NCBI GenBank assembly: GCA_965221695.1
Contig: OZ244905.1
Span: 3,104,001 to 3,168,000, forward strand
Direction: 5' to 3'
DNA from: Gammaproteobacteria bacterium
GTDB lineage: Bacteria; Pseudomonadota; Gammaproteobacteria; Eutrophobiales; Eutrophobiaceae
Length of the DNA stretch: 64,000 bases
A model generated the notes under the pieces. That model searched no databases. It saw nothing but the letters and a program-made list of their open reading frames with translations, and was not told the DNA's origin. Within the stretch, counting starts at the first letter, position 1, and every line of letters starts with the position of its first letter. The position numbers were made by a program, and so were the translations under genes. Positions 1-64,000 of the stretch are shown here, piece by piece.

Positions 1-1284
1 ACTATCCCGGTTGATGCTCGCGTACCAGCTACGGGCGTAGGCGGCCTCCTTGGCGCGGTACTCTTTGGTGGCCCTGAGCGGGCTCAACCCGCCTGCGCGT
101 TCCACCAGTTTCATTTTGTTGTCTTCGTAACGGTACATCGCATTGATGGAAAAACCGTAATCCGGCGCAACCAGGCTGTAGCAGGTATTGTGATACAACA
201 TCGGCCCCGGATCGCGATCGCGTAACAGCGACACGACCGCAAAACTGCATACCTTGGCCTGGCTGTTGGCGGAGGTCGCCGATTTCGGCATTCCACCGCT
301 CAGGCAACTGTCGCCGAGGATGTGGATATCCGGCGCCAGCGTCGATGCAAACGTTTGCAGGTCGACCGGACACCAGCCGCTCTCATCGGCAAGCCCGTGA
401 TCGACAGCCAACCGGCCTGCCTGCTGAAACGGGATGACGTTGGCCACATCCACCTTGAACTCACCTGCTTCGGCCTGCAGGCTCATGTGTTTGGGGTCCA
501 CGCCGATGACCAGGCCGCCCGCGGATATCGGGATATGTTCAATCATGCCGGGGTAAAGCGTCTCCCAGGCTTCCTCGAACAGGTCGTGCTTGGAGAACGT
601 TTCATTGGCATCCAGGATCAGTACTTTGGCGCGCGGGTTGTTGCGCTTGAGGTAATGGGCCACCAGGCTGGCGCGCTCGTAAGGGCCGGGCGGGCAGCGA
701 AACGGCGTGCCCGGGACCGCAATGGCAAATACGCCGCCGTCCCGCATCCCGGCCAGTTGTTTCCGCAACAGCTTGAGCTGGTCTGCTCCGTGCCAGGCGT
801 GAGGCATGCTCAAACTGGCTGCCTTGTCATAGCCGGCAAAGAATTCACTCCAAAGAAAACTGATCCCGGGCGAGATTACCAGCCGGCGGTAGGGCAGGGT
901 GGCGCCATCTGCAAGTGTGACGGTATGTTTTTCAGGATCAATCGCGCTTGCCCTGGCGTGGATGATGTTGACGCCGTACTGTTTCTCCAGGTTGCCATAC
1001 CCCAGGGAGATGGATGACATTTCCTGCAGGTCGCTGAGTACGGCGTTGCTGAACGGGCAGGTGAAATAGCGCGTATCGGCCTCGATCAGGGTCACGTCGA
1101 TATCCGGGTCCAGGTGGCGTATGTACCGGGCGCAGGTCGCGCCGCCATAACCGCCGCCAATGACGACGACCCGGGGCGCGCCCTTGCTGGGCGGGCGGGA
1201 GCAGGCGGGCAGTAATCCACCGCCGAGGGTTGCCGCGCTCGCCGTCAGGGTGTTGGCAAGAAAGTGGCGCCGGGTTAATGGCAT
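1..1284 (-). CDS. fccB: Flavocytochrome c sulfide dehydrogenase flavoprotein subunit (partial, runs off the left edge)
   Basis: Hand translation from ATG 1284: MPLTRRHFL (Tat motif), VVVIGGGYGGATCARY (FAD binding), CPFSN, RCPPGPYERASLVA, GWCPVD. No stop in the window, so absent from the ORF track. Confidence 0.88.
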   Translation of the reverse strand, partial: MPLTRRHFLANTLTASAATLGGGLLPACSRPPSKGAPRVVVIGGGYGGATCARYIRHLDPDIDVTLIEADTRYFTCPFSNAVLSDLQEMSSISLGYGNLEKQYGVNIIHARASAIDPEKHTVTLADGATLPYRRLVISPGISFLWSEFFAGYDKAASLSMPHAWHGADQLKLLRKQLAGMRDGGVFAIAVPGTPFRCPPGPYERASLVAHYLKRNNPRAKVLILDANETFSKHDLFEEAWETLYPGMIEHIPISAGGLVIGVDPKHMSLQAEAGEFKVDVANVIPFQQAGRLAVDHGLADESGWCPVDLQTFASTLAPDIHILGDSCLSGGMPKSATSANSQAKVCSFAVVSLLRDRDPGPMLYHNTCYSLVAPDYGFSINAMYRYEDNKMKLVERAGGLSPLRATKEYRAKEAAYARSWYASINRDS

Positions 1285-1285
1285 T

Positions 1286-1630
1286 TCAGCGTTCCTCCCG
1301 GCCCAGCAACGCGCTGATACGGTCGATTTCCGCATCAGTCAGGGCCTTGCTGATACGATTCATAATGGTTACCTGTTCCCTGTCGGTTTTGTAGGAGACC
1401 AACAGCTCTTTTACCTTAGCCTCAGACAGTCCCTGGAGCGACGGGATACCGTCGTCGCCTGCCGCGCTTGCACCGTGGCAGGTATAGCAGGTTGCAATGA
1501 TCAGGTCAAAATAGGCGCTGTCGCTGTCGGGCGCCTGTTCCTCCCCCGCGCTTGCCGGATTCCAGGCAGCCAGGGTTTGCAGGAGCAGGATCACCAAGGT
1601 AAATTTATTTGACCTATAGGCAACGCGCAT
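1286..1630 (-). CDS. fccA: Monoheme cytochrome c subunit of flavocytochrome c
   Basis: C-terminal 114 aa of ORF 1286..1987: signal peptide, single CYTCH heme motif, TIMNRI axial Met; ends 1 bp from the fccB start. Confidence 0.8.
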   Translation of the reverse strand: MRVAYRSNKFTLVILLLQTLAAWNPASAGEEQAPDSDSAYFDLIIATCYTCHGASAAGDDGIPSLQGLSEAKVKELLVSYKTDREQVTIMNRISKALTDAEIDRISALLGREER

Positions 1631-1659
1631 CGCAACAGGATAACAGGAATCCTGTAACT

Positions 1660-3243
1660 CTACACTACGGTAAGTTCGTCCAACAGCGGTCCGCTGATAC
1701 AGATCACGCCGGGCCTGGGCAGTGCCGTGCCGCCATCGGGCCAGTGACTGTTCGGCGCGTCCGTAGAGGAGGCGTTTTCGCCCGGGTGTTGCACCGACAG
1801 GAACAGGGTGCGCCCGTCCCGACTGAAAGTGGGACCGGTCAGTTCCGCCCCGTTCGGGGCTGAAGCGACCTGCACGGGTATGCCCGCATCGGCGCCTGAC
1901 ATGGCAATGTAAAACAGGCCATTGTTTTTGAACGGCGCGTAAACCAGCCCATTGAGATCGTGGGATGAAATGTCCGTACACATCCACAGGTTGCCGCGCG
2001 GGTCGAAGGCCAGGTTGTCCGGGCAGGCAAAGCCGTTTTTACTGCCGCCGGCCAGGAAGGCGCTGGCAGTGAACGCTTCTGCGGACGGATCGTTATCCTT
2101 TTCCACCAGTTTCAGGATGGAACCATACGGGCGCAGCGGGTGCTTGGTCAGCGCGATCAGCACCGCGCCTGTGTGCGGGTCGATCCCGATATCTTCGGGA
2201 CGGTCCTGGGGGGTTGCGCCAACGAGCTTTGCCGCTTCGCGGGTGCGGATCAGCAGTTCTGTCTCTGTTTTGAACGCCTGTTGCAGACGTTTGTCCCGGC
2301 GCCTTGCCAGCGGCAGCCAGCGGCCCCGGTCCGTATCGGCGGCGTACAGCACACCGTGCGCCAGCGAACCGGGTTCTGCGCCGACAAACTTGTAGATGTG
2401 CTCATCGGTCTTGTCGTCTCCCATGTAGACCACCGGCCTGCCGTCCGGCGCCAGGGTCACGGTCGCACCCTCGTGGGCAAACCGTCCCAGCGCAGTGAGC
2501 TTGTTTGCGATGCCCGTGAACGGATCGATTTCGACCACCCAGCCGTAGTGTTCGGGGGGATAGTCGAGATGGCGTTCCCAGCCGAGCAGACTGTCTTTAT
2601 CATGAATGCGCATGCCGTCCTCGAACCTGACGTCGCCGTAGAAGAAGTGGAAGTTCTCTTCACAACTGAGCGCCGTCTGCCACGGCGTCACGCCGCCGGC
2701 GCAGTTGCCCAGGGTGCCGATGGCTTCACGCGCGCCGGCAATGGCTGCCGGAGAAATGAACGGTATGCGCGTGGTGGCGTCGATACGCCGGTTAAATCGA
2801 TCATCCTGCAGCAGGCGCCAGCGTCCGTTAGTGTTGCGGATACGGACGATGCTGCCACCGACTTCCCGCATCTCCCGGTCGATGTCCGACCTGGATTTGC
2901 CGGCCGGGTCACGCGGCGTGGAGAAATAAGCCGACAGCACTTCCTCGTGGTTCACCCATAACAGGCCGTCATCGGGATTGCCGTCTATCGGAAAGAAGGC
3001 GGTATAGTCGTTATTGAAACCGAAGCGGTCTCCTTTGCCGTTTAGCCTGTCCGGCCAGGAAACCAGGATTTCGTATTCCAGTCCTTCGGCCAGCGCCACC
3101 TCATCGTCCGTGCCGGGTGGTATGCCGGCCAGCGTCGAAGCGCTGCGGCGGTCTGAGCAGGACAGAACCGGCACAGCGACAGTGGCCGCGCCCACCGTTC
3201 TTCCCATGAAGCTCAGGAATTCACGGCGGGACCACTGTTTCAT
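1660..3243 (-). CDS. phoX: PhoX-family alkaline phosphatase (Tat-exported)
   Basis: SRREFL Tat motif, VNHE, NCAGG.TPW.T.LSCEEN, LGRFAHE, PDN, ELTGP, VQHPGE motifs. Confidence 0.9.
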   Translation of the reverse strand: MKQWSRREFLSFMGRTVGAATVAVPVLSCSDRRSASTLAGIPPGTDDEVALAEGLEYEILVSWPDRLNGKGDRFGFNNDYTAFFPIDGNPDDGLLWVNHEEVLSAYFSTPRDPAGKSRSDIDREMREVGGSIVRIRNTNGRWRLLQDDRFNRRIDATTRIPFISPAAIAGAREAIGTLGNCAGGVTPWQTALSCEENFHFFYGDVRFEDGMRIHDKDSLLGWERHLDYPPEHYGWVVEIDPFTGIANKLTALGRFAHEGATVTLAPDGRPVVYMGDDKTDEHIYKFVGAEPGSLAHGVLYAADTDRGRWLPLARRRDKRLQQAFKTETELLIRTREAAKLVGATPQDRPEDIGIDPHTGAVLIALTKHPLRPYGSILKLVEKDNDPSAEAFTASAFLAGGSKNGFACPDNLAFDPRGNLWMCTDISSHDLNGLVYAPFKNNGLFYIAMSGADAGIPVQVASAPNGAELTGPTFSRDGRTLFLSVQHPGENASSTDAPNSHWPDGGTALPRPGVICISGPLLDELTVV

Positions 3244-4298
3244 GAAGACCGCGTGCGGCGCTCCCTGGCGGCTGCTGCGAGTTCACCGATCAACGCTTCG
3301 GAATCGTCCCAGCCCAGGCAAGCATCGGTGATGCTCTGGCCGTAAACAAGTTGCTGACCCGCCTCCGCGTCCTGGCGGCCTTCCTGCAGGTGGCTTTCGA
3401 TCATCACACCGAAGATCCTGCCGTCGCCGTCGCGCAACTGACTGCAGATGTCGGCGCCTACCTGCAGTTGATTTTTAGGTTGTTTCCGGCTGTTCGCGTG
3501 GCTGAAATCCACCATCACGCGCACCGGGAGTTTTGCCGCGGTCAACTCGGCCGCGGCGGAGTCGATACTCCAACGGTCAAAGTTGGGCCGTTTACCGCCA
3601 CGCAGTATGATGTGGCAGGCATCGTTGCCGCTGGTGGTATAGATCGCCGACGTGCCTTCCTTACGCATGGACAGGAAGTGGTGCGGGACTCTTGCGGCGC
3701 CGATTGCGTCCACGGCAATCTTCACCGAGCCATCCGTCCCGTTCTTGAACCCGACCGGACAGGACAGCCCCGAGGCCAGTTCCCGGTGCACCTGGCTCTC
3801 CGTGGTGCGCGCGCCGATGGCGCCCCAGCTTACCAGGTCGGTAACGTATTGGGGGGTGATGATGTCGAGAAACTCGGTGCCTGCCGGGACTCCCATTTCA
3901 TTCAGGTCCAACAGCAGCGAGCGCGCAAGCCGCACCCCCTTGTTGATGTGAAAACTGTTGTCCAGGTCGGGGTCGTTGATCAGGCCTTTCCAACCCACGG
4001 TGGTCCTGGGTTTTTCGAAGTATACGCGCATGACGATGAGCAGGTCGTCGCGGTACTTTTCACTCAAGGTTTTCAGGCGACCGGCGTATTCTCTGGCCGC
4101 GCCGACATCGTGTATCGAACAGGGGCCGGCCACTACCATCAGGCGGTCATCCGCGCCATTCAGCAAGTCGCTAATCGCCTGCCGGGCTTGCCAGGTGGTC
4201 TCGGCTGCGGCCTCACTGATGGGGATCTCCTCACAGATCTCCACGGGTGGGGTAACAGCCTTGATGGAGGCGATGCGTAAGTCGTCGGTTGCGTGCAT
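3240..4298 (-). CDS. aroG: Class I DAHP synthase (3-deoxy-7-phosphoheptulonate synthase)
   Basis: GPCSIHD, RVYFEKPRTTVGWKG, IGARTTESQVHRELASG, DFSHANS; isozyme identity uncertain. Confidence 0.93.
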   Translation of the reverse strand: MHATDDLRIASIKAVTPPVEICEEIPISEAAAETTWQARQAISDLLNGADDRLMVVAGPCSIHDVGAAREYAGRLKTLSEKYRDDLLIVMRVYFEKPRTTVGWKGLINDPDLDNSFHINKGVRLARSLLLDLNEMGVPAGTEFLDIITPQYVTDLVSWGAIGARTTESQVHRELASGLSCPVGFKNGTDGSVKIAVDAIGAARVPHHFLSMRKEGTSAIYTTSGNDACHIILRGGKRPNFDRWSIDSAAAELTAAKLPVRVMVDFSHANSRKQPKNQLQVGADICSQLRDGDGRIFGVMIESHLQEGRQDAEAGQQLVYGQSITDACLGWDDSEALIGELAAAARERRTRSS

Positions 4299-4304
4299 CG
4301 CGAC

Positions 4305-5186
<882 letters not shown>

Positions 5187-5229
5187 GCTAACGGCGCAAC
5201 CTGCGTCTTTTTCTTGGGGATTTTAATCC

Positions 5230-5871
5230 ATGGCCGATGACTTTTCAGCCCTGCGGCAGGAATATCGCCACGTACCGCTGCTTGAGCGGGACGCAAACGC
5301 AGACCCCATAGCACAGTTCCGCGACTGGTTCGGGCAGGCTGTCGATTACCGCGTGCCGCTGCCCAATGCAATGGCGCTGGCAACGGCGACCCGGGACGGC
5401 AAACCCAGCCTGCGGTTTGTGCTGTTAAAGGATATCAGCGAACAGGGGTTTTCATTTTACACTCATTCAGTCAGCGCCAAGGGCAGGCAAATCGCGGACA
5501 ACCCGGATGTCGCCCTGGTGTTTTACTGGAGTCCGATGCACCGCCAGGTGCGGGTGGAAGGCAGGGCGCACCTGCTGTCGGATGAGGAGGCTGACGCTTA
5601 TTTCAACACCCGGCCTCAGGACAGCCGTGTTGCGGTCTGGGTCGCTGACCAGAGCGCTGAGGTGGAGAGCCGGGAGTTCCTTGAGAGCAGGATGGCCGAG
5701 ATGGCGCTACGGTACCCGGACGAGGATGTCCCCCGCCCCGCAACCTGGGTCGGTTACCGGGTCGTTCCCGAGCGCATCGAATTCTGGCAGGGCAGGGAAA
5801 GTCGCCTGCATGACCGGTTGTTGTACACCAGGGAGGGCACAGGCTGGAAGATCGTCAGGCTCGCGCCTTGA
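5230..5871 (+). CDS. pdxH: Pyridoxine/pyridoxamine 5'-phosphate oxidase
   Basis: LRQEY, PNAMALAT, RFVLLK, EFWQGRESRLHDR, RLAP. Confidence 0.95.
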   Translation: MADDFSALRQEYRHVPLLERDANADPIAQFRDWFGQAVDYRVPLPNAMALATATRDGKPSLRFVLLKDISEQGFSFYTHSVSAKGRQIADNPDVALVFYWSPMHRQVRVEGRAHLLSDEEADAYFNTRPQDSRVAVWVADQSAEVESREFLESRMAEMALRYPDEDVPRPATWVGYRVVPERIEFWQGRESRLHDRLLYTREGTGWKIVRLAP

Positions 5872-5954
5872 AAGTTGTTGAGGTTTGCCGCGCGTGGCTT
5901 AACCCGGATTTCGTCTGATCCGGCAAGTGGCGGGTTAGGTGCAGCCGAGGTATC

Positions 5955-6031
5955 TGGTGGGCCCGGTAGGACTTGAACCTACGACCAATGGATTATGAGT
6001 CCACTGCTCTAACCAACTGAGCTACAGGCCC
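5955..6031 (-). tRNA. tRNA-Ile2 (CAT anticodon, lysidine-type)
   Basis: Reverse complement GGGCCTGTAGCTCAGTTGGTTAGAGCAGTGGACTCATAATCCATTGGTCGTAGGTTCAAGTCCTACCGGGCCCACCA; 77-nt cloverleaf directly downstream of rpoD, the usual ileX position. Confidence 0.9.
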
Positions 6032-6041
6032 ATGTAATTCG

Positions 6042-7883
6042 TTATGAACTGCCCTCGATAAACGTCCGCAACTGCTCGGAACGGCTAGGGTGGCGCAGTT
6101 TCCGCAACGCCTTGGCCTCTATCTGGCGGATACGTTCGCGGGTTACATCGAACTGTTTGCCCACCTCTTCCAGCGTGTGATCGGTATTCATCTCAATGCC
6201 GAAACGCATGCGCAACACCTTGGCCTCCCTGGATGTCAACCCGTTCAGCGATTCCCGCATGGTCTGCCGCAAACCCTCGAAACTGGCATATTCGGACGGC
6301 GCCTGGGTGTTCAGGTCTTCGATGAAGTCGCCCAGGTGGGAATCATCATCATCACCTATCGGTGTCTCCATGGAGATGGGTTCCTTCGCGATCTTCAGCA
6401 CCTTGCGTATCTTCTCTTCGGGCATGTCCATTTTTTCCGCCAGTTCCTCGGGCGTGGGCTCCCGGCCCTGCTCTTGCAGAATCTGTCGCGAGATGCGGTT
6501 CAGTTTATTGATGGTCTCGATCATGTGCACCGGAATACGGATGGTCCTGGCCTGATCCGCAATGGAACGGGTAATGGCCTGGCGGATCCACCAGGTTGCA
6601 TACGTGGAAAACTTGTACCCGCGCCGGTATTCGAACTTGTCCACCGCTTTCATGAGGCCGATATTGCCTTCTTGTATCAGGTCGAGAAACAGCAGCCCGC
6701 GATTGGTGTACTTTTTCGCAATGGAAATAACCAAGCGCAGGTTGGCCTCCACCATTTCCTTTTTTGCCTTGCCCATTTTTGCCTCTCCGATGGATATCTT
6801 CTTGTTGACTTCCTTGATTTCAGCAATGGAAAGCAGGTTGTCTTTCAGCGCTTCGACCAGTTTCTGCTGTATTTTGATCACCGCGTCGTTCACTTCCACC
6901 AGAGCTTTTGAATAGGTGGCGCCGGCATTAATCTGCTCCGTGATCCAAGCGGTATTTCTTTCGTTGTCGCGAAAAGAAGCGATAAAGTCTTTGCGGGGCA
7001 TATTTGCGGTCTTGACGCAAAGGCGCATAATCTCGCGTTCCGAACCCCGGATCAGTTCAAGCGCGCTCCGGACATTGGCGGTCAGGGCAGCAATAAATTT
7101 GGGCGCCAGGCGTATCCGTATGAATTTTTCCGTGATGTTGGTCTGAATGGCGGTTGTCTTATCGTGCTCTTTCCCATAACGTTTAATGGATGCCACCAGT
7201 TTCTTGTACAGTTTGTCAAGCTCGGTAATGGCCTTGCGCACTTCTCCCAGATCCACGCTGTCATCCGTGTCGGAATCACTGCCTTCGTCATCATCGCTTT
7301 TCCGGCTTGCTTGTTTCTTGGACTTGGGCGGCAAGCCGCCATCCGGGTACTCATCATGAACATTGAATCCGAGAATGACATCACTCAGTTTCAGTTCCCG
7401 ATTCTGAACACTATGGTATGCGTCCAGCAGCATATCGATGGTTCCGGGGTATAACGACAGCGCATACAGCGCCTGGTTCATGCCGCCTTCAATGCGTTTG
7501 GCAATCTTTATTTCTCCTTGGCGCGTGAGTAGGTCCACCGTGCCCATTTCCCGCATGTACATGCGCACCGGGTCCGTTGTCCTGCCAAATTCGTTTTCAA
7601 CATTGACCAGCGACGCATTTGCATCGTTTGATGAATCAGTATTGTTTGGGATTAATTGATCAAGATCCGGCGGGAATTCATGGACTTCGATTCCCATATC
7701 GGTGATCATGTTGATGATATCTTCTATCTGTTCCGGGTCTACAATCTCCTCCGGCAGGTGTTCAGTCACCTCATGATAAGTGATAAAGCCTTGTTCCTTT
7801 CCCTTTGCAATTAAAAGTTTTAATTGCGATTCATCATCATCGTGGTCCAGTTCGTGTTCTTCAAGCGTTTCAATTTCCGACAT
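6042..7883 (-). CDS. rpoD: RNA polymerase sigma factor RpoD
   Basis: Region 1.1, [44 protein letters not shown]. Confidence 0.98.
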
Positions 7884-7907
7884 AAGCGTAAGAATCCGGT
7901 TATTAAG

Positions 7908-7934
7908 GGAAACTCTGACTCAATCAGAGGTTCC
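7908..7934. repeat. 27-bp palindromic micro-element (IS5-like ends)
   Basis: GGAAACTCTGACTCAATCAGAGGTTCC, about 25 bp upstream of the rpoD start. Confidence 0.8.
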
Positions 7935-8018
7935 TTAGTAGAAAATTTACCTGCCAAACAAAAAAGTAACGAACCATCTGATTTAATCGCTGATGGGCCC
8001 GTTAAAACCAAAACCTCT

Positions 8019-8027
8019 ATTATAGCA
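8019..8027 (-). promoter_or_regulatory. Extended -10 promoter upstream of rpoD
   Basis: Minus strand reads TGCTATAAT (TGn-TATAAT) in the AT-rich dnaG-rpoD spacer. Confidence 0.55.
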
Positions 8028-8056
8028 TATAAAATTAAACAAGCCCTTAATTTAAG

Positions 8057-8207
8057 GGAAGCTCTGAACAAGTCCATCCTGGACTTGCCAGAGCGCGCAA
8101 AACAAAAATGCGATTTTTGTTTTGCTTACAAATTCAATGACTTATTGTCATTAAATTTGGCGACACATCCCTGTGCCGCAGTAACCTCTGACTTAATCAG
8201 AGGTTCC
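8057..8207. mobile_element. 151-bp MITE-like five-hairpin element, copy 1
   Basis: Ends GGAAGCTCTGAACAAG and CTTAATCAGAGGTTCC, flanked by TAAG on both sides; ungapped homologue at 25574..25724. Confidence 0.85.
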
Positions 8208-9959
8208 TAAGGTCTTATTTTTGTCATTTGAGTAATGCCGGCGCAGTTGCGTTTTGGCTTCCTCGGAAAGTTTGCTGGGGGGGGCGCGTGCGATGTCTCG
8301 GATGGACTGTCTGGCTTTGATTGCTTTCAGCTTTTCCACCCGGTCGACAAATTCACGCTCCAGGTCGAAAGTTTCGTCCTCCGGCAGGCTAGGAGCGGAG
8401 GCCAGTTCATTCAGGCGTGTTTCATAGCGGCCGCCGCGCCAGTGTTCCAGTATGCCGGCGCAGGTGATTTCCGGATTTGAGTGAATCAGTGAGACAAGCT
8501 CCCGTACAAAATCGGCGCCGGGGACGGCCAGGTCGGAAAGCTGTTCGGGATCTTCCACCAGCATCGCTAACCCCGGTTTATTCAGGATATACGCGATCAG
8601 GGCGCTGATATCGCCTGTTTTTTCCCGTTGCTGCGCAAGGCGGGGTTTGCCGCCGCGCCGCGCTGCGCCCGAGCGGTAATCCTGCAACAGTTTGAGTAAC
8701 CCGTCCATGTCGATTTGCGCTATCTCAGCAGCTTCTTGGAGCATTAACTGGCGCAGGCCGCTGCCGGGCATTTTGGCAAGGTGGGGCAAGATCATATCCA
8801 GGAATGTCGCTCTGTCTTCTCTTGTGGCAACCCCGGTCCTGGCTTGGATTGAAGCCAGCAGGAAATCGGATAAAGGCGCGGTTCTTTCTTCAGAACAGAA
8901 CTTTTCGGCTCCGTGTTGCCTGATAAAGCTGTCGGGATCGTGTCCCTCAGGCATGAAGTTGAATAAAGCCTGACGGCCCTCGCGTAACTGAGGGATCGCG
9001 ATCTCCAGGGCTCTCCACGCTGCTTTTTTGCCGGCTTCGTCGCCATCGAAACAAAAAATAAGCCGGCTGGTAACGCGGTACAATTTCTCCAGATGGCGCT
9101 CGGTAACAGCAGTCCCAAGGGTGGCTACTGTGTTTTTAATGCCGTGTTGGGCCAGCGCGACGACATCCATATAGCCTTCCACCACATACAGTGATTCCGG
9201 CTGTTTCCTGTTGTCGAGCGCCTGGTACAAGCCGTACAATTCACGACTCTTATGGAACAGGGGTGTTTCCGGGGAATTAAGATATTTTGGCGTATCCTCA
9301 CCTAGCACTCGCCCGCCGAAACCGATTACCCGCCCTCTTTGATCGCGGATCGGGAACATAATGCGGTCGCGAAAGCGGTCGTAATAACCTTCGTTGGAGC
9401 CGCGTGCGATCAGTCCTGCTTCAAGCAGACGAGCCTTAGCCCCGTCGGACCCGCCCAGAGCATTCAAGAGTCGTTGCCATCCCGGCGGAGCATAGCCGAT
9501 CTCATAATCCTCTATGACTGCGCCGCTGATGCCGCGCGCCTTCAGGTAGTCCGCGGCTCTGCCTTTGTCCTCTTGCAACTGCTTTCGGTAGAGCCGCGTG
9601 GCCTGTTGCAGCAACTCATACAACTCGTCGTGCGACCTTGTCGCGGGTAGGTAGCCCGCCTCGCGCGGGATTTCCAGGCTATAGCGCCCGGCAAGTTCTT
9701 CGATGGCCTCGACAAAACCCAGCCTGTTAAACTCCATGACAAAGCCGATTACGGTGCCGCTGGCGCCGCAACCAAAACAGTGGTAGAACTGCTTGTCCTG
9801 GCTTACCGTAAATGAGGGTGTTTTCTCCTCATGAAACGGGCACAGGGCCTGGTGGTTTTTACCGGCCTTGCGCAACGGGACATAGCTGTCTATGACCTCG
9901 ACGATATCGGCCCGGGCGAGTAAGTCATCGATGAAAGCTTGTGGTATTTTGCCCGCCAT
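8193..9959 (-). CDS. dnaG: DNA primase
   Basis: CPFHEEKTPSF zinc finger, KYLNSPET, VVEGYMDV, DGDEAG, DPD; probable start MAGKIPQ at 9959. Confidence 0.97.
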   Translation of the reverse strand: MAGKIPQAFIDDLLARADIVEVIDSYVPLRKAGKNHQALCPFHEEKTPSFTVSQDKQFYHCFGCGASGTVIGFVMEFNRLGFVEAIEELAGRYSLEIPREAGYLPATRSHDELYELLQQATRLYRKQLQEDKGRAADYLKARGISGAVIEDYEIGYAPPGWQRLLNALGGSDGAKARLLEAGLIARGSNEGYYDRFRDRIMFPIRDQRGRVIGFGGRVLGEDTPKYLNSPETPLFHKSRELYGLYQALDNRKQPESLYVVEGYMDVVALAQHGIKNTVATLGTAVTERHLEKLYRVTSRLIFCFDGDEAGKKAAWRALEIAIPQLREGRQALFNFMPEGHDPDSFIRQHGAEKFCSEERTAPLSDFLLASIQARTGVATREDRATFLDMILPHLAKMPGSGLRQLMLQEAAEIAQIDMDGLLKLLQDYRSGAARRGGKPRLAQQREKTGDISALIAYILNKPGLAMLVEDPEQLSDLAVPGADFVRELVSLIHSNPEITCAGILEHWRGGRYETRLNELASAPSLPEDETFDLEREFVDRVEKLKAIKARQSIRDIARAPPSKLSEEAKTQLRRHYSNDKNKTLGTSD

Positions 9960-10062
9960 CGTTTTCACCCGAGTTATAACGTGTGAGAAGAGACAGCCCC
10001 ACTGGCGTCGGCCCTTCGGGCGGGATGACGTCAGGATTGTCTGATGGCTGTGCCAGGATATA

Positions 10063-10512
10063 CTACGGACTCAGCCGGGCTTTTACCACCGCGCTGACCT
10101 GGCCCATATCCGCGCGCCCTTGCAATGCAGGCTTCAATTGCCCCATGACCTTGCCCATATCTTTCATGTTGGCGGCGCCGGTAGCTGCAATAATCTCATC
10201 AATCCTGTCATTGATTTCCGCGGCGTCCAAGGGTCGGGGCAGATATCCCTGGATAATATCGAGTTCGAACTGTTCTTTTTCAACCAGGTCCACGCGACCC
10301 GCAGCAGTATATTGTTCGATGGAATCCCGATGCTGTTTTGCCATTTTATTCAGCACAGCGACAACCTGAGCGTCATTGAGGCTGATGCGTTCATCCACCT
10401 CACGTTGTTTCACGGCCGCGGTGACAAGTCTTAATGCGGCCAGGCGCTGCTTTTCCTTGCTGCGCATCGCAGTCTTGACGTCTTCGTTGATCCGGTGTTT
10501 GAGATCGCTCAT
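10063..10512 (-). CDS. GatB/YqeY domain protein
   Basis: LKHRINEDVKTAMRSK, KDMGKVMG; usual position between rpsU and dnaG. Confidence 0.9.
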   Translation of the reverse strand: MSDLKHRINEDVKTAMRSKEKQRLAALRLVTAAVKQREVDERISLNDAQVVAVLNKMAKQHRDSIEQYTAAGRVDLVEKEQFELDIIQGYLPRPLDAAEINDRIDEIIAATGAANMKDMGKVMGQLKPALQGRADMGQVSAVVKARLSP

Positions 10513-10539
10513 GGGAAGGCAGGCAAGCAGGAGTGACGC

Positions 10540-10755
10540 TCAGTACTTTCTGAACTGGCGCGGACCCATTCTCCCCTGGCGTTTCTGGTGGCGTTTTACC
10601 GCTGCGGCAGCTTTTCTTTTTCTCATTTGCGTGGGTTTTTCATAAAATTCACGCCGGTGGACTTCAGCGAGAACTCCGGCTTTTTCACAAGCGCGCTTGA
10701 AGCGGCGCAATGCGAAATCAAACGGCTCGTTTTCTCTTACTTTGACACTAGGCAT
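10540..10755 (-). CDS. rpsU: 30S ribosomal protein S21
   Basis: [29 protein letters not shown]. Confidence 0.97.
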
Positions 10756-10910
10756 AGAGTAAGTTGATCCTGTTGGTTGTTGGAATACTCCGAATCAAAA
10801 TAACCGGAAAATCCCTTGTTGCAAGGAACCAAACATACTACCAGATACTGCGCAAAATACCAAAGTATTCTTTCGCTTGCGGTAGAATATGGCAAACAGT
10901 GAGTAATTGA

Positions 10911-11921
10911 ATGCGCATCCTTGGAATAGAAACCTCATGTGACGAGACCGGAGTTGCTATCTACGATTCCGACCAGGGTCTATTGGCAAACCAGCTTCAC
11001 AGTCAGGCCCGCCTGCACGACGCTTATGGTGGCGTAGTGCCCGAGTTGGCGTCCCGCGACCATGTCCGGCGTATAACGCCGCTGTTGGCTGCGGCTATGC
11101 AGGAAGCCGGCCTGGATTCGGGAGACATTGATGGGGTTGCTTACACCGCAGGTCCCGGATTGATTGGAGCATTGCTGGTCGGGGCCAGCGTCGGCAGAAG
11201 CCTGGCCTATGCCTGGCGCGTGCCTGCGCTGGCAGTGCATCATATGGAAGCGCATCTGCTGGCAGTGAATCTCGAAGCAGATCGTCCTGACTATCCGTTT
11301 TTAGCGCTGCTGGTCTCAGGAGGGCATACCCAACTATTGGAGGTCAGAGCGGTAGGAGATTACACATTACTAGGAGAATCTCTGGACGACGCGGCGGGCG
11401 AAGCCTTCGACAAAACGGCAAAATTGCTTGGGTTGGGTTACCCGGGCGGTCCGCAAGTGTCGGCGCTGGCCGCGCGCGGGCGCGCCGGCAGGCACACTTT
11501 CCCGCGCCCCATGACCGACAGGCCGGGTCTGGATTTCAGTTTCAGCGGCTTGAAAACAGCCGTGGCGCTGGTTGCCGGAGAACTGGAAGACGGCGATGTA
11601 CAGGCGCGCGCCGATATTGCCCGCGCCTTTGTGGATGCGGTCGTGGATACCCTCACGATAAAATGCAAGCGCGCCATGAACCAGACCGGCATCAACAAGC
11701 TGGTGGCGGCCGGCGGAGTCAGCGCCAACAGCCAACTCAGGGAGAAATTGAAGACAATGGCTGATGAGATGGGCGGACGAATCTACTATCCGCGACCGGA
11801 ATTCTGCACCGACAACGGCGCCATGATCGCTTATACGGGATATGTCAAACTGAGCGCCGGCGCAAGCGAACCACTGGCATTTGCCGCTTATCCACGCTGG
11901 CCGGTATTTTCAGCGCCTTAA
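10911..11921 (+). CDS. tsaD: tRNA N6-adenosine threonylcarbamoyltransferase
   Basis: [40 protein letters not shown]. Confidence 0.97.
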
Positions 11922-12503
11922 CCTGATCCTGTTTTCTGTGCCGTTTAACAGTTGTTTTAGGTTGGACCGATGCCGCCAGACCAGCATCACGGACATCAGG
12001 CTTACCCCCGCGAGATAAGGCCAGGGAGTTATCAGCAACCAGCAAAACAGGGGCGTTAGTAGAGCAACGGCGATTGCCGCCAGGGAGGCATACCTGAATA
12101 GCAGCGCGACCAGCAACCAGCCAAGCACGAACGCCGTGCCCAACAGCCAATGGAAGCCAAGCAGGACTCCAATTAACGTTGCCACCCCTTTGCCGCCGCG
12201 AAAACCAAAAAACAGCGGATACAAATGTCCGCTGAATGCGGCCAGACCGGCTGCGACGACGAACACATCGGGCGCCTGGACATAACGCAATATCAGGACG
12301 GGAAGCAGCCCTTTCAACAAATCGCCGCTGAGAGTGAGCAGCGCGGCAGTTTTGCCGTACAGGCGCAGCACGTTGGTGGCGCCGGGGTTGCCGGAGCCTT
12401 GTTCTCTGGGGTCGCCGAGCCCCAGGGTTTTGCAAACTATCACGGCGCTGGCAAGAGAACCTGCCAGGTAGGCAAGGATTACCAGGGCAATGTGAGTGAA
12501 CAT
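11910..12503 (-). CDS. plsY: Glycerol-3-phosphate acyltransferase
   Basis: [30 protein letters not shown]; probable start MFTHIAL at 12503. Confidence 0.95.
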
Positions 12504-12670
12504 GTGTTTAACCCGGATTACAAAACACGATATTCTACTTTGACAACAGGATTCAACCAACCCTCGTTCGTTTGGAGCAATTTGCCAGGCACATGACGAT
12601 ATTGTTTTCATGTGCATTGAGTGAAAGAGTACTAGGCGTGCGGGCGCTCCATTGGCTGGGGACAACAATA

Positions 12671-13426
12671 ACGCGGGACATAACCTTATATAGGGAACAG
12701 GCTCCGCAGAATTTGGAATACGACACCAAAGCCCAAATCTATACCCGCTCTAATGCCTACCAACCACTGTTCAACTACACCTCCCAACAGGCGCTAGCGG
12801 CACTGGCACATGGGTTAGGCGATGATTTTCTCACCACTCAGAAGGCACACATTGCACGCGAAACCCCGACGCAACTCAACAGACCACAACTGGATACACT
12901 GGTAGCACTGACTAGAGCCATCCATCAACAAAAGGTTGTAGAAATCGCCTACCGCTCACTGAGCAGTGGTCAAACGACACGGAGAATTGCTCCCTATGTT
13001 CTGGTCGATAACGGCCTGCGCTGGCATGTACGCGCATTTGATTGCAAGCGCTCCCGCTTCACTGATTTCGTCATCAACCGGATATCTGCCCCGAAACTTA
13101 TCGATAACGACCAGATTCATGAGTCAGAAAAAAAAGATAACGACATCCAGTGGAATCGGATCTTCGAACTGGAGATCGTTCCTCACCCAAGACTTAAGTA
13201 TCCGAAAACAATCGAACACGAATACAACATGGCCAACGGCACGCTACATCTCAATGTGCGTGTTTCTGTAGCAGGCTATGTACTGAGAAGGTGGAATGTC
13301 GACTGCTCCGAAGAGCACAGTCTTAATGGCCCGGAGTATCACCTATGGTTAAAAAATCGCCAAGCACTCTATGGTGTAAAAAACCTGGTCATCGCACCAG
13401 GCTACCACCCGGACGAACCGGAATAA
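12671..13426 (+). pseudogene. WYL-domain transcriptional regulator (BrxR/CapW-like), probably 5'-truncated
   Basis: TRDITLYREQAPQNLEYD, YRSLSSG, GLRWHVRAFD, RFTDFVINRI, AGYVLRRWNVDCS, LAPGY-like end. The upstream in-frame sequence (12572-12670) does not resemble the family N-terminus. Confidence 0.7.
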
Positions 13427-13514
13427 TCAAAGAAGACCCATGCTCGAATATAATGAGATAATAGATGTCAAATTCGGGAGCTATAGCAAACAAAACAAGG
13501 CAGGATCAAGCTGA

Positions 13515-15095
13515 ATGACTAACAACAAAGAAATCGAGCGCTCGGAACTCCATAGAACCATTTGGCGGATCGCTAACGATCTGCGCGGCAGCGTCGACGG
13601 CTGGGACTTCAAAAGCTATGTCCTGGGCATGCTGTTCTACCGTTTCATCTCCGAGAACCTGGCCGGATACCTCAATGAATCTGAGCGCAAGGCAGGCAAT
13701 CCGGTCTTTGATTACGCGAAAATGACAGACGACGATGCCGAATTTGGCCGCACTGAAACAGTTAAGGAAAAAGGTTTCTACATCCTGCCTTCTGAACTCT
13801 TCAGCAATGTACGGAAACGGGCAAGACACGATGAAAACCTCAATGAAACTCTGAGTCAAATTTTCGCCGCTATCGAAGGTTCAGCGACAGAAACCGAAAG
13901 CGAGGACGATTTCAAAGGGCTATTCGACGATCTCGACGTAAACAGCAGCAAACTCGGCCCCACGGTGACCAAGCGTAACGAGAAGCTCGTTAACCTGCTA
14001 GAAGCCATCGGCGACTTGCCGCTGGGTAATGGCGCGGGTAGTTTTACCGAAAATACTATCGACCTGTTCGGTGATGCCTATGAATTTCTGATGACGATGT
14101 ATGCATCTACTGCTGGGAAATCTGGTGGTGAATTCTTTACACCACAGGAGGTCTCCGAACTGCTTGCTCGTATCACCGTGGTGGGTAAGAGTGAGGTCAA
14201 CAAGGTGTACGACCCAGCCTGTGGTTCAGGCTCGTTGCTGCTGAAGTTCGTCAAGGTGCTTGGGCATGACAAAGTGCGCCAGGGTTTCTTTGGTCAGGAG
14301 ATCAACCTGACTACCTTCAACCTATGCCGCATCAACATGTTTTTGCACGATGTCAATTACGAAAAGTTCGACATCGCCCACGGTGATACGCTCACCGATC
14401 CCACCCATTGGGACGATGAACCATTCGAGGCCATCGTCTCCAATCCTCCATATTCGATCAAGTGGGCAGGCAAGGACAACCCACTGCTTATCAATGACCC
14501 GCGCTACGCTCCAGCAGGCGTGCTCGCGCCCAAGAGCAAGGCCGATCTCGCCTTCACCATGCACATCCTGAGTTGGTTGGCGGTAAACGGTACAGCGGCC
14601 ATTGTCGAATTCCCTGGCGTGCTCTATCGCGGCGGCACAGAAAAGAAAATCCGCCAATATCTGATCGACAATAACTACATCGACACCGTCATCCAACTGC
14701 CGCCCGATCTCTTCTTTGGCACCACCATTGCCACCTGTATTATCGTGCTGAAGAAATCCAAGTTCGATAATGCCACGCTGTTTATTGATGCCTCTGAAGA
14801 ATTTAACCGCGGCGGCAACAAAAACAAGTTGTCAGTCGAACATCAGCAAAAGATTCTTGATGCTTTTACCAAGCGTGAAGATATTGAACATTTTGCCCGG
14901 CTGGTACCGAACGAAGAGATTGGCGAAAACGATTACAACATTTCCATTTCCTCCTATGTGGAACAAAAAGATGGACGAGAAGAGATTGACATCGTGAAGC
15001 TGAATGCCGACATCAAGGAAATCGTCGCAAGGCAAACGGAACTGCGGGCGCAGATTGATGCCATCGTGGCCGATATTGAGGGGGGACAAGCATGA
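13515..15095 (+). CDS. hsdM: Type I restriction-modification methyltransferase
   Basis: [25 protein letters not shown] motif IV. Confidence 0.96.
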
Positions 15096-16324
15096 GTCAG
15101 ATTGATGAATTGATTACCGAGCATTGCCCGGAAGGGGTTAAGTTCGTGCAACTCGGTATATGCGCTGCATATTCAGATACAAAAATTTCTGCCAGCGAAC
15201 TTGATAAAACAAACTTCGTCGGTGTCGACAATCTTCTTCAGAACGCCGCGGGAAAAATAGATGCAATTTATCCACCGAATACAGCTCGGCTTACAGCATA
15301 CAGGGCTGGTGACATTCTTCTTGGTAACATTCGGCCTTATCTGAAAAAAGTCTGGTTTGCTGATAACAATGGTGGATGCAGCGGTGACGTATTAGCAATT
15401 CGTATTTCTCAGGAGTTTCAACAACAGCTATTGCCAAAGTTTTTGTACTACCCTCTCTCTTCTGACCATTTCTTTGCCTACAACATGCAACACGCTAAAG
15501 GCGCGAAGATGCCACGAGGAAGTAAAGACGCCATTCTGAAGTACCTCATTCCCGTTCCGCCCATCGAAGTGCAGAACGAAATTGTGAAAGTGCTTGACAG
15601 CTTCACCAAGTTGGAGGCGGAGTTGGAGGCGGAGTTGGAGGCGGAGTTGGAGGCGCGTCGTCGGCAGTACGCGTACTACCGCTACGCATTACTGAGCTTC
15701 GATGAGCGTATGCGCGGCGCAAGCAAGCAACTAAGGATAGAATGGAAGACCTTGGGTGAGTTATGCAAATCTGTGACGTCCGGTGGGACGCCTTTATCTA
15801 CTCGCACCGATTATTACGGCGGTGATATTCCGTGGTTGCGTACACAGGAAGTCCGATATTTTGACATTCACAGCACTGAAATCTCAATCACAGAAAAAGG
15901 GCTTATAGAGTCAGCAGCAAAGTGGATTCCTGCTAACTGTGTAATCGTCGCTATCTCTGGTGCTACAGCCGGACGGTCTGCAATTAACAAAATTGCGCTA
16001 ACTACAAACCAACACTGCTGCAACTTGGAAATTGACCCAGAACAGGCGAACTACAGATATGTGTTCCACTGGGTGAGCAAGGAATACGAAAAGCTCAAAG
16101 CTCTCGGACAAGGCGCGAGGGCTGATTTAAATTCAGGGATTATAAAGAGTTACCCGATCCCTGTTCCCTCCCTCGAAGAGCAAGCCCGCATCGTCGTCAT
16201 CCTCGACAAGTTTGATGCCCTGGTGAATGAGCTCTCCAGCGGCCTTCCCGCCGAAATTAAGGCCCGTCGCCAACAGTACGAATACTACCGCGACCGGCTG
16301 CTCCATTTCCGGGAGGCCGCATGA
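15092..16324 (+). CDS. hsdS: Type I R-M specificity subunit (type IC-like)
   Basis: Two TRDs, IPVPP..Q..IV conserved regions, LEAE repeats, [14 protein letters not shown] end; ATGA overlaps with hsdM and hsdR. Confidence 0.95.
15609..15655 (+). repeat. Perfect 12-bp tandem repeat (AGTTGGAGGCGG x ~3.9) in hsdS
   Basis: Read directly; encodes [15 protein letters not shown]. Confidence 0.95.
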
Positions 16325-19300
16325 GCGAAGACCTCACGCCGTACCGCATTGAACCGATTGCGCTTTCAGAGGAAAGCACGGTCGTTGCCGAATTCCAGTT
16401 CGATGAAGTTCGAGAAACAGCATATCAGTCCGAAGCAGAACAGGAACAAGCCTTTATCAGGCAATTGCAGTTGCAGGCCTATGAATACCTAACACTCACC
16501 TGTGAGGCCGATCTGATCGCCAATCTGCGCCGCCAATTGGAAGCGCTGAACAAGGTATCGTTTTCCGATGCAGAATGGGATCGCTTTTTTACCACTTCCA
16601 TTGCCGGAGCCAATGAAGGCATCGTCGAAAAAACCACGCGTATTCAGGAAGACCATATCCAGGCGCTCAAACGGGACGACGGCACGGACAAGAACATTTA
16701 CCTGATAAACAAGCAGCACATCCACAACAATCGCCTGCAGGTCATTAACCAATACGAGGTAAAGGGAAGGCGGGCAAATCGCTATGATGTGACGGTGCTG
16801 GTCAATGGTCTGCCAATGGTACATATAGAGCTTAAACGAAGGGGCGTGGATATCCGCGAGGCTTTCAACCAGATCAACCGCTACCAGCGTGATAGTTTCT
16901 GGGCGGGCTCCGGCCTTTTCGAGTATGTGCAACTGTTTGTTATCAGCAACGGCACGCTGACCAAGTACTACAGCAACACGGTACGTCATGGTCACCTGGT
17001 GGAACAGCGCAACAAGCGTAGTCGGCATAGAACCTCCAACAGCTTTTCATTCACCAGTTGGTGGGCTGACGCGAAGAACCAGTCGATCATGGAGCTGATG
17101 GGCTTCACCAAAACCTTTTTTGCCAAGCACACGCTGTTGAACATCATGACTCGGTACTGCGTGTTCGATGTAGACCGAAAGCTGCTGGTGATGCGGCCCT
17201 ACCAGATCGTGGCGGCGGAACAGATTCTGCTACGTATTGCGACGGCCACCAATCACAAGCAGTTGGGCACAGTAGCCGCAGGTGGTTACATCTGGCATAC
17301 CACCGGCAGCGGCAAGACACTGACCAGTTTCAAGGCAGCTCAACTGGCGCGGGGTCTGTCGGATATCGAGAAGGTGCTGTTTGTGGTAGACCGCAAGGAT
17401 CTGGATTATCAGACCATGCGCGAATACGAACGCTTTGAAAAAGGCGCGGCCAACTCCAACACATCGACAGCGGTGCTGCAACGGCAGTTGGAAGACCCGA
17501 ACGCTCGCATCATCATCACCACCATTCAGAAGCTCAGTCGCTTCGTGGCAAAGAACAAAAAACACCCGGTCTATGATGCGCATGTGGTGGTAATTTTTGA
17601 TGAATGCCATCGCAGCCAGTTCGGCGACATGCATGCGGAAATCATCCGGGTCTTTAAACGTTACCACCTGTTCGGCTTTACCGGCACACCGATCTTCGCC
17701 GATAACGCGGGGACTCACGGCAATCCGCTCAAGCGTACCACCGATCAAGCATTTGGCGACAAGCTGCACACCTACACCATTGTCGATGCCATCAGCGACA
17801 AGAATGTGCTGCCCTTTCGCATCGACTACATTAACACGATCAAGACATCACCGGGTCTTAAGGATAAGAAGGTATCGGCTATTGATACGGAGCGGGCATT
17901 GCAGGCGCCGGAACGCATCACACAGGTTGTGAGCTATATCCGGGAACACTTCGGCCAGAAAACCAAGCGTAGTTCCATGTACAGCTATCATGGCAAACGA
18001 CTGGCCGGATTCAACTCACTGTTCGCCACGGCCTCAATTGAGGCAGCCCAACGCTATTACGTAGAGTTTTCGAAGCAACAAGAGGATGTGCCACCCGTAC
18101 AACGGCTGAAGATTGGCCTGATCTATAGCTTTGCCGCCAATGAAGAAGAAAGCGATGGATTGCTGGGTGAGGAAGTATTTGAGACCGAAAGGTTGGATCA
18201 AGGCGCACGGGATTTTCTGGATGCCGCGATCAATGACTACAATGCCTTGTTCGCTACCCGTTTCGATACGTCAGCCGATAAGTTTCAGAATTACTATAAA
18301 GACTTGTCGGAACGCCTGAAAAAACGTGAGCTGGACCTGGTGATCGTAGTCAACATGTTCCTGACCGGCTTCGATGCCACCACGCTTAACACGCTCTGGG
18401 TGGACAAGAACCTTCGAGCACATGGGCTGCTCCAGGCTTACTCGCGCACCAACCGAATCCTCAATTCGGTAAAGACCTACGGCAACATCATATCCTTCCG
18501 CGATCTCGAACAGGAAACCAATGATGCACTGGCGCTGTTCGGTAACAAGGATGCCAAAGGCATCGTGTTGCTGAAGCCTTACGCCGAATACTACAAAGAG
18601 TACCAGGATCGGATCGAAGAAATTGTCGCCGGTTTTCCGCTCGGCAAGGCCATTGTAGGTGAAGCGGCCCAGAAGGCGTTTATCATGCTCTTTGGCGCAA
18701 TCTTACGTCTGAAGAATATTCTTACGGCGTTCGATGATTTCGCAGGTAATGAAATCCTCAGTGAGCGTGACTTCCAGGATTACCAGAGTCTGTATCTTAA
18801 TCTGTACGCCGAATTCCGCAGCGCTTCTGATGCGGAAAAAGAGTCGATTAACGATGATGTGGTGTTCGAGATCGAGCTAATCAAGCAGGTCGAGATCAAT
18901 GTTGATTACATCCTGATGCTGGTCGAAAAGTATCTGAAGAAGAAAGGCTCAGGCGAAGACAAAGAGATCCGGGCTACCATTGAACGTACAATCAACTCCA
19001 GCCCCAGCCTGCGCAACAAGAAAGACCTTATCGAACAGTTTGTTGACTCCGTCTCTGTGAACGCCAAGGTCGATTCGGAATGGGTCACCTATATTACGGC
19101 CAAAAAGGCAGAGGAGCTTGATCGAATTATCGCGGACGAAGGACTCAATGCCGATGAGACGAAGGTGTTTGTTGACAACGCTTTCCGGGATGGGGCAATC
19201 CCGGTCACCGGCACCGCCATTACGAAAATTCTGCCACCGGTTTCAAGGTTCAATAAAAACAACGACCACGCAGTAAAAAAGCAAACTGTGCTGGATAAAC

Positions 19301-19338
19301 TGGGCGTGTTCTTCGAGCGTTTCTTCGGTCTACTCTGA
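16321..19338 (+). CDS. hsdR: Type I restriction endonuclease subunit R
   Basis: YDVTVLVNGLP..IELK nuclease motif, HTTGSGKT, DECHRS, FGFTGTP, MFLTGFD, QAYSRTNR. Confidence 0.96.
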   Translation: MSEDLTPYRIEPIALSEESTVVAEFQFDEVRETAYQSEAEQEQAFIRQLQLQAYEYLTLTCEADLIANLRRQLEALNKVSFSDAEWDRFFTTSIAGANEGIVEKTTRIQEDHIQALKRDDGTDKNIYLINKQHIHNNRLQVINQYEVKGRRANRYDVTVLVNGLPMVHIELKRRGVDIREAFNQINRYQRDSFWAGSGLFEYVQLFVISNGTLTKYYSNTVRHGHLVEQRNKRSRHRTSNSFSFTSWWADAKNQSIMELMGFTKTFFAKHTLLNIMTRYCVFDVDRKLLVMRPYQIVAAEQILLRIATATNHKQLGTVAAGGYIWHTTGSGKTLTSFKAAQLARGLSDIEKVLFVVDRKDLDYQTMREYERFEKGAANSNTSTAVLQRQLEDPNARIIITTIQKLSRFVAKNKKHPVYDAHVVVIFDECHRSQFGDMHAEIIRVFKRYHLFGFTGTPIFADNAGTHGNPLKRTTDQAFGDKLHTYTIVDAISDKNVLPFRIDYINTIKTSPGLKDKKVSAIDTERALQAPERITQVVSYIREHFGQKTKRSSMYSYHGKRLAGFNSLFATASIEAAQRYYVEFSKQQEDVPPVQRLKIGLIYSFAANEEESDGLLGEEVFETERLDQGARDFLDAAINDYNALFATRFDTSADKFQNYYKDLSERLKKRELDLVIVVNMFLTGFDATTLNTLWVDKNLRAHGLLQAYSRTNRILNSVKTYGNIISFRDLEQETNDALALFGNKDAKGIVLLKPYAEYYKEYQDRIEEIVAGFPLGKAIVGEAAQKAFIMLFGAILRLKNILTAFDDFAGNEILSERDFQDYQSLYLNLYAEFRSASDAEKESINDDVVFEIELIKQVEINVDYILMLVEKYLKKKGSGEDKEIRATIERTINSSPSLRNKKDLIEQFVDSVSVNAKVDSEWVTYITAKKAEELDRIIADEGLNADETKVFVDNAFRDGAIPVTGTAITKILPPVSRFNKNNDHAVKKQTVLDKLGVFFERFFGLL

Positions 19339-19458
19339 GAAATCGGTAATAATGCAGCAGATTAGAGTCATTAGCGCGGCCATAGAGAGAGCCACTTAGG
19401 ATATATGTCGGGATGGAACAGAAATAGCTCGGTGCGCTGATGAAGCTGGGAAACAGTT

Positions 19459-19539
19459 CGTCCCCTCATGCAACAGCAAACGCCGCCCCGACAAATACCC
19501 CGCGGTCTGCCGGAACAACGCCTCCGTTAATCGATGTTG
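19459..19539 (-). pseudogene. IS5-family transposase fragment (27 codons)
   Basis: Hand translation QHRLTEALFRQTAGYLSGRRLLLHEGT resembles the IS5-subgroup segment just before the GTIVDAT catalytic motif (recognition from memory). Confidence 0.55.
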
Positions 19540-19582
19540 AATCTGTTCAATTAATTCTGGGGACACTACTGTTGCCCGTATA

Positions 19583-22500
19583 TTATTGTCCGTGCTGGCG
19601 CGAATACTTCATGAGCCATTCATAGCGATCATCAGTTGCCAGCTCAGGCGCCGATTTTTTGATTTCCTCCAGGCATTTAACGAGGCGCCGCGGTAGCCAT
19701 TGTGTCTGCTCGCCAATCACCAACTTCAGAAAGTCCAGCGCCTCCTGTGGAAACTTGTCGCAAAGACCGGCCTCATGAAGTCGCTGGACCAGATGGTCCG
19801 GGTGGGACAACGGTTGAAGCCAAACCTTGAGCCGCGTGAGCGCTTCGGGGAACGCCTCCCGTGCCGTCACGCACAGGAGACCGAGACTTTCGGCGATGGT
19901 GGGTGTATTTTTGTCGCTGGTATTGGGCCAGATGTTATGCAGATATGGGTCGACTCGGTTGGCCCAGTAGTCAGCGCGTTGGTCGCCTGCATCCTCAAGA
20001 GACCTTACCAGTGTATGCGCTGCATTGTGCAAAACATCCGGAGGCAGCGAGCGGGTGGCAACCGCCAGTTCGTCGATGGTGAAAGTGTCACCCCGGTCGA
20101 GCGCAGCGATTGTCAGCAGCGAAGCGTATTGCCGGCCGTACTCGCCCAATTCCCCGTAATGCCTCGCGGTATCAAGGAAGGATGACTTGAGCATTTCCAT
20201 TAAAGGGTGATACAACTGCGCTGACCAAAGGAAACCTTCCCAGGCTGCACTCGCTTCGGCCCTAGAGCGTTGCCAGTCGAAAAACGGCAACAGGTGTTGT
20301 TTCACCCAATCCGGGTCAATGCGGAATAATGGGACGATATGGGCAGCCAGCAACACGCGGCCATGTCTGAACTTGCCCACCCCGGTATCACAAAGCTCGG
20401 TGAATATAGGCTTGATCTTCTCGGGCAAGCCTTGTCTATCCTCCAGCGATCGTCGATACCACCAGCGCAGCAGCGCTTCCGAGACGTGGCCTACGGGATG
20501 ATTGATGGCACGCGTGACGTGATCGTTGGTTTCGACACCATCCTGAAGATCCAGTGTCAGGATACGGCGACCGAGCGTGAAGAAATGTGCTTCGTGACCT
20601 TCAAATGTCCTGGAAACGGCTTTCAGCCACAAACTGACACCATGGCCCAGAGATTGCATATTTGCGTCAGGAGCGGCGACAAGAATAGGCGCCATGTAGC
20701 GCCAGGACCGCGACAGGTGTTTCTCCTCTGACCATACCTGAAGGGCTTCGCACCAGCGTTCAATAGGCCAGACACCTTCTTTGGCCAACGCGCACAAGGC
20801 ACAAGCGGCAGTCGCAAAGTTATCGCGGCAACGCTGCATCCAGTCGTCTTTCTGCCAGTGATCTTTGTTGGATTGTTGCCTTAGCCATTCAACCAGCTTT
20901 TGGCGACGCCGCGGTGAGCGGACGAACTTGCGTAACTCGTCGCCATCGCTCTCCCAGTAAGGAAACTCATCTCGCTGATCCGCTGCCAGTTCCCACTCCG
21001 GGTACTGCTCAGTAAGCTGAGTCAGCCTTTCCTTACTGGACGAACTCAAGACGCCGCCGCTCCCGGCTATCTTCGCCAGACGCAGCCAGATTTCGCGATC
21101 CATGATCCGAGTCCAGAGATCGGGATCAACATCGTCCCTGAACATTTCGCGGGGTGGCTTACCAAGAATGGCCTGTTCCAGCTCCAAGAGCATCGCACTA
21201 TCGAGTTTCGGTGCGAGCGCAATTATCAAGCGCATGGCCTCCCGCTGGGTTTCTCCGGACCACAGCCACCAATGGTCGTCCGCAAGCAACCAGTCGAGTG
21301 CGCGGCGGAGAGGTATCAGGTTGTCCTGTGCTGCGGCAAAGAAGGCCAGACGCCGAAACAGCGGGTAAGGTGTATACCACCACGACTCGGCTACAAGCGC
21401 AGCTTGCTTGGGTAACCGCCTTAGCGTGGCTAGCCAGGCGTCCCGGGTCAGGTCGATCAAGACTGTCCAATCGCGGAAGTCCTTGTTTTGCGGGTGCTCG
21501 CTGATAGAGGGCTGATGAAAGTATGACCGATCGCTTCTGTCCCCGGCGCTGCCGAGTTCGCGCATCAAATCAAGCGCGTCACGCAATAAGGCACTGACAT
21601 CGGATAGTAGTTCAGGCAATGCGGCAATCCAGCGATCATCGTTGGTCAGATCGCGCAGGCTTGAATACACGTGTTCCGTCGATAGCACAATCTCCCACCC
21701 AACCAGATCGTTGATGTCCTCCGGTTCGCCAGTTTCTTCTTCTTCGACTAGCCTGGGGAATGGCTCGCGTAACAATATGCGCGGGGTCAACATTTCTCGC
21801 AGTTCTAGGCGTAGGGTAGCGGTGAGGCCATCGCGTTTGAAGCGGTCGCTCCAGAGATATCGGTCGAAGACGCTCTGCCACGATCTCAAGCGTCCGGTCA
21901 GCAACAGTCGCCACAAGGTGCGCATCAACGGGCCGGGGATCGCCTTGGGTGCGTTCGCGCTAATGTGTGTTAACTTTGCCGTGTTGCCTTCGCGTTCGAG
22001 TTTGGCCTGTTCGTCCAGGCGATGTTCAATCAACCCAGCCATCTCATCATGCAACTGACCACCACACTTGGATAGCCACAACACCAGCGCCGGGTCGTCG
22101 AGATGACGGACGAGCCAGCGCGCCAACTGCCACATCACTTTGTCCCAGCGCCCTCCACGAGATCCATCATCGACGACACACATCAACGGCGCCAGGGGAT
22201 AAGGCGACGGCCGACATATCAGGCTGAAGGCGAGTTCGTCATCCACATCTGCCTTGGGTGGGACGCCGAAGCAGTCAAGGTCTGCATGATGGTAGCGTTC
22301 CTCGCTCAAGGGATCCAGCCAAGCCAGTGATGGTACAGGGTCCAGATCAGCGAAGCGCCTTGCCGGCAGGCCAGTCGGATCGCTCAACGCCCACAACATG
22401 CGGCCAACGAAGTTGTTCTGTCGGGTGTTCGCCAGAGGGTTTTCTTTGGCGCACTCGACGACAATGCGCTCTTTGCCGCGCACGCCGTCGCGGTAGGTCT

Positions 22501-23362
22501 CGGCCCATGCGCGCAGTGTCTTGTGCAGATAGGCGTGGCGATTGTGCTCGCGGTAAAGGATGGGCGTGACGTTCTTGGTCTGCCACTCATTGGCTTGCGT
22601 CGCTTCCTTTCCCCTGGAAAAGCTGCCGAACGCGAATATTTCCGGTAGTGCCTTGCCGAGCAGACTGTCGTAAGCCAGTGCGTCCATCATATAACGCAAC
22701 ACAGGATCGTTGATGCTGTAGCCGACGAAGCATACGGTGTAATTCCGAAACAGTTCGCTGACGAAGCGAGCTGCCCAGCGATCCATAAGATAGGCCTGGC
22801 TGAAATCGCTGCTAGAGAGCACCAGCCGGTCCAGTTGGCTCGCTGTCGGTGCGGCGCTGAGCAAGCCATGAAGATACACCAGACCGTGCCAGCGGTTCTT
22901 TGGCACCGGCAGCGACGGGGCTTCAAAGCGCTCGATGGTCAGATGCTCGGATGTAATCACTTTCTCGAAGAGGCGATCGAAGTTCGTGGTGATAAGCCGT
23001 GTGTGACCAGCGCGGCTCTTGCCAAGCATCAACAAGGCTTCGTGAGTCGCAGTTGCATTCGGGACGCTGAAGTCGGGATCCAGGATGCTCGCTAGCTTTC
23101 CTCGCACATTCTCTCGTCCGCCGATGTTGCGCGTTTCCAGCAACTCAATCGCGATATCGAACTGCTTTGCGTTTATCGCTGCTTTTTGTTCAGCGTCGGG
23201 TGTGACTGCGAGAGACTCGTAGAGCTTCTTGACCAGGTCCAAAAAGCTCGGCAACCCGGCTGGAAATGAGATACCTGCGCCGCTGAAGAATACTACGCGG
23301 CCGTCTTCATGCGCCTGCAGCAGGCGTTCGGGTATTTCGGGTCCATTGCGGACGAACTGCAC
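19583..23362 (-). CDS. dsr1: Defence-associated sirtuin, Dsr1-like (SIR2-like N-terminus, DUF4020-like C-terminal region)
   Basis: MQF..GPEIPERLLQAHEDGRVVFFSGAGIS, TTNFD, YLHG, FVGYSINDP; 1259 aa; GTG start. Confidence 0.85.
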   Translation of the reverse strand: MQFVRNGPEIPERLLQAHEDGRVVFFSGAGISFPAGLPSFLDLVKKLYESLAVTPDAEQKAAINAKQFDIAIELLETRNIGGRENVRGKLASILDPDFSVPNATATHEALLMLGKSRAGHTRLITTNFDRLFEKVITSEHLTIERFEAPSLPVPKNRWHGLVYLHGLLSAAPTASQLDRLVLSSSDFSQAYLMDRWAARFVSELFRNYTVCFVGYSINDPVLRYMMDALAYDSLLGKALPEIFAFGSFSRGKEATQANEWQTKNVTPILYREHNRHAYLHKTLRAWAETYRDGVRGKERIVVECAKENPLANTRQNNFVGRMLWALSDPTGLPARRFADLDPVPSLAWLDPLSEERYHHADLDCFGVPPKADVDDELAFSLICRPSPYPLAPLMCVVDDGSRGGRWDKVMWQLARWLVRHLDDPALVLWLSKCGGQLHDEMAGLIEHRLDEQAKLEREGNTAKLTHISANAPKAIPGPLMRTLWRLLLTGRLRSWQSVFDRYLWSDRFKRDGLTATLRLELREMLTPRILLREPFPRLVEEEETGEPEDINDLVGWEIVLSTEHVYSSLRDLTNDDRWIAALPELLSDVSALLRDALDLMRELGSAGDRSDRSYFHQPSISEHPQNKDFRDWTVLIDLTRDAWLATLRRLPKQAALVAESWWYTPYPLFRRLAFFAAAQDNLIPLRRALDWLLADDHWWLWSGETQREAMRLIIALAPKLDSAMLLELEQAILGKPPREMFRDDVDPDLWTRIMDREIWLRLAKIAGSGGVLSSSSKERLTQLTEQYPEWELAADQRDEFPYWESDGDELRKFVRSPRRRQKLVEWLRQQSNKDHWQKDDWMQRCRDNFATAACALCALAKEGVWPIERWCEALQVWSEEKHLSRSWRYMAPILVAAPDANMQSLGHGVSLWLKAVSRTFEGHEAHFFTLGRRILTLDLQDGVETNDHVTRAINHPVGHVSEALLRWWYRRSLEDRQGLPEKIKPIFTELCDTGVGKFRHGRVLLAAHIVPLFRIDPDWVKQHLLPFFDWQRSRAEASAAWEGFLWSAQLYHPLMEMLKSSFLDTARHYGELGEYGRQYASLLTIAALDRGDTFTIDELAVATRSLPPDVLHNAAHTLVRSLEDAGDQRADYWANRVDPYLHNIWPNTSDKNTPTIAESLGLLCVTAREAFPEALTRLKVWLQPLSHPDHLVQRLHEAGLCDKFPQEALDFLKLVIGEQTQWLPRRLVKCLEEIKKSAPELATDDRYEWLMKYSRQHGQ

Positions 23363-23458
23363 TTAGGCAGGTCTCTTCAGAGGCATGCAACCGATCACGA
23401 CTAATGAGTAGAATGTGATTGTTATCAATAGCCTACATTAAGCTGAAGAGGAGATACC

Positions 23459-23509
23459 ATGAACACAGAGTGTACGGCAACCCAACTTGAATTTCAATCC
23501 TTTGGCTGA
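23459..23509 (+). pseudogene. IS1380-family transposase N-terminal remnant
   Basis: GAGGAG RBS then MNTECTATQLEFQSFG*, resembling the M.TEC...QLEFQ..G start of IS1380 transposases. Confidence 0.5.
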
Positions 23510-23532
23510 CGATGACAGTAGGCTCACCTCGG

Positions 23533-23610
23533 CACGGATTCCAGTTGAACGTGGACACCGATTCTGGTCCATCGTGAACATCTGTTCCGGTTGAACGTGA
23601 ACACTTTTCG
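23533..23610. mobile_element. Orphan IS21-family terminal repeat array
   Basis: Three imperfect tandem 23-bp units at 23537, 23560 and 23583 (GATTCCAGTTGAACGTGGACACC-like), typical of IS21 ends; no istAB present. Confidence 0.6.
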
Positions 23611-23830
23611 GGTGATCCCAGAATGTATGTTCATATGCTGTTAATAGCCGTTCACGTGACGCCATAAGTGCCCGCACCTGACCGGCAACTGGTCTGTGAG
23701 TAATACACCTAGCGCTACCCGAACCGATGTTACAGTTATTCCCAGTTCTGCGACCGTTATCGCCACTGTCGTCTGTTGTTCGCGTACGTCCGTTAGCGTG
23801 GTAACTCGGCGACGTTTCTCCGTTGAGCGC

Positions 23831-25069
23831 TTAATCGTTCAGGCGTTTAGCGCGTTTTTCAATAGTGGCGATGATGTCATCAAACACACCAGATGCCAGC
23901 CCATCTTCTGTCAGGCTTGCTTTCAGACTTGGCGCTGCCTCCATCATTTTCTCTGTCATCGTTTTAATCTGCCGGTTCAAAGCTGATTGTGCAGCCTTGG
24001 TATCGGCCACCAGCCTGTGAAAGTGCCTCAGATACACATCCTTAGGCTTATATTTGCCACCAATCTTCATGGCCATCTTTTCAGACAGATCAGGATATAT
24101 GGCTGTACTCAACAAATCATAGGCTGGCGCTAGTTCTGGTTTGTTACCCTTATAGAGCAATGAAAAATTCTTCCCATGGGCATCGGCGTTGCCTACCAGA
24201 TAATTATAAAGCACCATGTTCAACAGTTTAGTCTGATCTGCAGCAGGACGTGCAGCATGTTTGGCTATAACTTCCTGACATGCAGCAATATTAGGACCTC
24301 CCTCACGTTCGTATTTTATCTCAGGTGCAATACCCAACACCTGACAGAAATCTTCCTGATGGATGCGCGTTATTGTGCCATTTTCCGCAATATAACGATC
24401 ATAACGCTCCACCAGGTAATAAGGTGTGTCATCCACAAAATGCAATGATGCTTCCGGCACATCAAGACCGACCATTTTGGCAAGCTTCATACAAAACAAC
24501 TCATTATGAGGACTGTCTTTCACGCGCTCAATCATGGACTTTAAGATATGCGTGGTTGGAGCGCCGCCTTTGATAAGTAGTACATGTCCATCTTTAAAGC
24601 CGACCGCCAGCTTATCCTGTGCGCCAGCCAGAGATAGGCGGTACCCATCCTCACCCGCCAGCATTGGACGGCGTTTTATCAGATCCAACACCTCTCTCAA
24701 TCGGTTATCATCTAAGATTTTAACATGATCTGAGGCCACGGGTGGTTTATCGCCATGCGGGTATAGCGCCAAAGCTCCCGCACAATCGCCACCAACTGCC
24801 TCCAGCAAGGCAAAAGGATTCTTTTTGGAAAGTCCTAAATACTTCGCCAAGCGATCTCGCACGCTTTCCTCAGGCAACAGGCCAGAGAAGAACGCTTTGA
24901 CCTGTTTGCCTGTAAAACTCTCGGCCTGCAAAGGCAGTGAAAGCGAGATGCCGCATGATGCTGAATCCAAATAATCGGCGTCATAGGTAAAGACCAATTC
25001 GCCGCTATCGGTTTGCTCAAGGCTTCCAGCCGGCTTGTCCTGTAAATAGACATCTAATACCCGGCTCAT
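23831..25069 (-). CDS. hipA: HipA-family toxin kinase
   Basis: LSLAGAQDK, HILK, HQEDFCQ, GNADAHGKNFS, LAPAYDL; catalytic motifs intact. Confidence 0.93.
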   Translation of the reverse strand: MSRVLDVYLQDKPAGSLEQTDSGELVFTYDADYLDSASCGISLSLPLQAESFTGKQVKAFFSGLLPEESVRDRLAKYLGLSKKNPFALLEAVGGDCAGALALYPHGDKPPVASDHVKILDDNRLREVLDLIKRRPMLAGEDGYRLSLAGAQDKLAVGFKDGHVLLIKGGAPTTHILKSMIERVKDSPHNELFCMKLAKMVGLDVPEASLHFVDDTPYYLVERYDRYIAENGTITRIHQEDFCQVLGIAPEIKYEREGGPNIAACQEVIAKHAARPAADQTKLLNMVLYNYLVGNADAHGKNFSLLYKGNKPELAPAYDLLSTAIYPDLSEKMAMKIGGKYKPKDVYLRHFHRLVADTKAAQSALNRQIKTMTEKMMEAAPSLKASLTEDGLASGVFDDIIATIEKRAKRLND

Positions 25070-25281
25070 AGGGTTTCATCACCCACTGTGACATCAATAC
25101 CGAGCATAGATACAACGGTCAGCGCCTTGCCGATGTGGCAGGACTCTTTGCCTTGTTCCAGCTCGCGGATAAACCGTACCCCCACGCCTGTAGTGGCAGC
25201 CAGTTGCTGTTGTGTCAAGCCTTGCTCTTTTCGAGCTTTCTTCAAAATAGCGCCGAGTTTTTCGATTTTGCTGTCTGTCAT
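25066..25281 (-). CDS. hipB: HipB-like XRE antitoxin
   Basis: 71-aa HTH (GLTQQQLAATTGVGVRFIRELEQGK); 4-bp overlap with hipA. Confidence 0.88.
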   Translation of the reverse strand: MTDSKIEKLGAILKKARKEQGLTQQQLAATTGVGVRFIRELEQGKESCHIGKALTVVSMLGIDVTVGDETL

Positions 25282-25288
25282 AAATCAA

Positions 25289-25398
25289 CCCTTTCGGGAT
25301 GATTTTAGCATTTTTTAGCAAAAAAACTATAAAATAAACCCGTTCGGGTCTGTTTTGTCGTTTAAGGCGAGATCTATATCCTAATCATCCCGTTCGGG
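25289..25398. promoter_or_regulatory. Three putative HipB operators CCC(G/T)TTCGGG
   Basis: Sites start at 25289, 25339 and 25389, exactly 50 bp apart, directly upstream of hipB. Confidence 0.65.
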
Positions 25399-25440
25399 GT
25401 TATATTGGGTGATTTGCTGCATGTCGGAATGCGACAATTT

Positions 25441-25483
25441 TGGCGGAGAGGAGGAAGATTCGAACCCTCGATACGCTATTAAC
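25441..25483 (-). pseudogene. tRNA-Ser 3' fragment (att-site remnant)
   Basis: Reverse complement GTTAATAGCGTATCGAGGGTTCGAATCTTCCTCCTCTCCGCCA: part of the variable arm, T-arm and GCCA end; no 5' half. Confidence 0.75.
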
Positions 25484-25573
25484 TCCATTGACATGTTGTA
25501 CTCTTCTTACTCGCCGCAGACAGTTACTGGATGTCCGTTTCTTATCGGAACGGGGATAGTTTAAGATATTTAA

Positions 25574-25724
25574 GGAAACTCTGAACAAGTCCATCCTGGA
25601 CTTGTCAGAATACGGAAAACAAAAATGCGATTTTTGTTTTCCTCACAATATCAATGCCTTACAGTCATTGATATTGACGATACATCCCTGTATCGTAGGA
25701 ACCTCTGACTTAATCAGAGGTTCC
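25574..25724. mobile_element. 151-bp MITE-like five-hairpin element, copy 2
   Basis: GGAAACTCTGAACAAG...CTTAATCAGAGGTTCC with TTAA on both flanks; colinear with 8057..8207. Confidence 0.87.
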
Positions 25725-25907
25725 TTAAATGTGAGTAAGAAGTCAGGACTGCGCCGCTGCTGGAAACGCGTCCCTTTTCCAGCGCGGGAATGGTTCTGAT
25801 GCGCAGAGATTGGATCTTTGCCGGCCTGGCAGGGCTTGTATTCCTGGTTCCATCTGTTTTAATCTGGCAAATTCCTTAACACTACGATACAACGCAACCG
25901 GGGCGGC

Positions 25908-26318
25908 ATGGATATCATCTACCTGAACGATCTGCGCATAGACACCGTGATTGGTATCTACGAGTGGGAGCGCAAGATAAAGCAGACTTTGATCTTCGAT
26001 ATCGAGATCGCTGCGGATACCGGCATAGCGGCGTTATCAGACAGTATTGAGGATGCCGTCAGCTATGAGGCGGTGGCGCAACGTTTGATCAGTTATGTGA
26101 GCGCAGCGCAGTTCGAGTTGCTTGAGACCCTGGCGGAAAAAGTCGCCGGCATTCTGATGGATGAGTTCAACGCGCGCTGGTGCCGCATCCGGCTCAACAA
26201 ACCCGGCGCGGTCCGCGGCGCGCGCAACGTGGGCATAATTATAGAGCGCGGCGACAGCCCGAATATTTCATCGAATCCGGCGCAATCTTTGCGCCAATCG
26301 ATGAAAGATTCGGATTAG
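25908..26318 (+). CDS. folB: Dihydroneopterin aldolase
   Basis: IGIYEWER..KQTL, LLETLAE, KPGAV..A..VGIIIER. Confidence 0.95.
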   Translation: MDIIYLNDLRIDTVIGIYEWERKIKQTLIFDIEIAADTGIAALSDSIEDAVSYEAVAQRLISYVSAAQFELLETLAEKVAGILMDEFNARWCRIRLNKPGAVRGARNVGIIIERGDSPNISSNPAQSLRQSMKDSD

Positions 26319-26326
26319 GGACTGAA

Positions 26327-26824
26327 ATGGCGCAAATTTATATCGGCGTGGGCAGCAACCTGGAGCGGGGGAAACACATCCGGGCCGGTATCCGGGCGCT
26401 CAAGGCAGAATTTCGGAATGTGCGCGTCTCGACCATTTACGAAAACAGGGCAGTAGGGTTTGACGGCGCGGATTTCTACAATTTCGTGGCGGGTTGTGAG
26501 ACCGACCTTGAGGCGGATCAGGTGGTCAAGCGATTGCGCCGGATTGAAGACGACTACGGGCGCGACCGGAGCGGACCGTATGTCTCATCCATTACCCTGG
26601 ACCTGGACTTGTTGCTTTACAATGATCTGGTTACCAGGTCTGATACATTTCAATTGCCTCGTTCGGACATCGATCGGTACGCTTTTGTATTGCGTCCCCT
26701 GGCGGAGCTTGCGCCGGAGCTGCGCCATCCTGTGTCCGGTAAAACCTGCGCCCGGTTATGGTCTGAATTCGACCAGTCGGCACAGAAATTATCGCCGGTC
26801 GAATTTGACCTGGAAGTGGAATGA
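26327..26824 (+). CDS. folK: 2-amino-4-hydroxy-6-hydroxymethyldihydropteridine diphosphokinase
   Basis: Start MAQIYIGVGSNL at 26327; TLDLDLLLY, AFVLRPLAELAP. Confidence 0.93.
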   Translation: MAQIYIGVGSNLERGKHIRAGIRALKAEFRNVRVSTIYENRAVGFDGADFYNFVAGCETDLEADQVVKRLRRIEDDYGRDRSGPYVSSITLDLDLLLYNDLVTRSDTFQLPRSDIDRYAFVLRPLAELAPELRHPVSGKTCARLWSEFDQSAQKLSPVEFDLEVE

Positions 26825-28044
26825 GGCATTTCCATATGGATCATGGTTCTGGTAGCGGCTTGGGCGCCGAACTGCAATTACCGGTCCCGTCGCGAGCGGC
26901 CCGTAAACATAGCGATGCGCTAGCAGGACTAATTTGTGAGCAGATTCACAGCAGCGGAGGCAGCATCAGCTTTGAACGTTTTATGGAAATGGCCTTGTAT
27001 GAGCCCGGTTGGGGTTATTACAGCGCCGGCGCGGCCCGGTTTGGCGCGGCTGGAGATTTTATCACTGCGCCCCAGGTTTCGCCCCTGTTTTCCCGCTGTC
27101 TGGCACGGCAATGCAGGCAGGCGCTGGCGGCGCTGCGCGCCGGTGATATCCTGGAACTGGGCGCGGGCTCAGGGCTTATGGCGCAGGATCTTTTGCTGGA
27201 ATTGGAAGCGTTGGACAGCTTGCCGGAACGTTACCTGATATTGGAAACCGGCGCAGATTTGCGCCGGCGCCAGCAGCAATTGTTCTCCAGCCGCATACCC
27301 CACCTGTTGCCGCGCATAAGCTGGCTGGATGCATTGCCTGAACAACCGTTGCGCGGTGTTATCGTCGCCAATGAGGTGGTTGATGCGTTGCCGGTAAAAC
27401 GGGCGCTGCTGAACCAGGGGAGGTTGCATGAGCTATGCGTAGGTCATGGCAGAGATGGTTTTTTCTGGATAGAGGCGCCCTGTGAGGACGATCAGCTCTC
27501 CACGGCCTGGGATGAGATCGCCGCAGGGCTGCCGGCGTCGCTTCCCGAACCCTACCGGACGGAGATAAACGTACGCGCCGATGCTTGGATGCGGTCGATG
27601 AGTGAGATTTTAAGACAAGGGGTGATATTGTTAATCGATTATGGCTACCCGCGCCGCGAATATTATCACCCCCAACGCGACCGGGGCGCTCTGGTGTGTC
27701 ATTACCGCCATCGTTCCCACGACGAGCCATTTTTTTATCCCGGCTTACAGGATATCTCCGCATCGGTGGACTTCAGCGCTCTGGCGCAGGCGGCTCAGGA
27801 AAGCGGATTGCGCCTGGCCGGCTATACCAGCCAGGCGCACTTCCTCATCGGCTGCGGCATGACTGAAATGGCCGCGTCCTTGCACAACGGTAACGGCTAT
27901 CTCGACCCCGCCATATCCGGCCAGGTCAAACGCCTGCTCCTACCGGGTGAGATGGGCGAACGTTTCAAGGTCATAGCCTTTGCCAGGAATTTCACGGAGC
28001 CCTTGTTGGGGTTTCAATTCATCGACCAACAGGAACGTCTTTAG
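26821..28044 (+). CDS. SAM-dependent methyltransferase, MidA/NDUFAF7 family
   Basis: FMEMALY.P..GYY, GDFITAP, LELGAGSG, ANEVVDALP, IDYG, QDISASVDF, MGERFKV. Confidence 0.88.
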   Translation: MRHFHMDHGSGSGLGAELQLPVPSRAARKHSDALAGLICEQIHSSGGSISFERFMEMALYEPGWGYYSAGAARFGAAGDFITAPQVSPLFSRCLARQCRQALAALRAGDILELGAGSGLMAQDLLLELEALDSLPERYLILETGADLRRRQQQLFSSRIPHLLPRISWLDALPEQPLRGVIVANEVVDALPVKRALLNQGRLHELCVGHGRDGFFWIEAPCEDDQLSTAWDEIAAGLPASLPEPYRTEINVRADAWMRSMSEILRQGVILLIDYGYPRREYYHPQRDRGALVCHYRHRSHDEPFFYPGLQDISASVDFSALAQAAQESGLRLAGYTSQAHFLIGCGMTEMAASLHNGNGYLDPAISGQVKRLLLPGEMGERFKVIAFARNFTEPLLGFQFIDQQERL

Positions 28045-28056
28045 CGGCGCAAATAA

Positions 28057-28848
28057 ATGGACAGTCTGCATGCCATCGTCCTGGGCCTGCTCCAGGGGCT
28101 GACCGAATTCCTGCCCATCAGCAGCTCAGCCCATCTTATCCTGCTGCCGAAGTTGGCGGGGTGGGCTGACCAGGGTCTGTTGTACGATGTTGGCGCGCAT
28201 TTCGGCAGCTTGCTGGCGCTGCTGATTTATTTCAGGACAGACCTGGCGCGTATGGGCGCGAGTTGGTTTAACTCGTTCAGCGCCGGGCGCAACCGCGCTG
28301 CTGACATGGTTTGGTTACTGGCGCTTGCTACTGTGCCAATCTGCCTGGCCGGCCTGTTGCTTCATCATACTGCCGAGCGCTTGCGCGACCCAATGGTTAT
28401 CGCCGCAGCGACGGTATTGTTTGGGCTGTTGCTGTGGTGGGCGGACCGCGCCGGCAAGCGCGCGCGAGATCTGGACGCGTTGGGAGTTCGTGATGCCCTC
28501 GTTATCGGTCTGTTCCAGGTATTGGCCCTGATACCGGGCGCATCCCGTTCGGGTATCACGATGACCGCAGGATTGTTGCTGGGCTTGAACAGGGAGGCTG
28601 CGAGTCGATTTTCCTTCCTGTTGGCAATCCCGACAATCCTGCTGGCTTCCGGTTATGAATTACTGAATGCCTCATTCTCTTCGGCAACCGTGGATTGGAC
28701 TGCGCTCGTCACGGTCAGCGCGCTGGCCTTCATCAGCGCTTACCTGACAATCCATTGGTTCCTGAAACTGGTGGAGCGTACCGGAATGTTGCCTTATGTC
28801 ATCTACCGCCTCGCGCTGGGTGGGGTATTGTTCATCCTATTCCGATAG
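28057..28848 (+). CDS. uppP: Undecaprenyl-diphosphate phosphatase
   Basis: QGLTEFLPISSSAH, PGASRSG, FSFLLAIP. Confidence 0.95.
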   Translation: MDSLHAIVLGLLQGLTEFLPISSSAHLILLPKLAGWADQGLLYDVGAHFGSLLALLIYFRTDLARMGASWFNSFSAGRNRAADMVWLLALATVPICLAGLLLHHTAERLRDPMVIAAATVLFGLLLWWADRAGKRARDLDALGVRDALVIGLFQVLALIPGASRSGITMTAGLLLGLNREAASRFSFLLAIPTILLASGYELLNASFSSATVDWTALVTVSALAFISAYLTIHWFLKLVERTGMLPYVIYRLALGGVLFILFR

Positions 28849-28882
28849 TGTAAATCGTGATCTGAAACTTCATGCCTGCAGC

Positions 28883-30193
28883 ATGCGTCAATTTTTCTAC
28901 CTGACTTCAATCAGCAATTGTGCAAGACTGCTCCTGAAGATCGAAGCCCATGAGATCAGGGCGGCGCTGACCGCTTTCAGCTTCCTGTTCACTCTCATGC
29001 TGGCCTATTACACCTTGCGTCCGGTGCGTGATGCCATGGCCAGCGACTGGTCCGATGCCGAGTTGAGTTGGCTTTGGACATCTACCTTTGTCATCAGCCT
29101 GGTCGTCGTCAGCGTGTACAGCGGCGTGATTTCCAGGATCAGTTTTAAGCGCATCGTTCCGGGTGTGTACGGCTTTTTCTCACTATCTTTCCTTGCGTTC
29201 TACCTGGGCGCGCGCACGATGGACAACCCGGTTTACGCTGACAAGGCATTTTACGTCTGGCTTAGTGTCTTCAGCTTGTTTCATGTCTCCGTGTTCTGGA
29301 GTTTTATGACGGACATGTTCTCGAAGGAGCAGGGTAAAAGACTGTTCGGTTTTATCGCTTCCGGCGCCAGCATCGGCGCGGTGGCCGGGCCTGCTGTTCC
29401 GGTCTTTTTTTCCGCTTACCTGGGTGTTTATAACCTAATCCTGCTGGCAGCCGCGTTGTTAGCGCTGATGATCCCGCTGAGCGCGCGCCTGGAAAAACTG
29501 AAACGCATGGACCTGCAAGACGATCAGGCCGGCGCCGATGAGTCATCCTGGGTTGCCACAGGCGGCAACCCTTTGGCCGGTTTTGCCGATTTCTTCAGCA
29601 ACCGTCACCTGCTCGGGATCGGCTTGTTCATCCTGTTGTACACTGTGATCAGCGCGTTCGTTTATTTTGAACTGAAAAATATGCTGGCCGATTTCGACCG
29701 CGCCACCCGCTCGCAATACTGGGGGCTGATGGACTTGATTGTAAATTCACTTGCCGTAATTACCGCTATGTTTGCCACCAACCGCCTGGCCGTGCGCTTT
29801 GGGTTGCGCGTGACCTTATCGATAATACCTTTCGCGATCGTCGCCGGCTGGTTGATTGTGGCGATTGCTCCGCTGTTATCTGTGCTGATGGGTCTGCAGA
29901 TCGCGCGCCGCGCCGGCAACTATGCGATCACTCGTCCCGGCAGGGAGATGCTTTTCACCGAGGTAAGCCGGGAAACCCGATTCAGAACAAAACCGGTTAT
30001 TGATATCGTAGTCTACCGTGGCGGCGACATGTTGAGCGGCTGGGTGTACACCGGCCTGGCCGCTGGCTTTGGCCTGGGCCTGACGGGCATGGGACTGATC
30101 GGCGCCAGTATTGCGTTATTATGGGCAATCGTGGCAATATTCATCGGCAATGCGTATGATCGGGACCGTATAGCCACGGGTGAACCGGAATGA
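28883..30193 (+). CDS. MFS transporter of the ATP/ADP antiporter (NTT-like) family
   Basis: YYTLRPVRDAMA, SVFWSFM.D.F, KRLFGFI, RPGREMLFT, K.VID..VYRGGD; about 12 TM segments; start approximate. Confidence 0.75.
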   Translation: MRQFFYLTSISNCARLLLKIEAHEIRAALTAFSFLFTLMLAYYTLRPVRDAMASDWSDAELSWLWTSTFVISLVVVSVYSGVISRISFKRIVPGVYGFFSLSFLAFYLGARTMDNPVYADKAFYVWLSVFSLFHVSVFWSFMTDMFSKEQGKRLFGFIASGASIGAVAGPAVPVFFSAYLGVYNLILLAAALLALMIPLSARLEKLKRMDLQDDQAGADESSWVATGGNPLAGFADFFSNRHLLGIGLFILLYTVISAFVYFELKNMLADFDRATRSQYWGLMDLIVNSLAVITAMFATNRLAVRFGLRVTLSIIPFAIVAGWLIVAIAPLLSVLMGLQIARRAGNYAITRPGREMLFTEVSRETRFRTKPVIDIVVYRGGDMLSGWVYTGLAAGFGLGLTGMGLIGASIALLWAIVAIFIGNAYDRDRIATGEPE

Positions 30194-30225
30194 AATACAT
30201 CACAGGCTGCAGTCCGGGCCAATCC

Positions 30226-30241
30226 TGGTGAGAAATCCGGG
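30226..30241. repeat. IS1380-end-like micro-repeat
   Basis: TGGTGAGAAATCCGGG followed by CTAA, 9 bp before the cca ATG. Confidence 0.55.
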
Positions 30242-30250
30242 CTAAACTCC

Positions 30251-31492
30251 ATGCAGGTATATCTGGTTGGCGGCGCGGTGCGCGACGAGTTGTTGGGGCT
30301 TGAGACAAGAGACCGCGATTGGGTTGTAGTCGGCGCAACGCCCGAACAGATGAGCGCCCTGGGATACCGGGCGGTCGGCAAAGAATTCCCCGTTTTCATT
30401 CACCCGGAGACCGGCGAAGAATACGCCCTTGCCCGTACCGAACGTAAAACCGGCCCGGGTTACAAGGGGTTCATCTTCGATACTTCAGATCAGGTCACCC
30501 TGGAGCAGGACCTGGCGCGCCGGGACATTACCATCAACGCGATCGCAAAAGACACAGACGGTAATCTGATCGACCCGTTCAACGGCTGCAAAGACCTGGC
30601 GAATAAGATTATCCGTCATGTCTCGGACGCATTTGTCGAAGATCCGCTGCGCACGCTGCGGGTCGCCAGGTTTGCCGCGCAATTCAATTTCTCCATCGCG
30701 GACGAGACACAATCCCTGTTAAAACAAATCAGCGCCACCAGTGAACTGCATACGCTTACGCCTGAGCGGGTCTGGGTCGAAACCGAAAAAGCGTTGCAGA
30801 CCCCGCGCCCGCGGCGTTATTTTGAGACGCTCAGGGAGTGCAACGCGCTGGCTGCATTGTTCCCTGAAATCGACCGGTTGTTTGGTGTTCCGCAACCGGC
30901 GCGCCATCATCCGGAAATCGACAGTGGCGCGCACACGCTGATGGCGCTGGACCAGGCATCCCGACTCAGCGCTGAGGTCGAAGTGCGCTTTGCCGCGCTG
31001 GTCCATGACCTCGGCAAGACCGCCACGCCGCGGGAACTGTTGCCCAGCCATCATGGCCATGAGCAGCGCGGCGTTGAACTGATCAACAAGCTGTGTGACC
31101 GATTGCGGATTCCGAACAAAAGCCGGGAGCTAGCCATCCTTGCCGCGCGTTACCACATGAACTGCCATCGCATCCGCGAGTTGAGCCCGGCCGTGGCGCT
31201 CAAAAAGTTGGAGGGGCTGGATGCCTTCCGCCGCCCGCAACGATTCGAGCAGTTCCTGCTTGTCTGTGAAGCCGACGCGCGCGGCCGCAAAGGCAAAGAG
31301 CCGCAAGACTACCCGCAGGCCGGGTTGTTCAGAAAATACCGCGACGCCTGTCTCACCGTGGATACCGGATATCCTGACCTGGATAAACTGTCAGGAAAGC
31401 AGATAGCAGAACGCATACGCGCGCAACGGATCCAAGCGATCAGGGAAGTGAAGGCGATGGAAAAATACGCCATAACATCGGATCAATATTAA
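30251..31492 (+). CDS. cca: Multifunctional CCA-adding enzyme
   Basis: VGGAVRD..DRD, RRDITINA, EDPLRTLRVARF, HDLGK HD domain. Confidence 0.97.
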   Translation: MQVYLVGGAVRDELLGLETRDRDWVVVGATPEQMSALGYRAVGKEFPVFIHPETGEEYALARTERKTGPGYKGFIFDTSDQVTLEQDLARRDITINAIAKDTDGNLIDPFNGCKDLANKIIRHVSDAFVEDPLRTLRVARFAAQFNFSIADETQSLLKQISATSELHTLTPERVWVETEKALQTPRPRRYFETLRECNALAALFPEIDRLFGVPQPARHHPEIDSGAHTLMALDQASRLSAEVEVRFAALVHDLGKTATPRELLPSHHGHEQRGVELINKLCDRLRIPNKSRELAILAARYHMNCHRIRELSPAVALKKLEGLDAFRRPQRFEQFLLVCEADARGRKGKEPQDYPQAGLFRKYRDACLTVDTGYPDLDKLSGKQIAERIRAQRIQAIREVKAMEKYAITSDQY

Positions 31493-31493
31493 G

Positions 31494-31522
31494 GGAAGCT
31501 CTGACTTAATCTCAGAGGTTCC
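31494..31522. repeat. 29-bp palindromic micro-element (IS5-like ends)
   Basis: GGAAGCTCTGACTTAATCTCAGAGGTTCC flanked by TAAG/TAAG; the left TAAG contains the cca stop. Confidence 0.85.
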
Positions 31523-31549
31523 TAAGGCCTAACGACGAGGGTTATTTTT

Positions 31550-31954
31550 ATGTCTACGGTAAAGCTGGTTGAATATGACGAAGCAAGCCCGGAGGTAAGA
31601 GCGGTTTATGATGATATACGCCAGGTTCGGCAGACTGATTTTATCAATAATTTCTGGAAGGCCCTGGCCAATCACCCGGCTTTGCTGGAACAGGTCTGGT
31701 CCCGCGGGAAGGAGGTAATGGCGTCGGGGAAACTCGACGCGCTGACCAAGGAACTGATCTATATCGCGGTCTCGGTGGCCAATGCCTGCGAATACTGTGT
31801 GCATTCCCATACCGCTGCGGCCTTCGACAAGGGGATGAGCGAGGCTCAGTACGGGGAACTGCTCGCGGTCATTGCCCTGGCTCAACAGAACAACGGGCTG
31901 GCAAGTGGCATGCAGGTCGCCGTTGATGAAACCTTCCTCAGGAGAACCGAATGA
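31550..31954 (+). CDS. Carboxymuconolactone decarboxylase / AhpD-like protein
   Basis: NNFWKALANHP, KELIYIAVS..NACEYCVHSH (CxxC..H motif). Confidence 0.88.
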   Translation: MSTVKLVEYDEASPEVRAVYDDIRQVRQTDFINNFWKALANHPALLEQVWSRGKEVMASGKLDALTKELIYIAVSVANACEYCVHSHTAAAFDKGMSEAQYGELLAVIALAQQNNGLASGMQVAVDETFLRRTE

Positions 31955-31963
31955 ATAAACTAA

Positions 31964-31990
31964 GGAACCTCTGACTTAATCAGAGGTTCC
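31964..31990. repeat. 27-bp palindromic micro-element (IS5-like ends)
   Basis: GGAACCTCTGA-CTTAA-TCAGAGGTTCC, perfect 11-bp stem, flanked by CTAA/CTAA. Confidence 0.88.
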
Positions 31991-32133
31991 CTAACGCCGC
32001 CACCGTACCACTCCCGCCCTCCGCTCAACGCCATACGGGGTCAGGCTGAAAAGCGGGAGTTCAGTGGAATACGATGTCGCCCGGAGCGGATTTGGACATC
32101 CGATGGATGCCCGCAAGGATAGGGCGCATCAAA

Positions 32134-32180
32134 AAATCCTCAGCGATCATCGCATCAATTGGTGAGATTTTCGGGTTAAG
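32134..32180. repeat. 47-bp repeat with IS1380-end-like terminus
   Basis: Matches 36738..36784 at 39/47 positions; abuts the hemH stop codon. Confidence 0.75.
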
Positions 32181-33189
32181 CGTGCGCCTTGATGATGTCG
32201 CATAGCGCGGCAATATGTCGGGGATGATCATTCAGGGCAGGAATGTAGGAAAACAGTTTCCCCCCGGCAGACAGGAAAAAATCCCTGTTCTGGATTTGAA
32301 TCTCTTCCAGTGTTTCCAGGCAGTCCGCGGCAAATCCTGGACAGATCACTTGTGTGTGGCTGACGCCACTCTTGCCCCATTTCTGCAGCAGCTTGTCAGT
32401 ATAAGGCTGCAGCCATTTGCGCGGTCCGAAACGGGATTGGAATGACACAGTCCACATATCCTCGGGCAAGTCCAGTCGCTGTGCCACCAGGCGCGCGCTG
32501 GTATGGCACTGTTCCGGGTAAGGGTCTCCTGCCAGCGCGTAGGCTTCGGGCAAACCATGAAATGAAAACAGAAGCTTGTCCGGCTTCCCGAACTCTGCCC
32601 AATGGCTGCGGATGCTGCCCGTCAGGGCCCCGATGTAACCGGGATCATCGTGGTAGCTGTTTATCATCCTGAGCCCAGGGATACGCCGCCATGTTTTCAG
32701 CGCCTCGGCTACCGCATCAAAGGTTGACCCCGTGGTCGCGGCCGAATACTGCGGATATAGGGGCAATGCCAGCAAAGTATCGATATTGCAGTTGCGCAGT
32801 TTCTCCAAAGCGGCGCGTATGGATGGGTTACCGTAGCGCATGCCCAGTTCTATCCGGTAGGGTTTCTCAGCGCTATCGCCCAGCGCCGACCGGATTGCCT
32901 CACGTTGCTTTTGCGATATAACCAGCAGTGGCGAACCTGCCTCGGTCCACACCTCGCGGTAGGCTCTGGCTGAACGGCGCGGTCGCAGCCTGAGGATGAT
33001 TCCGTGCAATATCGGCCACCACAATAGCCTGGGAGTTTCGATTACCCGCCGGTCCCACAGGAATTCCGCCAGGTATTTTCTTAACGCTGAAGGCGTTGGC
33101 GCATCGGGCGTGCCGAGATTGGTGATCAGAACCCCGATGCCTGCCGGCGTCTCGGATTTGAATTCCGGGTTGCCCAGATAGCCGGCCAT
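32176..33189 (-). CDS. hemH: Ferrochelatase
   Basis: NLGTPDAP, LYPQYS, FSFHGLP, FQSRFG, DCLETLEEI; probable start MAGYLG at 33189. Confidence 0.96.
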   Translation of the reverse strand: MAGYLGNPEFKSETPAGIGVLITNLGTPDAPTPSALRKYLAEFLWDRRVIETPRLLWWPILHGIILRLRPRRSARAYREVWTEAGSPLLVISQKQREAIRSALGDSAEKPYRIELGMRYGNPSIRAALEKLRNCNIDTLLALPLYPQYSAATTGSTFDAVAEALKTWRRIPGLRMINSYHDDPGYIGALTGSIRSHWAEFGKPDKLLFSFHGLPEAYALAGDPYPEQCHTSARLVAQRLDLPEDMWTVSFQSRFGPRKWLQPYTDKLLQKWGKSGVSHTQVICPGFAADCLETLEEIQIQNRDFFLSAGGKLFSYIPALNDHPRHIAALCDIIKAHA

Positions 33190-33236
33190 TTCTGGCTGTC
33201 TCCGGTTAACCGTATGCAGGCCAGGTTGGGCAGTTG

Positions 33237-33578
33237 TCAATGAGCAGTGGTTTCGGCAGACCCCGGGCCGGTCTGTTCGAGGATGGTTTTCAGTTCGCCG
33301 GTCTGGTGCATTTCCAGCACGATATCACAACCGCCGATCAACTCGCCGTTGACGAATACCTGTGGGAATGTCGGCCAGTTGGAGACGCTGGGCAGGTTTT
33401 GGCGCACCTCCGGCGCGGCCAGCACGTCGACATAGACAAACTCCACGTCGCAGGACTTCAGCGCCTGCGCGGTGCGCATGGAGAAACCGCACTGGGGAAA
33501 ATCGGGCGTTCCTTTCATGAACAGTATGACCGGGTTTTCTGAAATAATGTTTTTCAATTCTTGAATAATTTCGCTCAT
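33237..33578 (-). CDS. grxD: Monothiol glutaredoxin Grx4
   Basis: FMKGTP.FPQCGFS, WPTFPQ, GGCDI. Confidence 0.96.
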   Translation of the reverse strand: MSEIIQELKNIISENPVILFMKGTPDFPQCGFSMRTAQALKSCDVEFVYVDVLAAPEVRQNLPSVSNWPTFPQVFVNGELIGGCDIVLEMHQTGELKTILEQTGPGSAETTAH

Positions 33579-33617
33579 TGCATCGTCTCGTTGAAATAAT
33601 ACGTTTTATCAATGTCC

Positions 33618-33643
33618 ACTGGATTCCCACTGTTGCGGGAATG
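33618..33643. repeat. ATTCCC-N8-GGGAAT palindromic repeat unit
   Basis: ACTGGATTCCCACTGTTGCGGGAATG; first 22 bp identical to 40094..40115. Confidence 0.7.
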
Positions 33644-33870
33644 GCGCAGGATACAGGTTAGCAGGCAAAACTTACACAAAATCAAAGTATGCGTTTGCCC
33701 TGTCATATCAATTTTAATGCCTGTTATTATACATCACTTCGATGGATTTTCATTGTATACTTGCCCGGCATCGGAGCAATAGTATAATTGGAACCGGTTA
33801 GCAGTTTTTTTGGGAACCTCCCGGGCGGAGCTTCCCATCTTACATATAATCTTACGTTGGAGGACTGATA

Positions 33871-34476
33871 ATGAATCCGCTTAAAACCATAAAAGGCACC
33901 TTGATTTCAGGTTTTGTCGCTGCTGTGGTGATAGCCATTCTGATTAACCTGTCTGTGACTGATGCCGCCGCGGGCGCAATCAACAGTTGGTCGCTGATGG
34001 TCTGGCTGCATGTCTTCTTCGGGGTGATCTGGATTGGCCTGTTGTATTATTTCAATTTTGTGCAGACCCCCGCCATGGCGACGGCCGGCGCGGACAAAGA
34101 CGGCCCGGGGCCGGCCGCGATCGGAAAATACGTCGCCCCCCTGGCGCTGTTGTGGTTCCGTTGGGCAGCGCTGCTGACCTGGTTGACCGGCGCCGCCACG
34201 CTGGAAATCATGGGGATAGGTATTACCCATGCTTTCATGCTGGGCAGCGGCGCTGCCATTATCGGTACCGGCGCCTGGCTGGGCACTATCATGCTGTTCA
34301 ACGTCTGGGTATTGATATGGCCCAATCAAAAGAAAATTCTGGGAATCGTCGCCGCTTCGGATGAAGAAAAAGCAAAGGCCAGGGTAGTTGCAGCCACGGC
34401 CTCGCGCGTCAATACCCTGCTGTCCATTCCCATGCTTATGTGTATGGTCGGGCAGGGCCATGGATTGCCTTTCTGA
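33871..34476 (+). CDS. Membrane protein with PuuD/urate-oxidase N-terminal domain, no cytochrome c domain
   Basis: WLHV..G.IWIGLLYYFN, LWFRWAALLTWLTG, GTIMLFNVW..IWPNQKK, SRVNT.LSIPM. Confidence 0.75.
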   Translation: MNPLKTIKGTLISGFVAAVVIAILINLSVTDAAAGAINSWSLMVWLHVFFGVIWIGLLYYFNFVQTPAMATAGADKDGPGPAAIGKYVAPLALLWFRWAALLTWLTGAATLEIMGIGITHAFMLGSGAAIIGTGAWLGTIMLFNVWVLIWPNQKKILGIVAASDEEKAKARVVAATASRVNTLLSIPMLMCMVGQGHGLPF

Positions 34477-34536
34477 GCAGCACGAACGAGTAAACCAAAG
34501 ACCTGGATTGCCGGTGTGAACGATTTGTTCTCCGGC

Positions 34537-34580
34537 AAAGGGGACGTGGCGATCAATCGTATCACCCCGTCCCCTTTTTA
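34537..34580. terminator. Probable intrinsic terminator
   Basis: AAAGGGGACG...CGTCCCCTTTTT stem with T-tract. Confidence 0.6.
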
Positions 34581-34599
34581 CTTTAGATGAAGAACAGCT

Positions 34600-35775
34600 A
34601 TGCCGGAAGCGATCATGCCCACCTATAAGCGTCTGGACATAGCGTTTGAGTCCGGAGAGGGCGCCTGGTTGATTGACAGCCGGGGGAACCGTTATCTCGA
34701 CGCCCTGAGCGGTATCGCTGTCTGTGGTCTGGGTCATGCTCATCCGGAAATCGCCGATGTGCTGGCGCGCCAGGCGCGCCGGCTGCTGCATACGTCCAAC
34801 CTGTACCGTATTCCACTGCAGGAAGAACTGGCTGAAAAGCTGACAGGGATTTCCGGGATGGAAAAGGTATTTTTCTGTAATTCCGGCGCTGAAGCTAACG
34901 AGGCGGCGATCAAAATTTGCCGGAAATTCGCCCGTCATAAACAGGTTGAAGAGCCGCTTATCATCGTTATGGAGGACAGTTTTCACGGCAGAACCATGGC
35001 GACCCTGAGCGCTACCGGGAAGCCTGAGGCGCGCGCCGGTTTTGACCCCCTGCTGCCCGGTTTCCACTATTTGCCTTTTAATGATGTGCCCGCCTTGCGC
35101 GGTCTCGATGAGCGGCGTGAACGGGTTGTGGCCGTTATGCTGGAAGCTGTGCAGGGAGAGGGAGGGGTCGTGGTTCCTGACCCCGGCTACCTGAAGGCAT
35201 TGCGTGAGCTGTGCGACCGTAATGGCTGGCTATTGGTCCTTGATGAAGTGCAGACCGGCATGTGCCGCACCGGCGCATGGTTTGCCTACCAGCATGAACA
35301 CATCCTGCCCGATGTCGTGACTCTGGCCAAATCCCTAGGCAACGGCCTGCCCATCGGCGCTTGTCTGGCGGCCGGCCCAGCGTCCGAAATGCTGCAGCCT
35401 GGCAGTCACGGATCGACTTTCGGGGGGAATCCGCTGGCCTCGGCTGCCGCGTTGGCCGTCATTGATATCCTGAGCAAGCAGGATCTGGCGAGACGAGCGG
35501 GCTCGGTAGGCGCGGCCATGCTGCAAGCATTGCGCGCGCAACTGGCGGATCACGATGGGGTGATTTCAATACGCGGCAAGGGATTGATGATCGGCATAGA
35601 GCTATCTGTTGATTGCGCGGCGCTGGTTGAACGGGCGCTGCACAAGCGCCTGCTGATCAATGTCACTGCAGGCAGGGTGACGCGTCTGCTGCCGCCGCTG
35701 ATCATATCTGAGCAAGAAATGCGTCATATCGTCGATACGGTCTGTCTCCTGATCAGGGATTTTTTAGGCGGTTGA
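34600..35775 (+). CDS. argD: Acetylornithine aminotransferase
   Basis: NSGAEANE, FHGRT, DEVQTG, LAKSLGNG, HGSTFGGNPLA; next to argF. Confidence 0.93.
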   Translation: MPEAIMPTYKRLDIAFESGEGAWLIDSRGNRYLDALSGIAVCGLGHAHPEIADVLARQARRLLHTSNLYRIPLQEELAEKLTGISGMEKVFFCNSGAEANEAAIKICRKFARHKQVEEPLIIVMEDSFHGRTMATLSATGKPEARAGFDPLLPGFHYLPFNDVPALRGLDERRERVVAVMLEAVQGEGGVVVPDPGYLKALRELCDRNGWLLVLDEVQTGMCRTGAWFAYQHEHILPDVVTLAKSLGNGLPIGACLAAGPASEMLQPGSHGSTFGGNPLASAAALAVIDILSKQDLARRAGSVGAAMLQALRAQLADHDGVISIRGKGLMIGIELSVDCAALVERALHKRLLINVTAGRVTRLLPPLIISEQEMRHIVDTVCLLIRDFLGG

Positions 35776-35776
35776 G

Positions 35777-36700
35777 ATGACGCGCCATTTCCTGACTCTT
35801 GCAGACCTCAGCGCTACTGAGATTGAGGCGCTGATAGAGCGAGCTATGCGGCTGAAACAGGCGTACAAACGCCGTGAATTGCAGCCGACCTGCGCCGGCA
35901 GGGTACTGGCGATGATATTTGAAAAATCCTCCACCCGCACCCGGGTTTCGTTTGAAACCGCCATGGCGCACCTTGGAGGACATGCTGTCTTTCTATCTCC
36001 GCAGGATAGCCAGTTGGGCCGCGGCGAGCTTATCGAGGACACTGCCAGGGTGTTGTCGAAGATGGTGGACGGCGTCATGATCCGAACCTTTGAACATGCC
36101 CGGATCAGCCGTTTTGCTGAGAATTCTTCGGTTCCGGTGATCAACGGCCTATCGGACAGTTATCATCCCTGCCAGTTACTGGCGGACTTGCAGACCTATT
36201 ATGAACTGAGAGGCGCAATCAGGGGAAAAAAAGTCGCCTGGTTCGGTGATGGAAACAATATGTGCAATTCCTGGATTAACGCGGCGAGGATTATGGATTT
36301 TCACCTCCACATAGCGGGGCCGGCGCAATACCATCCGACTCCGGAAATGGTCAGGCAGGGGGGCGCAAACGTGACCCTCGTTCTGAACCCGGAACAGGCC
36401 GCCGAGCAGTCGGATCTGGTTGTCACCGATACCTGGACAAGCATGGGCCAGGAAACCGGAAAAGAGAAAAAGCGGGTCTTGTTCGAGCCGTTCCAGGTGA
36501 ACCAAGCCATTATGGCGCTGGCTGCCGAGGATGCCCTGTTCATGCATTGCCTGCCAGCGTATCGCGGCGCTGAGGTGAGCGCAGAGGTCATTGACGGTCC
36601 CCGGAGCGTGGTTTGGGAAGAGGCAGGCAATCGTCTGCATGCCCAGAAGGCCCTGTTGGAGTTTTTGCTGGGCGGCGGACTGGAACACGGCGGAGGGTGA
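35777..36700 (+). CDS. argF: Ornithine carbamoyltransferase
   Basis: SSTRTRVSFE, HPCQ, SMG, FMHCLPA. Confidence 0.96.
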   Translation: MTRHFLTLADLSATEIEALIERAMRLKQAYKRRELQPTCAGRVLAMIFEKSSTRTRVSFETAMAHLGGHAVFLSPQDSQLGRGELIEDTARVLSKMVDGVMIRTFEHARISRFAENSSVPVINGLSDSYHPCQLLADLQTYYELRGAIRGKKVAWFGDGNNMCNSWINAARIMDFHLHIAGPAQYHPTPEMVRQGGANVTLVLNPEQAAEQSDLVVTDTWTSMGQETGKEKKRVLFEPFQVNQAIMALAAEDALFMHCLPAYRGAEVSAEVIDGPRSVVWEEAGNRLHAQKALLEFLLGGGLEHGGG

Positions 36701-36737
36701 TGGGCAGATATTGCGGCTTTCTCCGGCCTGACGAAGC

Positions 36738-36784
36738 AAATCAGCAGCGCTCATCGCATCAAATTGTGAGAAATCCGGGTTAAG
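36738..36784. repeat. 47-bp repeat with IS1380-end-like terminus
   Basis: ...CATCGCATCAAATTGTGAGAAATCCGGG-TTAAG just upstream of surE. Confidence 0.75.
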
Positions 36785-36792
36785 GTTGCAGC

Positions 36793-37554
36793 ATGCATTT
36801 CCTTTTGAGTAATGATGACGGCTATCAGGCCATCGGTCTGGAAATCCTGATGCGGGCCATGCAATCGTTCGGCGCTATTACCGTGGTGGCGCCAGACCGG
36901 AATCGAAGCGGCGCGAGCAACTCATTAACACTCGATGCGCCGTTGTATACACAGCAGGTCTCGGACAGGTTTTTCTATGTCAACGGCACCCCAACCGATT
37001 GTGTGCACCTGGCCATTACAGGTATGCTCAATGACATGCCGGACATGGTGGTCAGCGGCGTTAACCATGGCTCCAACCTGGGTGACGACGTGATCTATTC
37101 GGGCACCGTTGCGGCAGCCATGGAAGGGCGTTTTCTGGGGCGGCCTGCCATTGCCCTGTCGCTGGCGGGGGAAAATCCGACCCATTACGAGACCGCAGAG
37201 AAAGTCGTCAAAAATCTGATCCGCAAGTTGCTGGCAGACCCTATCGATAATGATATGTTATTGAATATCAACATACCGGATGTGCCGTTCGAGCAACTTG
37301 ATGGTTTTGAAGTCACGCGCCTGGGCCAGCGTCATAAATCCGAACCGGCGATTCAGATGAAAGATCCGAAAAACCGCACCGTCTATTGGGTAGGCCCCGC
37401 AGGCGCCGGTGAGGATGCTGGTCCGGGCACGGATTTTCATGCGATTTCCGTCAACAGGATTTCCATCACTCCGCTACAAGTGGACCTGACCCGCTATGCG
37501 GCATTGACTCAGGTCAGTGACTGGCTGGCTGATCTGGAATTAAAAGAGATGTAA
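36793..37554 (+). CDS. surE: 5'/3'-nucleotidase SurE
   Basis: LSNDDG, GTPTDCV, SGVNHGSNLG, YSGTVAAA. Confidence 0.96.
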   Translation: MHFLLSNDDGYQAIGLEILMRAMQSFGAITVVAPDRNRSGASNSLTLDAPLYTQQVSDRFFYVNGTPTDCVHLAITGMLNDMPDMVVSGVNHGSNLGDDVIYSGTVAAAMEGRFLGRPAIALSLAGENPTHYETAEKVVKNLIRKLLADPIDNDMLLNINIPDVPFEQLDGFEVTRLGQRHKSEPAIQMKDPKNRTVYWVGPAGAGEDAGPGTDFHAISVNRISITPLQVDLTRYAALTQVSDWLADLELKEM

Positions 37555-37571
37555 ACTATCCTGACAATATT

Positions 37572-38234
37572 ATGCGGGCTGATAATTTTCAAGGCATAGG
37601 AATGACGTCCCAGCGTTCTCGGGACCGGCTGGTGAAACAGTTGTCTGATATGGGAATCAAGTCTGAGTTGGTCCTGGAGGCTATTCGGAGCGCTCCCAGG
37701 CATATTTTTGTGGACGAGGCGCTGGCCAGTCGGGCCTATGACAATACCGCCCTGCCTATCGGCCATAATCAGACAATTTCGCAACCTTATATTGTCGCGC
37801 GCATGACTGAGGCGATATTGGAATCGGGAACTCCCGACAAGGTCCTGGAAATTGGCTCTGGTTGCGGCTATCAGACCGTGATCCTGGCCCAACTGGCGCG
37901 CCGAGTTTACACCATAGAACGCATTAAAGCATTGCTGGCAAGCGCCAGAGAGCGTTTCCGTACCCTGAATTACCGCAATATCCTGGCAAAACATGGCGAC
38001 GGTAATCAGGGCTGGCCGGAACACGCGCCATTCCAAGGGATACTGGTGGCGGCCGCTCCCGGGAAAATTCCCGACGCATTGCCGGAGCAACTGGCCGTCG
38101 GAGGAAGGATGATCATCCCGATTGGCTACACCGGGGAGCAGAAACTGTTGTCCGTCGCCCGCACCAGGACCGGTTTTGTGGAAAAATATCTGGACCCGGT
38201 CAGTTTTGTGCCTATGCTCAGGGGAACAGGGTAA
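37572..38234 (+). CDS. pcm: Protein-L-isoaspartate O-methyltransferase
   Basis: QTISQPYIVARM, VLEIGSGCGYQ, FVPM. Confidence 0.96.
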   Translation: MRADNFQGIGMTSQRSRDRLVKQLSDMGIKSELVLEAIRSAPRHIFVDEALASRAYDNTALPIGHNQTISQPYIVARMTEAILESGTPDKVLEIGSGCGYQTVILAQLARRVYTIERIKALLASARERFRTLNYRNILAKHGDGNQGWPEHAPFQGILVAAAPGKIPDALPEQLAVGGRMIIPIGYTGEQKLLSVARTRTGFVEKYLDPVSFVPMLRGTG

Positions 38235-38243
38235 GGCCTGGCG

Positions 38244-39029
38244 ATGAAAAAAATTGCCGGAATGAGTCTGTTGCTGTTCCTTTTGGGCAGCATCTCCGGC
38301 TGTGCAACGGTGGAAGCTCCCGTCACTGCGCGCCCGGGGCCGGATCGGCAAGCGGCGCGCGTCGTGTCAGCGGACGCCAAGCGTCAGGAGAGCAAGCGCA
38401 CCCAACATACTGTCGCCAAGGGCGATACCTTGTATTCCATTGCCTGGCGCTACGGCTATGACTACAGAGTCCTGGCTGCCTGGAACCGGATCAAAGAGCC
38501 GTTCACAATTTATCCCGGACAGGTCATCATGTTCAAACCGGCATCGCGTTCCCGTGCGGCGCCGGCGGAGTCAAAAAAACAGTCCCGACAGCCTGACAGA
38601 TCCAGCGTCAGCGCGCCCGGATCGAACGCGCCGGACAAGATCGCCACGCCCCCCCGCGCTATGCCGTTGCGCTGGCAATGGCCGGCCCGTGGCAAGCTCT
38701 TGAAGACGTCCACGCCTACGGCAAAAAAAGGTATAAGTATTGCCGGTCGGGCTGGCCAGAAAGTCGTTGCCGCGGCTACCGGCACAGTCGTCTACAGCGG
38801 TAGTGGTTTACGCGGTTATGGCAATCTTATTATTATCAAGCATAGCGCTGCCTATCTGAGCGCCTATGCGCACAATCGCGACCTGATAGTAAAAGAGGGA
38901 GAGACGGTAGCGGCGGGGCAACAGATATCGACAATGGGTGTTGACAGTAAAGGCGCGCCTGTGTTGCACTTTGAAATCCGTAAAAACGGCAAACCGATTG
39001 ACCCGTTGGGACAGCTTCCGAGCGCCTGA
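38244..39029 (+). CDS. nlpD: LysM / M23 lipoprotein NlpD
   Basis: ISGC lipobox, GDTLYSIAW LysM, YGNLIIIKH, LHFEIR; lies between pcm and rpoS. Confidence 0.93.
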   Translation: MKKIAGMSLLLFLLGSISGCATVEAPVTARPGPDRQAARVVSADAKRQESKRTQHTVAKGDTLYSIAWRYGYDYRVLAAWNRIKEPFTIYPGQVIMFKPASRSRAAPAESKKQSRQPDRSSVSAPGSNAPDKIATPPRAMPLRWQWPARGKLLKTSTPTAKKGISIAGRAGQKVVAAATGTVVYSGSGLRGYGNLIIIKHSAAYLSAYAHNRDLIVKEGETVAAGQQISTMGVDSKGAPVLHFEIRKNGKPIDPLGQLPSA

Positions 39030-39067
39030 CAAGCCAGGTTATAACAGCATAAACACAGAAGCTATTC

Positions 39068-40015
39068 ATGCCAGAAGACGATGATATCCAATCCTTGAAT
39101 CTGGAAGACCCTGGTTCAGCAAGATCAGGATCTGATATTGCCAGGAAGCCGGTGAAAGTCCCCCGGCAAAACAGTTTTAGCGAAACGGAACTTGACGCTA
39201 CTCGGTTGTATTTGAGCGAGATTGGCTTTACCCCGTTGCTGACTGCTGAGCAGGAAACCGATTTTGCCCAGCGCGCGCGTCGCGGCGACACCGAGGCGCG
39301 CAAACGCATGATTGAAAGCAATTTGCGCCTGGTGGTAAAGATAGCGCGGCGTTATATGAACCAGGGGCTGGCGTTGCTGGACCTGATCGAAGAGGGCAAC
39401 CTCGGTTTGATTCGGGCAGTGGAAAAGTTCGACCCGGACAAGGGCTTTCGTTTTTCAACCTATGCCACCTGGTGGATCAGGCAGACCATTGAACGGGCGT
39501 TGATGAATCAGGCCAGGACAGTCAGGCTGCCAATCCATGTCATCAAGGAGATCAAAATTTATATGAGAGCGGCAAGAAAACTGGCGCAGACCCTCGACCG
39601 CGAACCTAGCAGCGAGGATGTGGCGGCTATGTTGGATCGCCCGTTGGAAAGTGTAAAACGTATGTTCGGACTTAGCGAACGGACCACATCGGTGGATGCC
39701 CCGATAAACAGGGAAACGGAACGACCGTTGCTGGATACCATTCCGGATGAGCAGAACATTGATCCATCATTGCTGCTGCAGAACGACGACGTCAGGGAGC
39801 ACATCGATTTATGGTTGCAGGAACTGTCGGAAAAACAACGCGCCGTGGTGGAATTGCGCTTCGGCCTGCATGACAGAGAGGCCGCCACCCTGGAAGACGT
39901 CGGCGCGCAACTGGGCGTGACGCGGGAGCGGGTCAGGCAGATACAGATTGATGCGCTGAAACGGCTGCGGCGCATCCTCATGCGGGAAGGCCTGTCTTTG
40001 GACGCCCTGTCCTGA
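39068..40015 (+). CDS. rpoS: RNA polymerase sigma factor RpoS
   Basis: [36 protein letters not shown]. Confidence 0.96.
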
Positions 40016-40037
40016 CCAGGCTGGCGCCAGACAACCC

Positions 40038-40119
40038 CATTCCCGAGGAAACTGGAATCCAGTGAGCAACTTTTCCTTATAGAGGTCTTGTCTACTGGAT
40101 TCCCACTGTTGCGGGGATG
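40038..40119. repeat. Inverted pair of ATTCCC-N8-GGGAAT-type units between convergent genes
   Basis: CATTCCCGAGGAAACTGGAATCCAGT ... ACTGGATTCCCACTGTTGCGGGGATG. Confidence 0.65.
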
Positions 40120-40159
40120 TAGGCGTTGGCGGATAATATCAGCTTCAATAGCTGCTGTT

Positions 40160-40534
40160 TCAGGCAATCTGAAACAGTGCGGCGACGATGCGGCGGCCTT
40201 CCCCGGACAGGAAATTGAAGGCCCTGCAGGCAGCGCCGGTATCCATGATCTCGAACCCTATTTGCCGGAGATAAAGTATTTCACAGGTTTCATCAGGCGG
40301 ATAAGTGATTGTTGCGCCGCCGCCAAATATCAGGATCTCCGGATCATGCTCAAGCATGGCCAGCAGGTGTCTCTCCTCCAGCGTCTGTAGCCGTTCCGGT
40401 AGCCGGCCTTCTATGACCGCCTCCGGCGTGACGATAATGTCCGTTGCGTATTCCGTGCCCGCTACGGTTATTGAACCGGGCGCATAGGCGTCGATGTTGT
40501 ATTCGCTTTGATTGAGATCCGCTTCAATTTTCAT
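40160..40534 (-). CDS. Mth938-like (DUF498) protein
   Basis: PEILIFGGG, GFEIMDTGAACRAFNFL..EGRRIVAAL. Confidence 0.88.
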   Translation of the reverse strand: MKIEADLNQSEYNIDAYAPGSITVAGTEYATDIIVTPEAVIEGRLPERLQTLEERHLLAMLEHDPEILIFGGGATITYPPDETCEILYLRQIGFEIMDTGAACRAFNFLSGEGRRIVAALFQIA

Positions 40535-40588
40535 ATTGGCCCGGACTTCCGGTATTGTTTCATTTTACACTAGTACTCTTTCAGCTTA

Positions 40589-40617
40589 GGAGCCTCTGAG
40601 ATCAAGTCAGAGCTTCT
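40589..40617. repeat. 29-bp micro-element (reverse orientation, degenerate)
   Basis: GGAGCCTCTGAGATCAAGTCAGAGCTTCT; a lone end GAAACCTCTGAACAA follows near 40650. Confidence 0.75.
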
Positions 40618-40732
40618 TTAATACCAAAAATGGAACCCGATAATATGAAGAAACCTCTGAACAATCTCCTTGCCTATATCGATCCCAATGGGTATTTTAT
40701 CGGGTATCCGCGAATCAGCAACCAGGAGAACC

Positions 40733-41392
40733 ATGAGAATCATACTATTGGGAGCGCCCGGCGCCGGCAAGGGCACACAGGCCGCGTTGATCCAAGACCG
40801 GTTTAATATTCCTCAGATTTCGACCGGCGACATGTTGCGCGCCGCAGTCAGGGCCGGCTCGCCATTGGGGCTTGAGGCAAAAAAGGTGATGGATGCCGGA
40901 GAGCTGGTCTCTGATGGCCTGATCATGGGGCTGGTCAAGGACAGGATCCAACAGGATGATTGCCGGCGGGGGTACCTGTTTGACGGTTTTCCGAGGACCC
41001 TTGGCCAGGCTGAGGCCATGCAGCGGGAAGATATACAAATCGACTGTGTGGTTGAAATCGTGGTCGCAGATGATGAGATCATCAAACGCATGAGCGGCCG
41101 CCGCGTGCATCCCGGGTCGGGGCGCGTTTACCACGTCCTGTTCAATCCGCCGCAACAGTCCGGTATTGATGATGTCACCGGTGAGACGCTTATCCAACGA
41201 GAGGATGACCAGGAGGCAACGGTCAGAAAACGCCTGCAGGTCTACCATCAGCAGACTGCGCCCTTAATCAGGTTTTACCGCGATTTGAGCGGCCCTGATG
41301 CGCCGGTTTACCTGCGTGTAGAAGGCGTTGGCGAGGTTCGGGAAATAACTCAAAACCTGGTTGCGGGATTGGAAAAAATGCTGGACAGGTGA
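40733..41392 (+). CDS. adk: Adenylate kinase
   Basis: [30 protein letters not shown]; AGGAG RBS before ATG 40733. Confidence 0.97.
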
Positions 41393-43662
41393 TGCCTTCG
41401 ACATCTGGAGCAAGAAGATCGAGGGCCAAGTCAAAGTCCCGTTCCGGCAATAAATTCCTGCGCGCGCATAGTTTGATCATCCTGTTCTGCTTGGGCGCGG
41501 CCTATGTGTTGTGGCTGGATCATCGCGTCCAGACGGAATTTGTCGGGAAACGCTGGTCCTTGCCTGCGCGTGTCTACGCCAGCCCGGCCGAACTCTATCT
41601 GGGTCAGGAGCTGACAGTCGATAAATTCCAAAGATTGCTTGCCAGGTCGGGTTACAGGAATACGCCTGTGGCCATAGAGGCGGGCGATTATCGGCTCGGA
41701 ACGTCATATATTGAATTTATGCAACGAGCATTCCACTACTGGGATGGCCGGCAGGCGAGTCGCCTGTTGCGGGTAGATTTCAGGGACGGCACAGTGCGCG
41801 GGATCCGGGACCTGACAGGCCAACAAACCCTGTCCCTGGCGCGCATCGAACCGGAATTGATCGGTAGAATCTACCCGGACCACTACCAGGATCGCATCCT
41901 GGTTTCCTACGATGAAGTTCCGCTCGCCCTGATTCATGCCTTGTTGGCGGTTGAAGACCGGAATTTTTTCAATCATATCGGCATTGATCCCCGGGGCATG
42001 TTGCGGGCTTTGTACCACAACATCCGCAACAGGAAACTTGAGCAGGGTGGCAGCTCCATTACCCAGCAACTGGTGAAAAACTTCTTTTTAAGCCCCGAAC
42101 GCACTCTGGTCAGGAAGACTAACGAGATTCTGATGGCTTTGCTGCTGGAGCGGCGCTACAGCAAGCAGGAAATTCTGGGCGCTTATATCAACGAGGTGTA
42201 CCTGGGACAACAGGGACGGCGCAGTGTGCATGGTTTCGGCGCCGCCGCGGAGTTCTATTTTGCCAGGCCGTTGAACGAGTTACGCACGGACCAACTGGCG
42301 CTGTTGGCAGGGATGGTCAGAGGCGCTTCCTGGTATAACCCGCGCCGGCATGGCAAACGGGCCAGACAACGCCGCAACCTGACGCTGCAGTTGATGCATC
42401 AACAGGGTTACCTGGACGAGCCCAGCTTGCGCCAGGCGCAGCAGCGGGGATTGGACCTGAGCGCGCAACCACGTTGGGTTTCCGGCAAATACCCGGCTTT
42501 TTTACAGTTGGTAAAGAGTCAGTTGTTGCGAGATTATGCCAGCGCGGACCTGCGCGCCAGGGGACTGCAAATCTTCACCACGCTTGATACCGAGCGGCAG
42601 GACAGTTCGGAACTGGCGCTGCGGCAACAGTTACGGCAACTGGAGCGGGCAAAGTCCCTGAAGGCCGGGACCTTGCAGGCAGCAAGCGTTTTTGTACAGA
42701 CCAGCAGCGGCGCGGTATTGTCCTTGGCTGGCGACAGGAATGCGGAATCCGTGGGTTTTAACCGGGCCATGCATGCCAGGCGGCCGGTAGGCTCGCTGGT
42801 GAAACCGTTCGTGTATTACACTGCCCTTACCCAACCTCAGCGTTATTCGCTCCTTTCCGGAGTGAGCGACGTTGATGTGTCCGTCAAACTCGCGGACGGT
42901 TCAACCTGGCGTCCGGATAATTACGATGGCAAGAACCATGGACAGGTAACCCTACTGGAAGCCCTGGCAAAGTCCTACAACAAGGCAACGGTAAGACTAG
43001 GGCGGGAGGTCGGCCTGGAGCGGGTAATCGACACGTTGAACAGGGCCGGGGTAGACCACCGGATAGAGCCGTTTCCGGCGCTGTTGCTGGGTTCTCTGGA
43101 ATTGACTCCGTTGCAGGTCAGCCAGCTTTACCAGACTCTGGCCAACGGTGGATTTCTTGTTCCTGTAAACAGCATACGGGAGGTTCTGGATAACGCCGGC
43201 AACACACTCAAGCGTTATGGTTTGGATATGCGCCAGGCCTTGGAGAGCGAAGCCGCTTTCCTGACCGGTTTCATGATGACGCAAGCAGTCAACCACGGCA
43301 CCGGCCGCGGCCTGCGCGCGCTGGCTCCGGCACAATTGCCGCTGGCCGGAAAAACAGGCACTACCAACGAGTTGCGGGATAGCTGGTTTGCCGGTTTCGG
43401 CAATGATATAACAGGCGTAGTCTGGTTGGGTCGCGACAATAACCAGCCTACCGGGCTTACTGGCGCAAGCGGCGCGCTGCGGATCTGGGGCAATATGGTA
43501 AGCCTGCAGGATTTTGGCCATATCGAGCTGGCGCCGCCGCCCGGTATCGACTTCCTGAATGATGTGGAATTGCGTTTTGACGGCGTTTGTGTCAGATTTC
43601 CGTATATGCCTTATGTTCTTGGTTTCAGACCCCGAAATACGGCCGGCGGTCGTTGCGGATGA
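41389..43662 (+). CDS. mrcB: Penicillin-binding protein 1B
   Basis: UB2H region, [26 protein letters not shown] motifs. Confidence 0.94.
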
Positions 43663-44276
43663 AGCTACACTACCAGGTCTCGAATGCGTGCTCGGCGCTC
43701 ATCACGTATCCCGGAGCGCAATCTCGCCTATTGAGCCTATCGATCATCGTCTTGCTGGCTTGCGGCGCTTGCTCAAACGTGCGCCAAGCGCCGGTTGAAG
43801 ACAGGCAAGGAGCGGATCTTGTCGCGCCGCGGCCCGATGGCCCTGACGCGGGCCATGCTGCCGCAACACAGGCCGGGGAAGAAAATTACGAACGATGGGC
43901 GGAGCTGCCGCGTCCGGATGGTTCCGCCGATCCCACTGAAACCGCCGCGTCTGCTGAAACCGGAACGCGAGTGGAGATAGGACAACCCAGCGATAATCCT
44001 GCGGTTATTGCGCTGCTGGAAGATACGGAGCTCAGGCTCAGCCAGGATGATCCGGAGGCGGCTGCCGGTTCCTTGGAGCGGGCGCTGCGCCTGGAGCCGA
44101 AGAATCCCTGGCTGTGGTATCGCCTGGCGGCGCTTAAACTGAGACAGGGAAAGCCGCGCTTGGCTATTGCCCTGGCGCAAAAATCAAATTCCCTTTCCGC
44201 CAGGCGTCCGGAGTTACGCAGGGCTAATGCCGAACTGATCGAACGGGCAAGGAAGCATCAGCAAGGGAATCAGTAA
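43659..44276 (+). CDS. TPR lipoprotein, probable PBP1B activator (LpoP-like)
   Basis: Lipobox-like Cys, disordered linker, LERALRLEPKNPWLW TPR; ATGA overlap with mrcB as for Pseudomonas lpoP. Confidence 0.75.
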   Translation: MKLHYQVSNACSALITYPGAQSRLLSLSIIVLLACGACSNVRQAPVEDRQGADLVAPRPDGPDAGHAAATQAGEENYERWAELPRPDGSADPTETAASAETGTRVEIGQPSDNPAVIALLEDTELRLSQDDPEAAAGSLERALRLEPKNPWLWYRLAALKLRQGKPRLAIALAQKSNSLSARRPELRRANAELIERARKHQQGNQ

Positions 44277-44429
44277 ACCTGACCATCTTGTTGGCAGCGC
44301 TGCGCTTCATATTGATGTTGATGCGGTGGCGCGCAACTATTACGGGCGCTGGTCCTGTTGGGTTAACGCGCGGGTGAAGTTGGCGCCGCCACGTAAATCA
44401 TGAGATATATATCAGCGTGTTAGCGAGAG

Positions 44430-44458
44430 TTGATAAGAGCCCGGATTAGAATTATAGT
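44430..44458 (+). promoter_or_regulatory. Sigma70 promoter for the tRNA-fMet/rimP operon
   Basis: TTGATA-17 bp-TATAGT followed by GC-rich CCGCCG discriminator. Confidence 0.55.
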
Positions 44459-44527
44459 CCGCCGATGAATTCGGGATCATTTGGGACTTGAAAAAAGAAT
44501 TTTATGGTGTACACTGAAGGAATCAGT

Positions 44528-44604
44528 TGCGGGGTGGAGCAGTTTGGCAGCTCGTCGGGCTCATAACCCGAAGGTCGCAGGTTCAAATCCTGCCCCCGCT
44601 ACCA
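44528..44604 (+). tRNA. Initiator tRNA-fMet (CAT)
   Basis: TGCGGGGTGGAGCAG...GGGCTCATAACCC...CCCCGCTACCA; three G-C pairs in the anticodon stem, mismatched 1:72; metY position. Confidence 0.96.
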
Positions 44605-44641
44605 GACATTGAGGAAAGTAAAAAACCTCTGGATTTACCAG

Positions 44642-44668
44642 GGAATCTATGAATTGATCAGAGGTTCC
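44642..44668. repeat. 27-bp micro-element (degenerate)
   Basis: GGAATCTATGAATTGATCAGAGGTTCC. Confidence 0.65.
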
Positions 44669-44746
44669 ATACAGGTTCCTGAACAGCAGACCGGAAGCGG
44701 GCAACCTGACAGCAAGGTCAGGGCGCTGAGCGAAGCGGTTTATAAA

Positions 44747-44773
44747 GTGGGCTTTATGCCCACTTTTTGTTTT
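44747..44773 (+). terminator. rimP leader hairpin
   Basis: GTGGGC-TTTAT-GCCCAC followed by TTTTTGTTTT just upstream of rimP. Confidence 0.7.
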
Positions 44774-44796
44774 GGGCTACGGCCTTGGGCATAGAT

Positions 44797-45273
44797 GTGC
44801 AAAGACAGAGAGCGAACCTTGACAGCCTGCTAAGACCCGTGGTTACGGATCTGGGCTATGTGTGCTGGGGGATCGAATTTATCAGCCAGGGACATAATTC
44901 GCTGCTGCGAATTTATATCGATAGCGGCGGCGGCGTGACTCTGGAAGATTGCGCAAAGGTCAGCAATCGGGTGTCTGGTATCCTGGATGTGGAAGACCCG
45001 ATTCCCGGCGAGTACCTGCTGGAAGTTTCATCGCCTGGCCTGGACCGGTTGTTATTCAGTCGGGAACACTATGAACAGTATATCGGAGAGACGGTAAAAA
45101 TCAGGTTGTTGAGGACTATCGATCAACGCAAACGCGTTACCGGACGTATTGAAGCCGTGACCGAAGAGACTTTGGTCCTGAACGAGTCAGGCAGGGAATT
45201 TCAAATTCCGCTGGGAGAGATAGACAGAGCTAGATTGTGTCCGGATGATATTACCAGCCGGACTGACAGGTGA
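44797..45273 (+). CDS. rimP: Ribosome maturation factor RimP
   Basis: LRIYID, DCAKVS, LDVEDPI..Y.LEVSSPGLDR; GTG start assumed. Confidence 0.94.
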   Translation: MQRQRANLDSLLRPVVTDLGYVCWGIEFISQGHNSLLRIYIDSGGGVTLEDCAKVSNRVSGILDVEDPIPGEYLLEVSSPGLDRLLFSREHYEQYIGETVKIRLLRTIDQRKRVTGRIEAVTEETLVLNESGREFQIPLGEIDRARLCPDDITSRTDR

Positions 45274-45298
45274 GAAATCGGGATAAGGTTATATTACA

Positions 45299-46819
45299 GT
45301 GAACAAAGAAATTCTGATGGTTGTGGATGTGGTGTCCAATGAAAAAGGCGTTGCCAAGGAGATCATATTCGAAGCCATTGAAGCAGCGCTGGCCAGCGCA
45401 ACGAAAAAGCGCCAGCGTGAAGATATCGAAGTGCGCGTCGCCATAGATCACGAAACAGGGGACTATGAGACCTTCCGACAATGGGAGGTGGTCGAGGACA
45501 GCCCCGAGGCTCTGGAGTTTCCGTCGCGCCAGCTCTGCTTGACAGATGCCCGCAAACAGTCGGCGGAGATGGAGCTAGGAGGTTTTATTGAAGAGCCGAT
45601 GAAGTCGGTCGAGTTCGGCAGAATTGCCGCGCAGAGCGCAAAGCAGGTGATTATGCAGAAAGTGCGCGAGGCTGAGCGCAAACAGGTTTTTGACGCATAC
45701 ATCGACCGGGTCGGCGAGATGGTTATCGGTTTTGTGAAAAAGGTCGAAAGAGGCAACGTGATCATGGATCTAGGCGGCAATGCGGAAGGCATTATCCCCA
45801 GGGATGAGGTGATCCCCAGGGAAGCGGTGCGTCCGCGGGATCAGATCCGGGCATACCTGCGCGAGGTAAAGCCGGAAAACAGAGGACCACAGTTGATCCT
45901 GAGCCGGACTGCGCCGGAGTTGCTGATCGAGTTGTTCAAAATGGAAGTGCCGGAAATTAATGAAGGCCTGATTGAAATTATCAACGGCGCGCGCGACCCG
46001 GGATCAAGGGCCAAAATAGCGGTAAAAGCTAATGATCCCAGGATCGATCCAATCGGGGCCTGCGTCGGGATGAGAGGCTCGCGGGTGCAGGCGGTTTCCA
46101 ATGCCTTGAGCGGTGAACGGGTTGATATTATTACCTGGGACGAAAATCCCGCGCAGTTTGTGATAAACGCGATGGCGCCGGCCGAGGTGGTGTCGATACT
46201 GGTCGATGAGGATAGTCACAGCATGGATGTTGCGGTGTCGGAAGAAAACCTGTCGCAGGCAATCGGACGCGGCGGCCAGAATGTCAAGCTTGCCAGTGAA
46301 CTGACGCAATGGGAACTGAATGTCATGTCCGTAGAACAGGCGGATCAGAAAACTGAAGCCGAGGCCCAGGCGCTGCAGCAGATGTTTATTGAAGAACTGG
46401 ATGTGGACGAGGAGATTGCGGTCATCCTGGTACAGGAAGGATTTTCCAGCGTAGAGGAGATAGCCTATGTGCCGGAGAATGAGATGCAGAACATAGAGGA
46501 GTTTGATGAAGAACTGGTGAAAGAACTGCGCGAGCGCGCCCGGGATATCATGCTGACTCGCGCTATCGCCAACGAGGAAAAGCTGGCGGATGTGGAGCCG
46601 GCGGCCGATTTGCTGGGTATGGAAGGCATGGATGAGGCATTGGCCTATGAACTGGCCGTGCTCGGGGTGGTCACCATGGAGGACCTGGCAGAAAGTTCGG
46701 TGGATGAATTGCTTGAAATTGAGGGCCTCGATAAAAACCGGGCCGGCGACCTGATTATGACCGCGCGTATGCCATGGTTTGCAGCGGAGGAAGCCAACGG
46801 CCAACCAAACACGAGTTGA
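45299..46819 (+). CDS. nusA: Transcription factor NusA
   Basis: [45 protein letters not shown]. Confidence 0.97.
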
Positions 46820-46821
46820 CT

Positions 46822-49365
46822 ATGCCTGAAGTCACAGTAAAGCAATATGCGGATGTTATCCGGATACCGGTGGAAAAGTTGCTTGTGCAACTGCAAGAAG
46901 CCGGTTTGCCGGCCAAGTCCGAAGATGACAAAATTTCCGATAACGAGAAGACGGAACTGCTCGGCTACCTGCGCCGAAAACACGGGAAAGACAACCAGTC
47001 AGCCCCGGAAAGGATCACCCTGAGAAGGAAAACCATCAGCGAGATCAAGATGCCGGCAACCAGCGTCGGCAGCCGCAGCAAGGTGCGCTCGAAGACCGTC
47101 AGCGTTGAGGTCAGGAAGCGCCGCACTTACATCAAGCGCAGCGTGATTGAAGAGGAGGCCTTAAAGCAGGCGCAGGAGGCGGAGGAACAGCAGGCAAAAC
47201 TTGCGGCTGAGGAACAAGCTCGCCTGGAACTGGCGCAGGAAGCGGATGCGCAACAGCAGCAACCGGCGCCGGAAGAGGCAGTCCCGGAACAGCCCGTCGC
47301 CGTGGATGAGACCGTTGATGAGGAGGCGCCGGAGGATACGGAAGCCGCCCTGACGTCCGCACCGGAGGTTGAAGAAGAAAGCGCCGCCGCTGCACCTGAT
47401 GCAGAGCCAACGCCCGCTCGTGAGGAGACTGCGCAACAACCCGTTGAGCCGGCGCCGACGCCGGCGGAAAAAGAAAAGCCGGCGCGGATTCAGCGCGCGG
47501 AACTGCATGTGGCGCCCGGTAAATCAGGCCGCAGAAAGAAAAAGCAAAGGCCCATGCAGGCGCTCAGAAGGCCCGCGCAACACGGCTTCGAAAAACCCAC
47601 TGCGCCTATCGTGCGGGAAGTCGAGATTCCGGAAAGCATTACCGTATCCGAACTGGCGCAGCGTATGTCGGTAAAGAGCGCCGAGGTCATCAAGGCGCTG
47701 ATGAACCTGGGCAGCATGGTTACCATCAATCAGATGATCGACCAGGAAACGGCCACCATCGTAGCGGAGGAAATGGGCCACAAAGCGAAAATGCTGAGGG
47801 AAAATGCTTTGGAAGAGGAAATCATGCAGTCCGGCCGCAGCGAGGAAGACGAGATTGCGCGCCCCCCTGTGGTAACGATCATGGGCCATGTCGATCACGG
47901 CAAGACTTCATTGCTTGACTATATCAGGCGTAGCAAGGTAGCCGCGGGCGAAGCGGGAGGCGTCACACAGCATATCGGCGCCTACAGCGTGAACACTGAT
48001 AACGGCGTCATCACGTTCCTGGATACCCCTGGTCATGAAGCGTTTACCGCAATGCGCGCCCGGGGCGCCAAAGTGACGGATATCGTTGTCTTGGTCGTGG
48101 CCGCCGATGATGGCGTGATGCCGCAGACGGAAGAAGCCATACAGCACGCTGTGGCCGGTTCGATGCCGCTAATCGTTGCGGTAAATAAGATTGACAAGGC
48201 CGATGCTGACCCGGAGCGGGTCAGACAGGAACTCTCCAAATTTGACGTGATTCCGGAGGAATGGGGCGGAGACAATATCTTCGTCAATCTGTCCGCAAAG
48301 ACCGGGGAAGGAGTAGACAGTCTGTTGGAGAGCATCTCTTTGCAGGCCGAAATCCTGGAGCTCAAGGCGGCGCCGGAAGGCCCCGCTTCCGGCGCTGTGA
48401 TCGAGGCAAGACTGGATAAGGGCAGAGGACCGATCGCTACCGTCCTGGTGCAGAACGGAGAGTTGCAGCGCGGCGATATGATTCTTACCGGCCATGAATT
48501 CGGCCGGGTTCGGGCAATGTATGATGAAAATGGCGCCGAGGCGCCGGCAGCCGGCCCGTCTGTCCCTGTGGAAGTCCTGGGTCTGTCAGGCACGCCCAAC
48601 GCCGGCGACGACATGATAGTGGTCCCGGACGAACGCAAGGCGCGGGAAATTGCGTTGTTTCGCCAGGGCAAGTACAGAGAGGTCAAGCTCGCAAAACAGC
48701 AGGCGTCCAAGGCCAGGAACATGATCACCCGGATGAATGACGCCGACGGCGTTTCCATCAATATTCTCATAAAGGCCGATGTCCAGGGTTCGGCGGAGGC
48801 CTTGTCGGAAGCATTGCTGAAGCTGTCAGGCGACGAAGTCGCGATCAATATTATCAGCGCTGGCGTTGGTGGCATCACGGAATCAGACATCAACCTTGCG
48901 GTCGCTTCCCGCGGAATGGTAGTCGGGTTTAATGTCCGAGTGGATGGCGCGGCCAAGAAACTGGTAGATGAGGAAGGCGTAGACCTGCGTTATTACAGCG
49001 TGATTTATGATGTCATTGATGACGTGAAAGCGGCGATTAACGGTCTGCTATTGCCCGAGGTCAGGGAACAGATTATCGGCGTTGCGGAAGTCAAGGAGGT
49101 GTATCGTTCTCCTGCCTTTGGAGAGATCGCAGGCTGTATCGTATCCAGTGGACTGGTGCGCAAGTCCAATCCGATACGCGTGTTGCGGGAGAATGTGGTT
49201 ATCTACGAAGGTGAATTGGAGTCACTGCGGCGGTTCAAGGATGATGTCAGCGAGGTGAAATCCGGCGTTGAGTGCGGGATTGGCGTCAAAAATTACAACG
49301 ATGTCAAGCCCGGCGACCAGATCGAAGTATTTGAACGGATTGAAGTCCGGCGCAATATTCAATAA
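46822..49365 (+). CDS. infB: Translation initiation factor IF-2
   Basis: Start MPEVTVK at 46822; [24 protein letters not shown]. Confidence 0.97.
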
Positions 49366-49523
49366 CAGGCTTACCCGGATAGCGCGCCAGTCCGCTTGGG
49401 GAAAACGATAATGTTTGTATATTCATATGGTTGTATGGCTGATATTGGCTTGTGTTCGCAGGCGCCCGTCAGCGCCCGAAATACTGCGCGATCATCGCAT
49501 TCACTGACGCTATCTCCGGACTG

Positions 49524-49886
49524 ATGGCGCGTGAATATGGTCGGAATCAGCGCGTGGCAGACCTGCTGCAACGCGAAATTGCCCTGTTGCTGCAAAAAGA
49601 GACGTCCTTCAGGGAGGCGGGCCTGATCACGGTGTCGTTTGTTGACGTAAGCCCCGATCTCAGAAATGCCAGCGTTTATTTTACCTGTCTTAAACCCGCC
49701 TGCAGTGAGGAGGCGCTGACGGATTTATTAAATGAAAGGGCCGGTTATTTCCGCCGGCTGTTGGGGCAGGCCCTGCCTTTGCGGGGCGTGCCGCAATTGA
49801 TATTTTGCTTCGACCATTCCTTGGATCGGGCAAACCGCTTGACTGAGCTGATAGAACGCGCCAATCAAAAACCCAGTACTGGATAA
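49524..49886 (+). CDS. rbfA: Ribosome-binding factor A
   Basis: MAREYGRNQRVAD, VDVSPDL, VPQL.F.FD.S. Confidence 0.92.
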   Translation: MAREYGRNQRVADLLQREIALLLQKETSFREAGLITVSFVDVSPDLRNASVYFTCLKPACSEEALTDLLNERAGYFRRLLGQALPLRGVPQLIFCFDHSLDRANRLTELIERANQKPSTG

Positions 49887-49955
49887 CACAACGATTATTT
49901 CAACCGCAGCGCGCGCAAAGCACGGACAAACCTGTGTGAGCGCCGCATTCCAACC

Positions 49956-50873
49956 ATGGCGCGCAGAAGCAAAATAAAAGGACGCAACGTCAAAGGGGTT
50001 TTACTGCTGGACAAACCCCCGGGGTTGACTTCCAATGACGCCCTGCAAAAAGTGAAGTTATTGTACCGGGCAAGGAAAGCGGGGCATACCGGCAGCCTGG
50101 ATAAGGCCGCATCCGGCCTGTTGCCGCTATGCTTTGGCGAGGCAACGAAATTTTCCGGGTATCTGCTCAACGCCGATAAACATTATCGCACACATTTCCG
50201 GCTTGGCCTGCAGACCAACACCGGCGACGCCGAAGGTGATGTCGTGTTTCGGGGTAACACCGGGAGCATCTCGCGCCAACGCGTAGAGAAAACGCTGGCC
50301 CGGTTTCTCGGTCCTATCATGCAGGTGCCGCCCATGTTTTCCGCGCTGAAACACAAAGGTCAACGGCTTTACAAACTGGCTCACCAGGGGTTGGAGGTAG
50401 ATCGGGAGCCGCGCGAGATTACCGTGCACAGCATAGATATGCTCGATTACCAGAATGACGAACTGGAACTGGAGATACGCTGTTCCAAAGGAACGTATAT
50501 CCGCACCCTGGCAGAAGACATCGGCAAGGAACTGGGCTGCGGCGCCTACGTAAAGGCGCTGCGGCGCATCGGCGTGGGGCCTTACTCCGATGAAAACATG
50601 CTGACGCCGGCGGAACTGGAAGTTATCGCCGAGACCGGGATGACCGCGCTGGATGATCGTCTGCTCGAGATCGATTCCATCGTCCGGGATATGCCAAGTA
50701 TTCGCCTGGTCGAAAGCGCCGCTTACTATCTGTGCCAGGGCCAACCGGTTACCGCGCCCAAGGCGCCGACCCGGGGGATGCTGCGGGTCTACACCGAAGA
50801 TGGCCGTTTTCTGGGGGTCGGCGAAGTGCTCAGTGATGGCCGCGTGGCGCCGAAACGCCTGTTGCAAGAATAG
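49956..50873 (+). CDS. truB: tRNA pseudouridine(55) synthase
   Basis: LLDKP, GHTGSLD, QVPPMFSALK, CSKGTYIRTL. Confidence 0.96.
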   Translation: MARRSKIKGRNVKGVLLLDKPPGLTSNDALQKVKLLYRARKAGHTGSLDKAASGLLPLCFGEATKFSGYLLNADKHYRTHFRLGLQTNTGDAEGDVVFRGNTGSISRQRVEKTLARFLGPIMQVPPMFSALKHKGQRLYKLAHQGLEVDREPREITVHSIDMLDYQNDELELEIRCSKGTYIRTLAEDIGKELGCGAYVKALRRIGVGPYSDENMLTPAELEVIAETGMTALDDRLLEIDSIVRDMPSIRLVESAAYYLCQGQPVTAPKAPTRGMLRVYTEDGRFLGVGEVLSDGRVAPKRLLQE

Positions 50874-51002
50874 GATCCGATCTGCTCAGGCCTGCTCACC
50901 GGCGTTTATTTTTTGGCCATATCGGGTTTGTTGTTACCGGTAAAGTTAAGAGCAGGAATTACCGTCCCACCGCTCAGCCTCCGACAAAATTACAGGTTTT
51001 TC

Positions 51003-51031
51003 TTGTTTGTTTTTGCAAGCGTGGGTACAAT
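51003..51031 (+). promoter_or_regulatory. Sigma70 promoter of rpsO-pnp
   Basis: TTGTTT-17 bp-TACAAT. Confidence 0.5.
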
Positions 51032-51072
51032 ACCCGCGTTTTAGAAAGATCGGACAGGAGAAAAATACATCG

Positions 51073-51342
51073 ATGCCATTAAGTCAGCAGCACAAGGCTG
51101 ATATCTTGCAGCAATATCAACGCTCATCCGGCGATACGGGTTCGCCCGAGGTCCAGGTGGCGTTACTGACCGCGCGCATTACTGATTTGTCGCAACACTT
51201 TAAACTGCATTCCAAAGACCACCATTCTCGCCAGGGTTTGTTGCGCATGGTAAATCGGCGGCGGAAACTGCTGAACTATTTAAAGAATAATGACGTTGAT
51301 CGGTATCGTGAATTGATAGGCCGGTTGTCCCTTAGAAAGTAA
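51073..51342 (+). CDS. rpsO: 30S ribosomal protein S15
   Basis: [23 protein letters not shown]. Confidence 0.97.
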
Positions 51343-51472
51343 TCGGAACGCTATTGCTATGTGCCCGGCAACAAGGTTCTCTCAGGTTGCCGTCCCGGTC
51401 TTGGCGCAGAACAAGCAGGTCATCTTATATTTCATATGTAAAACTTCATCTGGATAATTATCGGAAAAAATA

Positions 51473-53557
51473 ATGAACGTGGTAAAAAAAGAATTTCAAT
51501 ACGGGGATATTCCGGTCTCACTGGAGACCGGCAGAATTGCCAGGCAAGCCACTGGCGCGGTATTAGTGAGCATGGGGGATACAGTCGTGCTGGTAACCTG
51601 TGTCGCCAGCAAGGAAGCCCGGCCGGAGCAGGATTTTTTTCCTCTCACGGTGGATTACATGGAGAAAACTTATGCTGCCGGGAAGATTCCCGGCGGTTTT
51701 TTTCGGCGTGAGGGCCGACCCTCGGAAAAGGAAGTGTTGACGTGCAGGCTGATTGACAGGCCGATACGTCCCCTGTTTCCGAAAGATTTTAGAAATGAGG
51801 TGCAAATCATCGCCACGGTCATGTCGCTGGATCCGCAGATTGATCCGGACATACCGGCGCTGATTGGCGCGTCTGCCGCGCTCGGGGTGTCGGGAATTCC
51901 TTTCAACGGGCCCATCGGCGCAGCGCGGGTCGGTTATTCCGATGGCCAGTACCTGCTCAATCCCGGTTATGCCGAGTTGGCGCGATCGGAACTGGACCTG
52001 GTCGTGGCCGGCACAGAAACTTCCGTCCTGATGGTTGAATCCGAAGCTTCACTGCTATCGGAGGAAGTCATGCTCGGCGCAGTAATGTTTGGTCACGAGC
52101 GCATGCAGATCGTTATTGATAACATTCAGCAGTTGGTTGCTGAGGCCGGGACCAAGCCTTGGGACTGGCAGCCGCCGGAAGATGACAAGGAATTGGTGGC
52201 TGAAGTCGCCGAGCAGTGCGCCGACTTGCTGCGCGAAGCCTATTCGATCCAGGACAAGATCAGCCGGCGCGATCGGCTGTCGGATATTCGTTCCACGGTT
52301 GTCGCAGCGATTACAGCGAAACATGAAGAGCGTTGGAGCGAAAAGACCATCGCGCAGGCGTTTGAGAAATTGGAAAGTAGTACCGTTAGAGGCGCAATCG
52401 TGGCCGGCGAACCGCGCATCGACGGCAGGGACACCAGCGCCGTAAGGGAGATCAGTGTGGAAGTGGGCGTATTGCCCAGGGCGCACGGGTCTGCCTTGTT
52501 TACCCGGGGTGAGACCCAGGCCCTGGTAACCGCCACCCTGGGAACAGACCGGGATGCGCAGATTATCGACGCCATTGAAGGAGAGCGCAAAGATCCGTTC
52601 ATGCTGCATTACAATTTCCCGCCGTATTGCGTCGGTGAAACAGGACGCGCCGGTTCGCCCAAACGGCGCGAGATCGGTCACGGCAGGCTGGCCAAGCGCG
52701 CGCTGATGACAGTCATGCCAAACCTGGAGGAGTTTCCCTACGCCATCAGGATTGTGTCCGAGATCACGGAATCGAACGGTTCCAGTTCCATGGCCTCGGT
52801 CTGCGGCGCCAGCCTGGCGTTGATGGACGCGGGTATCAGCATAAAAGCCCCTGTGGCCGGCATCGCTATGGGCTTGATCAAAGAAGAAGATAAATTTGTG
52901 GTGTTGTCGGATATCATGGGCGATGAAGATCATCTTGGCGATATGGATTTCAAGGTGGCCGGTTCGGAAACCGGCATCAGCGCGCTGCAAATGGATATCA
53001 AGGTTCCGGGCATTACCAGGGAGATCATGTCGACTGCCTTGTCCCAGGCTCGGGCCGGTCGACTGCATATTCTCGAGAAGATGGGCGCGGCGCTCAGCGA
53101 GGCGCGCGCGGAGATGTCAGAATACGCTCCCCGCATCACCACTATCAAGATTCACCCGGACAAGATCAGGGACGTTATCGGCAAGGGCGGCGCTACCATC
53201 CGCGCCATCACGGACGAGACCGGCGCGGCTATCGACATCGACGACAACGGTTACGTGAAGATTTACTCCAGCGACAAGACTGCCAGTGATGCCGCGCGTA
53301 AACGCATTGAAGATATCACGGCTGAGGTTGAAGTCGGTAAAATCTATCGCGGCAGGGTTGCAAAGCTCATGGATTTCGGGGCATTTGTCAATATTCTGCC
53401 AGGCAAGGATGGACTGGTGCACATATCGCAGATTTCCGAGGAGCGCGTGCAGAATGTCAGCGACAAATTGTCGGAAGGCGATTTCGTCAAGGTCAAGGTG
53501 CTTGAGATTGACCGCCAGGGCAGGGTCCGCCTCAGCATGAAAGCAGTCGGCGAGTGA
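51473..53557 (+). CDS. pnp: Polyribonucleotide nucleotidyltransferase
   Basis: [30 protein letters not shown] and S1 domains. Confidence 0.98.
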
Positions 53558-53874
53558 AACTACGCGCATTTCTGGTTGCCGGCGGATTATTGGGCGGCGG
53601 CCTGGCGCTGGGCTTTTTTTTTACACCGAACCGGCTGGCTATGCGAGCCGGCTCTTCTCCTGAACAGGTCTGGCTGATTTCTTGGGTCAGCGGTAATGCG
53701 GATAATCCGATTACGGCGCTGATCCAGCAGACGGAAATGGTTACCGGCGCACCGCTTGGCGGCATGGGAGAAGTCACCACACCGCCGCTGGCGCCAGCTT
53801 TGTGTAACGCCATCTGCGCGGTAACCGGACAGCGCATACGCCGTTTGCCATTGCTGGATCAGTTTTCGATATAG
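53554..53874 (+). pseudogene. Internally deleted IorB-like molybdopterin oxidoreductase beta subunit (N- and C-terminal ends fused in frame)
   Basis: N part [16 protein letters not shown]...W..ADN.IT....EM; C part [30 protein letters not shown]; only 106 aa. Confidence 0.75.
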
Positions 53875-53890
53875 CTCACAAAGCGCCATT

Positions 53891-54736
53891 ATGAGACTCA
53901 CAGGCAATGAATTCAGGCGCTGGGAGCATAAGTCCGTGACGCTCCTGGGCATGTCCGGGGTGGGCAAGACCACCCTGGCCAGGAAACTGCGGCGCCACAA
54001 CTGGTTCCACTATTCGGGCGATTACCGCATCGGCACCCGCTACCTTAATGAGGCCATCCTCGATAACATTAAGCACCATGTGATGCAGATCCCGTTTACC
54101 CGGGAGTTGCTGCGATCCGATTCGATCTATATCACCACCAACCTGGACATCGACAACCTGAAGCCACTGTCGAGTTTTCTGGGCAAACTGGGCAACCCGG
54201 AGCAAGGTGGCCTCGACCTGACGGAATTCAAACGCCGCCAGGCATTGCATCGGGTTGCCGAGGTCAATGCGATGAACGACGTGCCGGAATTCATGCAGAG
54301 GGCTCGTGAAGTCTACGGTTATGCCCATTTCGTCAATGATGCCGGCGGCAGCCTGTGCGAGCTGGACGATAACGTGATCGCGATGCTGGCACAGCATACC
54401 CTGGTGCTGTATATGCAGGCCACGGCCGCGGATGAAAAGGAACTGATGGCGCGTGCGGAGCAGGACCCCAAGCCGTTGTATTACCAGGAGGACTTCCTGG
54501 ATGAGCAACTGGCCGGTTACATGCGGGAACGGGACCAGGATTATATCGCGCTGATAGAACCCGACGATTTTGTCAGGTGGGTGTTCCCGAGGCTGTTCCG
54601 CGCCCGTATTCCGCGCTATGAGCAGATTGCCGCGAAGTATGGCTATACCGTTGCCAGCGATGAAGTGCTCGGCCTCGAGTCCGAACAGGATTTCGTCGAT
54701 GTCATCGCCGGTGTACTCGACCGGCAGGGAGTCTGA
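53891..54736 (+). CDS. Uncharacterised P-loop ATPase/kinase upstream of metA
   Basis: GMSGVGKT Walker A, HYSGDYRIGTRYL, NDAGGSLCE. Confidence 0.75.
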   Translation: MRLTGNEFRRWEHKSVTLLGMSGVGKTTLARKLRRHNWFHYSGDYRIGTRYLNEAILDNIKHHVMQIPFTRELLRSDSIYITTNLDIDNLKPLSSFLGKLGNPEQGGLDLTEFKRRQALHRVAEVNAMNDVPEFMQRAREVYGYAHFVNDAGGSLCELDDNVIAMLAQHTLVLYMQATAADEKELMARAEQDPKPLYYQEDFLDEQLAGYMRERDQDYIALIEPDDFVRWVFPRLFRARIPRYEQIAAKYGYTVASDEVLGLESEQDFVDVIAGVLDRQGV

Positions 54737-54801
54737 AAAATGTGCAGTAATGCGCTGATAACGAACAACTACCAGACCGCAGCCGACGGTCCGGCTCGAT
54801 C

Positions 54802-55815
54802 ATGCCGCTGGTAGCAAACACCGACCTGCCCAGTTTTGCGCGTTTGCAGAGCGAAGGCAGTCTTGTGATTCCCCGGGATACGGCGCTGAGCCAGGAAGTG
54901 CGCGAGTTGCATATCGGCCTGCTGAATATGATGCCGGACAAGGCCCTGGAGGCTACGGAAAGGCAGTTCTTTCGGCTGGTCGGTGAAAGCAACCAGATAG
55001 CGAGGTTTTACCTGCACCCGTTTACCCTGGAGCAACTGCAGCGCAGCCGCCAAGGTCGCGAGCATGTGAACAGGTATTACAAGCGTTTTGAGCAAATCCA
55101 ATCCGACGGCCTGGATGCGTTAATCATCACCGGCGCCAATGTCGTCGAGCCTGAGCTGGACCGGCAGGAGTTCTGGGACCCGCTGATCGAGGTGGTCGAC
55201 TGGGCCTGTGGGAATGTCACATCCATATTATGTTCCTGCCTGGCCACGCACGCGGTGTTGCAGTTCCGTTATCGGCAACGCCGGGTCGCCCTGCCCGAGA
55301 AGTGCTGGGGTATTTATTCACACCGGGTCATGGACCGGTCGCATCCGCTGGTGGCCGGTATGAACACCCGCTTTGACGTGCCCCATTCCCGCTTCAATGC
55401 GGTGACGCCGGAGCAGTTCGCCGCGGCCGGCCTGAAGGTGCTGGCGCAGAGCGGCGAGGTTGGTGTCCACCTTGCCGTCAGTGAGGATGGGTTGCGCCTG
55501 GTATTTTTCCAGGGGCATCCCGAGTATGACGCGAACAGCTTGCTCAAGGAATACAAGCGTGAGGTCTTGCGTTATTTCTCCGCGGAGGTGGACACCTATC
55601 CGCCGTTCCCCGAGAATTATTTCAGCATGCAGACCCGGGCGATACTGGAGGAGTACCGGGATCGCGTGGCCACGGCCAGGGAAACCGGCGGCGACCTGCC
55701 GCTGTTCCCGGAGGAGCTAATCAGCCCCGGCCTGGACAACACCTGGCATGACAGCGCCGAGTCCGTGATCAATAACTGGATCGGGCAGGTCTACCGTTTG
55801 ACCCACTCTGGTTAA
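54802..55815 (+). CDS. metA: Homoserine O-acyltransferase (probably succinyl)
   Basis: IGLLNMMPD..LEATERQF, IITGAN, SCLA catalytic Cys, PHSR, GHPEYD. Confidence 0.92.
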   Translation: MPLVANTDLPSFARLQSEGSLVIPRDTALSQEVRELHIGLLNMMPDKALEATERQFFRLVGESNQIARFYLHPFTLEQLQRSRQGREHVNRYYKRFEQIQSDGLDALIITGANVVEPELDRQEFWDPLIEVVDWACGNVTSILCSCLATHAVLQFRYRQRRVALPEKCWGIYSHRVMDRSHPLVAGMNTRFDVPHSRFNAVTPEQFAAAGLKVLAQSGEVGVHLAVSEDGLRLVFFQGHPEYDANSLLKEYKREVLRYFSAEVDTYPPFPENYFSMQTRAILEEYRDRVATARETGGDLPLFPEELISPGLDNTWHDSAESVINNWIGQVYRLTHSG

Positions 55816-56163
55816 TCATTCAGCTTCTTTTTTCGAGCGGGTAGTACGGCGCCGTCGCGCCCTGGGTTTTGGCGCAGGCGCGGTCTCAGCCGCGGCCTGT
55901 TCCGGCCAGGGGCTGAAGGGGAACGGCCTGTCATCCGACTGGAAGGTCGCATAACCCAGGATCTGGGAGATGTAACGCAACAGGCCACCGCCGAAATCGG
56001 CAAGTTGCCGGTTCAGGTTACCTGTGAGCAGCTTAGTCACAAATTGGAAAACCACCAGCAGCGACACAAGAATGATCGCAAAATAAAAGATGCAGGCGAA
56101 AATGAGGATAAACAGGCCGCGCAGCCATATGTCCGGATTTTTTACATTTTCTTTTACGCTCAC
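55816..56163 (-). CDS. DUF4389-like membrane protein
   Basis: WLRGLFIL, N.QL..FG..L..Y..Q...Y.TF....PFPFSPWP. Confidence 0.75.
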   Translation of the reverse strand: MSVKENVKNPDIWLRGLFILIFACIFYFAIILVSLLVVFQFVTKLLTGNLNRQLADFGGGLLRYISQILGYATFQSDDRPFPFSPWPEQAAAETAPAPKPRARRRRTTRSKKEAE

Positions 56164-56233
56164 TGGAATTCTCCTGATTACGAATTACCATTTACGACAG
56201 TATAACTCATAATTTGGTTCCCGCAGAGGTCCT

Positions 56234-58039
56234 TCAGTCAAGACTGAATGTCAGTATCTCGTCGCCGGTCTCATAGCCGAACAGGGAATTTCCGCCCGCG
56301 GCGACGGTAATGTACTGTTTGCCGTTCACCATGTAGCTGACCGGTGGCGCGTTCACGCCGTACTTACTCGTGTACTCCCACAGCGGCGCGCCGCTATGGG
56401 CGTGATAGGCGACGAAACGGCCGTTGCCCTCACCGGCGAACACCAGGTCGCCGGCGGTGGCCAGCGCGCCGCCGACCATCGGCCGTTCCACTTTTCGCTG
56501 CCATTTCAGTTTGCCGGATACGACATCAATCGCGCTGAGCACGCCCCAATCCGGCTCATCCGCCTTCTTGAAAAACGTGAAGCTCTGCCAGGGCGCGCCC
56601 GGCTTAGGTTCCAGTTTCCTGGAAAAGAACAGGGAAGGCTGGTAAATGCCCGGAATATAAACCTGTTGCAGTCCGGGATGGTAAGCCACCGGAGACCAGG
56701 ATACCGCGCCCAGGGTGCCGGGCACGATGCGCACGCCTTGCTCTGTCGGCCGCGCGAACAGGTTTTCCGGCTTGATGAAAGGTTCGCTGCGCCGGATCAA
56801 CCTGCCGGTGAGCCGGTCATGGATAAAGAACCAGCCGAGCTTGCTCGCCTGGCCGACCACCTTGACCGTCTTTCCATCTTCGACCAGGTCGAACAGTACC
56901 GGCGGGCTGGCCACATCATAGCCCCAGCGGTCATGGGGCGCCTGCTGGTAATGCCAGCGCAATTTGCCCGTGTCCGCTTCCAGCGCGACCAGGCTGACGG
57001 TGTACAGGTTGTCGCCGGGCCGGGTGCTGTCGTCCATCTGCGGTGACGGGTTACCGGTGCCGATATAGACCAGGCCCAGTTCCGGGTCGATGGCGGGGGT
57101 GGTGTAGATTGAACCGCCCCCGTAGCGCCAGGTGTCGGCATAGGTCTTGTTGGCGCGCCGCTCTGCTCTCAGGTCCCGGTTCAACGGCACACCGTAACGG
57201 GTTTCCCTGCGCCAATTGCCCTGCCAGCCGGTTTCCGGCGTGCTGTACCAGCGCCAGATCTCCGCCCCTGTTTCCGTATCGTAGGCGACGATGAAGCCCC
57301 GTAACCCATGCCCGCCGCCGGACAGGCCGCCCACCGACAATACCTGCTTGCCATCCTCTTCCAGGTCCATATGCAGGCCGTAACCGGCGCCGGAAATACC
57401 CACCAGCACTTTACCGGCAAATACCTGTGGCGCCAGGTTGGCGGTGTACCCGGTCTGCCCCGATTGTGTTGCGCCTTTCAGTTCATCCACACCCAGCAAC
57501 GGGTCGAGGCGTTCCGCCTTGCCGGCATCGGTATCCGTGATGGCTGTCTCCCACAGCGCCTTCCCTGTGTTTCGGTCCAGCGCTATCAACCTGGCATCGA
57601 TAGTGACGGTGAATACCTTGTTTGCGTTCAGCGCCGGGCCGCGGTTGGCGGGGCCGCAGCAGAAGGTCCTGTCTTTCGGTAGGTTATGCCGATAACGCCA
57701 CAACACTTTCCCCGTGCGCGCGCGCAGGGCTATCACGTCGTTATAAGGGGTGGTGATGTACATGGTTCCAGCCCGTACGATGGGCGAGGTCTGGAACGAT
57801 CCGACCTTGCCGGTCTGGTATCGCCAGGCCAGTCGCAGGCGTTCCACGTTGCCGGCATTCACCTGGGACAGGGGGCTGAAACGCTGGTTGTCAAAGGTGC
57901 GCCCGTACAGCGGCCAGTCACTGTTGTCGGTGAGTATCACGGCCGCGCCGGCAGGTTGAGCGACGAGGCACCACAGCGCTGCCGCCAGCCCGCAATAACA
58001 GCGGATTCCATTGATTAACGCCTGCATTTTTTTCTCCAC
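56234..58039 (-). CDS. PQQ-dependent dehydrogenase family protein (atypical active site)
   Basis: Signal peptide, DW..YG...NQRFSPL.Q, CCG..NRG, Trp-docking repeats, PVSYMVNGKQYI; no heme domain. Confidence 0.88.
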   Translation of the reverse strand: MEKKMQALINGIRCYCGLAAALWCLVAQPAGAAVILTDNSDWPLYGRTFDNQRFSPLSQVNAGNVERLRLAWRYQTGKVGSFQTSPIVRAGTMYITTPYNDVIALRARTGKVLWRYRHNLPKDRTFCCGPANRGPALNANKVFTVTIDARLIALDRNTGKALWETAITDTDAGKAERLDPLLGVDELKGATQSGQTGYTANLAPQVFAGKVLVGISGAGYGLHMDLEEDGKQVLSVGGLSGGGHGLRGFIVAYDTETGAEIWRWYSTPETGWQGNWRRETRYGVPLNRDLRAERRANKTYADTWRYGGGSIYTTPAIDPELGLVYIGTGNPSPQMDDSTRPGDNLYTVSLVALEADTGKLRWHYQQAPHDRWGYDVASPPVLFDLVEDGKTVKVVGQASKLGWFFIHDRLTGRLIRRSEPFIKPENLFARPTEQGVRIVPGTLGAVSWSPVAYHPGLQQVYIPGIYQPSLFFSRKLEPKPGAPWQSFTFFKKADEPDWGVLSAIDVVSGKLKWQRKVERPMVGGALATAGDLVFAGEGNGRFVAYHAHSGAPLWEYTSKYGVNAPPVSYMVNGKQYITVAAGGNSLFGYETGDEILTFSLD

Positions 58040-58046
58040 GTGAATG

Positions 58047-58099
58047 GGTGCGATATTCGGGTCAGCCCGAATATCTCACCAATTGATGCGATATTCGGG
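58047..58099. repeat. 34-bp palindromic micro-element (IS1380-end-like) plus adjacent half copy
   Basis: CCCGAATATCTCACCAATTGATGCGATATTCGGG at 58066..58099; its reverse complement matches the 32149 and 36753 repeats. Confidence 0.75.
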
Positions 58100-58185
58100 T
58101 TTGAGATCATATTTGAACTTGCGCGCAAGCTCAAACACGAGTCTGGGGTGTCTGCACGGTATTGCGTTGGCGCCATGCTTTAACA

Positions 58186-58770
58186 TCAGCAGGTGATAAC
58201 CCGTCTCTCCGTAATAATCTTCTGCACCCGCATGTCTGAAGAGGTGGTGGGCAAGTCTTCCACGAGCTGGCATTCATAACACAGCGCCACCCGCGCGCTC
58301 CCGGGGTGCGCGGCGAACCACCGGTCGTAATAGCCTCTGCCGTAACCGATGCGCCTGCCGTCCGCGGTAAAACCCAGGCCCGGGGTGATGCACAGGTCCG
58401 CCTCTCCGGACCATTCCCTGTCCGTATCCGGCGTGAGTATGCCCAGTTGTCCGACCCGCAACCTGTCCCAGCCTTCGAATGCGACGGCGATCATGGTTTC
58501 GCGATTGAGTATTCTCGGGATCAGTACTGTTTTGCCCGCTCGCCGCAGGCGATCGATGATACTGCGGGTATCCACTTCCTGGTCCGCCGACACGTAAGTG
58601 AAAACCGTGGCTGCCTGATCGGTCTGCTGCAGCAGGCGTGTGCGAATGGCCCGGTCGTATTCGGGCTGCAGCCGCTCCGGCACACGGCGTTGTTGTTTCA
58701 GGTATGTACGCAGGCGCGCTTTCTGTTGCGCGGGTGTGGTCTCGTCTTTAACCGGGGGGGGCATATTCAA
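58186..58770 (-). CDS. ygfA: 5-formyltetrahydrofolate cyclo-ligase
   Basis: EVDT, TPGLGFT.DGRRIGYGRGYYDR, D.RVQKIITE. Confidence 0.92.
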   Translation of the reverse strand: MNMPPPVKDETTPAQQKARLRTYLKQQRRVPERLQPEYDRAIRTRLLQQTDQAATVFTYVSADQEVDTRSIIDRLRRAGKTVLIPRILNRETMIAVAFEGWDRLRVGQLGILTPDTDREWSGEADLCITPGLGFTADGRRIGYGRGYYDRWFAAHPGSARVALCYECQLVEDLPTTSSDMRVQKIITERRVITC

Positions 58771-58962
58771 TCAGGAGTGCGACAATTTTGTGAGATTAAG
58801 GTTATTTTACACCTGCCCGATATTCCCTGAAGTCATCGAAACGGTTGCTGCGGATGGCGTTGGCGCCGTTGATTGAATCAACGGTATTTTGTTTTTTTGT
58901 AAAAACATAATACAATAGTGCACTTTTTCAGCAGAGAACTAAAGCCGGTACAAGGTGAGTAT

Positions 58963-59223
58963 ATGGTTACAATACGATTGGCTCGGGCAGGCGCAAAGAA
59001 AAGACCTTTTTATCACATAGTTGCCGCAGATTCACGCAGTCCGCGTGACGGCAGGTATATTGAAAGACTGGGTTTCTTCAACCCGATCGCGAGCGGCCGG
59101 GAGCAGAAACTTAAACTGGAACAGGCGCGCATAGACTACTGGCTGTCCCAGGGGGCGCAGCCCTCTGAACGCGTGGTCCGACTGATAAAGAACAACGCCG
59201 GAAGCGAAGCCGGTAGCGGTTGA
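58963..59223 (+). CDS. rpsP: 30S ribosomal protein S16
   Basis: [31 protein letters not shown]. Confidence 0.97.
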
Positions 59224-59765
59224 GGCCGATGCCGGCGCAGGCTGGCAACAAGCCGGGCAGACGGATAATCCTCGGCCGGATATCAGGCATACACGGGGTA
59301 CGCGGCTGGCTTAAGGTCTTCTCCTACACGGACCCCAGGGAAAACATCTTTTTGTATCAACCCTGGTTGCTGGCGCAGGGTGGGGAGGAGGATGGCACGG
59401 CCTGGACCGAGATCGAGTTTGCCGATTGCGGGACCAGCGGCAAGACCCTGATGGCTAAATTTCCGGGAATTGAAGACAGGGAAAGCGCATATCAATTTGT
59501 CGGCCGATCATTGGCGGTGTATCGCGATCGGTTGCCGGCGCCGGAACCGGGTGAATATTACTGGACGGACTTGATGAACATGGAAGTTGTGGCGCTGACC
59601 GGGGAACGCCTGGGAAGGGTTGCCGATATCCATGCAACCGGCGCCAACGATGTGCTGATCGTGCAGGGTAACAGGCGCCTTACCATTCCGTTCGTCATGG
59701 ACGAGGTCATCCGGCAGGTGGACCTGGAGGCGTCCCTGATCACGGTGGACTGGGAATGGGATTGA
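59220..59765 (+). CDS. rimM: Ribosome maturation factor RimM
   Basis: [26 protein letters not shown]; start approximate. Confidence 0.94.
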
Positions 59766-60511
59766 AGGTAACTGTGGTTACGCTGTTTCCGGAGATGTTT
59801 GCCGCAGTCAGTGACTATGGTGTGACCGGAAAAGCCAGCGGTTCCGGATTGCTGCGGATCAACACGATCAATCCGCGCGATTATGCGACAGACCGACACC
59901 GCAGTGTAGATGACAGGCCTTATGGCGGCGGGCCTGGCATGGTCATGCTGGCGCAGCCGCTGCTGGCGGCCATAGACGACGCTAAGCGGGCTTTGCCCGG
60001 CGCCGCGGTGTGTTACCTGTCTCCGCAGGGGCGGCAACTCAGACAACAGGACGTGATGGAATTTGCGCGTAGGGACTCGTTCATCCTGGTTGCCGGCCGT
60101 TATGAAGGCGTTGATGAACGGGTTATCGAGTTGGAAGTTGACGAGGAGTGGTCCATCGGAGATTACGTGCTCAGCGGTGGCGAACTGCCGGCCATGGTAC
60201 TGATAGATGCGGTAGCCAGATGCCTGCCCGGCGCACTGGGGAACGAGGAGTCCGCGGCGGCGGATTCTTTTTTCAGGGGGCTGTTGGATTGTCCCCATTA
60301 CACCAGGCCCGAGGTCGTGGCCGGCAAGTCGGCGCCGCCGGTATTGTTGAGCGGCGACCATGAAAAAATACGCAAATGGCGCCTGAAACAGGCGCTGGGA
60401 CGAACCTGGAAACGGCGTCCCGACCTGTTGCGGACGCCGGAGTTGGATGCCGAGCAACAGGCGCTGCTGGATGAATACATCATCGAAGAACAGGATAACG
60501 ATAACGTTTGA
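59756..60511 (+). CDS. trmD: tRNA (guanine-N1)-methyltransferase
   Basis: [32 protein letters not shown]. Confidence 0.97.
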
Positions 60512-60529
60512 GTAAAGAGGTTTTGAACC

Positions 60530-60886
60530 ATGGCGAATATTATTGAACAGCTCGAAGCCGAGCAATGCGACCGGGAAATACCGGAGTTTAATCCCGGCGA
60601 CACCGTTATCGTACAGGTCAAGGTGGTGGAAGGTCAGCGCGAACGCTTGCAGGCGTTTGAAGGTACGGTCATCGCCAAGAAAAACCGCGGCCTCAACTCT
60701 TCGTTCACCGTGCGCAAGATTTCCTATGGCGAAGGCGTGGAACGGGTGTTCCAGACCTACAGCCCGAGTATTGCCGGCATTACCGTAAAACGGCGCGGCG
60801 CGGTGCGCAGGGCCAAACTGTATTACATGCGCGACCGGCGCGGCAAGGCAGCCAGGATCAAGGAGAAAATCAAACCCTCATCCTGA
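60530..60886 (+). CDS. rplS: 50S ribosomal protein L19
   Basis: [30 protein letters not shown]. Confidence 0.97.
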
Positions 60887-60896
60887 CGAGTAACTA

Positions 60897-61784
60897 ATGC
60901 CTGATAAACAGGCTGTTATTGACCAGTTTCTCGATGCCTTGTGGCTGGAGCGGGGGCTCAGCGAAAATACCCTCAGCGCTTACCGCAGCGACCTTTATTC
61001 CTATTCCGATTGGCTTGCGCCCTCAGCCCGCGGCCTGTTGCACTCGCGGCCCGAGGATGTGCTCGCCTACCTGGCCACGTTAACCGGCAAATCTGCGCGC
61101 ACCAGCGCCAGGCGCCTGTCTTCCCTGCGCCGCTTCTTCCAGTACCAGGCCAGGGAGGGGCAAATTGACGGCGATCCCTGTGCCCACATCGCATCGCCGC
61201 GCATCGGCCGACCATTGCCGAAATCCCTGACCGAGGAGGAGGTTGAGAACCTGCTCGCAGCGCCGGATACCACTACCGCGCTAGGCCAGCGCGACCGGGC
61301 GATGCTGGAGGTGTTGTACGCGACCGGGCTCAGAGTATCGGAACTGGTCAGCCTGCAACTGGGCCAGGTGAATTTGAGACAAGGCGTGTTGCGGGTGATC
61401 GGCAAGGGCAATAAGGAACGCCTGGTACCGCTGGGAGAAGAAGCCTCCGACTGGGTCGAGAAATTTATTCGTCAGGGACGCGCTGAACTGTTGCCGGCAA
61501 CGCCTGTGGACATGTTGTTTCCCAGCCGGCGCGGCCGCGTGATGGCGCGCCAGACCTTCTGGCATGCGATAAAACGCCATGCGACCCGGGCGGGCATCAG
61601 CAAGACACTGTCCCCGCATGTGCTCAGGCATGCATTTGCCACGCACCTGCTGAACCATGGCGCTGATTTGCGCGTGGTGCAACTGCTGCTGGGTCACAGC
61701 AATATATCAACCACGCAGATTTACACCCATGTCGCCAGGGAACGGCTGAAAAACCTGCATGCCGAACACCACCCGCGGGGATGA
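60897..61784 (+). CDS. xerD: Tyrosine recombinase XerD
   Basis: LYATGLRVSELV, SPHVLRHAFATHLLNHGADLRVVQ, TTQIYTHV; next to dsbC. Confidence 0.96.
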   Translation: MPDKQAVIDQFLDALWLERGLSENTLSAYRSDLYSYSDWLAPSARGLLHSRPEDVLAYLATLTGKSARTSARRLSSLRRFFQYQAREGQIDGDPCAHIASPRIGRPLPKSLTEEEVENLLAAPDTTTALGQRDRAMLEVLYATGLRVSELVSLQLGQVNLRQGVLRVIGKGNKERLVPLGEEASDWVEKFIRQGRAELLPATPVDMLFPSRRGRVMARQTFWHAIKRHATRAGISKTLSPHVLRHAFATHLLNHGADLRVVQLLLGHSNISTTQIYTHVARERLKNLHAEHHPRG

Positions 61785-61823
61785 AATACGTTGGACTTTA
61801 GCGTTTTCGGACGTTAGAATCAG

Positions 61824-61852
61824 GGAACCTCTGAGATTAAGTCAGAGCTTTC
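61824..61852. repeat. 29-bp micro-element (reverse orientation)
   Basis: GGAACCTCTGAGATTAAGTCAGAGCTTTC followed by TTAA, between xerD and dsbC. Confidence 0.8.
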
Positions 61853-61881
61853 TTAAGCTTAATTTGACAAGGAGTTGGCAT

Positions 61882-62601
61882 ATGCGATCCAAGTGGCTGC
61901 TGATACTAACCGTTTTCCTGTTTTCTGCCGGTATAAATGCCGATCAGGACCGGGAAGACTTGCTGCGCAAGGCTATTACTGATGTGTTCCCTGATGTGAC
62001 CATCACCCGCATCAAACCGTCGCCGATACCCGGGCTGTATGAAGTCATGCTGGGCACGGAAATAATTTACCTGAGTGAAGACGGTCGCTATATCTTGCAG
62101 GGGGACCTGATTGACCTGGGAAAGCGAGTCAACCTGAGTGAAGAGCAACGCGCCGCGGCCAGGAAACGGGTATTAGCCGGCATCCCTGCATCCGAGACCA
62201 TAGATTTTGTTCCCGAAAACATCCGGCATACGGTATATGTGTTTACCGACATAACCTGCGGCTACTGCCAGCGTTTCCACCGCGACATGGCCGAGTTGAA
62301 CGGCAAGGGTATTGCCGTCAGGTACCTGGCCTTCCCGCGTGCCGGGAGCGGTTCGGACTCTTTCAGCGAGATGGAATCGGTCTGGTGTGCGGCAAACCCG
62401 AATGAAGCAATGACCCTGGCCAAGGGCGGCCGGCCGGTGGCGCCGGCGCATTGCGATAACCCGGTGCAGCGCCAATATGAACTGGGCCAGGGCCTGGGCG
62501 TGCGCGGAACGCCTGCGATCTACCTGGAAAACGGCCAGGCGCTGCCCGGTTACGTCCCGCCTGACACGTTGCTGGAAGCGCTCACCAGCTACGCAGGTTG
62601 A
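61882..62601 (+). CDS. dsbC: Thiol:disulfide isomerase DsbC
   Basis: FTDITCGYC, YLAFPRAG, GVRGTP; AGGAG RBS before ATG 61882. Confidence 0.95.
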   Translation: MRSKWLLILTVFLFSAGINADQDREDLLRKAITDVFPDVTITRIKPSPIPGLYEVMLGTEIIYLSEDGRYILQGDLIDLGKRVNLSEEQRAAARKRVLAGIPASETIDFVPENIRHTVYVFTDITCGYCQRFHRDMAELNGKGIAVRYLAFPRAGSGSDSFSEMESVWCAANPNEAMTLAKGGRPVAPAHCDNPVQRQYELGQGLGVRGTPAIYLENGQALPGYVPPDTLLEALTSYAG

Positions 62602-62628
62602 TACCCCCTATATCGCGCCAGGCACACC

Positions 62629-62682
62629 CCTTGGAGCGCGGGCGTCCCGCCCGCAGGCAGGCGAGACGCCTGCGATCCCAGG
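62629..62682. repeat. REP-like doublet
   Basis: GGAGCGCGGGCGTCCCGCCCGC and inverted GCAGGCGAGACGCCTGCGATCCC between convergent genes. Confidence 0.6.
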
Positions 62683-62709
62683 TTGTCGGCGTGGTTATCG
62701 GACGCAGTA

Positions 62710-63462
62710 CTAATTCTGCAGCTCTCCCTGAAGTGATTTGAGCACTGCCACGGTAGCGCTGCCGTCTTTTTCGGTATGCTCGACCTTCACCTGTAAGAAC
62801 GCCAGGTCGGGCGCGCACCAGAATACGGATTTGCGGCTGCTGCCGGGTTTGTGCCGGCGCATTTTTATCGTGTTGAAGTTGCCCAGTGGCGTTTCCACGA
62901 CTTCCTCGCCCAGTTTCTCGAAATTGTAGGTTCTGATACCACCTCCGTCGGCGATGCGGTAGGAGGCAGGGATGCGCCCGTTTTGCAGGTCGTACATGAT
63001 GGCAAGCTGGTAGAGCAGTTTGTCCATCACTTCAGGCTCCAATGGCAGGCGCCAGAAATCGCCGTTGATAGTGTGTTTTATATTGCCGGTTTCGCGATTG
63101 AACTCTATGGAGACCACGCGTTTTTTTCTGTAGCCGGTGCGCGCGTAGCTATAGTAAATCGGTTGCAACTTGCGTTGTTCCAGCGCCAGGCGGCTGGATT
63201 CGACGATATGCAGCTTCTTGAACAACGAGATCAGTCCCACCGTTTTCGTCTCGGAATGGTACTCATAGCTGTTGTCATCCAATCGGGTCAGGCTGCGCAC
63301 GACCTTTGCGGCTCGGGTATTTTTCGCATACAGGGAATATTCCGCCCGGAAGGTAAGCAGGCCGCCGGTGGATTCCGCGCGCGCAAGCTGAGAAGCGAGA
63401 GGCAGGCAGATACACAATACCGTTGTGAATAAGCGGGTAACGCCTGTATAGTTAACCCGCAT
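62710..63462 (-). CDS. DUF3108-like exported protein
   Basis: Signal peptide, GEE.VETPLG.F.T, W.APDL..L.VK; start approximate. Confidence 0.7.
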   Translation of the reverse strand: MRVNYTGVTRLFTTVLCICLPLASQLARAESTGGLLTFRAEYSLYAKNTRAAKVVRSLTRLDDNSYEYHSETKTVGLISLFKKLHIVESSRLALEQRKLQPIYYSYARTGYRKKRVVSIEFNRETGNIKHTINGDFWRLPLEPEVMDKLLYQLAIMYDLQNGRIPASYRIADGGGIRTYNFEKLGEEVVETPLGNFNTIKMRRHKPGSSRKSVFWCAPDLAFLQVKVEHTEKDGSATVAVLKSLQGELQN

Positions 63463-63661
63463 ACCTGATTGCCGATTGATGCGAAGATTGCGCCGGAATT
63501 TTCCCGCCGGCGGGGAAAAAACAGGCGAGAGCATTGAGTGCAGTGTGCGATGGTAACATGAGAACCAGAATACCATAACTCACAGAGAGCAAACATCTAC
63601 CCGACGACAGCAAACAGGTTGGTGAATAAGTTGACAGTTACAGGCGGGGACTTTTCGGGAC

Positions 63662-64000
63662 ATGCGGACGGTGCGTAAAATTTTTTCTCCACGGGAACAC
63701 GCGACTATCCTGGTGGCAGGCGATGTGATGCTGGATCGCTATGTGTTCGGCAACGCCGGGCGGATTTCGCCGGAAGCGCCGGTACCGGTGGTCAGTGTGC
63801 ACAGGGTCGAGGAACGGCCGGGGGGCGCGGCCAACGTGGCTGCAAATATCAGTTCCCTGGGCGTTAAGGTCAGCCTCGCTGGCATTACCGGGGATGATGA
63901 GCAGGCCGGGATCCTGGAGTCGGCATTGGCGGAACTTGACGTCTGCTACCGTTGTGATCGTCTGGCCGGCATTTCCACGATCACCAAACTCCGGGTTTTA
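63662..64000 (+). CDS. hldE: D-glycero-beta-D-manno-heptose-7-phosphate kinase (partial)
   Basis: Hand translation [13 protein letters not shown]...[11 protein letters not shown]...[11 protein letters not shown]...TITKLRV; runs off the right edge. Confidence 0.92.

Follow-up and report, generated by a model that had tools for sequence, protein, structure and literature searches.

Background

The Correia elements (NEMIS) of Neisseria and the ERIC sequences of the enterobacteria are abundant MITE-like repeats of about 100-150 bp that are found near genes. They are co-transcribed with their neighbours, fold as RNA, and alter the processing or the stability of the mRNAs. Their fold is formed chiefly by the pairing of long inverted repeats, and the effects known for them involve RNase III or RNase E and not CsrA sites. 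Bacterial MITEs are also known more generally to alter mRNA stability, and the transposable elements of eukaryotes are known to spread the binding sites of regulators. In the literature searched, no MITE was found to be described as a carrier of binding sites of a global RNA-binding regulator. For CsrA, the SELEX consensus is RUACARGGAUGU, in which ACA and GGA are invariant and the GGA is exposed in a hairpin loop (PMC4347634). A further consensus, (A/U)CANGGANG(U/A), has been derived from RsmE (PMC6849547).

Here, we describe a 151-bp element that is present in two copies in the window, by which we mean the whole stretch of 64,000 nucleotides that was analysed (Table 1). The element is almost certainly an IS5-group MITE. 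Judged by its sequence and its modelled folds, it is a real MITE with hairpins that are very probably competent to bind CsrA.

Table 1. Positions in the window of the two copies of the element, their parts, and the neighbouring features. Model positions are those of the 151-bp element.
Feature	Position	Strand	Basis or remark
rpoD (sigma-70), downstream of copy 1, same strand	6042..7883	-	
27-bp mini form, both inverted repeats joined, like hairpin 5 alone	7908..7934	.	
Left target-site duplication of copy 1, TAAG	8053..8056	.	sequence; family-wide flank count
Copy 1, 151-bp MITE, subfamily B type	8057..8207	- (GGA-bearing strand)	alignment, folding
Hairpin 1, model 5-38, GGA in minus-strand loop	8061..8094	-	plus strand: TCC at 8077-8079
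Hairpin 2, model 41-69, A/T-run stem, 13 pairs	8097..8125	-	
Hairpin 3, model 73-103, freely covarying stem, variable loop	8129..8159	-	
Hairpin 4, model 104-123, minus strand ACA-N-GGA-N-GU	8160..8179	-	plus strand: TCC at 8168-8170
Hairpin 5, model 125-151, terminal palindrome including right inverted repeat	8181..8207	-	
Stop codon of dnaG	8193-8195	-	15 nt inside the element
dnaG (DNA primase), last codons and stop codon supplied by the element	8193..9968	-	
Right copy of the target-site duplication of copy 1	8208-8211		
Copy 2, young subfamily A type, divergent intergenic region	25574..25724	-	
Flanks of copy 2, TTAA	25570-25573 and 25725-25728		

Copies, ends, and target sites

The two copies in the window can be aligned without gaps and differ at 22 of the 151 positions, as counted on the alignment. 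The element is non-coding and does not contain a transposase of its own. A preliminary description of this DNA had proposed a MITE with IS5-like ends and YTAR targets, and had suggested collecting all genomic copies by BLASTN. In the 3.54-Mb genome, this search resulted in 91 matches with a length of 120 bp or more, and a profile search with nhmmer gave 200 hits, 87 of them at full length. Partial, short, or long forms are about as numerous as the full copies. The short form of 80-85 bp consists of hairpin 1 and hairpins 4 and 5 and was found 12 times (counted as pairs of hits), the long form of 222 bp is represented by six hits, and many further nhmmer hits are single ends. In addition, 117 mini palindromes of about 27 bp, built from two terminal repeats and a loop of 5 nt, are located outside the nhmmer hits, and one such mini form sits between rpoD and copy 1. 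The mini palindromes are flanked by TTAA- or TTAG-like sites, and may represent either minimal mobile forms or products of excision or deletion.

The terminal inverted repeats are about 11 bp long: 15 of the 20 terminal bases agree between the two ends, and the first 11 are nearly identical. Identical 4-bp flanks were found at 64 of the 87 full copies, and in 49 of these the flanks are of the YTAR type (TTAA in 33, CTAA in seven, TTAG in seven, and CTAG in two cases). Among the remaining 23 full copies, 17 match at three of the four flank bases. The inverted ends and the duplicated flanks therefore bear out the proposed MITE with its IS5-like ends and YTAR targets.

A match to a repeat family described before, which had been named as a refutation of the proposal, was found neither in Rfam nor in the papers searched. 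At the gathering score, Rfam recognises just two tRNAs in the window and nothing in the element, and a search of the element with E-values up to 10 did not give a meaningful match either, the nearest hint being a 17-nt match of hairpin 4 to RsmV with an E-value of 0.25. The element was not matched in the plasmid collection, and its end sequences were not found in any paper of the literature searched.

Two further observations concern the parts and the surroundings of the copies. An IHF site in hairpin 3 was considered and rejected: WATCAANNNNTTR, which we take to be the IHF consensus, fits 59 of the 87 copies of this genome and is rare elsewhere (for example, 0 of 10 copies in G039 and 0 of 9 in G018). 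Beside copy 2, the minus strand of the window at about 25440-25480 resembles the 3' half of a tRNA. Going by the sequence, this stretch may be the remnant of an integration site; a tRNA was not called there by Rfam.

Distribution and the search for a partner transposase

Of the 22 other genomes of the genus that were searched, 17 contain the element. Outside the genus, it occurs in a second genus of this family and, in the wider class, in three further families with one genome each. In the genome studied here (G000), a young subfamily comprises 53 copies, 12 of which are identical to its consensus, and an older subfamily comprises 27 copies. The copies of a related genome, G008, are 99% identical to copy 2. 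Between the same two genomes, the 5' end of rpoD is 85% identical and the 3' end of dnaG 78%. With the element at 99% and rpoD at 85% identity, the family would therefore seem to spread in bursts, probably including transfer between species. The same sequence comparison suggests a recent transfer of the element, or of the IS that mobilises it, between this genome and G008.

The genome also contains a second, unrelated MITE of 319 bp with inverted repeats of about 20 bp, of which at least nine copies are present. A full copy is found, for example, at G000:C1:2083208-2083526, and a partial copy at 32078-32113 of the window. The interior of this MITE has GGA in hairpin loops on one strand only, and 48 nt are common to it and to a 71-nt insert that distinguishes the long form of the 151-bp element.

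An intact IS5-type transposase was not found in this genome, which contains one truncated DUF772 frame, and matches to PF01609 (DDE_Tnp_1) and PF13586 (DDE_Tnp_1_2) were not found. PF01609 was not found in G008 either, which is also rich in copies. The repeats of at least 500 bp in this genome were rejected as partners; they include elements of the IS3 and IS21 types, which have ends unlike those of the MITE. The search for a partner covered 30 transposase loci, inspected out of more than 300 matches in 41 genomes. In G022, another species of the genus, a 1150-bp IS5-family element is flanked by CTAA and TTAA, and its product scores 321.9 bits on the NCBIfam model of the IS5 family transposase (cut-off 140). 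The ends of this element agree with those of the MITE at 15 of 20 bases, and the two have nothing else in common. The MITE itself was not found in G022. A relic of 26 residues at 19459-19536 of the window (minus strand), with 81% identity to the transposase of G022, is the only trace of that transposase in the genome studied here.

The dnaG-rpoD locus

Copy 1 had been described as lying in the sense strand of dnaG-rpoD. This is correct, as dnaG and rpoD are both minus-strand genes and are thus read in the same sense as the GGA-bearing strand of copy 1. The copy is absent at this site from all 22 other genomes of the genus, and the insertion is recent and specific to this lineage. The region of copy 1 with its flanks (7850-8350 of the window) was found to be free of promoter-like sites, and the flanks contain only two weak terminator-like hairpins. 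In the mini form, a terminator-like hairpin is called on the minus strand.

In a search for RNA evidence, this stretch turned up in contigs of four sequencing runs, none of which is listed as RNA. A contig of one run (X1) spans 7073-12053 without any differences and thus contains copy 1; this run is possibly the source sample itself. The contigs of three further runs (X2-X4) break at the repeat. None of the contigs of X1-X4 contains a clean empty site for copy 1, and they therefore do not carry information on mobility. In G020, the spacer between dnaG and rpoD (G020:C1:100410-101780) has a length of 1370 bp and contains a match to a DDE_Tnp_1 transposase. A different mobile element has therefore inserted into this spacer in an independent event.

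Folding and covariation of the stems

Each of the two copies folds into five abutting hairpins, as had been noticed before from the letters of the sequence. The minus strand of copy 1 reaches -76.5 kcal/mol (z -11.1), which was not equalled by any of 200 shuffled sequences, and the minus strand of copy 2 reaches -73.5 kcal/mol (z -10.5). The plus strand of copy 1 also folds into five abutting hairpins, at -65.1 kcal/mol (z -8.8). On this strand, the stems contain a C.A mismatch in hairpin 3 and an A.C mismatch in hairpin 4. As already pointed out in the preliminary description, both mismatches become G.U pairs on the minus strand, which is the reason why that strand folds better by 11.4 kcal/mol. 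The stem differences between the copies that had been listed as keeping the pairing were all found, and all of them pair. They are compensated at the model pairs 42-68, 76-100, 77-99, 104-123, and 108-119, to which the pair 5-38 has to be added, resulting in six compensated pairs in all.

The compensation is not restricted to these two copies. The five-hairpin structure was scored on an alignment of 122-123 distinct copies from 19 genomes, read on the GGA strand. Pairing is retained in 95.3% of the pairing cells compared to 89.3% in shuffles, and 31 of the 60 pairs have changed on both sides compared to 16.2 in shuffles. The cells changed on both sides number 394 compared to 118.9 in shuffles, although such cell counts overstate the independent events because the copies are related. 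Any of five covariation measures was reached by none of 500 shuffles, and sliding the 3' partner by one to three columns reduces the pairing to 33-44%. RNAalifold, applied to the same alignment, recovers part of the structure, with double changes in 21 of its 31 pairs. In addition, the consensus sequences of the subfamilies differ at 17 positions, 12 of which constitute six fully compensated pairs. The covariation of the stems, which had been noted on two copies, thus extends beyond both the shuffled and the slid controls. In the lineages that yield new copies, the five local hairpins have persisted while many of their pairs underwent compensated changes.

The covariation demonstrates that the hairpins are maintained, but alone it is no proof of a role at the RNA level. 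When replication switches templates within a DNA palindrome, compensated changes can result without the need for any function of the RNA. In hairpin 4, covariation is free in the lower stem and almost absent from the two pairs next to the loop. A frozen upper and a free lower stem is the pattern that is expected from a sequence-specific recognition of the upper stem.

Conservation of the GGA loops

On the minus strand, hairpin 1 of both copies presents CAGGAUG. Hairpin 4 of copy 2 presents AUACAGGGAUGU, which is a perfect match to RUACARGGAUGU, and hairpin 4 of copy 1 is one base off this consensus. The GGA triplets reported earlier for two minus-strand loops are therefore present, and their conservation, which had been proposed as a check, was followed over 169 distinct copies from 18 genomes. 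The corresponding TCC of the plus strand is retained by 163 of the copies in the hairpin 1 loop and by 166 in the hairpin 4 loop. These triplets are the best conserved unpaired columns of the element (0.94-1.00, compared to 0.43-0.96 for the other loop columns, with all genomes weighted equally). Both hairpins carry the GGA in 140 of the 169 copies, with a spacing of 91 nt.

The minus strand of hairpin 4 starts with A (163 copies), C (165), and A (169), followed by a variable position (G in 90, A in 64, and U in 14 copies), and continues with G (168), G (168), A (168), a second variable position (U in 144, C in 15, A in 6, and G in 4 copies), G (169), and U (164). This sequence, ACA-N-GGA-N-GU, corresponds to the RsmE consensus (A/U)CANGGANG(U/A) in 155 of the 169 minus strands and in none of the plus strands. 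The longer RUACARGGAUGU is matched perfectly by 117 minus strands and not by any plus strand. Thus, the variation in this 10-mer is confined to the two N positions of the CsrA/RsmE consensus. Hairpin 1 reads CC-N-GGA-Y-GG on the minus strand and shows the same pattern of variation. In the entire genome, RUACARGGAUGU has 103 matches where 1.3 are expected from the composition, and 98 of these are located within hits of the element. The insert of the long form folds into three hairpins, two of which have a GGA loop on the same strand, so that the 222-nt form presents four GGA loops in total. Part of this insert is common to the 319-bp MITE, and there the GGA loops are again found on one strand only.

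Given that the variation is limited to the N positions, chance is an unlikely explanation, and we are confident that the GGA motif is kept by selection. The loops of hairpins 1 and 4 each qualify, by sequence and predicted structure, as a predicted high-affinity CsrA site. Binding of CsrA to the minus-strand RNA in vitro can accordingly be predicted as the likely outcome of an experiment.

csrA and Csr small RNAs

The presence of csrA had been suggested as a further check. The genome encodes a single, canonical csrA gene, which scores 90 bits on PF02599, and residues 1-57 of its 91-aa product align with solved CsrA/RsmA chains at an E-value of about 1e-26. The gene is located downstream of an aspartokinase-like gene, named from reading its translation. 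Among the 41 relatives searched, csrA was found in 38, in carriers of the element and in non-carriers alike, and is so nearly universal that its presence is uninformative. In five of the 22 genomes of the genus, csrA is present and the element is not. A partial copy of the element (model positions 1-83; G000:C1:1649604-1649687) lies about 350 nt downstream of csrA, which itself is encoded at 1650034-1650189 on the minus strand. This partial copy places the UCC strand in the sense direction of csrA.

Small RNAs of the Csr system were not detected with the Rfam models. The CsrB model has no match in the genome, the best RsmZ match has an E-value of 0.99 and is below the threshold, and the best RsmY match has an E-value of 0.016 and 20 bits at a cut-off of 57. 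This blank is a weak one because the Rfam models of the Csr small RNAs are lineage-specific. A search for regions with a high density of ANGGA resulted in eight windows, of which the five inspected look coding; three are repeat-protein genes.

Strand preference and gene context

The RNA of the minus strand folds better than that of the plus strand in 141 of the 169 copies, by 3.7 kcal/mol on average. For the overall consensus, the difference between the strands is just 1.0 kcal/mol. Among the stem cells, A:C combinations, which are G.U pairs on the minus strand, outnumber G:T combinations by 221 to 116. However, wobble changes that are private to single copies do not show a strand bias (15 versus 18). 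The strand asymmetry therefore goes back to the source copies, and signs of selection on the inserted copies are not seen. The two CATCC motifs of the plus strand are in direct orientation and located 19 and 34 nt from the ends. With this orientation and these unequal distances, they fit poorly to transposase sites on two inverted ends. Taken together, the sequence pattern and the modelled folding energies suggest that it is the fold of the GGA strand that matters.

To place the insertions with respect to genes we used our own crude gene calls, which are based on ORFs and comprise 2461 genes covering 83% of the genome. In intergenic regions between co-directional genes, the GGA strand of full copies is sense in 12 and antisense in 28 cases. 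Considering all forms that keep a GGA hairpin, the numbers are 33 and 60 (p 0.0067). Just past the 3' ends of genes, the GGA strand is sense 14 times and antisense 15 times. Within 60 nt upstream of called starts the numbers are 10 and 19, at sites where start calls are unreliable because the stop codons of the element itself define the starts of the ORFs. A bias with respect to the direction of replication was considered and rejected, as the two orientations are even (44 versus 43). The GGA motifs are intact in 11 of the 12 sense and in 26 of the 28 antisense copies.

The preliminary description had proposed that the element is selected for delivering CsrA sites to transcripts. The data do not support this proposal. 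The orientation with the GGA strand in sense is the rarer one in both counts, and the motif stays intact irrespective of the orientation. Moreover, the 22 other genomes of the genus all lack the dnaG-rpoD copy at its site, and copy 1 with its flanks does not offer a promoter-like site. The depletion of GGA-sense insertions can be understood in two ways. Either such insertions are costly because they are seen by CsrA, or they are costly for another reason, for example because they contain a weak terminator. According to the predicted fold, hairpin 1 together with its U-rich tail would be the candidate for such a terminator.

Discussion

Leaving aside whether the binding is relevant in the cell, we lean towards the following explanation as a whole. 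The element is almost certainly a non-autonomous transposon of the IS5 group that inserts at YTAR with a 4-bp duplication. Its interior is a chain of five local hairpins, with one strand carrying two canonical predicted CsrA sites in hairpins 1 and 4. When an insertion is transcribed in the GGA-sense direction, as should be the case in dnaG-rpoD, the RNA would most likely be bound by a CsrA dimer of the host. With about 100 sites per genome, the family could bring neighbouring genes under Csr control and could soak up CsrA. The GGA hairpins would be a selected property of the element lineage and not an adaptation of each insertion, because the copies are young, are not conserved at their sites, and are found in both orientations. 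That the binding of CsrA matters in the cell is a view that we hold only tentatively, and we would put it somewhat below the balance of probability.

The strongest competitor is a plain MITE, in which the hairpins and the loop motifs serve only the DNA element and the similarity to CsrA sites is inconsequential. The palindromes would persist because of template-switch correction or because transposition requires them, and the bases of CATCC/GGATG would be read on DNA or single-stranded DNA by the transposase or a host factor, or would simply be inherited. Several observations speak for it. The inverted repeats and target duplications are clear, the copies are young and unconserved at their sites, GGA sense is not favoured in the orientation counts, and private mutations are without strand bias. 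In addition, the 12 short forms keep precisely the end modules, hairpin 1 and hairpins 4 and 5, as would be expected if the ends are required for transposition. However, it is hard to reconcile a plain MITE with CATCC motifs that are direct and at unequal distances from the ends, and with variation that falls exactly at the N positions of the CsrA/RsmE consensus. The same loop triplet is found on one strand only in unrelated modules and even in a second MITE family, and the GGA strand is the one that folds better as RNA in most copies. We regard the plain MITE as less probable than an element with selected CsrA-binding hairpins.

A more far-reaching version of the favoured explanation would see the element as a mobile carrier, whose GGA-sense insertions put the neighbouring genes under Csr control and whose roughly 100 copies act as a dispersed CsrA sponge. 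We consider this version improbable. The sponge might even feed back on the spread of the element, if the mRNA of the IS5-type transposase were itself held down by CsrA.

It is also conceivable that the family has been domesticated by the host, either as a dispersed CsrA sponge or for the wiring of a Csr regulon, and replaces small RNAs of the CsrB/RsmY/RsmZ type. Such a replacement would fit to the about 100 perfect consensus sites that are nearly all located within the element, to the canonical csrA, to the lack of CsrB, RsmZ, and RsmY matches above the cut-offs in the genome, and to the ANGGA-dense windows, of which those inspected are only coding. But the missing matches count little with lineage-specific Rfam models, the orientation bias is opposite to the one expected (33 versus 60), and the insertions are not conserved between species. 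Copy 1 with its flanks has no promoter-like site, just two weak terminator-like hairpins lie in the flanks, and five of the 22 genomes of the genus have csrA and do without the element. We consider a domestication very improbable.

Least of all do we expect that the other strand is the functional one, with its UCC loops (CAUCCUG and ACAUCCYUGU) pairing with GGA-rich targets, for example Shine-Dalgarno regions or antisense copies, or with a role as a 3' stabiliser or terminator: the UCC strand is indeed the commoner sense strand in co-directional contexts (60 versus 33), and the terminator-like hairpin on the minus strand of the mini form could explain a selection against GGA sense, but both the G.U pairs and the predicted stabilities speak for the GGA strand, it is on this strand that the conserved 10-mer corresponds to a known protein site, and we know of no factor that reads UCC loops.

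Returning to the element with selected CsrA-binding hairpins, the restriction of the variation to the N positions of the consensus yields a clear-cut prediction for bench work. If CsrA binds, transposition could, in a single burst, redraw a post-transcriptional regulon and alter how much CsrA is free, and the evolution of Csr networks would become directly testable. If CsrA does not bind, the element would be an unusually clean case of compensatory evolution in a DNA repeat, and a warning against taking covariation in palindromic repeats as proof of RNA function.

Comparison with known systems

With the Correia and ERIC repeats, the element shares that it is abundant, MITE-like, and found near genes. 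Its target sites differ from those of the Correia and ERIC repeats, and conservation of the IHF-like site in hairpin 3 does not extend beyond this genome. The REP and BIME sequences are similar in that they are intergenic hairpins with hundreds of copies, often right behind stop codons. However, REPs depend on RAYT (Y1) transposases for their movement and lack both the terminal inverted repeats and the target duplications that the element has.

The row of short hairpins with GGA loops resembles CsrB, RsmY, and RsmZ, fits RUACARGGAUGU and (A/U)CANGGANG(U/A), and is extended to four GGA loops in the 222-nt form. Unlike these small RNAs, the element is not a gene of its own, and copy 1 with its flanks is without a promoter-like site. 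It is mobile, is present in about 100 copies in both orientations, does not match any Rfam model at the gathering score, and has just two sites per 151-nt unit, which are 91 nt apart.

The closest relatives are the IS5-derived MITEs. Like them, the element is short and non-coding, has inverted ends and 4-bp YTAR duplications, and is present in many copies. A partner transposase was not found in this genome; the full IS5-family element of a related genome agrees with the ends of the MITE at 15 of 20 bases. The interior is not a deleted IS, only the ends are in common, and it differs from that of the IS5-derived MITEs in consisting of five separate local hairpins instead of one long hairpin and in having, in two of its loops, a predicted protein-binding RNA motif on one strand.
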